Shown piece by piece: positions 1-64,000 of a stretch of DNA of 64,000 nucleotides. Each line of letters begins with the position of its first letter. Position 1 is the stretch's first letter. A model generated the notes under the pieces. That model made no database searches and was not told the origin of the DNA. It saw only the letters and a program-made list of their open reading frames with translations. This DNA comes from an uncultured Acidimicrobiales bacterium. GTDB taxonomy: Bacteria > Actinomycetota > Acidimicrobiia > Acidimicrobiales > JAHEJN01. A program made the translations under genes and the position numbers. The stretch lies in NCBI GenBank assembly GCA_963787285.1, contig CAWBCM010000001.1, positions 32,914-96,913 on the forward strand, read 5' to 3'.

Positions 1-60
1 GACTCGGCCTCGACCAGCGTGAGATGAGGGTGGAGGAGTTTTTTGAAAGGAGTGAGATAC

Positions 61-561
61 ATGGGCAACACCAAGACGGCAGACAGCAAAGGTGCTGTCG
101 CGGTAGAGACGCGCCGACCCGACGTGACCCCGACGTGGATCGATCCATTCGATCGACTCGGACTGAGCGATTGGCTCAGCCGCTGGCCGGCACGCTTCGG
201 CGCCCACTGGCCCGAGCGGATGATCGGTGATCTCCACGACATCAAGGTCGAGGAGTACACCGAGGATGGCGATGTCGTGATTCGTGCCGAGATTCCCGGC
301 GTCGAACCCAAGGACATCGACATCAGCGTCGACCGTGGTCGGTTGGCCATACGGGCCGAGCGCGAACAACGCTTCGAGTCCGACGACGAGGGCTATCGGT
401 CCGAGTTCCGGTACGGAGCCTTCGCCCGGATCGTCACACTGCCCGTCGATGCGAAGGTCGATGACATCGCGGCCTCGTACTCCGACGGCGTGCTCGAGGT
501 TCGGGTACCGACCGAGGAGGTGCGACACACACCGAAGAGGATTCCGGTCACGAAGAACTGA
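61..561 (+). CDS. Hsp20/alpha-crystallin small heat-shock protein
   Basis: ORF 43..561 has alpha-crystallin domain signatures (IRAEIPGV..DIDISV, YSDGVLEVRVP). ATG at 61 is preceded by a GAAAGGAG RBS. Confidence 0.9.
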   Translation: MGNTKTADSKGAVAVETRRPDVTPTWIDPFDRLGLSDWLSRWPARFGAHWPERMIGDLHDIKVEEYTEDGDVVIRAEIPGVEPKDIDISVDRGRLAIRAEREQRFESDDEGYRSEFRYGAFARIVTLPVDAKVDDIAASYSDGVLEVRVPTEEVRHTPKRIPVTKN

Positions 562-682
562 CCGGATCGGCGAGCCCGCGGGAGTCGTTCGGGTCGTGCT
601 GGCGTGAGCATGGAACAACCGCAGCCGACCCGACCGTTTCTACGGGCTCGTCTCGTTCGAGCCCGCCGTTCTGAGGAGCGTC

Positions 683-2114
683 ATGTCATCGAGACCACCT
701 ACGTGCCCGACCCTTCGATTCCTGGGGGGCGCCCGTACGGTCACCGGCAGCCGATTCCTCCTCGACCAACCCGCCACCGGCTCGAAGGGTGGCCACTTCC
801 GTCTTCTCGTCGACTGCGGCCTCTTCCAGGGCCGCAGGGAGCTACGTCGAGCCAACTGGGCGCCGTTCCCGGTCGGTCCCGACACGATCGACGCGGTCGT
901 CCTCACCCATGCTCACATCGATCACAGCGGCTACCTCCCGGCTCTCCATCGCAACGGGTTCCGCGGCCCGATTCACGCGACCCCCGACACGGTCGAACTG
1001 TGCCGAATTCTGTTGGCCGACGCCGCCCACCTCCAGGAGGAAGATGCCCGACACGCCAACCGGAAGGGCTACAGCAAGCACGAACCGGCGCTTCCCCTGT
1101 TCACCAGGGCCGACGCCCAGGAGGTGCTCTCGCAGTTCCGCCCCATCGACTATGACGCTGCCGAACGGCTCGGCCCCGGGGTGAGCATCACCCTGCAACC
1201 GGCCGGGCACATACTCGGATCGGCGTCGGTGCTCGTCGAGCTGGGCGACGAACCCGAGTCGGCGGGTCCTGGTCAGCGGCGATCTCGGCCGGCCGACCCA
1301 CCCGTTGTTGCGGCCGGCCCCCGATCCTCCCGACGCCGACGTGGTCCTCGTCGAGTCGACCTACGGCGACCGTTTGCATGCACCGGCCGACGCCGAGATC
1401 GCCGAGCTCGTCCAGGCCATCACCGACACGGCCCGGCGAGGCGGAATGGTGGTGATTCCGGCGTTCGCCGTCGATCGCACCGAGGTGGTGCTGCACACGC
1501 TCTCCCAGCTCATGCACGACGGACGCATCCCCCGCCTACCGATCCATGTCGACAGCCCGATGGCGTTGCGCGTGCTCGACGTGTACCGCAGGGCGGCCGA
1601 CACGGTGGATCCACAGCTCCGTGAAGCGGCCTGGCGGTCGATCGCCTTCGACTCCGGCCAGATCCACGAGTGTCCGACCACCGAGCAGTCGATCGAGCTC
1701 AACTCGCTCACCTACCCGTCGATCATCATCTCGGCGTCGGGCATGGCCACCGGCGGCCGGGTCCTGCACCACTTGGCCCGACTACTTCCCGATCCGAACA
1801 ACTGCGTCCTGCTCACCGGCTTCCAGGCCGAGGGGACCCGGGGTCGTTCCCTTGGCGACGGTGCGACCAGCGTGAAGATGTTCGGTCGCTATGTGCCGGT
1901 GCGAGCGAGCGTGCACACGATCGAGGGGTTCTCGGTCCACGCCGACGCCATCGAGATCACCGACTGGCTCCGTCGAGCGCCCCGACCGCCGGACGTGTGC
2001 TACATCGTCCACGGCGGGCATGGAGCGAGCGAGGCCCTCGGGCGTCGCATCGAAGACGATCTGGGCTGGACCGCAGTGGTTCCCCGTCAAGGAGAGATCG
2101 TCCGCCTCGACTGA
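683..2114 (+). pseudogene. MBL-fold beta-CASP hydrolase (RNA-metabolising metallo-beta-lactamase family), split by a +1 frame break
   Basis: The N-terminal half lies in ORF 683..1624 (LLVDCG, THAHIDHSG). The C-terminal half lies in ORF 1305..2114, one frame over (VLVESTYGDR.., SVHAD, HGG). The two frames join colinearly near 1250-1265. GAGGAG RBS precedes ATG 683. Confidence 0.8.
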
Positions 2115-2140
2115 TCACCATCCGCCCGGACCGAACGCTG

Positions 2141-2435
2141 CTAGAGCACGTCGACGATCTGCTGGGTGTCGTTGGCAAGGGTCCGTCCGGGCACGAGTCG
2201 CCAACCCCACCGTGCAGCGAACGTCCCACACCTCGCCCCCAGGTATCCGGATGCAGACGAACGCGTCGCCGTCCACGAGGGTCGAGGCCCAACCGGGGGT
2301 CAGCGAACCAGACGAGGGTTTCGGCGACTCGGGCGGAAAGATCGATGCGTAGGCCAACCGTGCAGAAGCGGCGTGCACCGACGCAATCGGCACCGCATCC
2401 ATCAACGTCGCCCTCCGTATCTCGAAACGGCACAT
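2141..2435 (-). CDS. Hypothetical small protein with an apparent +1 frame break near 2185-2195
   Basis: High third-position GC follows the frame of ORF 2115..2627 from about 2435 down to about 2190. It then switches to the adjacent frame, which ends ..GWRLVPGRTLANDTQQIVDVL* at TAG 2141-2143. No family recognised. Confidence 0.3.
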
Positions 2436-2594
2436 CCATGCCTCGGAACTCCAGAGCAGCGCGACTCGCGCCGAACAGGCCGCGTGAGGCGTCGGAGCGG
2501 CGGTGCAGCGCCGAGCCGTTTGGCGCAGTGAGCGCAGCGAACGAAGACCAGGCTCGGTGATGCAGCGCCGCTGCGACGCCGGACAGAAGACCCG

Positions 2595-2668
<74 letters not shown>

Positions 2669-2700
2669 GTGCCACCCGAGGGGTGCACAGCCCGCAAACT

Positions 2701-3453
2701 CTATCGGGGCCCACTGCGACCGTCACCCCTGGCAGTGGCCCGGCTCGGGGGTCGTTTGGCTGCGGTTTTGGCCTGCGCGGCCTGCCGCCGAGCCTGCTGC
2801 GACGGGCGACCGGTGCGACGGGGACGGAATCGAGCCGACTCCTCCTCGATCACCGTGATGCGCAGACCGCCGGTGAGGTCGCTGATGAGATTGAACAACA
2901 CGGCGAGCAACACGTTGAACGCGGTGCCGGCGATGACCAGGACGAATCCGCTGAGCGCCACCCCGCGAAAGATCCGCTCGGCGTTGATGGTGAACTCCTC
3001 GAGCGCAAAGAGCTCCCGGACGAAGTTCTCGATCTTCTCGATGGCGCCGGCGGACTCGGCGGCGCCCCACAGCATCACGCCGGCGATCATCAGGATGACC
3101 CACAGGCACAAATAGAAGATGATCGAGATCTTCAGCACCGACCACGGCTCGATGTGACGAACGATGCGTCGGACCCGGCGGGCCTGGAGACGAACCCGTC
3201 GCCGGCGCTCGCGACTGGGCAGATCACCGGCGCGCAGGGCGCGCTTGGGCGGTGGGGTCGAGACCGGAGGCACGACCAGGCTGTTCTCCGGGTTCGACGC
3301 CGGCGCGTTCTGGTCGAAAACCGACGGAGAGTCGACCGCCGGTGAGACGAAAACCGACTCGGCAGCACCATTGTCGGCGTCCTCGACCTCGGTCTCGTCG
3401 TGGTCATCGACGGCGGGAAACGTGCCGGTCAACGGCTCGGCTTCTTGCGACAC
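2701..3453 (-). CDS. DUF3566 domain membrane protein (Rv0007-like)
   Basis: The C-terminal part of ORF 2701..3633 (HIEPWSVLKISIIFYLCLWVILMIAGVMLWG...LISDLTGGLRITV) matches the family found next to gyrA in actinobacteria. The start was chosen at GTG 3453 (alternative TTG 3432) because the upstream gene ends at 3429. Confidence 0.8.
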   Translation of the reverse strand: MSQEAEPLTGTFPAVDDHDETEVEDADNGAAESVFVSPAVDSPSVFDQNAPASNPENSLVVPPVSTPPPKRALRAGDLPSRERRRRVRLQARRVRRIVRHIEPWSVLKISIIFYLCLWVILMIAGVMLWGAAESAGAIEKIENFVRELFALEEFTINAERIFRGVALSGFVLVIAGTAFNVLLAVLFNLISDLTGGLRITVIEEESARFRPRRTGRPSQQARRQAAQAKTAAKRPPSRATARGDGRSGPR

Positions 3454-4058
3454 AGTTCGAAGTGTACGGGATCGACCCCGGGCAACGGTTGGCATAGCCC
3501 CGAAGAAGGTCCGAATCGGGCGAGAACGGGCACGAACCACTCGGCCACGTCGATGGCCAGACCTTGCTCGTGAAGGGAGGTGCCGGGGGGCGCCACCGGA
3601 TAGGGGTTCGCGAATCGGTGATCCCACAGCCACCGCTGCTCGGCACCGGACCGGTACCCCGAGACGATCGGTATCGACCGCCCCATGGCCGCCTCGGCGG
3701 TTCCGATGGCCGCAACGAGCGCAGGAGCGAGCCCACCGGCGGCGAGTGGAGAACGGCGGGCTGCGCCGACCCGCTCGACGGAGCCGATCCGCGCCGTGAC
3801 GACGACGGCGCCTTCCGCCGCAGCGATCGAGACCTCGTCGGCGCCGTTCGACGTCGCGACGTCATCGGCAATGCCCGGCGACACCACCGCGGCCAGTGCC
3901 GTGGCGTCGGCAGCCGTCTGGGCGGCAGCGAGGCGGTGGGCGTGGGCACCCACCTGCACGACCACCCACAACACCCCCACGGCCGCGGCCATCAGCAACG
4001 CCGCGAGCGGCGCGGCCTGCCCCCTCTCGGTCGCACCGCCGACCCCGATTCCGTCCAT
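3429..4058 (-). CDS. M15 (VanY-like) D-Ala-D-Ala carboxypeptidase domain protein with TadE-like N-terminal membrane segment
   Basis: ORF 3429..4058 has C-terminal SGYRSGAEQ, HEQGLAIDV and DPVHFE, which are LAS/M15B zinc-peptidase motifs. The N-terminus has a TM segment followed by HRLAAAQTAADATALAA. ATG 4058 has a strong GAGGAGGAG RBS. Confidence 0.8.
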   Translation of the reverse strand: MDGIGVGGATERGQAAPLAALLMAAAVGVLWVVVQVGAHAHRLAAAQTAADATALAAVVSPGIADDVATSNGADEVSIAAAEGAVVVTARIGSVERVGAARRSPLAAGGLAPALVAAIGTAEAAMGRSIPIVSGYRSGAEQRWLWDHRFANPYPVAPPGTSLHEQGLAIDVAEWFVPVLARFGPSSGLCQPLPGVDPVHFELCRKKPSR

Positions 4059-4096
4059 GGCTCCTCCTCGACCGGTGTCGCAGGAGAAGTGGGGGT

Positions 4097-6622
4097 TCAG
4101 TCGTCGTCGACGCTCTCGACGGCGTCGACCGCGGCATCGGTGCCGGTCGCGTCGTCGTCGGAGTCCTCATCTTGATCGGCTTGGGTGACCGGCGCAAGGG
4201 CGGCAACTGACGCTCCGTCGGGCACGTTCATGACCCGAACCCCGGTCGCACCGCGACCCTGGACCGAGATGTCGGCGACCGCCATGCGGATGATGACCCC
4301 CGACGATGCGATCACGAACACCTGATCGGTGTCCCGCACGGCCAGCACGCCGGCGACCTCCTTGCGGGCGCCGGTCAACTTGATGCCGCGGACTCCGAGC
4401 CCGCCGCGACCCTTGGTGGGGTACTTGTCGACGGGTGTGCGCTTTCCGTAACCCGAGCTGGTGATGTGCAACAGCGAGGCGCCCTCTTCGGCCACCGCGG
4501 TGCCGATCACCTTGTCGTCGCCACGGAACTTCATCCCGATGACCCCGGCCGCGGATCGACCCATGGGCCGCACGTCACTCTCGGCGAAGCGGATGGTCTG
4601 ACCGGCGCGAGACGACACGAGGATGTCGTCGTTGCCGCTCGTCGGCAGGACCGACACCAGTTCGTCGCCCTCGTTGAGCTTGATGGCGATGAAGCCGTCG
4701 CGCCGACTCTTGTCGTACTCGTTGAACTTGGTCTTCTTGACCCGCCCGAGTCGTGTGGTGAAGAACAGATAGCGGTTGGTCTCGTAATCGCGTGTGTCGA
4801 TGACCGCCGCCACCGATTCGTCGGGATCGAGCTGGAGGAGGTTCACGATCGCCGTGCCCCGCGCCGTGCGGCTGGTCATGGGCACTTCATGGGCCTTGAT
4901 CCGGTACACCTTGCCGAAGGTGGTGAAGAACAACAAGTAGGCGTGCGCGCTGGTGTGCGTGAGCTGCTTCACGTAGTCGCCATCACGGAGATTGGCGCCC
5001 GACACGCCTCGGCCCCCGCGGCCCTGTGTGCGGAACTCGTCGACCGAGACCGTCTTCACGTACCCGAGCGACGAGAGGGTGAAGACCAGCTCCTCGTCGT
5101 CGATGAGATCCTCGATGTCGAGAGCACCCGGATCGTGGGTGAGCACACTGATCCGCTCGGAGGCGAACTCGTCGCGGATCGCCACCATCTCGTCCTTGAT
5201 GACCCAACGCAGCTTCACGTCGTCGCCGAGAATGGCCTCGAGTCCCTCGATGGTCTCGGCCAGCTTCGCCATCTCCTCGTCGAGCTCGGCCCGGCCCAGA
5301 CGGGTGAGTCGACCCAACGGCAGATCGAGGATGTGGTTGGCCTGGATCTCGGTGAACTCGAAACCGGCGCCGGTGAGGCCCTCGCGAGCGTCGGCACGGT
5401 CGGCGGACCCACGGATGAGGGCGATGATGGCGTCGAGCATGTCGAGAGCCTTGAGCAGGCCTTCGACGATGTGGGCCCGAGCCTTCGCCTTGGCCAAGCG
5501 GAACTCCGAGCGACGGGTCACGACGTCGATCTGGTGATCGACATAGGCCACCAGCGCTTCGCGGAGGTTCAGCGTGCGCGGAATGCCGTCGACCAGGGCG
5601 ACCATGTTCGCGGAGAACGTGGTCTGCAACGGGGTGTACTTGAACAGGTTGTTCAAGATCACCAGGGCCGGAGCGTCGCGCTTGAGGTCGAACACGAGCC
5701 GGGTCTTCCCCTTGGCCGACTCGTTCCGAATCGCACGAATACCGTCGAGATCGCCGCGGTCGACCATCTCGGCCGCCTTCTGGGCGATGGCGTCGACGTT
5801 GGTCTGATATGGAATCGCGGTGACCACGATCTGGGTGGGCCCCTGCCCCTCGGGCTCGACGATCTCGGCGTCGGCTCGCATGCGGATGGACCCACGGCCG
5901 GTGCGGTAGGCGTCCTCGATGCCGGCCCGGCCCAAGATCTTGCCACCGGTCGGGAAGTCGGGACCCTTCACGAAGGCCATGAGGTCGTCGGGGGTGGCGT
6001 CGGGGTTGTCGATGAGGTGCACGGTGGCATCGATCACCTCGCCGAGGTTGTGGGGCGGGATGTTGGTGGCCATCCCCACGGCGATGCCCTGCCCGCCACT
6101 GACGAGCAGGTTCGGGAAGCGACTGGGCAGCGCGACCGGCTCGACGCGCGAACCGTCGAAGTTGTCGGTGAAATCGACCGTGTCCTCGTCGATGCCGGCC
6201 AGCATCTGCATGGCCAGGGGTGACAGCCGACACTCGGTGTAGCGCATCGCGGCAGGAGGATCCGACGGCGAACCGAAGTTTCCGTGGGGTGAGATCAGCG
6301 GATGCCGCAGCGAGAAGTGCTGGCCGAGGCGTACGAGCGCGTCGTAGATGGCGGTATCGCCGTGCGGGTGGTACTTGCCCATCACGTCGCCGACCACCGT
6401 TGCGCACTTCACATGGCTGCGATCGGGACGAATGCCCTGGTCGTGCATGCTCCAAAGGATGCGACGGTGTACCGGCTTGAGCCCGTCACGAGCATCGGGA
6501 AGGGCTCGTGACACGATGACCGACATGGCGTAGTCGAGGAACGACTGCTCCATCTCCTCTTGGATCTCGATGGCCTCGATGGCGCCGCCGAGCGGCGCGT
6601 CGGGTGGTGGGGAATCGCTCAT
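4097..6622 (-). CDS. gyrA: DNA gyrase subunit A
   Basis: 841-aa ORF with the canonical N-terminus (LDYAMSVIVSRALPDARDGLKPVHRR), the active-site region AAMRYTE and C-terminal beta-pinwheel repeats. Confidence 0.98.
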   Translation of the reverse strand: MSDSPPPDAPLGGAIEAIEIQEEMEQSFLDYAMSVIVSRALPDARDGLKPVHRRILWSMHDQGIRPDRSHVKCATVVGDVMGKYHPHGDTAIYDALVRLGQHFSLRHPLISPHGNFGSPSDPPAAMRYTECRLSPLAMQMLAGIDEDTVDFTDNFDGSRVEPVALPSRFPNLLVSGGQGIAVGMATNIPPHNLGEVIDATVHLIDNPDATPDDLMAFVKGPDFPTGGKILGRAGIEDAYRTGRGSIRMRADAEIVEPEGQGPTQIVVTAIPYQTNVDAIAQKAAEMVDRGDLDGIRAIRNESAKGKTRLVFDLKRDAPALVILNNLFKYTPLQTTFSANMVALVDGIPRTLNLREALVAYVDHQIDVVTRRSEFRLAKAKARAHIVEGLLKALDMLDAIIALIRGSADRADAREGLTGAGFEFTEIQANHILDLPLGRLTRLGRAELDEEMAKLAETIEGLEAILGDDVKLRWVIKDEMVAIRDEFASERISVLTHDPGALDIEDLIDDEELVFTLSSLGYVKTVSVDEFRTQGRGGRGVSGANLRDGDYVKQLTHTSAHAYLLFFTTFGKVYRIKAHEVPMTSRTARGTAIVNLLQLDPDESVAAVIDTRDYETNRYLFFTTRLGRVKKTKFNEYDKSRRDGFIAIKLNEGDELVSVLPTSGNDDILVSSRAGQTIRFAESDVRPMGRSAAGVIGMKFRGDDKVIGTAVAEEGASLLHITSSGYGKRTPVDKYPTKGRGGLGVRGIKLTGARKEVAGVLAVRDTDQVFVIASSGVIIRMAVADISVQGRGATGVRVMNVPDGASVAALAPVTQADQDEDSDDDATGTDAAVDAVESVDDD

Positions 6623-6641
6623 TCCTGATCCTCTCGCCGAC

Positions 6642-8654
<2,013 letters not shown>

Positions 8655-8715
8655 TCACCTGGGAAATCACAACTACGAGAGTCTACCAGGGAACAGGCGG
8701 GTTCCGAGGCATCAT

Positions 8716-8787
8716 CGGCCCCTCACCGGGGCTCCACGCGCACCACGATCCCGGCCCCTCACCGGGGCTCCACGCGCACCACGATCC
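8716..8787. repeat. Perfect 36-bp tandem duplication (2 copies) spanning the stop codon of the DUF721 gene
   Basis: CGGCCCCTCACCGGGGCTCCACGCGCACCACGATCC occurs at 8716-8751 and again at 8752-8787. Each unit contains a GCCCC-N5-GGGGC hairpin. Confidence 0.85.
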
Positions 8788-9085
8788 CGGTCACCGCACG
8801 GGGGCCGACGAGCGCATCGAGACGCTCGATGATCATGGGTTCGAGCAACCGGAGCTGCGTGCTCCAGGCGGGATCGTGGGCGGCCACCGTCAGATGGGTG
8901 TCCTTGAGCCCGATCGGTCGGCAGTTGGCCGCCACCCCATCGCCGACGATGTCGCTCCAGCGACCGAAGATCACGTTCAGTGCGTCGGCCGACGGCACTC
9001 CCATGGATCGAGCGACGCGGTCGAGGCCCTCACCCAGCGGCCGCGGTTCCGATCGTCCTCCGGTCGGCAGTGGTTCCCATGGCAT
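8759..9085 (-). CDS. dciA: DUF721 protein (Rv0004/DciA-like)
   Basis: 108-aa ORF in the conserved recF-DUF721-gyrB position. Its start overlaps the recF stop, and the sequence ..THLTVAAHDPAWSTQLRLLEPMIIERL is typical of the family. Confidence 0.8.
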   Translation of the reverse strand: MPWEPLPTGGRSEPRPLGEGLDRVARSMGVPSADALNVIFGRWSDIVGDGVAANCRPIGLKDTHLTVAAHDPAWSTQLRLLEPMIIERLDALVGPRAVTGIVVRVEPR

Positions 9086-9088
9086 GAC

Positions 9089-10201
9089 TCAGTCTGACCC
9101 GAATGCGAGTGGCGTGCTCGCTCCGTCGCTCTCGAGTCGACCGACGGTGACGGAGATCGTCTGGTCCGGGGTGGCCCCGTCGGGAAGTGGACCGGCGGTC
9201 GAGATGAACACCTGACCGACGGGCAGAGACCGCAGAAGCGCCGCCGACCGACCAGGATCGAGCTCGGAGAAAACGTCGTCGAGCAACAGGATGGGGCTCG
9301 ATCCGTGCACCTCGGTGAGGTGTTGGTGGGCGGCCAGCCGCAGAGCCAGGGCAACCGTCCGCTGCTCACCCTGTGAGGCTCGGTTCCGGGCCGCCATACC
9401 CTCCAGGACGAGCTCCAGGTCGTCGCGGTGCGGTCCCACGGTGGTGAGCCCTCGACGCACGTCGGCGACCCGAGCCTCGGCCAGTGTCACGGCCAGGCCC
9501 TCGGCGCGCCACGGTGGCCGGTAGGTCGCCTCGAGCTGGTCGAGGCTGCCACTGAGTCGCCGATACGCCTCCTGCAGCGTCGGACGCAACTCGTCGAGGG
9601 TCACCGCTCGCAGCTCGGCCCATCGCTCGCCCAGGTCCGTGAACTTGGCGTCCCACACCTCGAGGGTGGCCTCGGCGCTTGCGTCGAGACGACCGTGCAC
9701 CCCCTTCAGCAAGGCGTTGCGCTGCCGGAGGACCTTGTCGAGATCGTCGCGCAGCTGGTCGTTGGCCACGTTGCGGCTCACCAGGAGGTCGTCGAGGAAG
9801 TCCCGACGGATCGACGGGCCGCCCTTGACCAACTCGAGGTCGTCGGGAGTGAACACCGACACCAACAGGAGCCCGAGCAGGTCACGGCGTCGGGAGAGTC
9901 GCTGCCGGTTCACCTGGACGCGACCGCGTCCTCGGCCGCCGAGCTCACATTCGATGAGGAGCTCGCGCTTCTCTCGGCGAGCCACTCCCCGAATGACGGC
10001 GGTATCGGCACCGTGGCGGACCATCACGTCGGGACTCACACCCCGCAGGGATCGAAGCGTGGCCAGATAGCCGATGGCCTCGAGCAGGTTGGTCTTTCCC
10101 TGACCGTTGGCGCCGGTTACCGCAACGAGACCCGGCGAGAAGGTGATATCGGCCTCGACGTACGAACGGAAGTCGCGCAGGGCCAGCTGCTCGACCTGCA
10201 C
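9089..10201 (-). CDS. recF: DNA replication/repair protein RecF
   Basis: 370-aa ORF with Walker A (GANGQGKTNLLEAI) and the SQGEQRTVALALRLA signature, located between dnaN and DUF721. Confidence 0.97.
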   Translation of the reverse strand: MQVEQLALRDFRSYVEADITFSPGLVAVTGANGQGKTNLLEAIGYLATLRSLRGVSPDVMVRHGADTAVIRGVARREKRELLIECELGGRGRGRVQVNRQRLSRRRDLLGLLLVSVFTPDDLELVKGGPSIRRDFLDDLLVSRNVANDQLRDDLDKVLRQRNALLKGVHGRLDASAEATLEVWDAKFTDLGERWAELRAVTLDELRPTLQEAYRRLSGSLDQLEATYRPPWRAEGLAVTLAEARVADVRRGLTTVGPHRDDLELVLEGMAARNRASQGEQRTVALALRLAAHQHLTEVHGSSPILLLDDVFSELDPGRSAALLRSLPVGQVFISTAGPLPDGATPDQTISVTVGRLESDGASTPLAFGSD

Positions 10202-10206
10202 GACCG

Positions 10207-11301
10207 CTACGACACCCGGACGGGCATCAACAGATACAGGAAGTCGTCGTCGCCGACCGAGCGCAGGACCGCGGGCTTCAGCGCATCGACGGTCTCGAGT
10301 CGGATCTCCTCGCCGGCGGAGACCTCGACCCCCGTGAGCAGGTACTCGGGGTTGAACGCCACCGTGAGCTCGAGCCCGTCGTAGGTGGCGTCCACGGCCT
10401 CATGCGCCTGCCCGACGTCCTGGGTCATGGCGATGAGCTCGAGCCCATCGGGGGTCATGGCCATACGCAGCGGCGTGCTCTCCTGGGCCAGGAGTCGGAC
10501 CCGTCGAATCGCGTCCAGTAGCTCGCCACGAGACACCACCAGGTTGTTGGGGTGATTTTCGGGAATCAGACCGCGGTAGTTGGGGAAGTCCCCTTCGATC
10601 AGGCGCGTCGTGAGCACGGTCGTCCCGATGATGAACGACGCCTCGTTGTCACCGAGATGCAGGGTGATCTCCTCGGTGGTCCCGATGACCCGACCCAGCT
10701 CGGCCAGTGCTCGTGACGGCACGAGCACCTGTTGGCCCTCGGCGAGAATCGACGTGCCGGGGAGATCGCGTACGGCCAGGCGATACGAATCGGTGGCGAC
10801 CAGGCGGAGGCCTTCGGCCTCGGCTGCCAGGAGCACACCGGTGAGGATGGGGCGCGAGTCGTCGGCGCTGGCCGCGGGGACGACCTGACGGAGGGCATCG
10901 GCGAGCGCCTTGGCATCGATGGTGACCGCATCGCCACTGGCCACACCGACTTGGGGGAACTCCTCGGCGGCGATCGTGCGGAGGGAGAAGTCGGACCGTC
11001 CCCCAGCGATCTGGACGTCGCCGTCGGCCAACTCGACGGTGACCGCGCCCGGTTCTATGGCCCGGACCACGTCGGCGACGAGCTTCGATGGAATGACCAC
11101 GACGCCGTCGTCGGACCCGGCGACCTCGATCGTCGCCATGATGGTGAGGTCGAGATCGCTTCCGGTGATCGTGAGCGAGTTGCCCCGCAATTCCAGACGG
11201 AGCCCGGCAAGTACCGGGAGACTCCCACCGCGGCTGCTGACGGCCCGGCCCGCGGTTGCGAGAGCTTCGGCCAACACGTCGCGTTCACATCGGAACTTCA
11301 C
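10207..11301 (-). CDS. dnaN: DNA polymerase III beta sliding clamp
   Basis: ORF 10207..11394. The conserved N-terminus VKFRCERDVL begins at GTG 11301, which has a GAGGAA RBS 8 nt upstream. The longer ORF extension would run into oriC. Confidence 0.95.
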   Translation of the reverse strand: MKFRCERDVLAEALATAGRAVSSRGGSLPVLAGLRLELRGNSLTITGSDLDLTIMATIEVAGSDDGVVVIPSKLVADVVRAIEPGAVTVELADGDVQIAGGRSDFSLRTIAAEEFPQVGVASGDAVTIDAKALADALRQVVPAASADDSRPILTGVLLAAEAEGLRLVATDSYRLAVRDLPGTSILAEGQQVLVPSRALAELGRVIGTTEEITLHLGDNEASFIIGTTVLTTRLIEGDFPNYRGLIPENHPNNLVVSRGELLDAIRRVRLLAQESTPLRMAMTPDGLELIAMTQDVGQAHEAVDATYDGLELTVAFNPEYLLTGVEVSAGEEIRLETVDALKPAVLRSVGDDDFLYLLMPVRVS

Positions 11302-11541
11302 AGCTACTGTTCCTCTACTTTCTTGATAAACACTAGTTCTAGTAGTAGGCCTGTGGATCTGTGGAAAACCGACGTTTTCCCTGCTCAGACCCAATGTGGC
11401 CTTGTGGACGGCGAAACACCATGTTCACAGGGTCGCGTGAGGGACCGAGTGATGGTGGGGACAAGGTCGCCTCGCCCACAGGAGGCAAGGGGTTACCCAC
11501 ATGCACTGAGGACGACGGTGTGGACCACCGGTGGTCCACCC
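11302..11541. other. oriC (dnaA-dnaN intergenic): AT-rich unwinding element plus DnaA-box cluster
   Basis: An AT-rich stretch lies at about 11316-11350 (CTACTTTCTTGATAAACACTAGTTCTAGTAGTAGG). DnaA-box-like 9-mers are TGTGGATCT 11352, TGTGGAAAA 11360, TGTGGACGG 11403, TTACCCACA 11493, TGTGGACCA 11519 and TGGTCCACC 11532. Confidence 0.8.
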
Positions 11542-12931
11542 TCAGACCTCACCGTTCTTGATGGACTGGATCATGGCGGTGACCTGGTCGTAGATCTGTC
11601 GTCGTTCGGCCATCTGCTTGGAGATCTTGTCGACGGCGTGGATGACCGTGGTGTGGTCGCGGCCCCCGAACTCTCTCGCGATGGCCGGGTAGCTGAGGTC
11701 GGTGAGCTCACGGAAGACGTACATGGCGATCTGGCGCGCGGTCACCAGCGGCCGATGCCGTCGGGCACCCTGGATCTCCTCGAGGGTGAAACCGAACTTC
11801 TTCTGTGTGGCCTCGAGGATCAACTCGGGAGTGACGGGCCGCGGCTGGCGGGCGTCGACGATGTCGCGGAGAACGTCCTGGGCCAGATCGGCATCGAGGG
11901 GCTTGTTGGTGAGACTGGCATAGGCGCACACCCGGATGAGCGCTCCTTCGAGCTCTCGGATGTTCTCGGTGATGTGGGTGGCGATGAATTCGAGCACGTT
12001 GCGCGGCACCGGCACACCGGTGGATTCCGCTTTGCGGCTGAGGATGGCGAGGCGCGTCTCGAGGTCGGGCGGTTGGATGTCGGTGATGAGACCCATCTTG
12101 AACCGGCTGCGGAGCCGGTCTTCGAGGGTGGAGATCGCATCGGGAGGTCGGTCGGAGGAGATGACGATCTGACGATTGGCCTGATGGAGCGTGTTGAAGG
12201 TGTGGAAGAACTCCTCCTGGAGACCCTCCTTGCCCTCGATGAACTGGATGTCGTCGACCAGCAGGACGTCGATGTCGCGGTATTTGCGTTTGAAGTGTTG
12301 TCGGGTATTGGTGCGGATCGCGTCGACGAACTCGTTGAGGAAGGTCTCGGTGCTCACGTACTGAACGGAGTACTCCGGGTAGTTCTCGATCACATAGTGC
12401 CCGATGGCCTGGAGGAGGTGGGTCTTGCCCAGTCCGGCGTCGCCGTAGATGAAGAGCGGGTTGTAGGACTTCGCCGGCGTTTCGGCGACGGCGAGCGACG
12501 CCGCCTGTGCGAAGCGGTTGGACTGGCCGGTGACGAAGGTCTCGAAGGTGTACCGCGGGTTGAGCGACCCCTCGATGACCGGGCCGCCGGCGCTGGCCGA
12601 TGGCCGATCGTCGACCACCACTTCGGGCTCGACGAGCGCAGCGATGTCGTCTTCGCGGGCACCGAACTCCGGGCGCACGTCGATGACCAGATCGAGGTGG
12701 GCCGCCCCGGCGGTCGACGAGCGCGTCGCGCACCAGGCTGAGGTAGCGCCCTTCGACTCGTTCCTTCACGATGGCATTCGGTACCGACAACACGAGCGTT
12801 TCGTCGACGACCCCGATGGGCTGGGCGTTGTTGAAGGTCGACTGCCAGACCGCGTCGGAGACCTCGGCTCGAATGGTTGCTGCGCACGACTGCCACACAG
12901 TTCCGGGATCGATGTCGTTCACAAAGGGCAT
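11542..12931 (-). CDS. dnaA: Chromosomal replication initiator DnaA, with an apparent +1 frame break at about 12703-12712
   Basis: Domain I ([24 protein letters not shown]...[11 protein letters not shown]) is in the frame of ORF 11708..13126, starting at ATG 12931. The linker plus AAA+ and DNA-binding domains ([15 protein letters not shown] ... [11 protein letters not shown]) are in ORF 11542..12678. The span is 1390 nt, which is 3n+1. Confidence 0.9.
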
Positions 12932-12981
12932 CCTGACTGCAGCGCGACGGCCGAAGACAGCCAAGCTACGGGACGTCGACG

Positions 12982-13013
12982 GCATCCACAACAGCGTCCA
13001 CACGTGTGGAAAA
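12982..13013. promoter_or_regulatory. DnaA-box trio upstream of dnaA
   Basis: GCATCCACA (12982), GCGTCCACA (12994) and TGTGGAAAA (13005) lie 50-80 nt upstream of the dnaA start. This is consistent with autoregulation or a second origin flank. Confidence 0.55.
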
Positions 13014-13174
13014 CTTCGGGTCTGCTCGTCATGGAGTCTTTCCTGCCGTACCCGGAACTCGTCGCGCTTTGACCACGGTGTGGGGTCGTTCACGAGCGAA
13101 GAGGTGAGGACTCGGGAACCTAGCACCCGATCTGCGGAGGCGCCAGCCCGACGGGCAACGCTCGTTTGCCCAGT

Positions 13175-13375
13175 TCAGATGGTGTTTTCGGTCACTCCTC
13201 CGTTGCCCCGGTCTCGCGTTCGCCCGGCGATGATCGCGGTGGCGTTGCGGTCGACGACAAGGGGCTCTAGCGTTGCATCGTTCTCTGCACAGGAGACATC
13301 GACGCTTGTGAACTCGTGAACGGCGGCCGGGTCGTAGCCCGGTCCCCGAACCACCACCGGTATCGAGGTCTTCAT
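13175..13375 (-). CDS. Hypothetical 66-aa protein
   Basis: ORF 13175..13375 has ATG with a GAGAG motif upstream. Its composition is not Arg/Pro-rich, and third-position GC is about 74%, which is intermediate. No recognisable family. Confidence 0.3.
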   Translation of the reverse strand: MKTSIPVVVRGPGYDPAAVHEFTSVDVSCAENDATLEPLVVDRNATAIIAGRTRDRGNGGVTENTI

Positions 13376-13419
13376 CGGGCTCTCGATTTCGAACCCGCTC
13401 CCCCTAGAGGAAACCCATT

Positions 13420-13554
13420 GTGAAGCGCACCTATCAGCCCAACGTCCGCAAACGGGCGAAGAAGCACGGCTTTCGGCAACGCATGTCGACCCGAGCCGGT
13501 CGAGCCATCATCAAGGCTCGCCGCCAGCGGGGAAGGGCACGGCTGTCGGCCTGA
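13420..13554 (+). CDS. rpmH: 50S ribosomal protein L34
   Basis: [44 protein letters not shown], with a GTG start after an AGAGGAAA RBS. It is too short for the ORF track. The frame was fixed using the track translation of the antisense ORF 13434..13835. Confidence 0.88.
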
Positions 13555-13892
13555 TCGGTGGGATTCGGACGCGTTCGACGTTTCTCCGCTTCCGATCCGA
13601 TGCCGTTCGCGTCCGCCATGGCTGGCTCCACCTCTCCTATCTCTCGCCGGCCGACGGCGACGACGTCGGTCTTGCCTTCGCGCTCACCCGCCACGTGGGT
13701 ACCGCAGTGCGACGCAACCGCATTCGTCGCCAGATCCGGCACGTTTTCGCTGATCTCGTCGGTGCCGGCGACCCGCTCGTCGTGGCCGGGGACTACCTCG
13801 TGACGGTTCGCGACCCGCGAGCCGATCTGGATCACGACGAGATCGTGGCGACCGTCACCGGTGCCCTCGAGCGGCTCGAGGCCCGACGATGA
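13554..13892 (+). CDS. rnpA: Ribonuclease P protein component
   Basis: The frame of ORF 13695..13892 contains the RNR motif ([17 protein letters not shown]). The conserved N-terminal part ([37 protein letters not shown]) lies upstream of the first ATG/GTG/TTG. Candidate starts are CTG 13551 (overlapping the rpmH TGA), ATC 13554 and ATT 13563. Confidence 0.8.
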
Positions 13893-14161
13893 GGTCGCCG
13901 CTCGCGTGGCTGTTCGATCGCAGCATCGCGCTGTACCAGGCCACGCGCGGCGGGAGACCCTCTCCTTGTCGTCATGTGCCGTCGTGTTCGGTCTATGGCC
14001 GTGAGGCCATCGCCACCCACGGCGCGATCAAGGGCGGATGGTTGACGCTTCGCCGGATCGGGCGCTGCAATCCGTGGGGATCCGAGGGGTATGACCCCGT
14101 TCCCGCCCGCCGCCCGCCCTCTGCTCCCCTATCGGCCGACCATTGGTGTGCTGACTCATGA
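13889..14161 (+). CDS. yidD: Membrane protein insertion efficiency factor YidD
   Basis: 90-aa ORF with motifs [15 protein letters not shown] and RIGRCNPW. Its start overlaps the rnpA stop in an ATGA arrangement. Confidence 0.9.
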
Positions 14162-15342
14162 CCAGCGTTTTCGACGGACTGTTCGACTTCCTCGCCACCT
14201 TGTTGAACTTCTTCTTCACCCTGTGGCCGGCCAACATCGACTACGCGATGGCCATCGTCATGCTCACCCTGGTGGTGCTGCTCGTGTCGATGCCCCTCAC
14301 GTTCAAGCAGACGAAGTCGATGATCGCAATGCAGCGTCTGCAGCCCGAGGTCAAGGCGCTCCAGGCTCAGCATCGCGACGATCGCGAGCGGCTCAACCAG
14401 GAGATGATGGCCCTCTATCAGGCCCACGGCGTGAACCCGCTCGGTGGTTGTCTACCCATGCTGGTCCAGTTGCCGCTGTTCCTGGTGCTGTTCAATGTGA
14501 TTCGGGGCATCACTCGTCGGCTCACCGAGAGCGGTCTGGCCATGGGCTCCGCCGGCTTCGCACGGGGATTCGAGTCGGTGGCTCTCACCGAGGGCAATCC
14601 CACCGGTTTCACCGCCGTGCCCGTCGGTGACTTCGCTCCCCGGAACTTCAACCCGGCCTATCTCGATCACACCGACCGCATGTTCCAGGAGTTGGCCGAA
14701 CGCAACGACATGCCCTCGTTCGGATTCGACCTGGCACGATCGGCGCGTGAGGCCATCGGCGACGGCTTCGGCACGTCGTGGCCCTACATCGTGTTGATCA
14801 TCGTCGTGTTCATCACCTCGATGGTGCAGCAACGCCAGATCCGGGGCCGCCGCGACCCCGGGGCGGCCGTGAACAGCCAGCAAGAGCTGATCATGAAGAT
14901 CCTCCCGTTCATGTTGCCGGTGTTCTCGTTCACCTTGGCCGCCGCCGTCACCCTCTACTTCGTCGTGTCGAACCTGTTCCGAGTCGGTCAGCAAGCGGTC
15001 ATCACCCGCCAGTTCTACAGTGACGAGGCCAAGGCGGCCTCCGAGGCCAAGGTGGCCGAGATCAAAGTCAGTCGCACGACGTCCGACGCCAAGGCGACGG
15101 CGAAGACCAGCGACACCTCCGCCAAGACGGCCAAGTCCCGCTCGTCGGGTGGCGCCCATGGCACTCGTCGCCCCACCAGCCGGCCTCCGCGCCAGCGGCG
15201 CTCCAATGATCCCAAGAACCGACCGAGCCCCGCGAAGCGATCGAGCTCGGCGGGCAAGCCTGTCAAACCCCAGAAGAAGTCGACCGGACGAGTCACGCCC
15301 AAGAACGACACCGACTCGTCTCGGCGGCGGAGAGGAAAGTAG
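14158..15342 (+). CDS. yidC: Membrane protein insertase YidC
   Basis: 394-aa ORF with the 60-kDa inner membrane insertase core ([15 protein letters not shown]..., [13 protein letters not shown]) and a basic Ser/Lys/Arg-rich tail. Confidence 0.95.
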
Positions 15343-15344
15343 TC

Positions 15345-16286
15345 ATGGAATGGGTCGAAACCACCGGAGACACCATCGAGGAGGCCCGGCGTCATGCGTT
15401 GGACGCGCTCGGGGTCCCGTTCGACGACGCCGAGATCGAGGTGCTCGAGGAGCCGAAGTCGTCGATGTTCGGCTTGCGCAAGACCACGGCGAGAGTGCGG
15501 GCTCGGGTTCGGCCCGTCCAGCCTCGGGCCAAGGCCGAGCGGCGTGACCGCAGCCGACGCAAGAACGGCGGAGGCCGATCCGGCCGCAGCGACGGCGGTG
15601 GACGCAAGAAGAGCGGCGACGGCGACGGCGGCCGCGGCCGCGGTGAGCGAGGAGGCGGTGGCACCGGCAGGGGTCGCAACGCCGACACCGACGCTCGGTC
15701 GTCGTCACCGAAGCAAAAGCCGAACACGACCGACCAAAAGCCGGCGAAATCGCCGAGAAACGGTGCCGATGCGCCGCAGAAGGAGCAGGCCCCGATGCCC
15801 GACGACAACGAAGAGATCATGGATGCCGCGGGTCAGGCGGCGGTGGTCGAGGAGTTCCTCGACGGACTGCTCGAGGCCTTCGGCGCCGAAGGCGATCTGG
15901 AATCGGTGGCCCTCGACGAAGAGACCTACGAGGTCCGCGCCCATGGCGGCGAGCTCGGGCTGCTGATCGGGCCCAAGGGGGCCACGATGCAGGCGGTCCA
16001 GGAGATCGCACGCACCGCGGTCCAGCAGGTAGCCGATGGTCAGTTGACCGGCCGGGTCCATATCGACATCGGCGGCTATCGGAACAAGCGCCGCGCCGCG
16101 CTGGCCGAATTCGCCACGCGGTTGGCCGAGTCGGTGCGAGAGAGCGGCCAGCCCAAGGTGCTCGAACCCATGCCGGCGACGGACCGCAAGGTCATTCACG
16201 ACGCCGTGGCGGAGCTCGACGGGGTGATGTCGACGTCGGAAGGCTACGACGACCAACGCCACATCGTTCTGGCTCCAACCGACTGA
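15345..16286 (+). CDS. jag: Jag/KhpB-type RNA-binding protein (Jag_N, KH, R3H domains)
   Basis: 313-aa ORF with the Jag N-terminus (MEWVETTGDTIEEARRHALDALGV), an RG-rich linker and a C-terminal KH/R3H region (DRKVIHDAVAEL..STSEG). It sits in the conserved position after yidC. Confidence 0.9.
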   Translation: MEWVETTGDTIEEARRHALDALGVPFDDAEIEVLEEPKSSMFGLRKTTARVRARVRPVQPRAKAERRDRSRRKNGGGRSGRSDGGGRKKSGDGDGGRGRGERGGGGTGRGRNADTDARSSSPKQKPNTTDQKPAKSPRNGADAPQKEQAPMPDDNEEIMDAAGQAAVVEEFLDGLLEAFGAEGDLESVALDEETYEVRAHGGELGLLIGPKGATMQAVQEIARTAVQQVADGQLTGRVHIDIGGYRNKRRAALAEFATRLAESVRESGQPKVLEPMPATDRKVIHDAVAELDGVMSTSEGYDDQRHIVLAPTD

Positions 16287-16291
16287 CCGGC

Positions 16292-16927
16292 GTGAGTCCG
16301 GAGGCGAGCAAGGCGCCTCCGCCGACGATTTCGGCCGCCCTGTGGCGTGAGCTCGAGTCGTCTCGGCAGTTGGGCCTGATCGGGCCGTCTCCCCTCGACG
16401 AGCATGTTCGCCACGCCATCGGGTACCTGGGCGCGGCCGGAGTCGTGCCCAGGGCGGTGGCCGACCTCGGGTCCGGCGGCGGTCTCCCGGCGCTGGTTTT
16501 GGCCGAGCGCTGGCCCGAGTGTCGGTTCACCTTGATCGACGTGCGGGAGCGGGCGATCGCCCGCCTCGACGTGATGGTCGCCCGTCTCGGATGGCATCAT
16601 CGGGTCGACCCGTGGCTCGGCTCCGCCGAGTCGGCCGGGCGGCTGGAGGCGCTGCGGGGCGGCTTCGATCTGGTCACCGCTCGTGGGTTCGGTCCGCCGG
16701 CGATGACGGCCGAGTGTGCGGCGCCGCTGCTGCGGGTGGGCGGTCGACTGGTGGTGAGCGAACCCCCCACCGACGAGGGGCGCTGGCCGGAGGCGGCGCT
16801 CACTTTGCTGGCCCTGCGCCGGGTGGAGGAGACGGTGGGTCCGTACGCGGTTCTCGAGGCGACCGAGCCCTGTCCCGAGCGGTTTCCCCGCCGGTCGGGC
16901 CAGCCCCGGAACGCACCGCTCTGGTGA
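16292..16927 (+). CDS. rsmG: 16S rRNA (guanine527-N7)-methyltransferase RsmG/GidB
   Basis: 211-aa ORF with the SAM-binding motif VADLGSGGGLPALVLA, located between jag and parA. Confidence 0.93.
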   Translation: MSPEASKAPPPTISAALWRELESSRQLGLIGPSPLDEHVRHAIGYLGAAGVVPRAVADLGSGGGLPALVLAERWPECRFTLIDVRERAIARLDVMVARLGWHHRVDPWLGSAESAGRLEALRGGFDLVTARGFGPPAMTAECAAPLLRVGGRLVVSEPPTDEGRWPEAALTLLALRRVEETVGPYAVLEATEPCPERFPRRSGQPRNAPLW

Positions 16928-16928
16928 A

Positions 16929-16944
16929 GGTTTCACGTGAAACA
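16929..16944. promoter_or_regulatory. parS site 1
   Basis: GGTTTCACGTGAAACA matches the parS consensus tGTTTCACGTGAAACa and has a perfect 14-bp palindromic core. Confidence 0.9.
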
Positions 16945-16977
16945 TGCGCACCGCGCAGCGGGCCGAACGGCCCCGCA

Positions 16978-16993
16978 GGTTTCACGTGAAACA
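16978..16993. promoter_or_regulatory. parS site 2
   Basis: An identical GGTTTCACGTGAAACA lies 49 bp after site 1, upstream of parA. Confidence 0.9.
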
Positions 16994-17123
16994 TCATCGC
17001 CGGGGGAGACCGACACCCAGGGGACCATCAAGGAATCGAGATCCGACACCGGGTAGGATCCCTGTCCGTGCAGCGCAAGCGCTACCGCATGTGGCCCGAC
17101 TGCGGGACCGAAAGGGGATCAAG

Positions 17124-17987
17124 GTGAGCGTCACCGAGGGCCGAAAGCCCGAACTCGACACGGCGGATCCCGTGGTCAGCGAACAGATTGCGGCCCGGCC
17201 TTCCGAGACGCGGCCCGAGCTGCCCCGTGTCATTGCCATCGCCAACCAGAAGGGCGGGGTGGGCAAGACCACTACGACCATCAACCTCGGTGCCGCTCTG
17301 GCCGAGCTGGACTACCGGGTGCTGATCATCGACCTCGACCCACAAGCCAATGCCTCCACCGGTCTGGGCCTGGATCCCCGCACCCTCACCTCGTCGATGT
17401 ACGACGTGTTGTTGCGCGATGTGCCCCTCGACGAGGTGATCGAGTCGACGGAGATGAAGAACCTCTTCGTGGGTCCGTCGAGCCTCGACCTGGCGGGTGC
17501 CGAGATCGAGTTGGTGCCGGCCTTCTCCCGGGAGCGCAAGCTCCGTCTGGCCGTCGACGAGGTGATCGACGACTACGACTACGTGCTCATCGATTGTCCA
17601 CCCTCGCTCGGACTGATCACCATCAACGGCCTCACCGCGGCCCGGGAGGTGCTGGTGCCCATCCAGTGCGAGTACTACGCGCTGGAGGGGCTCGGCCAAT
17701 TGCTGCGCAACATCGATCTCGTCCGCCGCAACCTGAATCCCGACCTGCACCTCTCGACGATCGTGTTGGTGATGTACGACGCCCGTACCAAACTCTCGGC
17801 CCAAGTGTCCGACGAGGTTCGCCAGCACTTCGGCGCCAAGGTGTGTCGCCAGGTCGTACCCCGCTCGGTCCGATTGTCCGAGGCCCCCTCGTTCGGCCAA
17901 CCCATCACGGTGTTCGACAGCACCTCGCGTGGGGCGATCGCCTATCGAGGCATAGCCGAGGAGGTGTCGGGTGGCCCCGCGACGTAG
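17124..17987 (+). CDS. parA: Chromosome partitioning ATPase ParA/Soj
   Basis: In the frame of ORF 16944..17987, with the deviant Walker A KGGVGKTTTTINLG. GTG 17124 follows an AAAGGGGA RBS. The longer ORF would cover both parS sites. Confidence 0.95.
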   Translation: MSVTEGRKPELDTADPVVSEQIAARPSETRPELPRVIAIANQKGGVGKTTTTINLGAALAELDYRVLIIDLDPQANASTGLGLDPRTLTSSMYDVLLRDVPLDEVIESTEMKNLFVGPSSLDLAGAEIELVPAFSRERKLRLAVDEVIDDYDYVLIDCPPSLGLITINGLTAAREVLVPIQCEYYALEGLGQLLRNIDLVRRNLNPDLHLSTIVLVMYDARTKLSAQVSDEVRQHFGAKVCRQVVPRSVRLSEAPSFGQPITVFDSTSRGAIAYRGIAEEVSGGPAT

Positions 17988-18897
17988 CGGCCTCGGTCGT
18001 GGGCTCGGGGCGCTGATTCCCGGTGACGCCGCCGAGGGCGACGATGTCCCTACCGAGACGAGCGGCGCCGCCTATCGCGAGCTTCCGATCTCGGCGATTT
18101 CTCCCAACCGGTGGCAGCCTCGTGGGCAATTCGACGCGGCCAGCCTCGAGATCCTCGCGGCGTCCATTGCCGAGATCGGGGTCCTGCAACCGATACTGGT
18201 GCGAAACACCGGAGGTGACACCTACGAGCTCGTGGCCGGCGAGCGACGGTGGCGGGCCGCTCAGGTGGTGGGATTGGCCACCATCCCGGCCCTGGTACGC
18301 GAGGTCGGGGACCAGGGATCGCTCGAACAGGCCATCGTCGAGAACCTGCATCGCAGTGATCTCAATCCGCTGGAGGAAGCGGCCGGGTATCAGCACCTCA
18401 TCGACGAGTTCGGGCTCACCCAGGACGCCGTTGCCACCCGCGTGGGGCGCAGCCGCTCCGCGGTCACGAATCTGTTGCGACTGTTTCAGCTGGCTCCCGC
18501 GGTGCAGGGACTGTTGGCCGACGGTGAGCTGAGCGCCGGCCACGGTCGGGCCCTGCTGATGGTCGAGGATTCCGCGCGGCAACTCCAGTTGGCCCGCCTC
18601 GCGGTCCGAGAAGGCATGTCGGTTCGTGAGCTCGAGCGTCGAGTGAAGGGCGAGCCGGGGGCGGGCCCCGATGCCTCGGGCCGGTCGGGGCAACCCCCGA
18701 AGGGGGAGACGCCTCCCCCCGCCCATCCTCCGGCTGCGCTGCTCGAGCTCGAGCGGCTCCTCGCCGCTCACCTCCAGACCACCGTCGACGTGGTCATGGG
18801 TGGGGGAAAGGGCCGGATCTCCGTCGAATTCGCCGATCTCGACGACCTCGAACGCATCTATCTAGCGATGGTCGACGGTTCCACCGCACCGGGATAG
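17971..18897 (+). CDS. parB: Chromosome partitioning protein ParB/Spo0J
   Basis: 308-aa ORF with motifs GLGRGLGALIP, the ParB box (VAGERRWRAA) and an HTH region. Confidence 0.95.
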   Translation: MAPRRSGLGRGLGALIPGDAAEGDDVPTETSGAAYRELPISAISPNRWQPRGQFDAASLEILAASIAEIGVLQPILVRNTGGDTYELVAGERRWRAAQVVGLATIPALVREVGDQGSLEQAIVENLHRSDLNPLEEAAGYQHLIDEFGLTQDAVATRVGRSRSAVTNLLRLFQLAPAVQGLLADGELSAGHGRALLMVEDSARQLQLARLAVREGMSVRELERRVKGEPGAGPDASGRSGQPPKGETPPPAHPPAALLELERLLAAHLQTTVDVVMGGGKGRISVEFADLDDLERIYLAMVDGSTAPG

Positions 18898-18949
18898 CCG
18901 AAGTGTCAGGTGGTGGGTGAGGGTCGCGCGTCCCTGGAGTCGACATTGA

Positions 18950-18969
18950 TTGTCCACACCTGTGGGTAA
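18950..18969. promoter_or_regulatory. Inverted pair of DnaA boxes
   Basis: TTGTCCACA cc TGTGGGTAA. The first 9-mer is a perfect actinobacterial consensus box. The second is the complement of TTACCCACA, a 9-mer also present in oriC at 11493. Confidence 0.55.
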
Positions 18970-18986
18970 ACCTGTGCGTAGCTGCT

Positions 18987-19018
18987 CACGAAAGGTGGGA
19001 AATCCGCCACTTTTCGTG
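18987..19018. terminator. Bidirectional terminator-like hairpin between convergent parB and cwlM
   Basis: CACGAAAGGTGG - 8 nt - CCACTTTTCGTG forms a 12-bp stem with one G-T pair and includes a T-run. Confidence 0.6.
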
Positions 19019-19032
19019 AGAATTCAGGGTTT

Positions 19033-19932
19033 TCAGGCCGACATCGGCCGCTGGAGCCATTCGACGATGGCATCGCCCAGCGCCAGGGCGAGTGACTCAC
19101 CGAGCTCGTGGACCGTGGCGTCGGGACCGATTCGACAGGCGACGGCGGGCATTCGCGTTTCGCGAAGCACGGGAAGCCGCATTCCGTGCGGTGAGCCCAC
19201 ATCGAAACCGTATTTTGACACTTCATGTGACAATAGTGTGGCCAGGGTGCGGCCACCGCTGGACTCGTAGCCGTCGGTGGCGAAGTAGGCAACATGGCAG
19301 TCGCCGTCGGAGACGACCAGACCCACGTAGGCGGCGGCATCGTGGTCATTGGCGGCAGCGGCATGGGCCGAGCCGTCCGGATGATGGATGATGACCACAT
19401 CGAGACCGCGCTCGGCGAGCGTGCGACCGAGCGTCTCGGTCAGTCCACCGAGGTCACCGAGGTCGCCTACCACGACCCGGGCCGGCGTGGTCGACAGCAC
19501 CGGGCGGAGCAGCCGCTCGCGTTCGCGGACGCTGGCCACCGACGGTTGACCGGTGCGCGGGCCAACCCTCAACAGTTCGATGATGGTGTCACGACCGCAC
19601 ACGTTGTCGACCGGAAGCCCCACGTTCTGCTGGAACTCGCCCACCGCTCGCGCCGAATCGGGACCGAAGATGCCGTCGATGCGGCCGGCGTCGAACCCGA
19701 GCGACCCGAGGCGCCGTTGCAGCTCGGCGACATCCTCGCCGCGCAACATCGGTTGACGCAGGTAGAGGGGTCGTTCACCGAAGCCGAAGTCGGCCTCGAG
19801 CAGTGCCGTCCAGGTCTGGAACCCGCAGGCCCCGTCGGGAAGCAGCCCTCGGCTCGCCTGGAACGCGGTGACCTGGGCTTTGGTCTCGGGACCGAAGACG
19901 CCGCGCTGGTCCTCGGTGGTGATGAAACCCAC
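19033..19932 (-). CDS. cwlM: CwlM-like protein (two PG_binding_1 domains plus Amidase_3 domain)
   Basis: 299-aa ORF with peptidoglycan-binding repeats (GIFGPDSARAVGEFQ) and an amidase_3-like C-terminus, in the trxB-trxA-cwlM synteny. The first PG-binding helix (LHEGDSGDAVLQLRRRLGR) is encoded in frame upstream of GTG 19932, so the true start is probably ATC 20004 or ATT 20010. Confidence 0.85.
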   Translation of the reverse strand: MGFITTEDQRGVFGPETKAQVTAFQASRGLLPDGACGFQTWTALLEADFGFGERPLYLRQPMLRGEDVAELQRRLGSLGFDAGRIDGIFGPDSARAVGEFQQNVGLPVDNVCGRDTIIELLRVGPRTGQPSVASVRERERLLRPVLSTTPARVVVGDLGDLGGLTETLGRTLAERGLDVVIIHHPDGSAHAAAANDHDAAAYVGLVVSDGDCHVAYFATDGYESSGGRTLATLLSHEVSKYGFDVGSPHGMRLPVLRETRMPAVACRIGPDATVHELGESLALALGDAIVEWLQRPMSA

Positions 19933-20119
19933 CCGCCCGAGGCGTCGACGCAGCTGGAGGACGGCATCGCCGGAGTCGCCCTCGTGTAGCGGAAGTCCTT
20001 CGATGGAAATCGGACAGCTCCTCGTCGACCCGTTCGGCTGGCGTCGGTCACGCTAACAGCAAACCCCCGAGCGCAAGCTCGGAGGTCGGTACACCTCAGG
20101 GGCCTCGACGGCGGGCGAT

Positions 20120-20449
20120 TCAGCCGATGAATTCACCGAGATCGTCGAGCAGCGCGGCCTTGCCCTTGGCGCCCACCATACGTTTGGCCGGGGCACCGTC
20201 GTTGAACACGATCAGCGTCGGAATGCTCATGACCTCGAACCGGCGAGCGATGTCGGGGGCATCGTCGACGTTGACCTTGGCAATGGCGACCTGGCCGTCG
20301 AGCTCGTCGGCCAGCTCCTCGAGAACCGGGGCGATCATCTTGCATGGTCCGCACCACTCGGCCCAGAAGTCGACGAGCACCGGACCGGCGGCGCTGCCGA
20401 TCTTCTCATCGAAGGTCTCGGTGGTGAGATGGGTGATGCCTTCGGCCAT
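20120..20449 (-). CDS. trxA: Thioredoxin
   Basis: WCGPC active site (FWAEWCGPCKMIAP). ATG 20449 has a GGAAGGA RBS and lies within ORF 20120..20500. Confidence 0.95.
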   Translation of the reverse strand: MAEGITHLTTETFDEKIGSAAGPVLVDFWAEWCGPCKMIAPVLEELADELDGQVAIAKVNVDDAPDIARRFEVMSIPTLIVFNDGAPAKRMVGAKGKAALLDDLGEFIG

Positions 20450-20567
20450 GGGTTGTCCTTCCGGGTTCGGCGCTTCGCCGAACGAGATCTGGTGCTGCAA
20501 CGCTATCGGACGGGCAGCAGGTACGGCAGCAGAAACCCGACCCGTCTGGTCGGTATTCCCGACGGGT

Positions 20568-21533
20568 TCAACCCTCGTTGGCCTCGAGCCATCGCTCGGC
20601 GTCGATGGCCGCCTGACAGCCCGATCCGGCCGCGGTGATCGCCTGTCGGTAGTAGTCGTCTTGTACGTCGCCGCACGCGAACACGCCTTCGACCGATGTC
20701 CGACTCGAGTCGGGTTCGGTGATGAGATAACCGTTGTCCTTCAGTGGGAGCTGACCCTCGAACAGCCAGGTGTTGGGCTTGTGGCCGATGGCGACGAACA
20801 CGCCGGCAAAGGGCAGCTCTTCACGATGCCCGGTGACGGTGTCCTCGACGACCACGCCCGAGAGTTTGGTGTCGCCGCGGTACTCGACGACCGTGCTGTT
20901 CCAGCGGAACTCGATCTTGGGGTTGGCGAAGGCGCGGTCCTGCATGATCTTGCTGGCTCGCAGTTCGTCGCGCCGATGGATGACCGTGACCTTCGAGGCG
21001 AACTTGGTGAGGAAGGTCGCTTCCTCGAGGGCCGAGTCGCCGCCGCCGACCACGGCGATCTCGAGGTCGCGAAAGAAGAAGCCGTCGCAGGTGGCACAGG
21101 TCGAGAGGCCATGACCAACGAGCTCGTTCTCGTTCGGTAGTCCGAGCATGAGCGACTGCGCCCCCGTGGAGATGATGATGGTCTCTCCTCGGTGAGTGGG
21201 CTCGGGTGCTTCGGGGTCGCCGACCCAGACGCCGAATGGACGCGCCGACAGATCGACTCGCGAGGCCTTCACCGTGATCAGCTCGGCGCCGAAGCGTTGG
21301 GCCTGGCCGCGAAACATCTGCATCAGCTCGGGGCCCATGACCCCGTCGGGAAACCCGGGATAGTTCTCGACGTCGGTGGTCAACATGAGCTGGCCGCCGG
21401 GCTGATCGCTCGTCGACGAGGGTTCGCCTTCGAGCACGAGGGGTTCGAGGTTGGCCCGAGCGGCGTAGATGGCGGCGGTGAGCCCGGCGGGACCCGACCC
21501 GATGATGATGGTCTTGCGGACGTCGGCAGGCAT
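20568..21533 (-). CDS. trxB: Thioredoxin-disulfide reductase
   Basis: MPADVRKTIIIGSGPAGLTAAIYAARA, the redox CATCDG motif and an NADPH-binding GGGDSALEEA. ATG 21533 lies inside the longer ORF 20568..21953. Confidence 0.96.
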   Translation of the reverse strand: MPADVRKTIIIGSGPAGLTAAIYAARANLEPLVLEGEPSSTSDQPGGQLMLTTDVENYPGFPDGVMGPELMQMFRGQAQRFGAELITVKASRVDLSARPFGVWVGDPEAPEPTHRGETIIISTGAQSLMLGLPNENELVGHGLSTCATCDGFFFRDLEIAVVGGGDSALEEATFLTKFASKVTVIHRRDELRASKIMQDRAFANPKIEFRWNSTVVEYRGDTKLSGVVVEDTVTGHREELPFAGVFVAIGHKPNTWLFEGQLPLKDNGYLITEPDSSRTSVEGVFACGDVQDDYYRQAITAAGSGCQAAIDAERWLEANEG

Positions 21534-21586
21534 GACGGCGAACTCCTGGAGGCAGCGATGACGGTGGACGAGAGGGGAACCCGGGG

Positions 21587-21946
21587 CTATTCCCGGAATC
21601 CGCCGGCCGCGCCTCGAGGGCGCCGAGTCCAACAGAGTAGGCCGGCCAGGGTGAACACGGCCCCGACCACCAGGTAGATGGGCCCGACCGACCCCGGAAA
21701 CAGCTCGTCGAGGCCCCGCACCGATGCTGCGAGCATCAGCACGAGAGCGATGGGGGAAAGGAGCGCGATGACCAAGCCGTACACCACCGTGCGGGAGATG
21801 CCGATGGCCGGACCGGACGTCTTCAATCGGACCGTGTCGATGAGGTCGACGATTCGACTGGTGGCCTGCTCGGGCCAGTCGGGTGGCAGACCGGGGACGC
21901 CGGCGCCGCTGGGGCGTTCGATCTCGGTTGGCTCGGTGCTCGACAT
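21587..21946 (-). CDS. Small membrane protein (2 predicted TM segments)
   Basis: 119-aa ORF between the anti-sigma gene and trxB, with hydrophobic stretches VVYGLVIALLSPIALVLMLAA and IYLVVGAVFTLAGLLCW. Confidence 0.65.
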   Translation of the reverse strand: MSSTEPTEIERPSGAGVPGLPPDWPEQATSRIVDLIDTVRLKTSGPAIGISRTVVYGLVIALLSPIALVLMLAASVRGLDELFPGSVGPIYLVVGAVFTLAGLLCWTRRPRGAAGGFRE

Positions 21947-21989
21947 GGCGCAAGCCTATCCTCCGGGGTCCCCGCGATGCCGAGTCGAC

Positions 21990-22889
21990 CTACCGCTCGA
22001 TGATCGAGACCGGAACACACGCCGGAGCGTCGAGCTCGAAAATCGCCACGATCCGGGTGGTGGGACGGTCGGGTGCAAGGTAGGCAACCGCGCCGACCTC
22101 GAGGCCGCTCAGCGTCGTCTCGGTGGCTCCGATGACCTCGCCGTCGAGGCCGTCGATGAACGCGATCGTGCATGCCGGCAGGGGGGCCTCGGCGTCGAAG
22201 GCGGCGTCGTCGTCGGGCGACTCGATCCGGGCCAGCAGGACGTCGGCCAGGTCACCCGGGTCGGTCTGGGGTGGGAGAGCGACTCGAAGCGGCCCGGCGA
22301 CCTCGGCGAGGGGAGCGGCCTCCTCGGCTGCGGCCGGCTCCTCGGCGGCCGGCTCGGAGGTCTCGCCCATCGCTTCGTCGGCCATCGCTTCGGCTTCGAC
22401 CGGCGACTCGGACGCCGGTTCCTCGGCCGGCGCTTCGGTCGATTCGTCGGGCGAGCGGAGGTCGCCGTCGGCCGCGGAGTCGAGGACGGCATCGGATGCC
22501 TCGGCCGCAGCGTCGGCCGAGGCGACTGTCTCGTCGCGGTCCCCGGAGTCGCGGCTCAACAGGACCAGTGAGCCGGCCAACATGAACACGGCGATGACGG
22601 CCGCGATCGACGCGAGCCGCATCGCGCGCGCCGACCGACCCTGATGGGTTGCCAGAGAGGTGACGTTGGCGGCCGTGCTCGATGCTCGCAATGCGGCCGA
22701 GACGGCCTGGTCACGGTGACCGTCGGGGGGTGGGCCGACCGGCGCGGCGACCGCATCGCGCACGGAGCGAAGAGTGGCGGCCCGGGCGGTGAGGTCGGCC
22801 GACTGCTCGACTCGCGCCACCTCGTCGGCGGTGGCTTCACCGTCGAGATAGGCCGAGACGAGCTCGTCGAGTGTGGGGTCGTCGTTCAT
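21990..22889 (-). CDS. Anti-sigma factor (single TM, acidic extracytoplasmic domain)
   Basis: Starts MNDDPTLDELVSAYLDGEATADE, which is typical of anti-sigma N-termini. ATG 22889 overlaps the sigma stop (ATGA). It has the TM segment IAAVIAVFMLAGSLVLL and lies in the frame of ORF 21990..23243. Confidence 0.75.
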   Translation of the reverse strand: MNDDPTLDELVSAYLDGEATADEVARVEQSADLTARAATLRSVRDAVAAPVGPPPDGHRDQAVSAALRASSTAANVTSLATHQGRSARAMRLASIAAVIAVFMLAGSLVLLSRDSGDRDETVASADAAAEASDAVLDSAADGDLRSPDESTEAPAEEPASESPVEAEAMADEAMGETSEPAAEEPAAAEEAAPLAEVAGPLRVALPPQTDPGDLADVLLARIESPDDDAAFDAEAPLPACTIAFIDGLDGEVIGATETTLSGLEVGAVAYLAPDRPTTRIVAIFELDAPACVPVSIIER

Positions 22890-23344
22890 GAGGAATCGGG
22901 GGTAGGACGCTCGACGGCAGGGTCGTGGTTCCCGAGCGATTCGGCAAGACGGGCGCGGCCGCGGGCGATGCGCGACCGAACGGTGCCGGCGGGGATGGCG
23001 AGAGCCTCGGCGATCTCGGCGTAGTCCATGCCGAGCTGGTCGCGCAGGACGATCGGGGCGAGGAACTCCTCGGGGAGCGCGGCCAGTGCGTCGTCGATGG
23101 CCATTCGATCGACGACACCGGTATCGAAGGCGGGGGAGTGGTCGGCCTCGACCGCAGGATGGTCGGGAAGTCCGGGCACGGCGCGGCGACCACGTCGGCG
23201 CAACTCGTCGAGACAGGCATTGGTGGCGACTCGGTACAGCCAAGTGGTGAACTTCGAGCGGCCGTCGAAGCGGTCGATGCGGCGGGCGATCGTGATGAGG
23301 GCCTCCTGCGTGGCGTCGGCCGCGTCGGCGTCGTTGCCCGCCAT
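22886..23344 (-). CDS. ECF-type RNA polymerase sigma factor (SigM-like position)
   Basis: ORF 22886..23344 carries region 2 (ATQEALITIARRIDRFDGRSKFTTWLYRVATNACLDELRRR) and region 4 (MDYAEIAEALAIPAGTVRSRIARGR). Conserved region 2.1 (SDLALAEAARDGDQAALDALLRRHYDRVWSICRR) continues in frame upstream, with ATC 23461 as the only plausible start. Confidence 0.88.
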   Translation of the reverse strand: MAGNDADAADATQEALITIARRIDRFDGRSKFTTWLYRVATNACLDELRRRGRRAVPGLPDHPAVEADHSPAFDTGVVDRMAIDDALAALPEEFLAPIVLRDQLGMDYAEIAEALAIPAGTVRSRIARGRARLAESLGNHDPAVERPTPDSS

Positions 23345-23488
23345 GCGCCGACAGATCGACCAGACGCGGTCGTAGTGACGACGAAGCAGCGCATCGAGCG
23401 CGGCCTGGTCACCGTCTCGTGCCGCTTCGGCGAGCGCAAGGTCGCTGACCTCGGGACTGATGCGTGGAGCGTAGTTTCCTGCCGAGGT

Positions 23489-25039
23489 TCAGCCGGGGAG
23501 TAGGGCGATCTCGGCGATAGCGGCGCGAACAGGAGCGGGACCCTCGCCCAGGTCGGTGATCCAGATCAGCATCGCTCGGGCCGTGACGTCCCCGAGCTCG
23601 ACGCGCAGGCTCCCGTTGATGCCGGTCTGGGCGACAACGGCGGGTCCCCAACCGGCTCTGGTGTCGGGAACATCGGTGGCCAGGTAGAACTCTGCGGCCC
23701 AGCCCTGGGTGGGACTCTCGACGGTCACTGCGCCGATGGTCACGGCCTGGTCGAGCTCGATCACGACGCCGACGCCGGCCTTGAGCCCTCCGAGATCGCG
23801 TGAGTCGTAGCCCTCCGTGGTCCAGCTGGTGGCAGTGTCGCCGTCGACGGTGAGGGCCACGTCGGCATCGTTCTCGCCGGGGACGCCGGTTCCTTCCGGG
23901 TCGAAGGTGGTCACCGCAACGATGCGCGGCTCGGTCGCCGGGTCGTCGGTGGCCTCGGCCTCGACGGGCGCCTCGGAGGTGTCTCGGGCTCCGGGTGCCG
24001 GGGTGGCCTCCTCGAGCCCGACGGCCTCGCGGGCTCGGGTCACCGCGCTTCGGCCGACGTCGGTGGTGCCGATCAGCGCGCCGGCCACGGCCAATGCCAC
24101 GGCGATCGCCACGATGAGAACGGTCGGAACGATCCAGCGCCGCTCGCTGGCCAGCAGCGCCGCCGGTGGCTCCACCGCCACCAGAGCCGTCGAGTCGACC
24201 GGTGCCTCGGTGAGGACCGTGGCGTCGTCGGCCGCGAGCAGCGCGGCCCGCAGTTCGGCCGCTGACGCGTAGCGATCGTCGGGGTTGCGAGCCATGGCCC
24301 GATGCACCACCGCATCGAGGGACGGGGGAACGGTTCCCCGGGAGCTCCGAACGCGCGGCGGACTCTGATGCAGTCGGGCCAGGGCGACGGCGAGGTTGGT
24401 GTCGCCGGAGAAGGGCGCTTGGCCGGTGAGGCACTCGTAGAGCACGACGCCGAGGCTGTAGACGTCGGCGCGCCCGTCGACGGGTCCACCCTCGACCTGT
24501 TCGGGAGCGAGGTACTTCGCGGTGCCGATCAGGGTGCCGTGGTCGGTCAGGTCCTGCCCTGCTTCAGGCTTGGCGATGCCGAAATCGGTGACCTTCATGC
24601 GCCGGTCGTCGACGAGCATGATGTTGCCGGGCTTGATGTCTCGGTGTACCAGTCCGGCCTGGTGGGCGGCATGAATGGCCTCGGCGACCTGGGCCCCGAG
24701 GTCGCGGGCGAGCTCGGGCGACAGCGAACCGTGCTCGTCGAGGAACGCCCGCAGATCGACACCTTCGAGCAGCTCCATCACGATGGCTTCGACGCCGGGT
24801 TCGGTCACCGTGTCGAAGATCGACACGATGCCCGGATGGGAGAGACGGGCGGCGAGGCGGGCCTCGGATCGGAAGCGTTCGAGGAAGACCGGGTCGTCGG
24901 CCAGATGCCGATGGAGCACCTTCACCGCGACGCGGCGACCGAGCACACCGTCGTCGGCCTCCCAGACCTGCGCCATCCCGCCCATTGCGAGCGGCTCGAT
25001 CAGCCGATAGCGACCGGCGAGCAGCCGGCCGGCGGTCAC
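23489..25039 (-). CDS. Ser/Thr protein kinase with single TM and about 150-aa extracellular domain
   Basis: 516-aa ORF with a Hanks kinase domain (VAVKVL, HRDIKPGNIML, DFG, GTAKYLAPE), the TM segment WIVPTVLIVAIAVALAVAGALIG, and a C-terminal beta-rich domain (DGDTATSWTTEGY...). Confidence 0.95.
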   Translation of the reverse strand: MTAGRLLAGRYRLIEPLAMGGMAQVWEADDGVLGRRVAVKVLHRHLADDPVFLERFRSEARLAARLSHPGIVSIFDTVTEPGVEAIVMELLEGVDLRAFLDEHGSLSPELARDLGAQVAEAIHAAHQAGLVHRDIKPGNIMLVDDRRMKVTDFGIAKPEAGQDLTDHGTLIGTAKYLAPEQVEGGPVDGRADVYSLGVVLYECLTGQAPFSGDTNLAVALARLHQSPPRVRSSRGTVPPSLDAVVHRAMARNPDDRYASAAELRAALLAADDATVLTEAPVDSTALVAVEPPAALLASERRWIVPTVLIVAIAVALAVAGALIGTTDVGRSAVTRAREAVGLEEATPAPGARDTSEAPVEAEATDDPATEPRIVAVTTFDPEGTGVPGENDADVALTVDGDTATSWTTEGYDSRDLGGLKAGVGVVIELDQAVTIGAVTVESPTQGWAAEFYLATDVPDTRAGWGPAVVAQTGINGSLRVELGDVTARAMLIWITDLGEGPAPVRAAIAEIALLPG

Positions 25040-25116
25040 CGATTCGGCATGTCGGTCGGAGTTGGGGGCAACAGGGTCGATGCGGCCACGTTAGAGCTCG
25101 GCCGGCGCCGGATGGG

Positions 25117-25965
25117 TCAGGCGGGCGTCGGCGACGTGTAGGCGATACCGACGATTCCCTGACCGCCGTGGGTCCCGATGACCGGACCGATCGTGCCCAT
25201 ACGGACGCGCTCGATGTCGATGAGGTCGCCCAGGCTGGCAACGAAGTCGTCGATGTCGGGCGCAGCGGCGTGGACGATAGCGAAGTTCTCCGCGTCGGGT
25301 ACCTCGGCGATCTTGTCGCGCAGCCAAGCGAGCGCCCGCTTCCTCGTGCGTTGGCGTCCGGCCTCCTCGACCGCGCCGCTACTGAGATCGAGCAGCGGCT
25401 TGATGGCCAACATCGATCCCACGAGCGCTTTGGCTCCGCCCACTCGACCGCCCTTCTTCAGGTTCTCGAGGGTGTCGAGCACGCCGTACACGTGGGTTCG
25501 CTCGCGGAGATCCTCGACCAGGGCCACCACTTCGTCGGCCGACGCGCCGCCGGCGGCGGCTTCGGCGGCGAGCAGGACGATGGTGCCGAGCCCGGCGGTG
25601 ATCGAGCGCGAGTCGACCACCCGGATGTCGAGCTCGTCGGCCATCGCATCGGCGGCGGCCTTGGCCGATTGCCCGGTGGCCGACAACTCGAACGAGAGGT
25701 TGATGCAGACGACCGCGGTGGCGCCCGCGTTCGCCATGGCTCGGAACTCCTGTTCGAACCGACCCGGCGACGGCGCCGAGGTCTCGGGCAGGCCGGCGAA
25801 GGACGCCATCTTGCGGTAGAAGGTGTCGGGGTCGAGTTGTTCGCGGTCGACGAACTCGTCGTCGCCGAAGCGGATGTTCAGCGGCACGACGCCGATACCG
25901 GCCGCCTCGCTCTGGGTGATGGTGAGATCACAGGCGCTGTCGGTCACGATGCGCACATTGGTCAT
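25117..25965 (-). CDS. DegV family fatty-acid-binding protein
   Basis: 282-aa ORF with N-terminus VRIVTDSACDL and overall DegV-like sequence. Confidence 0.92.
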   Translation of the reverse strand: MTNVRIVTDSACDLTITQSEAAGIGVVPLNIRFGDDEFVDREQLDPDTFYRKMASFAGLPETSAPSPGRFEQEFRAMANAGATAVVCINLSFELSATGQSAKAAADAMADELDIRVVDSRSITAGLGTIVLLAAEAAAGGASADEVVALVEDLRERTHVYGVLDTLENLKKGGRVGGAKALVGSMLAIKPLLDLSSGAVEEAGRQRTRKRALAWLRDKIAEVPDAENFAIVHAAAPDIDDFVASLGDLIDIERVRMGTIGPVIGTHGGQGIVGIAYTSPTPA

Positions 25966-25991
25966 GGGGAAGTCCTTCGTCGGTGCCAGGT

Positions 25992-28001
25992 TCAGACCGC
26001 CTGGGGAGTCGGCACGTTACCGGCCGAGTCGTCGTCGGCGACGATCAGTCGTTGGTTCGGTCGCCGACTTCTGCGGGTTCGCATCCACCAGACGAGCAGG
26101 AAGAGCAGCGCGATTCCGGCGATGACCAGCCCGACGCCGCTGAGCGCGGTGGAGCGGACGGTGACCCGAGTGGCGTCGAGGGTGATGCCTCGGTCGGGGG
26201 AGGAGATGGTGAGGTCGAGAACGGAGTCGCCGGAGGTCCGGGCCGCGACATCGAGGGAGATCTCGTGCACGCCGGGTGGGATGTCGACGATCACGGTCTC
26301 GCCGTCGGGGAACTCGAGCTTCTCACTGCTCATCGACACCAGGACCGAAACCGGGCGGCCGGTGCCGTTCTCGATCAGGACCGGGACCGCTCCTTCGCGT
26401 GCCGCGAAGGTGATGCGGCGCGGCGGGTCGATGAGACGAATCGCCGCCGTCGAGCGGCCGACCTCGGCGGTGATGGACCGGAGGTACTGGTCGGACTGGG
26501 TGGTCGAGAGGTCGGCGGCGCCGGCGATCAGGAGCAGGTCGTTCATCTCCGCGAGGGCACCGTCGTCGGGCCCGACCAGGCGGGAGAAGCTGAACAGATC
26601 GGCTGCGGTGGTGCTGTAGCGACGGGAGAACGCCGAGAGATCGAACGCCGGCGAGCTCTCGATGTCGCGATCGAGAATGAAGCCGAACTCTGCGTCCTGA
26701 CCGCCTTCGAAGGCCGTACCCACCGCTTCGAACCACGTGTCGATCGTGACCGGTGAGAGAATCGGGTTCGCGTCGATGCCGTCGAGCACGATGCGCAGCA
26801 GTCCTGCATCGGCCCTCCAGTCTTCGGGCGGGGCGGCGATGACACCGCGTGGCCGCCCGGGTTGATCGAAGAAAAGGACCGACATCTCGGCGAGGATCTG
26901 GTGGGCCGCCAACGTGGGATCGGCGCCGATGGCGAAGCGGGCGGCGAGGTCCTGATCGATCACCGCCGCGGGGTACCGCTGCCCGTTGGCGTCCTCGACC
27001 AGGAACTGCTCGGTCAGCGTCAGCGGAAAGGCGACCTCGTCGAGCGGCTCGAGTTGGTCCTCCTCGAACACGATCTTCTCGTAGCCGAGACCACCGAGAG
27101 TGGCGAGGCTGTTGGTGGTCAGCGTGCTGCCCGCCAGCCAGATGTCGGGCGCAGGCTCGGTGTCGAGCAGGTCGATGGTGGTGGTGAGACCGGTTGCGAG
27201 GGCGTTGAGGTACTCGCTGTCGAGCCCGGCATCGAGCCAGGCCGTGATGTCGAGATCGACGAAAGGTCTCGGGAGCAGCAGGCGGTCGTTCAGCGCGGTC
27301 CGGAGAGCGTTGCGGCGAGCGTCGTCGAGTGAGCTGATGGTCTCGGGGGACAGCGACAAGGTTGCCGGCACGTCGGGCACCGCCCGCAGGGCCGACGTGA
27401 GCGAGTCGATGCTGCCCTGATCGGCCGGGGTGACCGAAACGACCCCGTCGGGTTGCAGCGCCACGTCGGTGCGCAGAGGCATCGTGAGCGCGACAGCCAG
27501 CGGCACCCGGCCGCCGAGGGTGTCGGGCACCCGCACGATGTGGGTGGTGAGACGCGAGATACGGGTGCCGTCGATATCGAGCAACGAGACTTCGACGGGG
27601 TAGACACCGGGCTCGATGAGGGTGAGGCGGCCCGGTTCGGGCTCGACGGTGAGCGGCACCGTGAAGGAGACGGTGGACCCTCCGGCGAGGCCACTCGACA
27701 CCGCGAGCAGTGGGAGGTCGCGAGGCCCGTCGGCAATGCTCGACTCGAACTCGCTGCGGTTGTCGACCGAAGGGTGAACGGTGAGCTCGACGCTCCCTCC
27801 TGCGGGTCCTTCGACGTCGACGTCGATCTCGAAGACACCGTCGGAACGGACCCACGAGGTCTGAGAGAGCAGGCGGAGGTTGCCCGAGACACCCGCACCG
27901 GCCGGGGGCGCCGACTCGACGACGAGGACGAGGGCGATGAGCATCGTGAGCACGGTCAGCACGCGTGTGAACGCACCGCCGAACGAACGATTCTCAGGCA
28001 T
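25992..28001 (-). CDS. Large secreted/anchored envelope protein (DUF6049/Rv3909-like)
   Basis: 669-aa ORF with an N-terminal signal/TM segment (LTVLTMLIALVLVVESAPPAGA) and a C-terminal TM anchor (GVGLVIAGIALLFLLVWW). Its position matches Rv3909 in the mycobacterial origin region. The family name is from memory. Confidence 0.75.
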   Translation of the reverse strand: MPENRSFGGAFTRVLTVLTMLIALVLVVESAPPAGAGVSGNLRLLSQTSWVRSDGVFEIDVDVEGPAGGSVELTVHPSVDNRSEFESSIADGPRDLPLLAVSSGLAGGSTVSFTVPLTVEPEPGRLTLIEPGVYPVEVSLLDIDGTRISRLTTHIVRVPDTLGGRVPLAVALTMPLRTDVALQPDGVVSVTPADQGSIDSLTSALRAVPDVPATLSLSPETISSLDDARRNALRTALNDRLLLPRPFVDLDITAWLDAGLDSEYLNALATGLTTTIDLLDTEPAPDIWLAGSTLTTNSLATLGGLGYEKIVFEEDQLEPLDEVAFPLTLTEQFLVEDANGQRYPAAVIDQDLAARFAIGADPTLAAHQILAEMSVLFFDQPGRPRGVIAAPPEDWRADAGLLRIVLDGIDANPILSPVTIDTWFEAVGTAFEGGQDAEFGFILDRDIESSPAFDLSAFSRRYSTTAADLFSFSRLVGPDDGALAEMNDLLLIAGAADLSTTQSDQYLRSITAEVGRSTAAIRLIDPPRRITFAAREGAVPVLIENGTGRPVSVLVSMSSEKLEFPDGETVIVDIPPGVHEISLDVAARTSGDSVLDLTISSPDRGITLDATRVTVRSTALSGVGLVIAGIALLFLLVWWMRTRRSRRPNQRLIVADDDSAGNVPTPQAV

Positions 28002-28692
28002 CGAGTCGCCGCTCCATGACGCAGAGGTCGGTCGAGCGTCGGGTGAAGCCGAGACATGCGTAGAATTCGAGCGCGCCGGTGTTGTCGACGGCAGTGTTCA
28101 CCAGCATCGTGTTCGCTCCTCGCCGCAATGCCCACTGCCGGGCATCGTCGACCAGGTGGCGGCCGAGGCCCCCACGCTGTCGGCGGGAGTCGACGGCGAG
28201 GCGCTGGAGATAGGCGGTTCTCCCCGCGACGCCGGTGATCGCGTACCCCACCGGCTCGAGGTCGCCGGCGACCCGGAATCGGGTGATCGGGGTGGCCTCG
28301 AGCGCGTCGGCGAGCAGGGAGCGATCGAATCGCCACAACTCGGGGAAGCACCGTTGATCGAGGGCGAGGAGGTCGTCGTGATCACGAAGCCGGCCTCGAC
28401 GGAGCTGGTGACCGCGCGCTCGTGGCGCCCTCACGAGGGCGCAGGTCAACAGCGCCAGGCGACCGGCAACGGTGAACCCGTTGGCGACGAAGGCGGTTCG
28501 CTCGACGGGGCTCAGGGCGGAGGTCCGCACGATGTCGATGCCGTCGGCGGCCAGATCGACGAGCAACGCGGCCACCGATTCGGAGCGGAGGGGCCGGTCG
28601 GTCGCCGGGAAGAGGTACATCCCTGCGGGGTTGTCGTGCCAGGGCGCAAGCCGCAAACCCTCGCGACCTTCCGGGGTGCGGAGGTCAGCCAT
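27994..28692 (-). CDS. GNAT family N-acetyltransferase
   Basis: 232-aa ORF with an acetyl-CoA binding motif ([20 protein letters not shown]) and a C-terminal [10 protein letters not shown]. It overlaps the downstream gene by 8 nt. Confidence 0.85.
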
Positions 28693-28777
28693 GGGCGCCT
28701 CGGGCGCAGCCGGTGATCATGGACGACAGGCTACGACCTCGGCGCCGGAACGTTCCCCCGCCACTAACGTCGGGACC

Positions 28778-29788
28778 GTGAGTCTCGCTCTCGTCACCGA
28801 CGAACGGTTCATCGATCACGAGCCCGGACGTCATCATCCCGAACGGCCTCAGCGACTGCATGCGGTTCTTCGAGGACTCGACCCGTGGGCCGACGCCGTG
28901 GTGCCCCTGTCGCCGACGATGGTCGACGACGCGACCGTTCTGGCGGTGCACGACCACGGCGTGTTGCAGCGGGTGGTCGACACCGGTGCGGCGGGAGGGG
29001 GTCGCATCGACGCCGACACCGTGATGAGCACCGGCTCATTGGTCGCGTCGCGGTTGGCGGCCGGAGCCGGACGGGTCGCCGTCGAGGCAGTGAGGAGTGG
29101 CCGGGCCGACGCCGCGTTCTGCGCCGTTCGCCCGCCGGGACATCACGCAACGAGGTCGGTGTCGATGGGTTTCTGCCTGCTCAACAACGTCGCCATCACC
29201 GCTCGTCATCTCGTCACGCTGGGTGAGCGGGTCGCGATCGTCGACATCGATGCCCACCATGGCAACGGCACCCAGGATGTGTTCTTCGACGATCCGCGGG
29301 TGTTGTTCGTCTCGACCCATCAGTATCCGTGGTACCCGGGATCGGGTGCCCTCGAGGAGCGGGGTGTCGGCGCCGGCTTCGGATCGACCATCAACGTACC
29401 GATGCCGGCCGGAGCGGCCGGCGACGTGTACCGGCGAGCCGCCGACGAGGTGATCGTGCCTGCGATCGAACGATTCGCTCCCGACTGGGTGTTGGTGTCG
29501 GCCGGATTCGACGCGCACCGATCCGACCCGCTGACCGACCTCGGCCTCTCGGCGGGCGACTACCACGCGCTGATGCAGCGGATCGTCAGCGCTTCGCCGA
29601 CTCGTCGCGTGGTGGCGTTCCTCGAGGGCGGCTACGACCTGGACGCGCTCACCGCATCCACCACCGCACTGGTGGGCGCGCTGCTGGGCGAGACGCCGCG
29701 GCTCGAAGCCTCGACCGGGGACGGTCCCGGGGCCGAGGTCGTCGCCGCCGCTGCGACCTTGGTTTCGGCCGTACCGGCGGGTGCCTGA
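28778..29788 (+). CDS. Histone deacetylase-family protein (AcuC/Apha-like)
   Basis: In the frame of ORF 28472..29788 from GTG 28778. Motifs are [18 protein letters not shown] and EGGY. Confidence 0.9.
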
Positions 29789-29790
29789 TC

Positions 29791-31047
29791 GTGCCGTTTG
29801 CCCACCTCCGGGACATCGTCGAGGAGATGATGCCCGTCGCCGAGGCGTTTCACGCCGCCGGTCAGCGCGTGTATCTGGTGGGGGGAGTGGTGCGCGACCT
29901 CTGGCTCGACCTCGCCCTCGAACCGGCCAGCGACATCGACCTCACCACCGATGCGCGGCCCGACGCGACCAAGGCCATCGTGGGTCCGATCGCCGAAGCG
30001 GTCTGGGCCCAGGGCGAGCGCTTCGGCACCATCGGCTTCCGGGTCGCCGGCCGCGACATCGAAGTGACCACGCACCGATCCGAGGCCTACACCGCCGAGT
30101 CACGGAAGCCCCACGTCGCCTTCGCGACCGACATCGACACCGACCTGTCCCGGCGCGACTTCACCGTGAACGCCATGGCGATCGAGCTACCGGTCGGCGA
30201 GCTCGTCGACCCGTTCTCGGGGGCGTCCGATCTCGCCGATGGTCATCTGCGGACGCCGTTGGGTGCCGTCACGGCGTTCTCCGATGACCCGCTGCGGATG
30301 CTGCGCGCGGCCCGCTTCTCGGCCCGCTACGGGCTCGTCCCGTCCGACGACGTGGTGGAGGCCATGACCGAGCTGGCGGAGCGTCTCGACATCGTGGCCG
30401 TCGAACGAGTTCGCGACGAGCTCGACAAGCTGCTCGCGGTCGACGATCCCGGTGATGCCTTTCTCCTCCTGCACGCAACCGGTCTGCTGCGCCGGGTCCT
30501 GCCGGGGGTGGCGGCCACGCTCGACCGAGGCGATCAGGCTCCGCTGCGAGCCGTGGCGAACGCCGCTCCCTCCGATGCGCTCGCCCGGCTCGCCGCCCTC
30601 GCATGGTGGGACACGACGGACCACCGCGCCGGTGGCGTACGGGCGTGGAGTGCGCGGATGCGCCTGGCGAACGCGGTGGCGGCGGCGCTCTCGGCGATCG
30701 TCGGTGGGGCGGCGACGGCCGCCGATGCCTTGGCGACGCCGGCTGCCGCCCGCCGGTGGGCGTTCCGTGCCGGTCCCCAGCGGCAGCGGGCCCTCGAGCT
30801 GGCGCTTCGCGTCGATCACGATGCGACCCATCGGCTGATCGCCGTGCTCGAGGACCTCGCGGCGGTCGAGGACCTCGACGATCCGGGCGTCCCCCTCGAC
30901 GGGGCTGACGTCATGGACCTTCTCGGGATCGGTCCCGGGCCGCAGGTCGGTCGGGCGCTGGACCACCTGCGCAACCTTCGGTTCGAGCAGGGACCGCTGA
31001 GCGTGCCCGATGCCCGCGCCGCCCTCGAGTCGTTCTCCGTGGCCTGA
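29791..31047 (+). CDS. cca: CCA tRNA nucleotidyltransferase / poly(A) polymerase family (PcnA-like)
   Basis: In the frame of ORF 29329..31047 from GTG 29791. Motifs are YLVGGVVRDLWL, DIDLTT, RRDFTVNAMA and DPLRMLRAARF. Confidence 0.9.
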   Translation: MPFAHLRDIVEEMMPVAEAFHAAGQRVYLVGGVVRDLWLDLALEPASDIDLTTDARPDATKAIVGPIAEAVWAQGERFGTIGFRVAGRDIEVTTHRSEAYTAESRKPHVAFATDIDTDLSRRDFTVNAMAIELPVGELVDPFSGASDLADGHLRTPLGAVTAFSDDPLRMLRAARFSARYGLVPSDDVVEAMTELAERLDIVAVERVRDELDKLLAVDDPGDAFLLLHATGLLRRVLPGVAATLDRGDQAPLRAVANAAPSDALARLAALAWWDTTDHRAGGVRAWSARMRLANAVAAALSAIVGGAATAADALATPAAARRWAFRAGPQRQRALELALRVDHDATHRLIAVLEDLAAVEDLDDPGVPLDGADVMDLLGIGPGPQVGRALDHLRNLRFEQGPLSVPDARAALESFSVA

Positions 31048-31089
31048 CCGGCACCCGTTGGCGGGGTACCCGATTGTCGCCATGGTCTC

Positions 31090-31512
31090 GTGTCGCGGCG
31101 GATCGCGGCCTACTCTCGGGGCGTGCCCATCCGACCACACGCCGTTTCCCGTGAGGGTTCCCGTCCCGGCGAGATCGACTACCGGCTGGCGCGCCTGGCC
31201 CTCGTCACCGAGTACCGGGCCGGGCACCTGTCGGTGAACGATGTGTGCGACGCTCACCCCGAGCTCATTCGCGCCGCCCAGCAGGTGGGCGAACCGACCA
31301 CCGATCTGTGTCCCATCTGCGAAGACGCGAACCTCGTCATCGTGCGGTACGTGTTCGGCCCGCGGCTTCCCGCTCACGGTCGCTGCGTCACCACGGCGGC
31401 CGAGATGGAACGGCTGCGCCAACGCAAGGGTGAGTTCACCGTGTACGCCGTCGAGGCGTGTCCGAGTTGCGCCTTCAACCATCTGAGGCGGTCCTACCCG
31501 CTGAAGCGGTAG
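31090..31512 (+). CDS. DUF5318-like protein
   Basis: 140-aa ORF with IDYRLARLAL..., VCDAHPELIRAA, CPIC and CPSC...NHL, a pattern typical of this actinobacterial family. The family name is from memory. An alternative start is GTG 31123. Confidence 0.65.
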   Translation: MSRRIAAYSRGVPIRPHAVSREGSRPGEIDYRLARLALVTEYRAGHLSVNDVCDAHPELIRAAQQVGEPTTDLCPICEDANLVIVRYVFGPRLPAHGRCVTTAAEMERLRQRKGEFTVYAVEACPSCAFNHLRRSYPLKR

Positions 31513-31590
31513 ACGCCGGCGACACCGTCGCGGTACGCTCTCCGCATCTGCCGGCAGCCCTCTGGGCGCTGGACTGAACGGAGACAACGA

Positions 31591-32448
31591 ATGACCAAGC
31601 CCGTAACGGTCCCGACGATCGCGGCCACCAAGGTCCGCAACGGCGACGCCCCTCTCGTCATGCTCACGGCCTACGACGCTCCCGGTGCCCGCATGGTCGA
31701 CCAAGCCGGCGCCGATCTCATCCTGGTCGGGGACTCCCTCGCGATGGTGGTCCTGGGCTACGACGACACGCTCCAGGTCACCGTGGAGGACATGGCGCAT
31801 CACACGGCTGCCGTTGCCCGGGCCAAGCCCCGCGCGCTCGTCGTCGGCGACCTGCCGTGGATGAGCTATCACGTGTCGGTCGAGGAGACCGTGCGCAACG
31901 CCGCGCAACTCGTACGCGCCGGCGCAGCGTGCGTGAAGCTCGAGGGGGGCACCGAGCGGATTCCGATGATCGAGGCCCTCCTCTCGGCCCAGATACCGGT
32001 GATGGGCCATCTCGGACTCACTCCGCAGTCGGTGAACGCCTTCGGCGGCTTCCGTGTGCAGGCCAAGAGCACCGAGGCCGCCCTGCGGCTCGTCGACGAG
32101 GCCAAGGCCCTCCAGCACGCGGGCGTGTTCGCCATCGTGATCGAAGGCGTCCCCGACGAGGTGGCCGCGCTGGTCACCGAGTCGCTCGACATCCCGACCA
32201 TCGGCATCGGAGCGGGCGCCTCCTGCGATGGCCAGGTGCTCGTCTTCCACGATGTGCTCGGGATCGAAGACCGCTTCGTGCCCAAGTTCGTTCGCCGCTA
32301 CGCCGACGTGAAGGCCGTATCGGTGGCGGCGTTGGCGGCGTTCGCTGCCGACGTGCGCTCCGGAGCCTTCCCCGATGACACCGAGACCTACCACCTCGAC
32401 GAGGAGACCTCGACCGAGCTGGCGCTCTACGGCCGCTCGACCGACTAG
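31591..32448 (+). CDS. panB: 3-methyl-2-oxobutanoate hydroxymethyltransferase
   Basis: 285-aa ORF with motifs LTAYDAPGARMVD, LVGDSLAMVVLGYDDT, VKLEGG and GHLGLTPQS. Confidence 0.96.
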   Translation: MTKPVTVPTIAATKVRNGDAPLVMLTAYDAPGARMVDQAGADLILVGDSLAMVVLGYDDTLQVTVEDMAHHTAAVARAKPRALVVGDLPWMSYHVSVEETVRNAAQLVRAGAACVKLEGGTERIPMIEALLSAQIPVMGHLGLTPQSVNAFGGFRVQAKSTEAALRLVDEAKALQHAGVFAIVIEGVPDEVAALVTESLDIPTIGIGAGASCDGQVLVFHDVLGIEDRFVPKFVRRYADVKAVSVAALAAFAADVRSGAFPDDTETYHLDEETSTELALYGRSTD

Positions 32449-32852
32449 TCGCCCAGGCGCCGGAGGCCCAGCCACTCGCCTTCGGCGAACAGCGCCACGG
32501 GGACCGACACGATCACCAGCACCAAGCTGCCGGTTTCGGTGAGCGCGCCGGTGATCACGACGATGGCGGCCGCCACCACCCAGGCGACATCACCGGCGAG
32601 GGCAATTCGTCCCCCGCGACGGTGCCAGGCGTCGTGAGTCGCCCAGAAGTACAGCAGGTCGGCGTAGGCGATCAGCCCGGCGCCCAGCCCGACCAACCAG
32701 CCGGCGTGGACGCCGAAGGTGGTGTCGAGGCGCACGGCGCCGACCGCGAGCACCAGACCGGCCAGTGCCGAGTAGGCGGCGTTGGTGACCAGGACCGTCG
32801 AGAGCAGTGATCGCCCGGTGCCGGCCGTGACGGAGATTTCGGAGAGAGTCAT
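32445..32852 (-). CDS. Membrane protein (4 predicted TM), divergent from the MmyB-like regulator
   Basis: ATG 32852 lies within ORF 32445..33212. The 135-aa product MTLSEISVTAGTGRSLLSTVLVTNAAYSALAGLVLAV... is hydrophobic. Confidence 0.6.
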   Translation of the reverse strand: MTLSEISVTAGTGRSLLSTVLVTNAAYSALAGLVLAVGAVRLDTTFGVHAGWLVGLGAGLIAYADLLYFWATHDAWHRRGGRIALAGDVAWVVAAAIVVITGALTETGSLVLVIVSVPVALFAEGEWLGLRRLGD

Positions 32853-32976
32853 GCCTCGACCATCGCCCCATTGGCCCGCGACCGGCAACGACCCGGCAGG
32901 TAATGGTCGAATCGGTCGGCCGTGACGACCTCGGAGGTAATTGCGGCGATTCAGGAACACCGCGAGGGTTGGTCGC

Positions 32977-33774
32977 ATGACCTCGGCCCTCCCGTTCGGC
33001 GACGCGCTCCGCCATTGGCGCACGGCGCGACGTCGCAGCCAACTCGAGCTGGCCAACGCCGCCGACGTCAGCCAGCGCCACCTGTCGTTTCTCGAGACCG
33101 GCCGGTCGAGGCCGAGCCGGGAAATGGTCGTGCACCTCGCCATCGCGCTGAACCTCGGACTACGCGACCGTAATGCGCTGCTCGTCTCGGCCGGGTTCGC
33201 CCCCGCGTACACCGAGTCGGCTCTGGACAGTCCCGACCTGGACGAGGTGCGAGGCGTGCTGCAGCAACTGCTCGATGCCCACGGCCCGTTCCCGGCCTAT
33301 GTGGTCGACCGGCAGTGGGATCTCGTCCTGGCCAACGAGGCCGCGATGGCACTGACCGCGCTGTTCGACCCGAACCGCCTCATTACCCGGGTCGGTCCCA
33401 ACGTCATGCGGTTGCTGTTGCACCCCGACGGCGCCCGCCATGCCATCGCCAACTGGCCCGAGGTCGCCGAGTACACGCTGCGTCGACTGGTGCGCGAGGT
33501 GGTCGACCGGCCGGGCGACACGGCGGCTGCAGCTCTGCTCGCCGAGGTCGTCGGCTACGAGGGAGTGCCCGATCCCGACGCCACTCCGGCGTTGCCCACC
33601 GGTGACGAGCTGCTCATTCCCGTGGTCGTGGATCTCCCATCGGGAGACCGGGTCCGACTGTTCACCACGATCGCCACGATCGGTGCGCCCTTCGACATCA
33701 CCCTCGAGGAGCTTCGCATCGAGACGTTGCTTCCCGCCGACGCCGCGTCGGCCGACCTGCTGCGTCGGCTCTGA
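32977..33774 (+). CDS. MmyB-like XRE-family transcriptional regulator
   Basis: An HTH (LRHWRTARRRSQLELANAADVSQRHLSFLETGRSRPS) is followed by an MmyB-type ligand-binding domain (PAYVVDRQWDLVLANEAA). ATG 32977 lies in ORF 32941..33774. Confidence 0.85.
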   Translation: MTSALPFGDALRHWRTARRRSQLELANAADVSQRHLSFLETGRSRPSREMVVHLAIALNLGLRDRNALLVSAGFAPAYTESALDSPDLDEVRGVLQQLLDAHGPFPAYVVDRQWDLVLANEAAMALTALFDPNRLITRVGPNVMRLLLHPDGARHAIANWPEVAEYTLRRLVREVVDRPGDTAAAALLAEVVGYEGVPDPDATPALPTGDELLIPVVVDLPSGDRVRLFTTIATIGAPFDITLEELRIETLLPADAASADLLRRL

Positions 33775-33801
33775 GCGCAGGAGCCCGCGTACGCTGCACC
33801 G

Positions 33802-34434
33802 GTGTTCCTGATCATGCCGTGGTCCGAGATCGTGCGACGCACCCCCCAGGTCGTCTTCGGGCTGATGCTCTTCGGGCTCGGTGTGGCCATGATGAAGGCC
33901 GGCAATCTCGGGTTCGGCGCCTGGAACGTGTTCCACGAGGGCGTGGCCGAACGGACACCGCTGTCGCTCGGCGCAGTGATCATCGTGACCGGGCTGTGCA
34001 TCGTGACGCTGTTCGTCCCCCTCCGGGAGAAGATCGGCCCGGGCACACTGCTCAACGCACTGGTGATCGGGACGACGGTCGAACTGGTGTTGCGGGTACT
34101 CGACGAGCCGTCAGCCATGGGTTGGCGCGTTGCGCTCATGGTCGCCGGTCCGGTCGTGATCGGCCTGGGGTCGGGCCTCTACATCGGCGGCGGCCTCGGC
34201 CCTGGCCCCCGCGACGGTTTGATGACCGGGCTCCACGGGCGCGGCTTCGCCATCTGGAAGGCCCGGACCGGAATCGAGATCACCGCACTGGTCGTCGGCT
34301 TGATGCTCGGCGGCACCATAGGGGTGGGCACCGTGTGGTTCACGCTGGGAATCGGGCCGCTCGTCCAGTTCTTCCTGCCCCGGTTTCGGCGACCGCCACC
34401 GGTCCGAAACCCGAGCCCGTTGTCGAGCGGCTGA
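33802..34434 (+). CDS. YczE/YitT-like integral membrane protein
   Basis: 210-aa ORF with multiple TM segments and motifs GLGVAMMKAGNLGFGAWNVFHEG and GPGPRDGLMTGL. Confidence 0.75.
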   Translation: MFLIMPWSEIVRRTPQVVFGLMLFGLGVAMMKAGNLGFGAWNVFHEGVAERTPLSLGAVIIVTGLCIVTLFVPLREKIGPGTLLNALVIGTTVELVLRVLDEPSAMGWRVALMVAGPVVIGLGSGLYIGGGLGPGPRDGLMTGLHGRGFAIWKARTGIEITALVVGLMLGGTIGVGTVWFTLGIGPLVQFFLPRFRRPPPVRNPSPLSSG

Positions 34435-34459
34435 CCCCCGCCTCGGATAGGTTGGTCCC

Positions 34460-34927
34460 ATGGAACCGGAGACGTGGGGCTTGGTCTGGCTGATCGCAGC
34501 AGCCGTGTTCCTGGGTGGCGAGCTGGTTCTCCCCGGGTTCATTCTCCTGCCCTTCGGCATCAGTGCGGCGTTGGCCGCCGTCCTCGGCTTCATGGGCGTG
34601 TCCCCCGCCATCGGGTGGCTGGTGTTCATCTTCGGTGGGTTGCTCGGGTTCGGCATTCTCTGGAAGTTCGCCCGCGAGTCACTGAAGGGCATTCCCATGC
34701 CGTTGGGTGTGGGCGCCGACCGTCTCGTCGGCATGCGCGGAACCATGGTCGGCGAGATCATGGGTGGTGCCACGGGCCGTGGCATGGTGCGCCTCGGTTC
34801 CGAGGAATGGCGGGCCGAGTCGGTCGACCGTCGTCCCATCGCCAACGGCGTCGAAGTCGAAGTCATCGAGGTGAAGGGGACGGTCGTCAAAGTACGCACC
34901 GCCAACTCCTTCCAAGGAGAGTTGTAA
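34460..34927 (+). CDS. NfeD family membrane protein
   Basis: 155-aa ORF with N-terminal TM helices and a C-terminal OB-fold (GMVRLGSEEWRAES..VEVIEVKGTVVKV). It lies immediately upstream of an SPFH gene. Confidence 0.85.
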   Translation: MEPETWGLVWLIAAAVFLGGELVLPGFILLPFGISAALAAVLGFMGVSPAIGWLVFIFGGLLGFGILWKFARESLKGIPMPLGVGADRLVGMRGTMVGEIMGGATGRGMVRLGSEEWRAESVDRRPIANGVEVEVIEVKGTVVKVRTANSFQGEL

Positions 34928-35908
34928 ATGGTCGGTCTCATCGTTCTCGGCATCATTGGTGTCGGCCTCATCGTCTTCCTGGCGGCGGCGGTCAAAATCG
35001 TGCGCCCCTACCAGCGGGGCATCGTCGAACGACTCGGCAAGTACAAGGCCACCATGGAGCCGGGGCTGCACATCCTGGTGCCGTTCATCGACACGATGAA
35101 GTTGGTCGACATGCGCGAGCAGGTCGTCGACGTTCCGCCTCAGGAAGTGATCACCGCCGACAACGTCGTCGTGTCGGTCGACGCGGTGGTGTTCTACGAA
35201 CCCACCGATCCTCAGCGACTCGTGTACAACATCGCCAACTTCGTGCTGGCCATCACCAAACTGGCCCAGACGAACCTCCGTAACCTGGTCGGCGATCTGC
35301 AGCTCGATGCCGCGCTCACGTCTCGCGACACCATCAACACCACGCTGCGGAACATCCTCGACGACGCCACCGACAAGTGGGGCGTCCGGGTGGTGCGGGT
35401 CGAGATCCAGCGCATCGATCCGCCCGTCGACGTCATGAACGCGATGCACGAGCAGATGAAGGCCGAGCGCACCCGCCGTGCCACCGTCACCGAGGCCCAG
35501 GGCTTCCGCGAGGCCGAGATCACCCGATCCGAGGGCGACAAGCAGTCGCGTATCCTTCAGGCCGAGGGTGTGCGCGAATCGGCCATTCTCGAGGCCGAGG
35601 GCGAGGCCCAGGCGGTGCGGACCCGAGCCGAGGCAGAGCGCTTCCGCCTCGAGCAGGTCGCCGCCGGTACCGGCGAGGCCACGCGGCTCGAGTTCCAGGG
35701 CATCCATGCCGGTGCGCCCGACTCTCAGCTCCTGGCGGTGAAGTATCTCCAGGCCCTGGCCCAACTCGGCGACGGCCGAGCCACCAAGCTCATCGTGCCG
35801 GCCGACTATGCCGGCATACTCGGCGCGGTCATGGGCGTGGCCGAGGCCATGCGCGACGACGTCGACGACGACGACCTCACCACCCTCCCACCCCCGCCCG
35901 CCGACTAG
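34928..35908 (+). CDS. SPFH/band-7 (stomatin-like) protein
   Basis: 326-aa ORF with motifs [31 protein letters not shown] and a coiled-coil EAEGEAQA region. Confidence 0.93.
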
Positions 35909-35916
35909 CCCGGCCG

Positions 35917-35965
35917 AAATCCCCACGTTCGGTAGCGGATACCGCTGCCGACGGTGAAGATTTCG
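35917..35965. repeat. About 49-bp hairpin-forming element, copy A
   Basis: AAATCCCCACGTTCGGTAGCGGATACCGCTGCCGACGGTGAAGATTTCG is 38/49 identical to copy B at 36950. It has an internal AGCGG-ATA-CCGCT palindrome. Confidence 0.7.
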
Positions 35966-36038
35966 AAGGTGTCGGTGGGCGTGGGTACCCTCGGCGCTCG
36001 CGCATCACTTCCCTCGTGTCAGCAACGAGGAGACCACG

Positions 36039-36968
36039 ATGCGGGCCGATACCGAAGCCTTCGCGGTCATGAGCCGCCAGTACGGATTGATCAGCCGCCG
36101 CCAGGCCATCGACGCGGGGGTATCGACCTGGGCCATGTCGCGGCGGACCAGAACCGGCGAATGGGTGCGCCAAGAGCCGGGCGTGTACCGACACCGGGCC
36201 TATCCGGCGTGCTGGCACGCCTCACTACTGGCAACCTGCCTCCGCACGGGCGGTGTCGCCAGCCGGGCCTCGGCCGGGTGGCTCTGGAAGCTCGATGGAA
36301 TCGCACGATCCCGACCAACGGTGGTGGTCGGTGCCATGGGATCCATTCGATCCGAAACCGTGCGGGTGCACGAGTCGGTCCAGTTCGATGGCATCGTCGC
36401 CGTTCTGCGCGACGGGATTCCGTGCACGCCCATCAGTCGCACGCTGATCGACCTCGCCGGCGTTGTGCGTTGGTCGCGATTCGAGGCCGCCGTCGATGAC
36501 GCTCTACGACGAAACCTCGTCGACTGGCCCGACCTTCTCGACACGTATCGGAGGTTGGGTCGGCGCGGCCGGAACGGCTCTGGCGCCTTGCGCAGACTGC
36601 TCGACGAGCGCTTCGGTGACGACGTGATTCCCCGCTCGGTGTTCAGTCGTTTGGTGGCCCAGCTGCTGATCGACCACGGGGTTCCGGCCCCCGAGCTCGA
36701 GTACCCCGTGCCGATTCCGGGCTGGCGAGCACCCGCTCACGTCGACCTCGCCTATCCGAAGAGCCGCCTGGCCATCGAACTGCAATCGGTGAGGCATCAC
36801 CTGGGTCGCGAACCCTTCGAGAAGGACGCGCTCCGTGCCGCTGGTGTCGCGGCCACGGGTTGGCGGTGGCTTCCCATCACCTACCGCATGTACCGCGACG
36901 AGCCGACCCGAGTGGTGGACTGCGTCCGCCACGCCTTGCTCACCACCCCAAATCCCCACGGTCAGTAG
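36039..36968 (+). CDS. DUF559 / AbiEi-N-like domain protein (endonuclease-related fold)
   Basis: 309-aa ORF. The N-terminus (GLISRRQAIDAGVS...) resembles AbiEi/transcriptional-regulator N-domains. The C-terminus (VDLAYPKSRLAIELQSVRHH) is DUF559-like. GAGGAG RBS is present. Confidence 0.8.
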   Translation: MRADTEAFAVMSRQYGLISRRQAIDAGVSTWAMSRRTRTGEWVRQEPGVYRHRAYPACWHASLLATCLRTGGVASRASAGWLWKLDGIARSRPTVVVGAMGSIRSETVRVHESVQFDGIVAVLRDGIPCTPISRTLIDLAGVVRWSRFEAAVDDALRRNLVDWPDLLDTYRRLGRRGRNGSGALRRLLDERFGDDVIPRSVFSRLVAQLLIDHGVPAPELEYPVPIPGWRAPAHVDLAYPKSRLAIELQSVRHHLGREPFEKDALRAAGVAATGWRWLPITYRMYRDEPTRVVDCVRHALLTTPNPHGQ

Positions 36969-36998
36969 CGGCTACCGCTACCCATCATGGGGATTTCG
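36950..36998. repeat. About 49-bp hairpin-forming element, copy B (also a convergent-gene terminator candidate)
   Basis: AAATCCCCACGGTCAGTAGCGGCTACCGCTACCCATCATGGGGATTTCG. The outer arms AAATCCCCA/TGGGGATTT and inner arms GTAGCGG/CCGCTAC can pair. It contains the DUF559 stop codon. Confidence 0.7.
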
Positions 36999-37629
36999 CT
37001 GAGGGGGGGGGGCGGTGGATGCTGACGGCGTAGTCGGGGGACGCAGCGGGAAGTCGGTCGCCGTCCCAGGTGGCCCAGCGCTCGACGAGCTCGAGGCCGG
37101 CGTCGGCACAGAACCCGTCGTACTCGGACAATCCGATCCCGGCCGTCGGACGGCCGTCGAGGGCGAAGCCCGCCACCAGCCGTCCGCCCGGTTTGGTGTG
37201 CCGGGCCATGTTGGCCACCACCGCCGCCTCGGTGCCCTCGGGCACGAAGAGCATCACGTTGCCGGCCAACAGCACGAGGTCGAAGCTGCGGCCGAGGTCG
37301 ACGGTGCTCACGTCGGCCAGCTCCCAACGAAGGCTGGGTCGTCGGGACCGGGCGAAGGCGAGCATGTCGGGGTCGATGTCGGTACCGACGACATCGAAGC
37401 CTCGTTCGTCGAGCTCGATGGCGACTCGACCCATGCCGCAGCCGGCGTCGAGCACCGATGCCCCTGCGGGCAACAGGCGGGCAATGGCGTCAGCCTCGCC
37501 GTGGGCGTGCTGGCCCGCCGCTTCCATCTGATCGAAGCGGTCGGCGTAGCTGTCGAGGTCGACGTCGCGACGCCATTGTGCCCACCGTCGGTTCACGCCC
37601 GGATCGGTGTGATCGCTCGTCGAGGCCAC
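36985..37629 (-). CDS. Class I SAM-dependent methyltransferase
   Basis: 214-aa ORF with SAM motif I (VLDAGCGMGRVAIEL) and motif II (FDLVLLAGNVM). Confidence 0.88.
   Translation of the reverse strand: MASTSDHTDPGVNRRWAQWRRDVDLDSYADRFDQMEAAGQHAHGEADAIARLLPAGASVLDAGCGMGRVAIELDERGFDVVGTDIDPDMLAFARSRRPSLRWELADVSTVDLGRSFDLVLLAGNVMLFVPEGTEAAVVANMARHTKPGGRLVAGFALDGRPTAGIGLSEYDGFCADAGLELVERWATWDGDRLPAASPDYAVSIHRPPPSAKSP
37003..37012. repeat. G10/C10 homopolymer inside the 3' end of the methyltransferase CDS
   Basis: A run of 10 G on the plus strand encodes the PPP of ..IHRPPPSAKSP*. Confidence 0.8.
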
Positions 37630-37723
37630 GCTGGGAACCTAGTCGCGGAATGTTTTCTCGTATCGCGTATCAGGCATGGCCGGTGGTGCTCATGTGGTCA
37701 TGCTGCGGCGATGGACCTCCGAC

Positions 37724-37956
37724 ACCTCGACTCCCGTCGAGGAGAGACGTCCTCGGCGGGTCGCCTCAGTCGTCACCAGCGAACCGATTCGACGGGCACG
37801 GCTCATCCGAGCCGACGGATCGGTTCGCGGTGGGACCGCTGTGGGTCGGTCTGGCGGGGCCGACCCACAGCAAGCGGTTGTGCGGTGGGTGAACGGGCAG
37901 CCGACACCGCATCGCTGAGCGAGCGTCGATCGACACACCCCCTCCGTCGATCGACG
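37724..37956. other. Cluster of stable stem-loops in a 387-bp non-coding gap (possible structured RNA)
   Basis: Four stem-loops were found. CCTCGAC/GTCGAGG lies at 37725-37742. CGAACCGAT...ATCGGTTCG lies at 37780-37827 with a nested CGGCTC/GAGCCG. CTGTGGGTCGG/CCGACCCACAG lies at 37839-37870. CGTCGATCGAC/GTCGATCGACG lies at 37924-37956. Confidence 0.4.
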
Positions 37957-37964
37957 CGACGGTA

Positions 37965-38003
37965 CGAAGGTGCCCTGCCCGGGCGGAGGGCAGGGCGCCT
38001 TCG
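37965..38003 (-). terminator. Terminator-like hairpin just after the S8 peptidase gene
   Basis: CGAAGGTGCCCTGCCC - 7 nt - GGGCAGGGCGCCTTCG forms a 16-bp stem with one mismatch, 14 nt beyond the stop at 38017. Confidence 0.6.
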
Positions 38004-38016
38004 TCGCGTCGGCCGT

Positions 38017-39381
38017 TCAGAAGCCCTGGTTGACGATGACGCCGTAGTCGGGCAAGCGGAACAGTCCCGGCCGGCGTACCACCATGTCGGCGGCTTCGAT
38101 TGCCGTGCACTTGAACAGCTGGATGTTCCTGGCGATGGCGCCGGCGACGCGCGGCGCGGCAAAGGACGTGCCGCTCCACATGGCCCAGCCGGTGAAGTTG
38201 TCGGGGTCGGGAAGGTCGGTGCCGGCGGGTTGATCGAAGCCGCCGTCCCAGGTGAAGAACTCGCTGATCACGTCTTCGCCCGGGGCCGATGCATTGACCC
38301 ACGGCCCGTGGTTGGAGAACCAGGACGGACCACAGGCCCCGACGGAACCGACACCGATCACCTCGGCCATGGCCGCGGGGAACGCCGGTCGACAATCGCC
38401 GTCGTTTCCTGCCGAGCCCACCACCACCACCCCGGCACAGGTGAGGAGGCGAATGCGGTCGGCCACCAACGGTGGAGGTGTGTCGTCGGCGTAGTAGCCC
38501 GAGAGCGAGAGGTTCACGATGGCCTGCTCGAGCACCCCGGCGGCCGACCACTCGTCGAACAGCGTGGTGAGCGCCTCGGCGAGGTCGCTCTCCTGGGCCA
38601 CGCCGAGATTGTCGACGACGCCGATTCCGCGAAGCGACGCGACAGCCCGGGGTGCGGCTCGCCGCACGATGCCCTGGATGAAGCCGTTGTGGCCGGCTGC
38701 CGGATCGAGGATGTCGTCGGCAAGGGGGTCGGGGAGCTCGAAGAGGTCGCCGCTCGGCAGCTTCCACTGGCCGACGACGCTCGCTCCGGGCGGAACCTTC
38801 GTGAAGCCCGTGTCGATGACCGCTACCACGGGTTGACCGGTACCGGCCGGGAGCTTCAGGTCGAACGGCGCCGCCGGCGGCGCGTAGGGGCGAGCGGTGC
38901 TCCGCTGGTTGAAGGTCATGGGGTCGGCGACGATCTGGCCGTTGAAGGTCATGGGCGCGGCGTAGTACGCACCGTTGAATGTCATCGGGTTCGCCATGTA
39001 GGCACCGTTGAAGGTCATGGGGGCGGCCGTGAGCCCGTCGATCAGGTACGACACGTCGACCGATGCGTTGAAGTCGGCCCGGTTGAGCGCGGTCACCACC
39101 TCGGGCACATCGGTTGCCCGATCGAGTTCGAGCATCACGAAACCGCGGCGCCGGGCCACCCTCACCTCGCCATTGGTGATCTCGGCGACGAGGCGGCGAC
39201 CACGAGCCCCCAGTGCATCGAGCTCGTCGGCGGGTGTGTCGTGGTCGGCGATGAGCAGGACGCGGCCGGGTTTGAACAGGTACGGGCCGAAGGGCCCGGC
39301 GCCTACGGCAAGGTCGGGCACCCGCGGCTCGGGCTCGGGGCCGCTGCCGTCCTTGGGTGTGGTGTCGTCGATTTCCGCCAT
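38017..39381 (-). CDS. S8 (subtilisin-like) serine peptidase with I9-like propeptide and no signal peptide
   Basis: ATG 39381 (GAGGAGAG RBS) lies in ORF 38017..39609. The triad context is VVAVIDTGF (Asp), AAGHNGF (His) and WSGTSFAAPRVAG (Ser). The N-terminal 115 aa resemble a subtilase prodomain (YLFKPGRVLLIA...VVTALNRA). Confidence 0.92.
   Translation of the reverse strand: MAEIDDTTPKDGSGPEPEPRVPDLAVGAGPFGPYLFKPGRVLLIADHDTPADELDALGARGRRLVAEITNGEVRVARRRGFVMLELDRATDVPEVVTALNRADFNASVDVSYLIDGLTAAPMTFNGAYMANPMTFNGAYYAAPMTFNGQIVADPMTFNQRSTARPYAPPAAPFDLKLPAGTGQPVVAVIDTGFTKVPPGASVVGQWKLPSGDLFELPDPLADDILDPAAGHNGFIQGIVRRAAPRAVASLRGIGVVDNLGVAQESDLAEALTTLFDEWSAAGVLEQAIVNLSLSGYYADDTPPPLVADRIRLLTCAGVVVVGSAGNDGDCRPAFPAAMAEVIGVGSVGACGPSWFSNHGPWVNASAPGEDVISEFFTWDGGFDQPAGTDLPDPDNFTGWAMWSGTSFAAPRVAGAIARNIQLFKCTAIEAADMVVRRPGLFRLPDYGVIVNQGF
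38890..39021 (-). repeat. 4 x 33-bp in-frame tandem repeat encoding PMTFNG-type 11-mers
   Basis: The protein reads PMTFNGAYMAN-PMTFNGAYYAA-PMTFNGQIVAD-PMTFNQRSTAR. The DNA core CCGTTGAAGGTCATGGG recurs with a 33-bp period. Confidence 0.85.
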
Positions 39382-39410
39382 GGGCTCTCCTCGGTTCGTG
39401 CCTCGTGAAC

Positions 39411-39432
39411 GAGTCGGAACCGGTTCCGACTC
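39411..39432. promoter_or_regulatory. Perfect 22-bp palindrome in the S8/CHAT divergent intergenic region (operator candidate)
   Basis: GAGTCGGAACC|GGTTCCGACTC is centred in the 83-bp gap between ATG 39381 (minus) and ATG 39465 (plus). Confidence 0.6.
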
Positions 39433-39464
39433 GCCGCCCTGGCCGCGACCGTATTGTCTCCAGC

Positions 39465-42128
39465 ATGAGCGTGCCCGTCGAAGACCCCGAACTCGAGCAC
39501 GCGCGCCGCGCCGTGGCGCTACGACAGAAGGATCCTCACGAGGCTGCGGCCATGGCCGAGGCGGTGTTGGGCAGCGAATCGTGTTCACCGCGGGCCCGAG
39601 TGGTGGCACTGGTGGCCAAGGCGTTGGCGGTGCGCGAGCTCAACGACCTCGCCGCCGCCGAGGAGCTCCACGACCAGGCGATCGCCGTGGGGACCGAACA
39701 CGGGCTGGTCGACGAGGTGGCGAGGGCTCGCAGCGCACTGGTGGGTTTCCTCTGCGAGGTGGGTGACCCGCTGCGGGCTCTGGCCGAAGCCGACCTCGCT
39801 GCGTCCCACCTGAATGCACACGAGCAGGCCGAGCTCGACATGCGTCGAGCCAACGCGCTGCGCCGCATGGGGCGCATGTCCGAAGCGGTCGATGCCTATA
39901 CGGCGGCCGTCGAGGTGATCGACGCGTCCGCCGATGTCGTCGGCAGGGCGCGGGTGTACTGCAACCGTGGAGTGACCCTTGCCTTCGCCGGCCGTCACGA
40001 CGAGGCGGTGGCCGACTTCGTGCTCGCCGAAGACCTCGCAGCCGGCACCCACCAGCACCTGCTGGCTGCGGGCGCAGCCCACAACCTCGGCTTCGTACAC
40101 GGTCGGAGGGGCGATATCGTCGCCGCGCTCGAGGCCTTCGACCGGGCGAGAGTGTTCTACGAGACCATCGGGTTTCCCGGCCGTTCCCGTGGGGTGTTCG
40201 AGGCCGACCGCTGCGCGGTGCTGTTGTCCGGTGGGTTGTTCGACGAGGCGCGAGCCGCGGCCCGAGCCGGTGTCGACGCGTTGGAGGCTGTCGGCGATCA
40301 GGTCGATCTCACCGAGGCACGACTGTTGTTGTCGCGGGCGAGCCTGGCCGCCGGCGATCCGCAAGAGGCGATCGGGCAGGCATCGCTGGCGCTCGTGGAG
40401 TTCGAACGATCAGGGCGGTTGCGGTGGGCGTCGGTTGCCCGACTGCTCGTGTTGCGGGCGCGAGCAGAGCTCGGTGACACGAACGGCTGGAACGACGAGG
40501 CCGCCGAGGTCATCGCCGCGCTCGCCGACCACGGCTGGACCACCGAGGCCGACGAGTTGCGCATCTTCGGCGCCGAGATGGCCCTGCGTGCGGGCGACAC
40601 CCGCCGAGCGCGCCGCTTGCTGCGACAGGCTGCGGCCGCCCGGCGCAACGGCCGCGCCGATCACCGTGCCCAGGCCTGGCGGGCCGCGGCCCTGCTACGG
40701 CTCTCGACCGGTGATCGCGTGGGGGCCTTTGCCGCGATCCGGGCCGGCCTGCGGGTGATCGACGATCACCGCGCCCTGCTCGGCGCAACCGAGCTCCGGG
40801 TGGGTGCGTCGAGTCATGCCGCGTCGCTCGCCCGCATGGGCCAGACGATGGCCCTCGAGGGATCGCGGCCGGCGGCGGTGCTTTTCTGGGCCGACCGGCT
40901 GCGCGCCGCGGCGCTCGACATGCCGACCACTCGACCACCCGACGACGACATCATGGCCGACGAGCTCGCCGCCCTGCGCGTGGCGACCGACGACCTCGTC
41001 GCAGTTCGTCTCGACGGAGGCGACGACCGCGAGCAGCTCCGGTTGGTTCGATCGCTCGAGACCACCATCCGCGATCGAGCGCGTCGAGTATCGGTGGCGG
41101 GCACCTCGACCGACGTCGCCGTCACCGTGCGTGATGTGCGGCGCGAGCTTCCGCACGGCTGTTTCGTCGAGTACCTCGAGGACGGCGGACGGCTCCACGC
41201 CGTCGCCGTGTCGGGACGAACGGTTCGGCACGATCTGGGTCGGGTCGACGACCTGGCGGAGGGCATCGACGACCTGCACTTCTCACTGCGGCGATTGGCG
41301 TCGGGCCACGGCAGCCCGGCCGCCAGGCGGGCAGCCGCCGACGCCATGATCGACTCGCTCGCCCAGCTCGGGCGGGTCCTGATCGACCCCGTGGTGACTG
41401 CCACCGGACCGGTCGTCATCGTGCCGACCGGGGCGCTGCATACGGTTCCCTGGGCGGCGCTGGCCTCGTTGCGGGGCCGCTCGGTGACCGTCAGCCCGAG
41501 CGGTTCGCTGTGGCTCGGCGGTCGGCGCTCGACTGCCGGCGGCGCCGGCCTCGCGCTCGTGGCCGGGCCCGACCTTCCTGGCGGACGGACCGAGGTGAGA
41601 CGCTTGCGCCGGGTGAACATCGCGTCGACGGTCCTCACCGGCCGCAACGCCACGGTTGCGGCCACCCTCGCGGCCCTGGCCACGGCCCACACGGCCCACA
41701 TTGCGGCCCACGGGCACTTCCGGGCCGACAGTCCGATGTTCTCCTCGCTGCGGCTGCACGACGGGCCGCTCACCGTGTACGACCTCGAAGGGCTGCGGGC
41801 GGTGCCCGACACGGTGGTGCTGCCGGCCTGCGACGCCGGCGTGGCCGATGTGCGGGCCGGCGACGAGCTGATCGGCACCACCAGCGCACTGCTGGGACTC
41901 GGTGTGGCCACGGTGATCGCGCCCATCGCCCCGGTGTCCGATTCCCACACGACCGCGGTGATGCTGCGGTTGCATCGCCTGCTCGCCGCCGGTGTCGAAC
42001 CGGCGGTCGCGCTGGCCGAGGCTGTTGCGCCGTGCTGGGAGAGCGACGACCCCGCCGATGCCGCAGTGGCCGCCGCCTTCACCTGTTTCGGGGTGAATCG
42101 CGGCGTAGAGGTATCACCGGGCACCTGA
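39465..42128 (+). CDS. CHAT-domain (caspase-like) protein with N-terminal TPR-like helical repeats
   Basis: ATG 39465 lies in ORF 39357..42128, giving 887 aa. The first roughly 450 aa are Ala/Leu-rich repeat helices. The C-terminal CHAT region has HIAAHGHF (His) and VVLPACDAG (Cys). Confidence 0.9.
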   Translation: MSVPVEDPELEHARRAVALRQKDPHEAAAMAEAVLGSESCSPRARVVALVAKALAVRELNDLAAAEELHDQAIAVGTEHGLVDEVARARSALVGFLCEVGDPLRALAEADLAASHLNAHEQAELDMRRANALRRMGRMSEAVDAYTAAVEVIDASADVVGRARVYCNRGVTLAFAGRHDEAVADFVLAEDLAAGTHQHLLAAGAAHNLGFVHGRRGDIVAALEAFDRARVFYETIGFPGRSRGVFEADRCAVLLSGGLFDEARAAARAGVDALEAVGDQVDLTEARLLLSRASLAAGDPQEAIGQASLALVEFERSGRLRWASVARLLVLRARAELGDTNGWNDEAAEVIAALADHGWTTEADELRIFGAEMALRAGDTRRARRLLRQAAAARRNGRADHRAQAWRAAALLRLSTGDRVGAFAAIRAGLRVIDDHRALLGATELRVGASSHAASLARMGQTMALEGSRPAAVLFWADRLRAAALDMPTTRPPDDDIMADELAALRVATDDLVAVRLDGGDDREQLRLVRSLETTIRDRARRVSVAGTSTDVAVTVRDVRRELPHGCFVEYLEDGGRLHAVAVSGRTVRHDLGRVDDLAEGIDDLHFSLRRLASGHGSPAARRAAADAMIDSLAQLGRVLIDPVVTATGPVVIVPTGALHTVPWAALASLRGRSVTVSPSGSLWLGGRRSTAGGAGLALVAGPDLPGGRTEVRRLRRVNIASTVLTGRNATVAATLAALATAHTAHIAAHGHFRADSPMFSSLRLHDGPLTVYDLEGLRAVPDTVVLPACDAGVADVRAGDELIGTTSALLGLGVATVIAPIAPVSDSHTTAVMLRLHRLLAAGVEPAVALAEAVAPCWESDDPADAAVAAAFTCFGVNRGVEVSPGT

Positions 42129-42143
42129 CGCGCTCATGTACGC

Positions 42144-42746
42144 ATGCAACGCGCCCCTGCCAACGGCCTCCTACAGTGCCCACCTGTGAACCGACGGTCC
42201 GATTCGAACGCGGAGCTGTTGCGGGCAGCGACCGAGGGCAACGCCTCGGCCTGGAACGAGCTGGTCGAGCGATACGGCCGTCTCGTGTGGTCGGTCACCC
42301 GCTCGTTTCGGCTCGACGAGGCCGCCGCGGCCGACGTCTCCCAGACCGTCTGGCTCCGCCTCACCGAGAACTGCACCAAGATCACCGATCCTTCGAAGCT
42401 CGCTTCGTGGCTGGCCACGACCACCCGCAACGAGTCTCTCCGGGTGGTGCGCCAACGACAGCGGACCCAGCCGTCGGATCTCATCGACGAGGGACCGGAC
42501 CTGCTGGCTCGGCCCGTGGGTGATCGCCTACTCGACGACGAGACCATCGGCGAGGCCATCGACGCGTTCGTGCAGCTGAGCGACGACTGTCGCCAGCTCC
42601 TGCGTCTGCTCTGTGCGGTGCCCCCGATCGACTACGCGACCATCTCCGACATCACCGGTCGACCCATCGGAAGCATCGGACCCACACGGAGCCGGTGCCT
42701 CGATCGGCTGAGAGTCAACATGGCCCGAGCGGCGGGAGAGAACTGA
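42144..42746 (+). CDS. ECF-type sigma-70 family RNA polymerase sigma factor
   Basis: 200-aa ORF with region 2 (WNELVERYGRLVWSVTRSF..DVSQTVWLRL) and region 4 (IDYATISDITGRPIGSIGPTRSRCLDRLR). An alternative start is GTG 42186. Confidence 0.88.
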   Translation: MQRAPANGLLQCPPVNRRSDSNAELLRAATEGNASAWNELVERYGRLVWSVTRSFRLDEAAAADVSQTVWLRLTENCTKITDPSKLASWLATTTRNESLRVVRQRQRTQPSDLIDEGPDLLARPVGDRLLDDETIGEAIDAFVQLSDDCRQLLRLLCAVPPIDYATISDITGRPIGSIGPTRSRCLDRLRVNMARAAGEN

Positions 42747-43195
42747 TGAACGACGAACCCGACAACGAACTGCTCGCCCTCCTCGGTCGAGCCATCGATG
42801 CGACCGACCCGATCCCCGATCAGGTGCTCGACGCAGCCAAGGGCGCCTACGCCTGGTTCGGCATCGACGACGAGCTCGCTTCGCTCAGCTTCGACTCGAT
42901 GACCGAGGAGCTGGCAGGGGCACGGTCGGCCACCACCTCGGACCGCCAGCTCACCTTCACGAGTCCCGGCGTCGAGGTGGAGCTTTCCCTCATGGGTGAC
43001 GGCGAACGCCGACTGATCGGCCAGTTCACCCCTCCCGCCGAGGCCACCATCGTGCTCGAGACCACCGACGCCACCCGTGAGACCACCGCCGATCACCTCG
43101 GGCGGTTCCGCTTCGCCGACGTGGCCGGCGGGCTCCTCCGTCTCACGATCGTCTCCGGCGCCACTCGGGTGAAGACCGAGTGGATCATCGTCTGA
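42746..43195 (+). CDS. Hypothetical 149-aa protein translationally coupled to the sigma factor (candidate partner/anti-sigma)
   Basis: ATG 42746 overlaps the sigma TGA (TGATG) and lies in the frame of ORF 42695..43195. It has an N-terminal helical part (ELLALLGRAIDATDPIPDQVLDAAKGAYAWFGIDDELA) and a C-terminal beta-rich part (GRFRFADVAGGLLRLTI). Confidence 0.75.
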   Translation: MNDEPDNELLALLGRAIDATDPIPDQVLDAAKGAYAWFGIDDELASLSFDSMTEELAGARSATTSDRQLTFTSPGVEVELSLMGDGERRLIGQFTPPAEATIVLETTDATRETTADHLGRFRFADVAGGLLRLTIVSGATRVKTEWIIV

Positions 43196-43202
43196 CCAGT
43201 AC

Positions 43203-44129
43203 CTAACCGGCGAACTGGGCCTTCACCCAGGCCGCGACCTCGCTGACGGCATCGTTGGCGCAGTCGACCGCCGCGCCCCAGGTGACGAAGGCGTGACAGG
43301 TGCCTTCATAGAGGGAGTAGTCGACGTCGACCCCGCCGTTGCGCAACGCGGCGGCGTAGGCACGGCCCTGCGCGACGAGTGGGTCGTGTGAGGCGGCGAG
43401 GATGAGCGCCGGGGCCAGGCCCGAATGGTCGGCGGCCCGCAGCGGCGACGCCCGTGGATCGAGGATGTCGGGTACCGCATGGGCGCCGTTGAGCTGATCG
43501 ATGAGACCCTTGTTCACGAAGGCATCGATGGTGAGCATGCCCTCGGAGAGGTCGGCCAGGTCGACCTGGGGATAGACCAGGGCTTGGCACGCCGGCTGCG
43601 GGCGGCCCGAATCCTTGGCATCGAGGCACACGAGGGCCGCCAGGCAGGCGCCGGCCGAGTCGCCGCACACACCGATACGACCCGGGTCACCGCCGAACGA
43701 TGGCGCGTTCTGCGACACCCATTCGTAGGCCGCGAGCGCGCTCTCGAGCGGCCCGGGGAACGGGTGCTCGGGCGTGCGGTGGTAGTCGACGTTCACGACG
43801 ATGCAGTCGGCCTGTTGGGCGATCTCGGTACAGGTGGGGTTGAATGCCTCGGCGTCGAGCAGCATGAGCCCGCCGCCGTGGAAGAAGACGAGCACCGGCA
43901 GCGCCTCGTCGGCGGTGCGGGGGATGTCGATGATCACCGGAACGTCGCCGTTGGCGCTCGAGACGGTTTCGTGCCGGATCTCGGCCATCTCGACCCCCGG
44001 AGGGGACAGGGCCACGTGGCCCGCACGGGCACCGGCCCGGATCTCGTCGAGCGACGGGGGAGTGTCGGGCTGCGGCTGGGCCGCCATGTGATCGAGCACG
44101 CCTTGGATCTGCGGATCGAGGGTCACCAT
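43203..44129 (-). CDS. Alpha/beta hydrolase fold-3 esterase/lipase (HSL family)
   Basis: The HGGG oxyanion motif (VFFHGGGLM) and the GDSAG nucleophile elbow are present. ATG 44129 has a GGGAGA RBS (ORF 43203..44144). Confidence 0.9.
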   Translation of the reverse strand: MVTLDPQIQGVLDHMAAQPQPDTPPSLDEIRAGARAGHVALSPPGVEMAEIRHETVSSANGDVPVIIDIPRTADEALPVLVFFHGGGLMLLDAEAFNPTCTEIAQQADCIVVNVDYHRTPEHPFPGPLESALAAYEWVSQNAPSFGGDPGRIGVCGDSAGACLAALVCLDAKDSGRPQPACQALVYPQVDLADLSEGMLTIDAFVNKGLIDQLNGAHAVPDILDPRASPLRAADHSGLAPALILAASHDPLVAQGRAYAAALRNGGVDVDYSLYEGTCHAFVTWGAAVDCANDAVSEVAAWVKAQFAG

Positions 44130-44190
44130 TGTTTCGTCTCCCACGGGAACGGCGGTACGCGCCGAACGTAGCCGAAACCAGCGGTGGGGG

Positions 44191-44275
44191 CGGAGGGAGG
44201 GGGATTCGAACCCCCGGGACCTTGCGGCCCGCTGGTTTTCAAGACCAGTGCAATCGTCCGCTCTGCCATCCCTCC
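44191..44275 (-). tRNA. tRNA-Ser (anticodon UGA)
   Basis: The reverse complement reads GGAGGGATGGCAGAGCGGACGATTGCACTGGTCTTGAAAACCAGCGGGCCGCAAGGTCCCGGGGGTTCGAATCCCCCTCCCTCCG. It has a long variable arm and a CTTGAAA anticodon loop. Confidence 0.93.
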
Positions 44276-44390
44276 GCCGACGAGGCTAGCGGTGGGCACG
44301 GCCCCCGTCGTTCCCCTCCCGTTCTGGTTGAGCACCGCCATGCCAGACAGTGCGCATGCTCCACCAGATCGCCGAGGGTGGAGGGAGGGG

Positions 44391-45347
44391 TCAGTCGAGG
44401 ATGGTGGAACGGATGCCGGCGATCCACGCGTCGGCATCGGCCCACGCGGTGGCATTCTCCGCCGGGCGCGTCTCACCCGGCAGGCCGGCCGCGGGGTACG
44501 AGCCGAGGAACTTCACGCCGTGGCCCTTCCAGCGCAGGTCGCGGAGGGCGTCGGCCACGACCTCGTCGCCGATGTGGCCGTCGCAGTCGATGAGGAAGCA
44601 GTAGTCACCGAGGCCCTGTTTGGTCGGGCGCGACTCGAGCTTGGTGAGGTTGATGCCCCGGCCGGCGAACTCCTGGAGGATGGCGAGCAACGATCCGGGC
44701 TGATCGGCGCGCTGGAAGATGACGATCGAGGTCTTGTCGTGACCGGTAGGGGCGGGCACTCCTTCCCGGGCCACCACCACGAAGCGGGTCTCGTTGCCCG
44801 GGTGGTCCTCGATGTCGGCGGCCACCACGTCGAGGCCGTAGATCTCGGCGGCCAGCGAGGTCCCGATGGCGGCGATCGCCCCGTCGGCCGCCTCGGCAAC
44901 GGTCTCGACCGCCTCGGCGGTGGCGTTGGCCGCCCGCAGGTCGGCGCCGGGCAGGTGCTCGCGCAGCCATCCTCGGCACTGCGCAATGGCGATGGGAATG
45001 GACACCACTGTCTTCACGTCGGCCACCGAGCCGCCCGGCTTCACCAACAGGTTCATCACGATGGGTATCACCACTTCCCGCTGGATCTTGAGCTCGCTCT
45101 CGAAGGCCAGGGTGTCGATGGTGACGTTCACCGAACCCTCGATCGAGTTCTCGATGGCCACGAACGCAAGGTCGGCATCGCCGTGTTCGACGGCATAGAA
45201 GACGTCGGGAAAGGTGCGATGCAGCGAATGCTCCGCCGCCAGGAGATCCGGTTGGGTGCGCAGGGCCTGCTCGGTGAACGTGCCGGGAGGACCGAGGTAG
45301 GCGACGCGGAGGGAGGAGGCGTTGGTCACGGCCGAAAGGATAGGCAT
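44391..45347 (-). CDS. pheA: Prephenate dehydratase
   Basis: 318-aa ORF with motifs RVAYLGPPGTFTEQA and TRF, and a C-terminal ACT domain (GSLLAILQEFAGRGINLTKLESRP). Confidence 0.95.
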   Translation of the reverse strand: MPILSAVTNASSLRVAYLGPPGTFTEQALRTQPDLLAAEHSLHRTFPDVFYAVEHGDADLAFVAIENSIEGSVNVTIDTLAFESELKIQREVVIPIVMNLLVKPGGSVADVKTVVSIPIAIAQCRGWLREHLPGADLRAANATAEAVETVAEAADGAIAAIGTSLAAEIYGLDVVAADIEDHPGNETRFVVVAREGVPAPTGHDKTSIVIFQRADQPGSLLAILQEFAGRGINLTKLESRPTKQGLGDYCFLIDCDGHIGDEVVADALRDLRWKGHGVKFLGSYPAAGLPGETRPAENATAWADADAWIAGIRSTILD

Positions 45348-45383
45348 GCGGCATCGTCGCCGGTTACCGACAAGGATGAGGGG

Positions 45384-46181
45384 GTGGACCAGACGACTCT
45401 GCGCCTACTGCTCGACGAGGTGCGATCCGGCACCTGCCACCCCGACGACGCCGTCGCCGTGCTGCGCCGCCTGCCGTTTGCCGATCTCGGGTTCGCCCGG
45501 ATCGATCATCACCGGGCCCTGCGCCAGGGAACCGCCGAGGCGGTCTATGCCCCCGGCAAGACGGCCGCGCAGTGCGTGGCCATCGTCGGCGAGCTCCTGC
45601 GCGGCGACGCTTCGCCGGTGATCCTCAGTCGCGTCGACGACGAGCAGGCCGCCGCGGTTCTCGGCGCTCACGCCGATGGCGAGCGAGAAGGCGGCACGAT
45701 CGTGTGGCGACCCGTTGTGCCGCCACCAACCGATTCCGGTGCGCCAACCGTGTTGATCGTCACGGCGGGCACCGCCGATCACACCGTCGCCGGCGAGTGC
45801 CAGGCCGTGCTCGGCGCCCACGGCGTCTGTGCCGAGCGGGTCGACGACTGTGGCGTCGCCGGCCTGCACCGTCTGCTCGCCGAGATCGACCGAGTCGCCA
45901 CCGCCCACATCGTGATCGTGGTGGCCGGAATGGAGGGCGCCCTGGCCAGCGTGATCGGTGGCCTGGCCAGCGGCCCGGTCATTGCCGTGCCTACGAGCGT
46001 GGGCTACGGGTCGTCGCTCGAGGGAATCACGGCCCTGCTCGGGATGCACGCGGCATGCGCCTCGGGCATCACGGTGGTCGGGATCGACAACGGTTTCGGC
46101 GCCGCGATCGGTGCGCTGCGCATGCTCACCCTTGCCGCTGACCTGACCACTGACGTCGCTCGAGAGTCGACCGGATCGTGA
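45384..46181 (+). CDS. larB: Nickel-pincer cofactor biosynthesis protein LarB (AIR carboxylase-like)
   Basis: In the frame of ORF 44184..46181 from GTG 45384 (AAGGATGAGGG RBS). Supporting sequence is ARIDHHRALRQGTAEAVYAPGKT, VAGMEGALASVIGGL and AVPTSVGYG. Confidence 0.88.
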   Translation: MDQTTLRLLLDEVRSGTCHPDDAVAVLRRLPFADLGFARIDHHRALRQGTAEAVYAPGKTAAQCVAIVGELLRGDASPVILSRVDDEQAAAVLGAHADGEREGGTIVWRPVVPPPTDSGAPTVLIVTAGTADHTVAGECQAVLGAHGVCAERVDDCGVAGLHRLLAEIDRVATAHIVIVVAGMEGALASVIGGLASGPVIAVPTSVGYGSSLEGITALLGMHAACASGITVVGIDNGFGAAIGALRMLTLAADLTTDVARESTGS

Positions 46182-47404
46182 GTACGCTTCCCACCCTCGC
46201 GTGGTTCCACTGTTTCTCCGGCATCGCCGGCGACATGGCGCTGGGGTCGTTGATCGATGCCGGCGCCGACGTCGAAGAGATCCGGGCCGTTCTCGACCGA
46301 CTACCGGTGAGCGGGTGGGAGCTCCGGGTGGAGCCCACGCTGCGGGGCGGCATCGCCGCGACCAACGTCACCGTCGTCGTGCAGGAGTCGTCGGTCGTGC
46401 GAACCGCCGCCCACATCCACGGTCTCATCGACGAGGCCCGCCTCCCCGAACGTGTGCGGTCGCGCGCGCAAGCGGTGTTCACCGCGCTCGCCCAGGCCGA
46501 GGGGCAGGTGCACCGTCGCCCGGCCGATCAGGTGCACTTCCACGAGGTCGGGGGACTCGATGCCATCATCGACATCGTGGGCACGTGCGCCGCGCTCGAG
46601 GTGCTCGCGGTCGATGAGGTCCACGCCAGCTCCGTCGCCACCGGCCTCGGCATGGTGCAGTCCGAGCACGGTCCGATTCCGAACCCCGCCCCGGCCACGG
46701 TCGAGCTCCTCTCTGGTGTCCCGTCGCACGGGGTGGCGATCGACCTCGAGCTCACGACACCCACCGGGGCTGCGATCGTCGCCGCCCTCGGAACCGATTT
46801 CGGGCCGATGCCCCACATGACAGTGCGAGCCAGCGGGTTCGGCGCCGGCGACACCGACCTGGTCGACCGGCCCAACGTCACCCAGGTGGTGCTCGGCGAG
46901 CGGACGGCTCCGGCCTCCGAGGGTCAACCCGTCACCCAGCTCGAGGTGAACGTCGACGACGTCACCGGCGAGACCCTGGCCCATGCCCTGGCGGCGGTCC
47001 TCGATGCCGGCGCCCACGATGCCTGGATCACGCCCATCCTGATGAAGAAGGGTCGCCCCGCCCACACGGTGAGCGCGCTGTGTGACCCGGTGCTCGCCGC
47101 GCAGGTGGCTCGCACGCTCGTGCGAGAGACGGGTTCGCTCGGCGTTCGCGGCCGTCAGCTAGAGCGCTGGCCGCAAGCGCGCAGCGTCGAGCAGGTCGAC
47201 GTCGAGGGGCGGCCGGTGCGGGTGAAGGTCTCCGAGGGGCGGGTGAAGGTCGAACACGACGATGCCGCAATCGTCGCCGAGCGCACCGGACTGCCGTTGC
47301 GCGAGGTCGTGTCCCTGGCCGAGGAGGCATGGCGTCGCCGCCAGCCACCCCCGGTCAGTCCGTCGGATCCCGACGGAGATGAACCGCCCGATCTGCTGGC
47401 CTAG
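46178..47404 (+). CDS. larC: Nickel insertion protein LarC (DUF111)
   Basis: 408-aa ORF with N-terminus AWFHCFSGIAGDMALGSLIDAGAD and motif HFHEVGGLDAIIDIVG. It overlaps the larB stop. Confidence 0.92.
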   Translation: MSTLPTLAWFHCFSGIAGDMALGSLIDAGADVEEIRAVLDRLPVSGWELRVEPTLRGGIAATNVTVVVQESSVVRTAAHIHGLIDEARLPERVRSRAQAVFTALAQAEGQVHRRPADQVHFHEVGGLDAIIDIVGTCAALEVLAVDEVHASSVATGLGMVQSEHGPIPNPAPATVELLSGVPSHGVAIDLELTTPTGAAIVAALGTDFGPMPHMTVRASGFGAGDTDLVDRPNVTQVVLGERTAPASEGQPVTQLEVNVDDVTGETLAHALAAVLDAGAHDAWITPILMKKGRPAHTVSALCDPVLAAQVARTLVRETGSLGVRGRQLERWPQARSVEQVDVEGRPVRVKVSEGRVKVEHDDAAIVAERTGLPLREVVSLAEEAWRRRQPPPVSPSDPDGDEPPDLLA

Positions 47405-47415
47405 AGTGTGCTTCC

Positions 47416-48135
47416 GTGGTCGAGGAGGCGAATTCGGAGCCTGTGGCATCGGAGAGCGCCGACGGCTCGACCCTGCGTCGGGTTCCGGTACTCGGCGTCT
47501 GCGGCGGGAGCGGGGCCGGCAAGACCTACCTGGTTCGTCAGATCCAGCGTCACTGTGCCGCCGTCGGCTGGCGAGTCGCACAGGTCTCCTTCGATGCCTA
47601 CTACCGAGATCTCCAGCACCTCACCCCTGTGCAACGGAGCGCGGTGAACTTCGACCATCCCGACTCCCTCGACGGCGACCTGTTCACCCACCACGTGAGC
47701 CGCCTCGCCACCGGCGAGCCGGTCGAGGTGCCGCTCTATGACTTCGCCAACCACACCCGCACCGACGAAACGGCGCCGGTCGGGCCGGCCGACGTCATCG
47801 TGCTCGACGGAATCCTGCTCTACGCATTCGAGTCGGTGCGGACCGCCATCGATCTCTCCGTCTACCTCGATGTACCTGCCGACCTGCGCCTCGACCGGCG
47901 CGTGGCGCGTGACACGGTCGAGCGGGGCCGCGATGTCGCCGACGTCGAGCGTCAGTGGAGGGAGTTCGTCGAGCCGATGCACGCGCAGTTCGTCGAGCCC
48001 TTCGCGTCCGACGCCGACGTCGTCGTGGGCTACGCCGACGATCGCGACGAGCTGCTCGAGCACCTCATGAACCGGTTGTGGTCGCTGGCGACCGACCACA
48101 CGAGGGCCTACGCCGAGGCACCGATCCATGACTGA
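47416..48135 (+). CDS. udk: Uridine kinase family protein
   Basis: 239-aa ORF with the P-loop GVCGGSGAGKTY and motifs NFDHPDSLD, PLYDF and VIVLDGILL. Confidence 0.85.
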   Translation: MVEEANSEPVASESADGSTLRRVPVLGVCGGSGAGKTYLVRQIQRHCAAVGWRVAQVSFDAYYRDLQHLTPVQRSAVNFDHPDSLDGDLFTHHVSRLATGEPVEVPLYDFANHTRTDETAPVGPADVIVLDGILLYAFESVRTAIDLSVYLDVPADLRLDRRVARDTVERGRDVADVERQWREFVEPMHAQFVEPFASDADVVVGYADDRDELLEHLMNRLWSLATDHTRAYAEAPIHD

Positions 48136-48859
48136 CTCCACGGCTCCACCCGACGACCGGCTCTATTTCCGCCAGCTCCTGTCGGGGCGCGATTTCGCCG
48201 TCGGTGATCCGCTTGCGGCCCAGATGCGCAACTTCGTCTACGTGGTCGGTGATCGTGAGTCGGGCGAGGCCGTGGTGATCGACCCGGCCTATGACCCCCT
48301 GGGTGTGGTCGAGCGGGTGGAGGCCGATGGCCTCACCGTCACCGGCGCTCTGGCGACCCACTATCACCCCGATCACGTGGGGGGCGCCATGATGGGCTTC
48401 GACATCCTGGGTTGTCGCGAGCTGCTCGAGGAACGGTCGGTTCCGGTCCACGTGCACGCCGACGACGCGGAGTTCGTGCGGAAGGTCACCGGGCTCGGCG
48501 AGTCCGACCTCGTCGCCCATCACAGCGGCGATCACCTCGACGTCGGCGCCGTCCGCATCGAGCTGATCCACACTCCCGGCCACACCCCTGGGAGTCAGTG
48601 CTTCCTGGTCGATGGTCGCCTGCTGGCCGGCGACACGCTGTTCCTCGACGGCTGCGGCCGCACCGATCTGCCCGGTGGTGACCCGGCCCAGCTCTACGAG
48701 AGCCTCACCCAGCGCTTGGCAAGGGTGCCCGACACCGCCACGTTGTACCCCGGTCATCTGTACTCGCCCGCCGCCTCGGCGTCGATGGGCCACACCCGCC
48801 AGCACAACTTCGTCTTCGCGCCGAAGTCGGCCCAACAGTGGTTGGCCATGTTCGGCTGA
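48128..48859 (+). CDS. MBL-fold metallo-hydrolase (glyoxalase II-like)
   Basis: 243-aa ORF with motifs THYHPDHVGG, HTPGHTPGS and GDTLFLDGCGR. Confidence 0.9.
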   Translation: MTDSTAPPDDRLYFRQLLSGRDFAVGDPLAAQMRNFVYVVGDRESGEAVVIDPAYDPLGVVERVEADGLTVTGALATHYHPDHVGGAMMGFDILGCRELLEERSVPVHVHADDAEFVRKVTGLGESDLVAHHSGDHLDVGAVRIELIHTPGHTPGSQCFLVDGRLLAGDTLFLDGCGRTDLPGGDPAQLYESLTQRLARVPDTATLYPGHLYSPAASASMGHTRQHNFVFAPKSAQQWLAMFG

Positions 48860-49077
48860 GCTCTCCGCCGTTCGCCCTAGTGGCGGGGCCCGATGACTCA
48901 GGAACCTCTGCTCATGGCGTCGCTCGGCGCAGGGGGACAGACTTGACAGTGCCGTGGGGGATGGCGCGGGCGGGCGTCGGTACGGTCCACCGGTTTCCGA
49001 TTCGCCATCTCCCACGGTCACGTTCCGCCGATTCCTCGTGAACTCCTCAATCGCGTTGGGCCGACGCCGACGAGGAG

Positions 49078-49674
49078 ATGGTCACATCCATCGACCTCCG
49101 GGCAATCATGGACCGTTCCCTACTCCCGCCGCCGCCGAAGCTCGAGGCCGTCGAGCTGCCGCTGACCATGCTGCCGCCCCCTCCGGCGGCCCCCCTGGTC
49201 GAGGCCTACCGACGTAGCGACGACGTCTTGTTGACACCGGAGCTCCGGTCGGCGTTTCGTGGCTACAACCGCGATGATGTGCACCGTGCCCTCGATGGGA
49301 TGCGGAAACGCATCGTGATGATGAGGGCCGACCTGGAACGGGCGCAGGCCTTCGCCGCACTCGCCGACGAGATCGTCACCCAGGCCCGACTCACCTCGGC
49401 GGAGATGCTCGCCGAGGCCACCCTCGAGGCGAATCAGACCGTGACCGACGCTCAGGTTCTGTCGCAGCAGCTGCTCGACGAGACCCAGCAGAAGTGCCAG
49501 AACGCCGCCCGAAGGGGCATCAGCGCCGCCTTCGAGATGGCGGGCATGCTCGGCTACACCGACACACGTCAGGACCGATTCGACAACCAGTTCGAGCAGG
49601 ATTCATTCGATCGCTTCTTCGAGGGCGACGACGTGGAGCCGGATGCCGCCCGCGCCTGGATGGTGGCGAGCTGA
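49078..49674 (+). CDS. DivIVA domain-containing protein
   Basis: 198-aa ORF with the DivIVA signature FRGYNRDDVHRALDGM followed by a coiled coil. An alternative start is ATG 49108. Confidence 0.75.
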   Translation: MVTSIDLRAIMDRSLLPPPPKLEAVELPLTMLPPPPAAPLVEAYRRSDDVLLTPELRSAFRGYNRDDVHRALDGMRKRIVMMRADLERAQAFAALADEIVTQARLTSAEMLAEATLEANQTVTDAQVLSQQLLDETQQKCQNAARRGISAAFEMAGMLGYTDTRQDRFDNQFEQDSFDRFFEGDDVEPDAARAWMVAS

Positions 49675-49767
49675 CCACAGGGTGGACATCCACTCGTCGA
49701 AGAATCCTCGCGGCGGCCTAGCATGCACGCAGCACTGCGGAGTGTGCTGAGGGAGGTTCGTCAACCA

Positions 49768-50070
49768 ATGCGCTGGTCGCGTGTACGTCGTCGCCGGGTG
49801 ATGAGCCGTTCGGGACCTCTGGACTGTGCAGGCGCGGCGGTGCTGCTCCAGGAGTACCTCGACTCCGAGCTCGAGCCGCGTCATTCGGGGCGAGTGGCCG
49901 AGCATCTCGAGGTGTGCCGCCGGTGCGGACTGTCCGCCGAGACGTATCGATCGATCCGGGCGTCACTCGAGAAGTCACAACAGGCCGCACCCGACGCGAT
50001 CGACCGATTGCGCGCTTTCGCCGACGATGTTGCCGATCGACCCCGAGGGAACGCGTCGTCCGACGCGTGA
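49768..50070 (+). CDS. zf-HC2 (ZAS-type) anti-sigma factor-like protein
   Basis: The HxxxCxxC motif (AEHLEVCRRCG) follows LLQEYLDSEL. ATG 49768 has a GAGGGAGG RBS and lies in ORF 49723..50070. Confidence 0.7.
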   Translation: MRWSRVRRRRVMSRSGPLDCAGAAVLLQEYLDSELEPRHSGRVAEHLEVCRRCGLSAETYRSIRASLEKSQQAAPDAIDRLRAFADDVADRPRGNASSDA

Positions 50071-51383
50071 ATGTGCCCGTGCGCTCGATCCTGCGTCTGC
50101 GTTGCCTCGCTGGCGTTCTCGGTCTGTTCGCGCTGCTGGCGGCGTCACCGGCGGGTGCCCAGTCCGGGGGCGACGCGCCGCCCGATGCCGAGGCCCCCGA
50201 AACCGTCCTGTCGGCGGTCGACGCGGAACTTCTCGAGGCCCTCGAGGCCGTGGATCTGGTCGACGAGTGGACGAGTGTGGGCACGCTCGATCCACGATCG
50301 ACCCTGGTCGGGGTCACCGGGGCGAACATCGACGTCACCCGGCGTTCGTTGCTCGATGCCGCCGCCGAGCTGGCCGAGACCCGCTCGGTGGGACACCGTC
50401 TCGAGGCGCTGATCGTGCAGCTCGACGAGATCGAGGCGCAGCTGGCCTCCACTCAGCAACACGTCGACGCCGAGGCCGCCGTCACCTCGCTCGCGCTCGG
50501 GGTGATCGATGATTCACTCGCCGATGCCGCAGTGGCCCGCTACGTGCGTGGTCGGGTGCTGCCCCCGGCCGGCGAGGATCTCGAGGCGATCTACACCGAC
50601 GCCACCCACTCCACCCTGGTCGATGTCGCCGTCGAGGATCTGCTCGCTCATCACGAGCGTCTGGTCGAGGCGCTCGAGGAGAAACGCTCGGAGCGGGCCG
50701 ACCTCGTGGCTGCCCGCGCCCAGACCCTGGCCACCCGGACGGTCACCCAGGCCGACCTCGACGCGCTCCGGCCTCGGTGGGACGAACTCGAGGCCGCGGT
50801 TCCCGAGATGCTCGTCGACCTCCGCGACCAACGACTCAACGGCACCGTCGTCGGTCTCGGCCTGACGCTGGTGACCCTCGACGCCTACCTCACCGGCGAG
50901 GCGGTCACCGCCGAGCGGCGACCCGATTGCGGGATCCGTTGGCAGGCGATCGCCGCCATCGGCCGGGTCGAGTCGAACCACGGTCGCGACCAGGGTGGTC
51001 GCGTCCTCGGCGACGGGCAGCTGTCGTCTCCCTTCGTCGGGCCGTTGCTCGATGGCTCGTTGGAGGGAACCGAGATCGTCATCGACAGCGACGGCGGAGC
51101 CGTCGACGGTGACGCCGAGTTCGATCGCGCTGTCGGCCCGTTCCAGTTCCTGCCCAACTCGTGGAAGACGTCCGGGGTCGACGGCGATGGCAACGAGACC
51201 GTCGATGTGCAGAACATGTACGACGGGGCGGCCTCGGTGGGGGAGTACCTGTGCTCGCGTATCTCGCCCCTCACCGACGACGGCACGCTGCGCGAGTCGT
51301 TCCTTCGCTACAACGCGTCGGGTGAGTACGCCGACAAGGTCGCGACGTGGATGCGCACCTACGACGAGTTCGTGGTGGGCTGA
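50067..51383 (+). CDS. Secreted lytic transglycosylase domain protein with coiled-coil N-terminal region
   Basis: GTG 50067 overlaps the upstream stop (GTGA). The signal peptide is LRCLAGVLGLFALLAASPAGAQS. The C-terminus has AIGRVESNHG...GPFQFLPNSW. Confidence 0.8.
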   Translation: MNVPVRSILRLRCLAGVLGLFALLAASPAGAQSGGDAPPDAEAPETVLSAVDAELLEALEAVDLVDEWTSVGTLDPRSTLVGVTGANIDVTRRSLLDAAAELAETRSVGHRLEALIVQLDEIEAQLASTQQHVDAEAAVTSLALGVIDDSLADAAVARYVRGRVLPPAGEDLEAIYTDATHSTLVDVAVEDLLAHHERLVEALEEKRSERADLVAARAQTLATRTVTQADLDALRPRWDELEAAVPEMLVDLRDQRLNGTVVGLGLTLVTLDAYLTGEAVTAERRPDCGIRWQAIAAIGRVESNHGRDQGGRVLGDGQLSSPFVGPLLDGSLEGTEIVIDSDGGAVDGDAEFDRAVGPFQFLPNSWKTSGVDGDGNETVDVQNMYDGAASVGEYLCSRISPLTDDGTLRESFLRYNASGEYADKVATWMRTYDEFVVG

Positions 51384-51403
51384 CACCGAAAGGCGCACGG
51401 TGG

Positions 51404-51457
51404 GCAGAGGCCACACCGTGGGCCCTGCGGAAGCGTGCAGGACCCGGTGGCCTCTGC
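51404..51457 (+). terminator. Terminator-like long hairpin after the transglycosylase gene
   Basis: GCAGAGGCCAC ... GTGGCCTCTGC are 11-bp arms flanking a further GGGCCCTGC/GCAGGACCC imperfect stem. Confidence 0.5.
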
Positions 51458-51554
51458 GCCAGCCGTGCCAACGGAGATCCGTGCGAGGTGATCCCGTGTC
51501 ACTCCATCGGATTGCTGGTGTCGATCTTTAGTCGCGGCTGGCAGACTCGTTCCG

Positions 51555-51764
51555 ATGTTCCTCGGAGAGAACCTTCTGGCCTATCTGGTCCTGGCCATGG
51601 GCGCTGCGCTGGCCGCCGGCAACCTCCTGGCCCTCATCCGCCCTCCCGAGCAGCCACGCAGCGACACCGATCTCGACCGTCCACCAGTGGCCAGGACCAT
51701 CCTCATGATCGTCGTCGGCCTGGTTGCCGCGGGGTGGTCGTTGGCCAGCCTTGTTGCCGGCTGA
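51555..51764 (+). CDS. Small membrane protein (2 TM)
   Basis: 69-aa ORF MFLGENLLAYLVLAMGAALAAGNLLALI...ILMIVVGLVAAGWSLASLVAG. Confidence 0.5.
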   Translation: MFLGENLLAYLVLAMGAALAAGNLLALIRPPEQPRSDTDLDRPPVARTILMIVVGLVAAGWSLASLVAG

Positions 51765-51807
51765 GTCGACGCACTAGAACGGAGCGAGCCGCGACGAAAG
51801 GGGCACC

Positions 51808-52590
51808 ATGGGCGACCTGGTGAAGCTGGAGATCGATTCCGACAAACGGGTGGCGACGGTGCGGCTCGATCGGCCGCCGATGAACGCCATCAGCGCGGCG
51901 CTGGTCGCCGACCTGGCCGCGGTGACCGGAGAGCTGGCGGCCGACGAGAACGTGCGGGCCGTGGTCCTGTGGGGCGGACCGAAGATCTTCGCGGCGGGTG
52001 CCGACATCAAGGAGTTCCCCGAGCTCGACCACGACGGCGCGCTCGAGCTGTCCACCCGGCTGAACCGGACGTTCCTGGCGTTCGAGAACCTGCCCCAGAT
52101 CACCATCGCCGCGGTGAACGGGTACGCGCTGGGCGGTGGGTGCGAACTGGCCATGACCGCCGAGTTCCGGATCATCGGTGACGATGCCGTGTTCGGCCAG
52201 CCCGAGATCCTTCTCGGCCTCATCCCCGGGGCCGGTGGCACACAGCGACTGAGTCGGCTGGTGGGGATCACCAAGGCGAAGGAAATCAACTACTCGGGCC
52301 GCATGGTGAAGGCGCCCGAAGCATGCGAAATCGGTCTGGCCTCGACGATGCACCCTGCTGCGGAGGTGTATGACGCCGCCGTCGAGCTGGCGGAGGCCTA
52401 CGCCGCCGGTCCGGCCGCTCTGCGGATGGCCAAGGCGGCGATGATGCGGGGGTTGCACCTGCCCCTCGACGAGGCGGTCGAGGTCGAAGCCGAGGAGTTC
52501 GCCAAGTGCTTCGCCACCGACGACTGCGCGATCGGTGTGCAGAGTTTCATCGAGCACGGACCGGGCAAGGCCACCTTCACCGGGCGCTGA
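51808..52590 (+). CDS. Enoyl-CoA hydratase/isomerase (crotonase) family protein
   Basis: 260-aa ORF with motifs AAGADIKEF, AAVNGYALGGGCELAM and GQPEILLGLIPGAGGTQRL. Confidence 0.93.
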   Translation: MGDLVKLEIDSDKRVATVRLDRPPMNAISAALVADLAAVTGELAADENVRAVVLWGGPKIFAAGADIKEFPELDHDGALELSTRLNRTFLAFENLPQITIAAVNGYALGGGCELAMTAEFRIIGDDAVFGQPEILLGLIPGAGGTQRLSRLVGITKAKEINYSGRMVKAPEACEIGLASTMHPAAEVYDAAVELAEAYAAGPAALRMAKAAMMRGLHLPLDEAVEVEAEEFAKCFATDDCAIGVQSFIEHGPGKATFTGR

Positions 52591-52599
52591 CGAACCATT

Positions 52600-53793
52600 T
52601 CAGCCGAAGATGATGCCCTCGGCCCGCAGGGCGCGCACCCGATCGAACGAGATCCCATGGTCGAGCAGGACCTCATCGGTGCTCGCACCCAGTGGGTCGA
52701 CGTCGATGACGAAATCGGCGGCGGTCTGACCGAACTCCACCGGCGGCCGCGGCATGCGCATGGGGCCCGCAATGGGGTGGTCGAACTCGTCGATGATGGC
52801 GTTGTGCACGACCTGGGGATCGGCCAGTGCCTCGTCGAGGGACTGCACCGGGGCGCAGGGCACCTGATGGCGACGGAGCCGCTCGAGGATGTCGTCGGTG
52901 GCAAAGGTCCGAAACGCGGCGTCGACCATCTTCGAGATCACCGGCAGGGTGTCGGCGTGCTGGCGAATCGTGATGTCGGAGAAGCGCGGTTCGGCCCACC
53001 ATTCGGCCTTGTCGAGGGCCTGGACCAGGCCGTGATACTCGCGGTCGCTGCCCGCGACGTACACGAGGTGGCCGTCGGCGGTCGGTTGCAGCCGATACGA
53101 ACGGGGCACGAGCAGACCGGGGACCGCTTTGGTGCCGGTGAAGGTGTGAGCGGTGAAGACGTCGGCCCACAGCCAGTACAGGGTGGCATCGAGCAGCGAG
53201 AGGTCGAGGTCCTGGCCTCCGGCGCCCCGCTCGCGGGCGAACAGCGCTGCGGTGATCGCCTGGGCGGCGAACAGGGCGGCGGACTTGTCGCAGATGAGCG
53301 TGCGCACGAGCTCGGGCTCGGCGTCGGCGGTGACCTTCTGTATCGACGCCACGCCCACGAGGGCCTGCACGATCTGGTCGTACACCCGCCAGTCGGCGTA
53401 GGGGCCGTCGGGACCGACCCCGCTGATCGACGCCACCACGAGCTGCGGGTTCACGGAGCGAAGGGCGGCGGGCCCGAGCCCGAGCCGATCGGCGACCCCC
53501 GGCCGCCAGTTCTGCACGACGACGTCGCACTGTCGGGCGAGATCGAGGGCGACCTCGACCCCTTCGGGTGTCTGGAGGTCGATCACGACCGAGCGCTTTC
53601 CCCGGTTGCACGCGGCGTACATGGCCGAGATCGTGCCGACCCGATGGCCCAGCATGCGGGAGATGTCGCCGATGCCGGGCGGCTCGATCTTGACGACCGA
53701 CGCACCCTGGTCGGCCAGGATCTGCGCGGCGAGGGGCCCCGACACCACCGCCGAGAAGTCGAGGACGCGTACTCCGTCGAGTGGTCCGTTCAT
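52600..53793 (-). CDS. CaiB/BaiF family III CoA-transferase
   Basis: ATG 53793 lies in ORF 52600..53832. Motifs are LDGVRVLDFSAVVSGPLAAQILADQGASVVKIEPP and NRGKRSV. Confidence 0.93.
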   Translation of the reverse strand: MNGPLDGVRVLDFSAVVSGPLAAQILADQGASVVKIEPPGIGDISRMLGHRVGTISAMYAACNRGKRSVVIDLQTPEGVEVALDLARQCDVVVQNWRPGVADRLGLGPAALRSVNPQLVVASISGVGPDGPYADWRVYDQIVQALVGVASIQKVTADAEPELVRTLICDKSAALFAAQAITAALFARERGAGGQDLDLSLLDATLYWLWADVFTAHTFTGTKAVPGLLVPRSYRLQPTADGHLVYVAGSDREYHGLVQALDKAEWWAEPRFSDITIRQHADTLPVISKMVDAAFRTFATDDILERLRRHQVPCAPVQSLDEALADPQVVHNAIIDEFDHPIAGPMRMPRPPVEFGQTAADFVIDVDPLGASTDEVLLDHGISFDRVRALRAEGIIFG

Positions 53794-53847
53794 GGGGGAA
53801 GTGTGGCCCACTTCGTCGACCGACGGGGGCACCTGGTGGGACGAGGC

Positions 53848-55020
53848 TCAGAGCAGGGGAGCGAGGTCGCCGTTGCGGGCGACATCGATCGCATCGAGGC
53901 CGAGCCACTCGGCGTAGGTCTCGAGCTCGCGTCGCAGCTCCCGTCCGACGTGGGCCGGGTCGACCCCGGGCTCGGCCCATGCGCCCCTCACCAACAGGGT
54001 GCCCGTCGTGCGGTCGGCCTTCAGATCGACTCGTGCCACCAGGTCGCCGTCGAGAAGGAATGGCAACACGTAGTAGCCGTACGTGCGCTTGGCCTCGGGC
54101 ACGTAGATCTCGATCCGGTAGTGGAAGTCGAACAGGCGCAGGGCTCGGTCGCGGAACCACACCACGGGGTCGAAGGGCGACAGCAGGGTACGGGTGGGCA
54201 CCGAGTGGGGCGCGACCGCATCGGGGTGCAGATAGGCGGGCTTGGCCCAGCCCCTGACCTCGACTCGTTCGATGCGCCCCTCGCGTTCGAGCTCGTCGAG
54301 CAGCGGTCGGGTGACGGGCATGCGTATCCGGTAGTAGTCGCCGAGATCCTCGGCGGTGCCGACTCCGAGTGAGCGGGCCGCGAGGACCAGCAACTCCTTC
54401 TGGGCCTCGTGTGCGGGTAGCGCGGGCTGGTCGAGGACGTCGGCCGGAAACACTCGTTCGACGATGTCGTAGACGCGCTTGAACCCGACGCGGTCGGCGG
54501 TGGTCACGTGGCCCATGTCGAACAGGTATTCGAGGGCGAGCTTGCCGTGGTCGCGGCCCCACCACGGGCCGGTGCGCGGCCCTCGGTCCTCGAGGTCGCT
54601 CACGGTGAGTGGCCCGCGACGACGAACCTCCTCCAGCACCGCCTCGATGTAGCCGGGTCGCTCGTTCCGCAGCCGGTCGAAGGAGTTCCAGTGCGGCTCG
54701 TCGGCCATGCGGAATCCCAGGAGATGGCGCCGCTGCACCGGCATGAGCGCCGCCTCGTGGGCCCAGTACTCGAAGAGTGCACCGCCGTAGGCCCAGCGAT
54801 CGAGGGCCTCGCGATCGTAGGGACCGAGGCGGGAGTACACGGGCATGAAATGGGCTCGGCAGACGATGTTCACCGAGTCGAGCTGCAACACGCCGACCCG
54901 ACCGAGCACCCGGCGGAAATGGCGGGCATCGACCCGTCCGGTCGGTCGGACGTCGCGAAAGCCCTGAGCTTCGAGGGCGATCCGCCGGGCCCGGTCGTTG
55001 CTGATGGTCGGTGGTGCCAC
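53848..55020 (-). CDS. YcaQ/AlkZ-like winged-helix DNA glycosylase family protein (DUF1006)
   Basis: 390-aa ORF with N-terminus ARRIALEAQGF and motifs LQLDSVN and YGYYVLPFL. Confidence 0.85.
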   Translation of the reverse strand: MAPPTISNDRARRIALEAQGFRDVRPTGRVDARHFRRVLGRVGVLQLDSVNIVCRAHFMPVYSRLGPYDREALDRWAYGGALFEYWAHEAALMPVQRRHLLGFRMADEPHWNSFDRLRNERPGYIEAVLEEVRRRGPLTVSDLEDRGPRTGPWWGRDHGKLALEYLFDMGHVTTADRVGFKRVYDIVERVFPADVLDQPALPAHEAQKELLVLAARSLGVGTAEDLGDYYRIRMPVTRPLLDELEREGRIERVEVRGWAKPAYLHPDAVAPHSVPTRTLLSPFDPVVWFRDRALRLFDFHYRIEIYVPEAKRTYGYYVLPFLLDGDLVARVDLKADRTTGTLLVRGAWAEPGVDPAHVGRELRRELETYAEWLGLDAIDVARNGDLAPLL

Positions 55021-55073
55021 GGCAGCAGACTACGGGTTGCCGTGCCGCGACCCCGTTGCGCGAAACTGCCCGC

Positions 55074-55718
55074 ATGCACATCGAGATCACCCCTGAAGCT
55101 CACGTGGTGCATCTCGGCGACGGCCAGAACGTCTTCGATGCCGACTTCGTCGCGGCCCTGCACGATTTCCTCGACGAGGTGGAGGACGACGAAACCGCCG
55201 GATGCCTGGTGACCATGGGCGACGGCAGCTCGTACAGCGCAGGGTTCGACATCGAGCACCTGAGCTCGGTCGGCGACGGTCTCGACGACTTCCTCGACGA
55301 GACGTTCCGGGCCATCGCCCGGGTCCTCACCTTTCCGCTGCCGACCGTCGCGGCCATGAACGGCCATGCCTTCGGCATCGGTGCCGTCCTGGCCCTCGCT
55401 CACGATCAGCGGGTGATGAACGCCGATCGCGGCTGGTTCTGCTTTCCCGAGGTCGATCTCGGCCTGCGCTTCCACCCGTTCATGCAGGCGGTGTTCGTGA
55501 CCAAGGTGGCACCGCCGACGGTGCTCGAGATGCTCCTCGAGGGAAAACGCTACGGCGGCGGCGACGCGCTCGACGCCGGCCTGGTCGATGCCGTGGCGAC
55601 CCCCGGGGAGCTCCTCACCGCCGCCATAGCCCTCGCCGGTCCTCGCACGGGGAAGTCGAGGGAGATCGTTTCCGGTCTCAAGACCGACCTCTTCGCCAAC
55701 GTTCTGGCGACGCTGTAG
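55074..55718 (+). CDS. Enoyl-CoA hydratase/isomerase family protein
   Basis: ATG 55074 lies in ORF 55011..55718. Motifs are SAGFDIEHL and AAMNGHAFGIGAVLALAHD. Confidence 0.85.
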   Translation: MHIEITPEAHVVHLGDGQNVFDADFVAALHDFLDEVEDDETAGCLVTMGDGSSYSAGFDIEHLSSVGDGLDDFLDETFRAIARVLTFPLPTVAAMNGHAFGIGAVLALAHDQRVMNADRGWFCFPEVDLGLRFHPFMQAVFVTKVAPPTVLEMLLEGKRYGGGDALDAGLVDAVATPGELLTAAIALAGPRTGKSREIVSGLKTDLFANVLATL

Positions 55719-55728
55719 GTTCGCCCGC

Positions 55729-56703
55729 ATGACCGGAGCCATCCTCGACGTCGATCTGGTCGCGTTCGAGAAGGGCGGCACGGCCACCCGAAACGCGGTG
55801 GTCGACGGTGTGTCACGCAGCCTCGCCACCGGCTTCGTGTACACCGATCACGACATCAGCGAGACCCTGCTCGACGAGGCGTACGGCATGCTCGCCGAGT
55901 TCTTCACGCAGCCACAACCCACCAAGGACGAGTACGTGGTTCCCGGCAGCCACGCTCAGGCCGGATACACCGGTCTCCTGGTCGAGACCGCGGCCAGCTC
56001 CGATGTGCCCGACTGGAAGGAGATGCTCAACTGGGGCGCCTCGCTCCCTGTGGGGCATCCCCTCCGGGTGAAGTACTCGCACCGTTACCACGAACCGGTT
56101 CTGCCCGAGGCCGCGGTTCCCGGTATCACCAGCGTGCTGGTCGAGTTCCATGCCAGGGTGCTCGACACCCAGCGTCGGTTCCTCCGGATCATCGCCCTCG
56201 GTCTGGGCGCCCACGAGGATCTCTTCGACGACCTGCTTCTCGACGGTCCCACCCTGACCCGGGCCATCCGCTATCCGGCCATGGCCGCAGCTCCGGGTGG
56301 CGAACACGTTTGGGCCGGTGAACACGCCGACATCAACCTCATCACGGCGCTCCCACGGGCCAGCGCGCGAGGCCTCCAGGTGAAGATCGACGGGGACTAC
56401 GTCGACGCGGTTCCTCCCGAGCACCATGTCATCATCAACACCGGGCTGATGCTCGAGCGGTTGTCGAACGGCCGGCTGCCGAGTGGCATTCACCGCGTCG
56501 TGGCCGACGACGCACAGCGGGATGATCGCTATTCGGTCGTGCAGTTCTGCCACCCGAGTCCATGGGCGTTCCTTTCGCCGCTTCCGAGTTGTTGCGGTCC
56601 GGACAATCCGCAACGCTATGGAGGGATCTCCGCCGCCGACGCCCTCGACAAGGTCCTCTACGAGATCAACCTGGTCGAGGGTGCTCGGCGCCTCGACAAC
56701 TGA
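55729..56703 (+). CDS. 2OG-Fe(II) oxygenase (isopenicillin N synthase-like) family protein
   Basis: 324-aa ORF with a DIOX_N-like N-terminus (SLATGFVYTDHDIS) and a HxD...H context (GEHADINLITAL...SGIHRV). Confidence 0.88.
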   Translation: MTGAILDVDLVAFEKGGTATRNAVVDGVSRSLATGFVYTDHDISETLLDEAYGMLAEFFTQPQPTKDEYVVPGSHAQAGYTGLLVETAASSDVPDWKEMLNWGASLPVGHPLRVKYSHRYHEPVLPEAAVPGITSVLVEFHARVLDTQRRFLRIIALGLGAHEDLFDDLLLDGPTLTRAIRYPAMAAAPGGEHVWAGEHADINLITALPRASARGLQVKIDGDYVDAVPPEHHVIINTGLMLERLSNGRLPSGIHRVVADDAQRDDRYSVVQFCHPSPWAFLSPLPSCCGPDNPQRYGGISAADALDKVLYEINLVEGARRLDN

Positions 56704-56713
56704 AGGCAACCCC

Positions 56714-57379
56714 ATGCGACTGAACCTCACGGCCGACGAGCTGCTCTCCACGACCCGCGCAGTGCGCAAGCGACTCGATCTGAACCGGCCGGTCGAGGCC
56801 TCGGTCCTGAAGGAGTGTCTCGAATCGGCCGTGCAGGCACCCACGGGCTCGAACTCCCAGGGATGGCGATTCATGGTGGTCACCGATGCCGACAAGAAGG
56901 CCGCCGTTGCCGAGCTCTACCGGAAGGCCTGGTACGACTACTACCAGCCGAGCGACCGCGAGCCCCGGAGCGACAAGGGAAGGCAACTCAAGCGGGTGAT
57001 GAGCTCGGCTTCGTACCTGGCCGACAACTTCGAGCGGGTGCCGGTGTGGGTCATCCCGTGCATGCCGGGGCGGCTCGACAACCTGCCCAACGTGATGGCC
57101 GCCGGTGCCTACGGATCGATCCATCCCGCCACGTGGAGCTTCATGTTGGCCGCTCGCGACCACGGGTTGGGTACCTCGTTCACCACCCTTCATCTCACCT
57201 ACGAACAGGAGGCGGCGGAGATCCTCGGCATCCCCTTCGCCGAAGTCACCCAGTGCGCACTCGTCACCGTCGGCTACACGGTCGGCACCGACTTCAAGCC
57301 GGCCGCCCGCCCGCCCGTCGAGACCGTGACGTACTGGAACACCTGGGGTACCGAGGCCGATTTCTCCGACCCCGCGTGA
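56714..57379 (+). CDS. Nitroreductase family protein
   Basis: ATG 56714 lies in ORF 56483..57379. Supporting sequence is TTRAVRKRLDL.RPV and AVQAPTGSNSQGWRFMVV. Confidence 0.88.
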   Translation: MRLNLTADELLSTTRAVRKRLDLNRPVEASVLKECLESAVQAPTGSNSQGWRFMVVTDADKKAAVAELYRKAWYDYYQPSDREPRSDKGRQLKRVMSSASYLADNFERVPVWVIPCMPGRLDNLPNVMAAGAYGSIHPATWSFMLAARDHGLGTSFTTLHLTYEQEAAEILGIPFAEVTQCALVTVGYTVGTDFKPAARPPVETVTYWNTWGTEADFSDPA

Positions 57380-58225
57380 CCCCCCGCACTTCGTTTCGTG
57401 TGCGCTCGTCACAGGGGGTCGCGCTCGCCGTGCACGACCTCGGTGGCCCGCTCGACGGACCGGTACTGGTCATGGGCCATGCCACCGGATTCCACGGCCG
57501 GGTCTTCGAGCCCATGGCCGCGGCCCTCACCGACCGGTATCGCTGCTTGGCACCCGATTTCCGGGGTCATGGCACCACCACGGTCACCGACGAGACCACC
57601 TACACGTGGGACCACGTCGCCGACGATCTCCTTGCGGTCGTCGATGCGGTTGGAGGCGGACCGGTCCGTGCCTTCGGCTGGTCCATCGGCGGGGCGGCCA
57701 TCACCGCCGCCGAGCTTCGGCGCCCCGGGACCGTGAAGGCGGCGTTCATCTTCGAGCCGATCATCGCCTCGAGAGCGTTTCTCGCCGCCTCCTATGCCGG
57801 CGACAACCCGCTGGCCGAGGGGGCCCGTCGTCGAAGGGCGGTCTTCGAGAGCCGCGCCCAGGTACTCGAGCGTTACCGGTCACGGCCTCCGCTCTCGGCG
57901 GTCGATCCCGATGCCCTCCTGGCCTATGTCGACCATGGTTTCGCCGATCAGCCCGACGGGACGGTGAGGCTCCGCTGTGATCCCAGCGACCGAGGCCGCG
58001 CTGTTCGAGGCGTGGCGGTGTGGTCTCTTCGATGATCTGTCGGGTCTTGGCGCGCCGTTCACCATCGGCATCGGGGGAGAGGACTCGCTCACCACGACGA
58101 TGGGGGTGATGGCGGCCGAGGCCATCCCTCGGGCCACGCTGCGTGTCTTCGACGACCTGACCCATTTCGGTCCCCTCGAAGCCCCGGTTCGCATAGCCGA
58201 GGCCGTGGCCGAGGCGGTGGGGTAG
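57376..58225 (+). pseudogene. Alpha/beta hydrolase, split by a +1 frame break near 57968-57985
   Basis: The N-terminal 200 aa are in the frame of ORF 56815..58035, starting at GTG 57376 (GTGA overlap). They include MGHATGFHG and the nucleophile elbow GWSIGG. The C-terminal 82 aa are in ORF 57977..58225 (..LTHFGPLEAP). Confidence 0.8.
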
Positions 58226-58334
58226 GCAGCCGAGGCCGTGGCCGAGGCGGTGGGGTAGGCAGCCGAGGCCGTGGCCGAGGCGGTGGGGTAGGCAGCCGAG
58301 GCCGTGGCCGAGGCGGTGGGGTGGGCAGCCGAGG
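58195..58334. repeat. 33-bp tandem repeat, 4 full copies plus a partial copy, carrying the hydrolase stop codon
   Basis: The unit AGCCGAGGCCGTGGCCGAGGCGGTGGGGTAGGC occurs at 58195, 58228 and 58261. The copy at 58294 has TGG in place of TAG. A partial fifth copy starts at 58327. The repeat fills the whole convergent intergenic gap. Confidence 0.9.
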
Positions 58335-58637
58335 TCAGTCGGGGGAGGACAGGGACTGGAGCAGCGTGGCCACGGTGGCGCCGGCCTCGAGGGGATGTCG
58401 AAGCGGACGGGCATCGAGGATCTCGTATCGGTTGCGACGCCCGACGCGCTCGTGGCGGAGATAGCCGCACTCCTCGAGCTCGTGGACGATTCGTTGCACC
58501 GCCCCGGGTGTGATGCCGACGAGGTCGCCGATGTCACGCTGCCGCAGGTCCGGGTTCCGGCTGATCGCGAGGAGTACGTGCGCGTGGTTGGTCAGGAAGC
58601 TCCACGCTGGTCGTTCCGGTCGGGGGTCGAGCGGCAT
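58335..58637 (-). CDS. Winged-helix (ArsR/MarR-like) transcriptional regulator
   Basis: ATG 58637 lies in ORF 58335..59075, giving 100 aa. Supporting sequence is NHAHVLLAISRNPDLRQRDIGDLVGITPGAVQRIVHELEECGYL. Confidence 0.8.
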   Translation of the reverse strand: MPLDPRPERPAWSFLTNHAHVLLAISRNPDLRQRDIGDLVGITPGAVQRIVHELEECGYLRHERVGRRNRYEILDARPLRHPLEAGATVATLLQSLSSPD

Positions 58638-58645
58638 CGGTCGGG

Positions 58646-60766
58646 TCACCGGGTGCCTCCGTTCGTTCCGTCGGGCATTACGGCCAGCAGCACCGTGGTG
58701 TCGATCCGGTCGAGAACCCGCTCGATGGTGTGACCGAGGAAGGGGGTCTCGTTGCTCGTTCGCAGCGTGCCGGAGATCACCACGAGGTCGACGGTGAGCT
58801 CGGCGATCGAGGCGAGAATCTGGTCGCTGGTGTTGTCGGCGTGCTCGAGCAGGGTGGAGTGGTTGGCGCCAACCGTGGTGGCGAGTCGGGCGGCGTCGTC
58901 GAGAACATGACGGCCCGGGCTCCGGTCGATCAACCGGTGCTCGTGTGACGACGTGGCCACGTGGAGGTGATGGACATGGGTACCGATGCGGCTGCTCAGG
59001 TACGTGCCGATCTCCTGTGCGGCTCGAGAGCTGCCTTTGCCGGAGATCGGCACGAGGGCACGGGCGAACGCCCACGGCAGCCGACCCCCGTTGTCGCGTG
59101 GTTGGCGAGCGATCACGACGGGGATCGTTGCGCCGCGAACGACGTGATCGACCAACGGCGAGACGAATCCGTCGCGTAGCTCGCCCGAGTTCGCCCCCAT
59201 GACCACGACGTCGTAGCCCAGCTTCGATTCGGCGAGTATCCGGTCGCCGACGGCGGATGCATCAGGTTCGATCTCGATGTGCACCGATCGACCGTGGAGG
59301 ACGTTGCGCACGGCTTCGATGTCGTCGCGATCGCCACCGCCCACCATCAGGAGTGTCACCTCGGCCTGTGCGGGCCACGCGAGGTCGATGATCTGAGCGG
59401 CAAGGATCGACGAGAGTCCGCCCTGGGTGGGAAGGAGAACCCGTCCCGAAGTGACGACGGTGTTGGCGGCCAACTGCTCCTCGGCATCGAGTCGGGTGCG
59501 CTCCTCGGGGGAGCCGTCCCAGTTGTCGAGCACGCGTCGCAGGAGCGGGGGAGCCATCATCGATGTTGCCATCGCCATGAGGACGATCACCGTGTACGAG
59601 CGCTCGTTGAGGACACCGAGCGAGAGTCCGACCGTGGCGATCACGATCTCGAGTGCGCCGCGTGCATTGAGACCGACGCCCAGTGCCGCCCCCTCCCGGG
59701 TGGACAGCGCCGAGAGCCTCGCCCCGATGATCGATCCCACGAACTTCGAAAGGCTGGCGGCGATCACCACCACCACTGCCCAGGCGAAGGTTTCTCCGTC
59801 GGCCAACAGACCCAGGTCGACGCGTAGGCCTGCGGTTGCGAAGAACACGGGCGCGAAGAAGGCCGCGGTCATCGTCTCGATGGGACGGATGAGCTCGTGA
59901 TCGGCGAAGCGAGAGCGGGCGAGCACGACGCCGGCCACGAAGGCGCCGAGTACGGCTTCGACATGCAGCCACTGGGTGATGACGCCGAAGGCCAACGCAG
60001 TGACCAGGACGATCGACATTCCGGCCAACGGGTCGCTGCCGGAGGCCCGTACCGAGCGGAGGCCGCGGTCGACCAGACGCTGACCCACGGTGAAGGCCAG
60101 GACGAAGAACACGGCCAGGCCGATGACGGTGAAGGCCAGCTTGTCGAGCTCGACCTGGCCGGCCTGGGCCAAACCGGCGATGAATCCGAGGGCGATCCAG
60201 CCGACCACGTCGTTCGCCATCCCGGCGGCCAGCGTGAGCTGGCCGAAGTTGCGGCGCAACAGTCCCATCTCGGACAGGATCTTGGCGATGACCGGTAGCG
60301 ACGAGATCGACAGCGCAGCGGCGATGAAGAGGGCGAAGATGTAGCGCTCGGTGCCGTCGCCCAGGAACGCCGTGGGAATGAACCAGCCAACGGCCAGACC
60401 GGCGATCATCGGCGCGACGAGCGAACCAGTCGAGACGACCGTGGCCGCGGATCCGAGTCGGCGGATGAGGCCGAGGTCGGTCTCGAAACCGGTCGAGACC
60501 AGGAGAAGCAACACGCCCAGCCACCCGACCGTGAACAACATCGCCGTCTGCACGTCATCGGCAGGGAACAGCCAGTCACTGACATCGGGAGCCACACGGG
60601 CGAGAAGCGAGGGCCCGAGGAGGAGACCGGCGGCCAGCTCGCCGACGACGCTCGGCTGTCCGAACCGTCGCAGGAGCGCACCCAGGAGGCGGGCCGTGAC
60701 GACGATGACCAGAAGGGCGACCCAGAACACCAGCAGTTGATGCTCGGTCGGTGGATTCAGGCTCAT
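58646..60766 (-). CDS. CPA2-type cation:proton antiporter fused to tandem universal stress protein (USP) domains
   Basis: 706-aa ORF. The N-terminal Na_H_exchanger region has about 12 TM segments (GQPSVVGELAAGLLLGPS). The C-terminal roughly 280 aa contain two USP-like halves (VLLPTQGG..., VVVMGANSG..., LVPISGKGSS..., LVVISGTL). Confidence 0.93.
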   Translation of the reverse strand: MSLNPPTEHQLLVFWVALLVIVVTARLLGALLRRFGQPSVVGELAAGLLLGPSLLARVAPDVSDWLFPADDVQTAMLFTVGWLGVLLLLVSTGFETDLGLIRRLGSAATVVSTGSLVAPMIAGLAVGWFIPTAFLGDGTERYIFALFIAAALSISSLPVIAKILSEMGLLRRNFGQLTLAAGMANDVVGWIALGFIAGLAQAGQVELDKLAFTVIGLAVFFVLAFTVGQRLVDRGLRSVRASGSDPLAGMSIVLVTALAFGVITQWLHVEAVLGAFVAGVVLARSRFADHELIRPIETMTAAFFAPVFFATAGLRVDLGLLADGETFAWAVVVVIAASLSKFVGSIIGARLSALSTREGAALGVGLNARGALEIVIATVGLSLGVLNERSYTVIVLMAMATSMMAPPLLRRVLDNWDGSPEERTRLDAEEQLAANTVVTSGRVLLPTQGGLSSILAAQIIDLAWPAQAEVTLLMVGGGDRDDIEAVRNVLHGRSVHIEIEPDASAVGDRILAESKLGYDVVVMGANSGELRDGFVSPLVDHVVRGATIPVVIARQPRDNGGRLPWAFARALVPISGKGSSRAAQEIGTYLSSRIGTHVHHLHVATSSHEHRLIDRSPGRHVLDDAARLATTVGANHSTLLEHADNTSDQILASIAELTVDLVVISGTLRTSNETPFLGHTIERVLDRIDTTVLLAVMPDGTNGGTR

Positions 60767-60870
60767 GACGGATCACCTCTCCGACGTTCCTCGATACGCA
60801 AGTCTAATACCGCTTTTTGAATACCGCAATTCAATTGTCGTTGATAGGAAAGCGATATAAGATAAGTGCT
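60767..60870. promoter_or_regulatory. AT-rich divergent promoter region between the CPA2-USP gene and the mrp operon
   Basis: GC is about 40% in a 70% GC background. Direct repeats AATACCGC occur at about 60806 and 60820, followed by AATTCAATTG. Confidence 0.55.
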
Positions 60871-63087
60871 GTGATCGTCTCGGACGCCACCCCCCCGACG
60901 GCCAGCCGAGCAGTGTTCGCGCTCGCGGCCCTTCCGCTCGCGGCCCTCACCGTCTGGGCGACGGTCCTGCTGGCCGGTGATCGTTCCACGACCTTCTCCG
61001 TCACCTGGGTGGCCGATCTCGACCTGGTGATCGCCTTCCACATCGGCCCGATGGCGTCGTTGCTGACCCTCGTCGTCGCGGGGATCGGCGCTCTCGTAAT
61101 GGTGTACTCGGCCGGGTACTTCTCCCCGGAGGCCGAGGGAACCCGCCGATTCGCGATCACCCTGCTGGCCTTCGGCCTGTCGATGGTCGGCCTGGTGTGG
61201 GCCGACAGCGTCTGGACGTTGTTCGTGTTCTGGGAGCTCACCTCGATCACGTCGTTCCTGCTGGTCGGCTTTCGCAACAACCGGGCCGAAGCCCGGGCCG
61301 CAGCCCGGCGTGCCTTCCTGATCACTGCCGGGGGAGGTTTGGCGTTGCTCGCCGGACTGCTCATCCTGGTGGACGTCAAGGGCAGTGCGTCATTGCGTTC
61401 GCTCGAACCGCTCACCGGTACCCGGGCAAGCGTGGCCGCGTTGCTCGTGATGATTGCCGCCGCCACCAAGTCGGCCCAGGTGCCGTTCCACGTCTGGCTT
61501 CCCGGTGCGATGGCCGCGCCCACGCCGGTCAGCGCGTACCTGCACTCGGCAACCATGGTGAAGGCCGGGGTGATCGTGGTCGCACTGACCGGACCGGCCT
61601 TCGTCGACGTCGCTGTGTGGAAGAGCCTCGGCCTTGCGTTGGGAGGAGCATCGATGCTCTGGGGCGCGATCGGTGCCCTCCGCCATGTCGACGGCAAGCA
61701 GATCCTGGCGTGGGGAACCGTCTCCCAGCTCGGGCTCATGATCGTGTTGTTGTCGCTCGGTGAGCCCAAGGCGACCTTCGCCGCCCTTTCCGTCGTCGTC
61801 GCCCACGCCGTCTTCAAGGCGGCGCTGTTCATGGTCGTCGGCGAGGTCGACGTCCGAGCCGGAACCCGAGACATCCGCGAGCTCGACGGTCTGGCCAACT
61901 CGATGCCCATCGCCTTCGCGGCGGCCGCAGTGTCGGGAGCATCGATGGTGGGCGTGCCACCGCTGCTCGGCTTCATGGCCAAGGAGGCGGCCATCGAGGC
62001 CGGCCTCAAGCTGAAGGGATTCGAGGCGATCGCGGTGACGGCGCTCATCGTCTTCGGGTCCGTCTTGACCGCGGCCTACACCGTGCGCTTCCTGATCGGC
62101 ATGTTCGGGGGTCGATCCGACACGCCGACCCCGGTCAGCCCTCGACGATGGCCGATGACGCTGCCGGCGGTCACCTTGACGCTCCTCAGCGTCGGGGGCT
62201 ACGCCGCGGCGGGGACGGTGACGACCCTGGTCAGGCGTGCGGTCGAAACCCTCGACCCTGCCGCAGCCGAGTTCACCCTTCTCCGGTGGCCCGGCTTCAC
62301 CACCGCGTTCGGGCTCTCCGTGGGAATCGTGGTGGTGGGCTCTGCCCTCGGAATCGCTTTGGCCCCACGCGTGTCCTCGGTGCCTGCTCCCCTCGGTGCC
62401 GGCCTGGTCGACCGCAGCATCGACGAGGTCGTGGTCGTCGCCCGCCAGCTCACCGCCCGGGTGCAGCACGGGTCCCTGCCGGTGTACCTGGTGGTCGCCA
62501 TCGCCGTGGCCGCCATGGCGGGGACGCCGTTCTGGTTCGCCGTCGACCTCGACGCGCTGTACCGCTGGGACAGCGCGATCCAGCCAATTCTCGGCCTCGC
62601 GGTCGTGATCGCCGGCATCGTCACGGCACGCATCGGTTCGCGGCTCGGAGCCGCACTCGGTCTCGGGGGACTCGGCATCGGCGTCGCGGGGTTGTTCGCC
62701 GCCCACGGTGCCCCCGATCTGGTGATCACGCAGCTGCTGGTCGAGACGGTGGTGGTGGTGGGGTTCGTGATCGGGCTGGGCCATCTCACCAGCCGGTTTC
62801 CGCGCGCTCAGAACCGCTGGCGGCTCACCCGCCTCGTCATCTCGATCGGCGCGGGTGTCGCGGTGGCCGGAGCGCTGTTCGCGAGCGGATCGCGCCCGAC
62901 CGGGCAGGCCCCCCGGGAGGTGCTGGTCGACGAAGCGGTGGAGGTCGGCGGCGGGAACAACGTGGTCAACGTGATCCTCACCGACGTTCGTGGCCTCGAC
63001 ACTCTCGGCGAGATCGTCGTCCTTGCCGTCGTGGCCATCGGAATGTTGGCCCTCGGCGCCGCGGGCGGGAAGCGCAGCGTCGCATGA
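60871..63087 (+). CDS. mrpA: Na+/H+ antiporter subunit A (MrpA/MnhA, NuoL-like)
   Basis: In the frame of ORF 60817..63087 with a candidate GTG 60871. It has the proton-conducting membrane transporter core (WELTSITSFLLVGF, VPFHVWLPGAMAAPTPVSAYLHSATMVKAG). Confidence 0.92.
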   Translation: MIVSDATPPTASRAVFALAALPLAALTVWATVLLAGDRSTTFSVTWVADLDLVIAFHIGPMASLLTLVVAGIGALVMVYSAGYFSPEAEGTRRFAITLLAFGLSMVGLVWADSVWTLFVFWELTSITSFLLVGFRNNRAEARAAARRAFLITAGGGLALLAGLLILVDVKGSASLRSLEPLTGTRASVAALLVMIAAATKSAQVPFHVWLPGAMAAPTPVSAYLHSATMVKAGVIVVALTGPAFVDVAVWKSLGLALGGASMLWGAIGALRHVDGKQILAWGTVSQLGLMIVLLSLGEPKATFAALSVVVAHAVFKAALFMVVGEVDVRAGTRDIRELDGLANSMPIAFAAAAVSGASMVGVPPLLGFMAKEAAIEAGLKLKGFEAIAVTALIVFGSVLTAAYTVRFLIGMFGGRSDTPTPVSPRRWPMTLPAVTLTLLSVGGYAAAGTVTTLVRRAVETLDPAAAEFTLLRWPGFTTAFGLSVGIVVVGSALGIALAPRVSSVPAPLGAGLVDRSIDEVVVVARQLTARVQHGSLPVYLVVAIAVAAMAGTPFWFAVDLDALYRWDSAIQPILGLAVVIAGIVTARIGSRLGAALGLGGLGIGVAGLFAAHGAPDLVITQLLVETVVVVGFVIGLGHLTSRFPRAQNRWRLTRLVISIGAGVAVAGALFASGSRPTGQAPREVLVDEAVEVGGGNNVVNVILTDVRGLDTLGEIVVLAVVAIGMLALGAAGGKRSVA

Positions 63088-63533
63088 TCGCCCGCCGATC
63101 CCCCATCGTCTCGCTCGGGGTGGCCGTCATCGGTCCCCCTGCAGTACTCGTTGCGCTCTACCTGTTCTTCGCCGGCCACAACCAGCCCGGAGGCGGGTTC
63201 GCGGCAGGCCTCGTCCTCGGTGCGGTGGTGGCGCTCCGGGCCGTCGTGGGCCGCCGGGTGCCGGTGGCGAGTACCACACTGTTGTGGATCGGCGCCGGTC
63301 TGGCCGCCGGCGTCGCGCTGGTGCCGCTCGTGGTCGGCCACGCGGTCCTCGATCAGACCGTGGTCGACGTCACGATTCCGGTTCTCGGGAAGGTGAAGAG
63401 CGGCTCGGCCGCCGTGTTCGACGCCGGTGTCGCCGCGATCGTGGTGGGGTTGGTGGTGGCGGTGCTCGACGGACTGGGCGTCTCCCGCATCGCCGACACG
63501 TCCGGCCCGGGGATCGCCGAGGACCGGTCGTGA
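63084..63533 (+). CDS. mrpB: Na+/H+ antiporter subunit B (MnhB)
   Basis: ATG 63084 overlaps the mrpA stop (ATGA). The motif FAGHNQPGGGFAAGLVLG is present. It lies in the frame of ORF 62148..63533. Confidence 0.88.
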   Translation: MIARRSPIVSLGVAVIGPPAVLVALYLFFAGHNQPGGGFAAGLVLGAVVALRAVVGRRVPVASTTLLWIGAGLAAGVALVPLVVGHAVLDQTVVDVTIPVLGKVKSGSAAVFDAGVAAIVVGLVVAVLDGLGVSRIADTSGPGIAEDRS

Positions 63534-63919
63534 ACGTCTCACTCGTCTTGACGGTGGCCGGGCTCGTGACGGTCGGCACCTATCTCGTCACCGCCCGCTC
63601 GCTGAGTCGCATCATTCTGGGGTTCTCGATGCTCGGTCACGCGGCGGTGCTCGCACTGTTGAGCGCCGGGGGCCCTGCGGGCGAGGTCCCGCTGGCCGAC
63701 CGATCCTCCGCCGGGGAGATGGCGAACCCGCTCCCACAGGCGTTGTCGCTCACGGCGATCGTGATCTCGTTCGGTCTCACGCTGTTCCTGCTGGCACTGG
63801 CCCGGCGCCAGAACGCGCTCTCGGGTGACGACCTCGTCGAGGACGATCTCGAGGACCAGCGGGTGGCTCTCCTCGCCCATGAGGAGTCGTCGGAAGCACC
63901 CGACGCGGACGCGCCGTGA
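63530..63919 (+). CDS. mrpC: Na+/H+ antiporter subunit C (MnhC, NuoK-like)
   Basis: GTG 63530 overlaps the mrpB stop. Supporting sequence is GTYLVTARSLSRIILGFSMLGHA and PLPQALSLTAIVISF. Confidence 0.9.
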   Translation: MNVSLVLTVAGLVTVGTYLVTARSLSRIILGFSMLGHAAVLALLSAGGPAGEVPLADRSSAGEMANPLPQALSLTAIVISFGLTLFLLALARRQNALSGDDLVEDDLEDQRVALLAHEESSEAPDADAP

Positions 63920-64000
63920 GTGCATTGGTTGCCCTCACGGTGGTCGGGCCGCTCCTCGCCGCCGCGCTCACCCTCGCGCTCCGGGCCCGACCTCGCCTGC
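63916..64000 (+). CDS. mrpD: Na+/H+ antiporter subunit D (MnhD), 5' fragment truncated by the window end
   Basis: GTG 63916 overlaps the mrpC stop. The hydrophobic N-terminus is VSALVALTVVGPLLAAALTLAL, in the operon position after mrpC. Confidence 0.7.
   Translation, partial: MSALVALTVVGPLLAAALTLALRARPRL

Follow-up and report, generated by a model that had tools for sequence, protein, structure and literature searches.

Subtilase zymogens are the textbook case of a single autoprocessing junction, and in pro-subtilases the substrate-like C-terminal tail of the propeptide sits in the cleft of the active site, where it is cleaved in cis. A stretch of 64,000 nucleotides from an uncultured Acidimicrobiales bacterium (the window) encodes a member of a protease family in which this junction recurs in as many as 17 copies, kept identical by selection, the cores diversifying between lineages. 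The locus raises the question of the function devoted to such an array, either in the control of the protease itself or in the dialogue with a neighbouring protein.

The subtilase and its junction array

The S8 gene of the window comprises the following features:
38017..39381, minus strand: S8 (subtilase) gene, 454 aa (ORF list, Pfam PF00082)
39043..39309, minus strand: I9-like prodomain, aa 25-113 (AlphaFold2 fold, Foldseek)
38890..39021, minus strand: repeat array, four 11-residue units with a PMTFN core (translation, DNA core search, Tandem Repeats Finder)
38989-39021, 38956-38988, 38923-38955 and 38890-38922, minus strand: the repeat units
38887..38901, minus strand: S-T-A-R-P motif, aa 161-165, start of the confidently modelled catalytic domain
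38020..38904, minus strand: catalytic domain, aa 160-454 (Pfam, conservation, AlphaFold2, Foldseek)
38812-38814 (D190), 38689-38691 (H231), 38404-38406 (N326) and 38164-38166 (S406), minus strand: catalytic codons

The open reading frame enclosing the S8 gene extends from 38017 to 39609, with a probable start codon at 39381 (MAEIDD) that yields 454 residues, and the database protein P0001 (454 aa) is 100% identical to the S8 protein. The PF00082 score (49.8 bits for a Pfam cutoff of 21.8) assigns it to Peptidase S8, and the residues D190 (IDTG), H231 (AGH) and S406 (GTSF), in triad order, together with the oxyanion residue N326, are invariant in 41 aligned homologues. It falls below the cutoff of the NCBIfam model for type VII secretion mycosins (TIGR03921, 60.6 bits for 278.75). 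The protein is devoid of any signal peptide or transmembrane segment, its hydropathy maximum (1.48) being internal, and is therefore predicted to be cytoplasmic.

The prodomain was modelled by AlphaFold2 with a pLDDT of 81-97 as a succession of β-α-β-β-α-β elements. The top Foldseek matches, unprocessed pro-subtilisin E (3whi), PCSK9, pro-Tk-subtilisin (2e1p) and fervidolysin (1r6v), were aligned over 420-490 columns covering both the prodomain and the catalytic domain. Pfam Inhibitor_I9 gave no sequence match in the S8 protein, PF00082 alone being reported at E ≤ 0.01, and the kinship to I9 suggested by the model is structural. The I9-like prodomain announced in the preliminary description is retained by its fold and not by a Pfam match.

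The minus-strand translation reads SVDVSYLIDGLTAA PMTFNGAYMAN PMTFNGAYYAA PMTFNGQIVAD PMTFNQRSTAR PYAPP, followed later by VVAVIDTGF. The DNA core CCGTTGAAGGTCATGGG is found at four places when up to 2 mismatches are allowed (38906, 38939, 38972 and 39005), at a spacing of exactly 33 bp, and nowhere else in the window, where 0.02 matches are expected by chance, while Tandem Repeats Finder delineates 38939-39027 (period 33, 2.7 copies, 77% matches). The four units and the 33-bp period, previously reported as a PMTFNG repeat, are thus found again, except that exact repetition is limited to the 5-residue core PMTFN, the 6-residue spacers being mutually different. Core codons differ synonymously between units (CCC/CCG, ACC/ACA, GGT/GGC). 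The spacer of the fourth unit (QRSTAR) merges into the S-T-A-R-P motif at the start of the ordered catalytic domain, where the pLDDT climbs to 87; S161, A163 and R164 show a conservation of 90% or more, P165 is invariant, and S-T-A-R-P is found downstream of the arrays throughout the S8 repeat family.

The array extends from the end of the last strand of the prodomain to the point where the catalytic domain begins in the model, and its earlier placement between the prodomain and the catalytic Asp is borne out by the translation, AlphaFold2, Foldseek and the intact S8 domain. It is predicted to be disordered (pLDDT below 50 for aa 116-158), and none of the repeats docked confidently in the AlphaFold2 model of the S8 protein. 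Its end coincides with the mature N-terminus expected from thermitase/BPN' homology, the thermitase alignment (query 163 = chain 10) locating mature residue 1 near aa 154.

Like the I9 pro-subtilases (pro-subtilisin E/BPN', pro-Tk-subtilisin, PCSK9), the protein is modelled with its prodomain docked on the S8 domain and its triad intact, the propeptide tail running into the mature N-terminus, and the structural matches span both domains. Unlike these secreted proteins with one junction, members of the window's family carry 2 to 17 copies of the junction motif in a disordered linker, and the S8 protein of the window has no signal peptide and is encoded by a gene locked to a TPR partner. Intracellular subtilisins (ISPs) possess a short N-terminal extension with a single LIPY/F motif and no I9 domain (PMC6220982). 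The S8 protein resembles them as a predicted cytoplasmic subtilase whose catalytic domain is preceded by a short hydrophobic/aromatic motif containing Pro, which would keep the enzyme inhibited, and differs by its full I9-like prodomain and its tandem array; the LIPY/F motif is absent from its sequence, which sets it apart from the ISPs.

Distribution of the array and selection on its units

The family contains at least 2,371 protein clusters (E ≤ 1e-30), mostly from Acidimicrobiia and distributed over several orders, and a Pro-containing tandem array occupies the same junction in 242 of 284 distinct N-terminal regions (~85%). The units begin with [N/S/D/T]-P and are mostly of period 5, e.g., NPVYA, SPVYA and NPFYA, in 2 to 17 copies, the 11-mer of the window being a rarer variant. 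The 75 distinct pentapeptide units follow the consensus [NS]-P-[FLVM]-[YHRW]-[AGS], no unit position exhibits a fixed conserved Arg, Lys or Asp when units are compared, and one and the same unit occurs in 3 to 14 copies among relatives. Membership in the pentapeptide-repeat proteins (A(D/N)LXX β-helix) was rejected: Pfam Pentapeptide (PF00805) is not matched, the precomputed Pfam annotation consisting of PF00082 alone for nearly all members, 5-mer types included, and the pLDDT of the window's array is below 50. The literature search yielded no account of the array or of the gene module, in keeping with the earlier remark that the repeat was not recognized among described subtilases, and by that search a large protease family marked by junction arrays is undescribed. 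A query of the motif block against 5.8 billion proteins returned one candidate with shared words, none being scored.

Codon differences between units amount to 2,404 synonymous vs 421 nonsynonymous ones, i.e., 85% synonymous vs 25% expected, which indicates that the units are selected for identity, under a strong purifying selection on their sequence. Among orthologues of 53-62% identity, in which the cores switch jointly (PMTFN, PMSFS, PMHFA, PVRFN), the spacers are conserved position by position. An insert that is slippage-prone, of low complexity and functionless would agree with short tandem DNA repeats of variable copy number in a region predicted as disordered, but is hardly credible: it is contradicted by the synonymous codon differences, by the conserved spacers and by the persistence of the array in over 2,000 clusters from several orders. 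Its rescue would need an ongoing gene conversion with biased repair, against which the window's orthologue L006 argues. In L006, the Ser that replaces Thr in the cores is encoded by TCG in three units and by AGC in one, a split that points to parallel substitution rather than to gene conversion. Within arrays, mixing of the TCN and AGY classes of Ser codons occurs at 1 of 26 array positions, L006 being the clearer case. Two relatives (P0029 and P0031) with 93% identical catalytic domains differ by His-to-Arg and Ser-to-Thr replacements in all three units. Of the copy-number-variable linker proposed earlier, the variability stands (2-17 copies), and a neutral linker is excluded by the strong purifying selection on units. 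Orthologues lacking the repeat, named beforehand as the refuting observation, were not encountered in the comparison: orthologues retain it.

The [N/S/D/T]-P start of every unit is the classic Asx/ST-turn-plus-Pro combination, and the array is disordered or extended by prediction, two features consistent with Asx-Pro turn repeats forming a semi-rigid or elastic linker with no role but to keep prodomain and enzyme at a given distance. Such a structural spacer is nevertheless improbable, since purifying selection also covers unit positions 3-5, which switch in concert, and since the range of 3 to 14 copies of the same unit means that length is not conserved.

Relatives devoid of repeats possess a single related motif, P-x-W/Y-x-G-G-P, at the junction, modelled as ordered (pLDDT 69-88), and the array appears to derive from such a single motif. 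This apparent origin and the location of the array at the junction both favour an intramolecular control of the zymogen, in which reiterated pseudosubstrate or autoprocessing sites would fill the S8 cleft in turn and tune the rate of prodomain removal, severing and trimming included, with no reading by the TPR partner. The units, with a hydrophobic/aromatic residue and then a small one, are compatible with the specificity of subtilases, and the propeptide motif LIPY/F, which inhibits intracellular subtilisins, offers a precedent (PMC6220982). This control is possible, though on balance unlikely: if one cut is enough, it is difficult to see why as many as 17 units should each be strictly selected, different cores occur on alleles whose catalytic domains are 98-100% identical, and the near-constant TPR neighbour is left unexplained.

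Neighbouring genes and the polymorphic block

Upstream of the S8 gene, the window contains:
39382..39464, no strand: divergent S8 / TPR-CHAT intergenic region (gene coordinates)
39465..42128, plus strand: TPR-CHAT protein, 887 aa from MSVPVEDP (Pfam CHAT E=1.1e-28, TPR_12 E=2.3e-13)
42144..42746, plus strand: ECF-type sigma factor, 200 aa (Pfam Sigma70_r2; NCBIfam sigma70-ECF 58.5 bits, cutoff 42.9)
42746..43195, plus strand: ~150-aa protein, its start overlapping the sigma stop codon, conserved in 39 loci

The Pfam matches confirm the TPR/CHAT neighbour noticed earlier, in which N-terminal TPRs precede a C-terminal CHAT domain with the motifs HIAAHGHF and VVLPACDAG. Its homologues adjoin S8 in 49 loci, the ECF sigma gene co-occurs in 39 loci, and the divergent S8/TPR-CHAT order is found in all repeat-bearing type A loci. 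The ~150-aa protein, helical in its N-terminal region and with a β domain at the C-terminus, matches in Pfam only CarboxypepD_reg, weakly and below cutoff; it is a putative partner of the sigma factor, perhaps an anti-sigma factor. In nearly every locus with sufficient flank, the S8 5' end is adjoined by a gene for a large TPR protein. Depending on the locus, the module comprises TPR-CHAT, the ECF sigma factor and the ~150-aa protein (type A, that of the window) or a cyclase-STAND-TPR protein (cyclase-NB-ARC-TPR) without CHAT domain (type B, ~40% of loci), and in both types the TPR-coding end of the partner gene abuts the S8 5' end. The S8/sigma/small/CHAT module is still present in repeat-less relatives, and the array is therefore not required for the partnership.

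A CHAT (caspase-like) protein with His/Cys motifs next door, in the module type of the window, could suggest a cascade in which this protease cuts the repeats and frees the S8 domain from the prodomain, as TPR-CHAT proteases cut specific partners (Csx29/Csx30, PMC10028731). This cascade is quite improbable, since type B loci pair such arrays with a partner lacking CHAT and no Arg, Lys or Asp is conserved at any fixed unit position. The type III-E Craspase module associates the TPR-CHAT Csx29, Csx30/Csx31 and the ECF sigma factor RpoE (PMC10028731). The module of the window resembles it by its TPR-CHAT protease, ECF sigma factor and small partners, an analogy that would suggest a protease-gated release of sigma, and differs from it by the S8 component, which Craspase does not possess. 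The module is not assigned to the type III-E Craspases: no PDB match of the TPR-CHAT protein to a Csx29 chain occurs at E ≤ 1, and neither a Cas7-11 gene nor a CRISPR array was noticed in the part of the window that was read, a reading distinct from a dedicated CRISPR search.

The strict identity of the units also recalls polyprotein precursors, and S8 proteases are known to cut precursors with several cores, e.g., tandem Phr propeptides (PMC11343458). The units could accordingly be core peptides of a RiPP-like natural product or pheromone released by the fused protease and exported, a very improbable reading in view of the missing signal peptide, of neighbourhoods in which no conserved transporter and no conserved modifying enzyme were found, and of the score of the S8 protein for the cyanobactin PatA/PatG protease (NCBIfam TIGR03895, 21.7 bits for a cutoff of 421). 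Phr precursors are separate, small secreted proteins, cleaved by extracellular proteases and re-imported (PMC11343458, PMC5199041). The present system shares with Rap-Phr/RRNPPA the combination of tandem 5-6-residue peptide units, an S8 protease and a TPR protein, together with units that diversify between lineages. It differs in that the units lie inside the protease's own zymogen, all components are apparently cytoplasmic, and CHAT or cyclase-STAND proteins, instead of Rap/HTH regulators, provide the TPR. With no signal peptide and a generic match of TPR-CHAT to RapJ (E=0.053, PDB sequence search), the system does not qualify as Rap-Phr/RRNPPA.

PADLOC returned just weak matches, to a subtilase and BovA, no family members were found on the plasmids searched or on viral contigs, the latter containing only catalytic domains 25-36% identical, and the window neighbourhood consists of housekeeping-like genes; membership in a defence system was rejected on these three grounds.

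Between two type A loci, L089 and L090, DNA identity is 99-100% over the catalytic part of S8, from just after SSTARP onward, and over the sigma and small-protein genes. It drops to 50-70% over the part of S8 that encodes prodomain and repeats, over the intergenic region and over the N-terminal part of TPR-CHAT. Alleles of both types occur together in one sample, and two more alleles are known; the cores DPMRF-SS, DPMKL-AG, DPMRL-GS and DPMKV-SS reside on catalytic domains 98-100% identical. From this pattern of identity, the core co-varies with the TPR-CHAT side and not with the catalytic cleft. The polymorphic block could also stem from adjacency alone, or from a recombination hotspot at the repeats. 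The pair L048/L057 is variable throughout the S8 gene, catalytic domain included, and the type B pair L013/L020 exhibits a uniform 85-90% identity, with no sharp polymorphic block.

At matched identity of the other domain, the TPR identity of same-unit vs different-unit pairs follows a small trend in the predicted direction, the pairs being few and non-independent. Segments of the S1/S2/S4 pockets display, by eye, no interpretable co-variation with unit type, phylogeny acting as a confounder, and the conserved RQ(L/V)TF segment of the small protein does not co-vary with the core. Substrate mimicry was rejected, 3- and 4-mers of each unit being no more enriched in the TPR-CHAT, sigma, small or STAND protein of their own locus than in those of other loci.

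A possible function for the array

The reading preferred here, held with a confidence just short of even, is that the autoprocessing motif of the propeptide tail has been amplified into an array, which the TPR of the partner reads, either tethered or as released peptides. Amplification of the propeptide tail motif would have filled the disordered linker of a cytoplasmic zymogen with successive short linear motifs, all identical, for recognition by the TPR domain of the protein encoded next door. The zymogen might keep the motifs as a multivalent tether, or its S8 domain might cut successive cores, with their hydrophobic/aromatic residue followed by a small one, to liberate identical free peptides, at most three 11-mers in the window and up to ~16 pentapeptides in relatives. 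Tether or peptides would couple activation of the S8 zymogen to the output of the partner, which in the type of the window comprises the CHAT protease together with the ~150-aa protein and the ECF sigma factor, and in the other is the cyclase-STAND NTPase. The architecture, its conservation through the family, the selection on unit identity, the gene linkage and the polymorphic block are observed, whereas we infer the cleavage at cores, the binding by TPR and the direction of signalling.

Among the three functions envisaged in the preliminary description, the docking motif for the TPR/CHAT protein has gained the most new support, owing to the strict linkage of the gene to TPR partners built on two unrelated architectures and to a polymorphic block that takes in TPR-CHAT together with the S8 prodomain and repeats. 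A reiterated cleavage site finds its support in the position of the array. If the motifs are TPR ligands, they would represent a new bacterial route leading from protease activation to a graded, allele-specific intracellular signal, and would provide a function for the "S8 family peptidase"/"CHAT domain" gene pairs, thousands of which lie unannotated in Acidimicrobiia and related Actinomycetota. Should the role be purely intramolecular, it would be a new mode of zymogen control all the same.

A bolder version regards the linker as a polyprotein, from which identical penta- to undecapeptides would be freed intracellularly on activation and bind to the TPR sensor next door, in the CHAT protease/ECF-sigma module or the cyclase-STAND protein. 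The locus would then be a cytoplasmic peptide-signalling device complete in itself, with a pherotype-like allelic specificity; this version is considered doubtful. In the comQXP and agrBDC pherotype loci, a hypervariable block covers the DNA encoding signal and receptor, and the downstream signalling genes are near-identical. The L089/L090 locus resembles them by a variable block sharply bounded on the S8 side, by near-identical genes flanking it and by alleles coexisting in one population, and differs by wholly different gene families, the allele specificity being here a conjecture by analogy. Some units of the family, such as NPWGA, NPASI and NPLRS, fit poorly with the classic P1 preferences of subtilisin.

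The repeat array and its place in the subtilase zymogen

The feature under study, a variant of a known theme, is a subtilase zymogen whose junction motif is reiterated and linked to a partner; its array is genuine, is conserved and evolves under selection. It belongs to the following gene:

38017-39609, minus strand: long open reading frame of the S8 subtilase; product from MAEIDD (39381) of 454 residues

A protein of identical sequence has already been annotated in public assemblies. Residues 121-164 of the minus-strand translation read PMTFNGAYMAN PMTFNGAYYAA PMTFNGQIVAD PMTFNQRSTAR. Throughout the window, the 17-nt core gives four matches with at most two mismatches, spaced by exactly 33 bp, and none elsewhere (0.02 matches expected by chance); Tandem Repeats Finder also returns a period of 33. 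The four tandem 11-residue repeats of 33-bp period reported in the preliminary description are thereby confirmed. Its PMTFNG unit stands as far as the PMTFN core, exact in all four copies, but no further, exact repetition being limited to this core: the spacers that separate the cores are unlike each other and the fourth unit reads PMTFNQ. DNA differences between the cores are all synonymous (CCC/CCG, ACC/ACA, GGT/GGC).

The protein is a member of the S8 family, pro-subtilase-like by its fold, with a Peptidase_S8 match in Pfam and the residues D190, H231, N326 and S406 invariant in 41 homologues. The AlphaFold2 model (pLDDT 84 overall) comprises an alpha/beta domain modelled with confidence (residues 25-113), a stretch of pLDDT below 50 at residues 116-158, and a return of confidence from about residue 159. 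The Pfam I9 model finds no match in the protein; as modelled, the N-terminal domain is an I9-like prodomain by fold, because the alignments with the best PDB matches by Foldseek (unprocessed pro-subtilisin E, PCSK9, pro-Tk-subtilisin and fervidolysin) span both domains. Alignment with thermitase (query 163 corresponding to chain residue 10) places the N-terminus of the canonical mature enzyme at about residue 154, and A-R-P165-Y166 matches S-V-P5-Y6 of BPN' when aligned by eye. From these alignments and the AlphaFold2 domain limits, the array is predicted to occupy exactly the interval from the last strand of the prodomain to the mature N-terminus, in agreement with its earlier placement between an I9-like prodomain and the catalytic Asp region.

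Distribution of the arrays and selection on their units

Among 1.84 billion representatives, a profile search yielded 2,371 clusters at E<=1e-30. Homologues occur mainly in Ilumatobacteraceae and other Acidimicrobiia, with some in Mycobacteriales, Solirubrobacterales, Nitriliruptoraceae and Dehalococcoidia. In the orthologue alignment proposed at the outset, the repeat is retained rather than missing. Of 284 distinct N-terminal regions examined, 242 possess a tandem array with Pro in its units at this junction.

Periods of the arrays
Period 5: 148 proteins, 75 distinct units; median 6.4 copies, up to 17
Period 6: 17 proteins
Period 7: 5 proteins
Period 10-12: 69 proteins

Loci whose array contains runs of N (L038, L052) or whose S8 N-terminal region seems frameshifted (L011, L014, L055, L061, L077), defects that probably stem from errors of assembly or long reads at repeats rather than marking pseudogenes, were left out of the counts. 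The pentapeptide units have the consensus [NS]-P-[FLVM]-[YHRW]-[AGS], the hexamers NPITFS and NPATFA are similar to the 11-mer of the window, and a conserved (Y-x-x-T-G-x-R-x-)S-S/T-A-R-P motif follows the arrays. A longer subgroup (P0085, P0089, P0094-P0096; 550-564 residues) displays four to five heptapeptide copies (NPVGGKT, NPYGGKT, NPFGDKT) at the junction, followed by a different motif, GSGGRQVV. In many relatives (e.g., loci L005, L017, L029, L048 and L064) a Cys-rich stretch such as CxCCxPHPA, GGCCCCGGG or CGCGCC, absent from the window's protein, lies beside or interrupts the array and could be a metal- or redox-binding element.

More distant relatives devoid of repeats possess a single P-x-W/Y-x-G-G-P at the junction, in a segment that is ordered (pLDDT 69-88) in the structure model of one of them; because of this single motif, we conclude that the array is an amplified ancestral junction motif. 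One and the same unit occurs in 3 to 14 copies among relatives, and therefore the length of the array is labile, the unit sequence inside one protein being not.

Purifying selection on the units was assessed in 62 arrays defined solely by Pro periodicity. Codon differences between units comprise 2,404 synonymous and 421 nonsynonymous changes; since 85% are thus synonymous, versus 25% expected for random single-base changes in the same codons, the units are old enough for their DNA to have diverged, yet are held identical as peptides. A structural spacer or a neutral insert, to be weighed against these figures, is among the less likely readings.

Selection is also concerted. In the closest orthologues of the window's protein the spacers match position by position (e.g., x-Y-Y-x-A, x-I/L-V-x-D) and the cores change jointly across all four units (PMTFN, PMSFS, PMHFA, PVRFN). 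Similarly, P0029 and P0031, with catalytic domains 93% identical, differ by His-to-Arg and Ser-to-Thr in all three units. In L006, where Ser replaces the Thr of the window, three units use the codon TCG for it and one uses AGC. The change must therefore have arisen by two or more separate mutational routes, a pattern that parallel selection explains better than gene conversion does.

Gene context and the polymorphic block

Loci with sufficient flank fall into two types. In type A, to which the window belongs, S8 is directly adjoined by a TPR-CHAT gene in divergent orientation; an ECF sigma gene and a conserved gene of about 150 codons, mutually coupled in translation, are placed on either side of these two. 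In type B, the gene directly upstream of S8, on its strand and often overlapping its start, encodes a Guanylate_cyc-NB-ARC/AAA-TPR protein of about 900 residues. The partner gene of either type has its TPR-coding end next to the prodomain/repeat-coding end of S8. Repeat-less relatives (Streptosporangiales-type genomes) retain S8, sigma, small and CHAT genes in another order, so the module predates the array; in one repeat-less module (L087, 12061-13074) a Trypsin_2 serine protease gene, a third protease type there, follows the TPR-CHAT gene.

In the window, the sigma stop codon overlaps the ATG of the small gene (42744-42748), suggesting translational coupling. The small protein, conserved in 39 loci and with no family beyond a sub-threshold CarboxypepD_reg match, may act as a soluble partner of sigma that has so far gone unrecognised. 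The S8, TPR-CHAT, sigma and small proteins all lack signal peptides and hydrophobic segments, from which we infer that all four are cytoplasmic; an exported product is a less likely reading of the array.

Loci L089 (core DPMRF-SS) and L090 (core DPMKL-AG) differ in a sharply bounded manner.

DNA identity of L089 and L090 (left side compared as far as the contig ends allow)
S8 catalytic domain from about 15 codons past SSTARP, with the sigma and small-protein genes: 99-100%
Prodomain and repeat part of S8, intergenic region, first 300 TPR-CHAT codons: 50-70%

The L089 allele also occurs on a contig from L090's own metagenome sample, and P0048 and L093 represent two more alleles on the same catalytic backbone. 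Towards the somewhat more distant L094, identity amounts to 79-91% for the S8 catalytic, sigma and small genes, 59-75% for the whole TPR-CHAT gene, and 55-62% for the S8 prodomain and repeats. Between L048 and L057, the variable block comprises the N-terminal 230 or so codons of TPR-CHAT and the entire S8 gene. Several deeply divergent alleles of the TPR-CHAT N-terminus together with the S8 prodomain and repeats (50-70% nucleotide identity), on a backbone of S8 catalytic domain, sigma and small protein with 99-100% identity, are visible at 2150-2650 of L089 against L090, and also L092, L093 and L094. Because the catalytic domain is near-identical while prodomain, repeats and TPR-CHAT vary, the core, as judged from these sequences, does not follow the S8 active site and moves with the TPR side. 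The locus resembles pherotype loci in this variable block, which takes in core and TPR side on a near-identical backbone. Alternatively, the block could stem from simple adjacency, or from the repeats acting as a recombination hotspot.

Possible reading of the array and neighbouring features

The cores would be subtilase cleavage or cleft-binding sites, because of their position, their derivation from the junction motif and their hydrophobic-then-small residue pattern. ISPs are inhibited by LIPY/F (PMC6220982), and by analogy the array may work alike; a purely intramolecular pseudosubstrate, to be set beside the linkage of the units to a TPR partner, seems unlikely. The array may also resemble the tandemly duplicated Phr propeptides, which S8 proteases process and TPR receptors read (PMC11343458, PMC5199041). 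Reading of the array by the TPR domain, either tethered or released, is plausible at somewhat short of an even chance, and its released-peptide version specifically is quite unlikely. The TPR domain of the partner would then be the common reader forcing unit identity, and unit reading would couple S8 activation to CHAT/sigma or cyclase output. ECF sigma control gated by TPR-CHAT has been described (PMC10028731), and the module may work in a comparable way; cleavage by CHAT is another of the less likely readings. Assignments of the S8 protein as an ISP, mycosin, PatA/G protease or pentapeptide-repeat (beta-helix) protein, and of the S8/TPR-CHAT locus as a Rap-Phr system or Craspase module, were rejected. 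The literature outside subscription journals yielded no account of the array or of the pairing of S8 with TPR proteins.

Other features of the window are as follows, an AbiEi_4-like gene also occurring near the module of L090, in another position:

32941-33774: MmyB-like HTH regulator, further upstream of the NfeD-like/SPFH pair
34460-35908, plus strand: NfeD-like gene with an SPFH/Band 7 gene directly after it, as is usual for this membrane-scaffold pair
36039-36968, plus strand: AbiEi_4 (AbiEi antitoxin-like HTH) gene, about 1 kb past the methyltransferase gene that follows S8
44188-44276, minus strand: tRNA-Ser (anticodon TGA) between esterase and prephenate dehydratase genes
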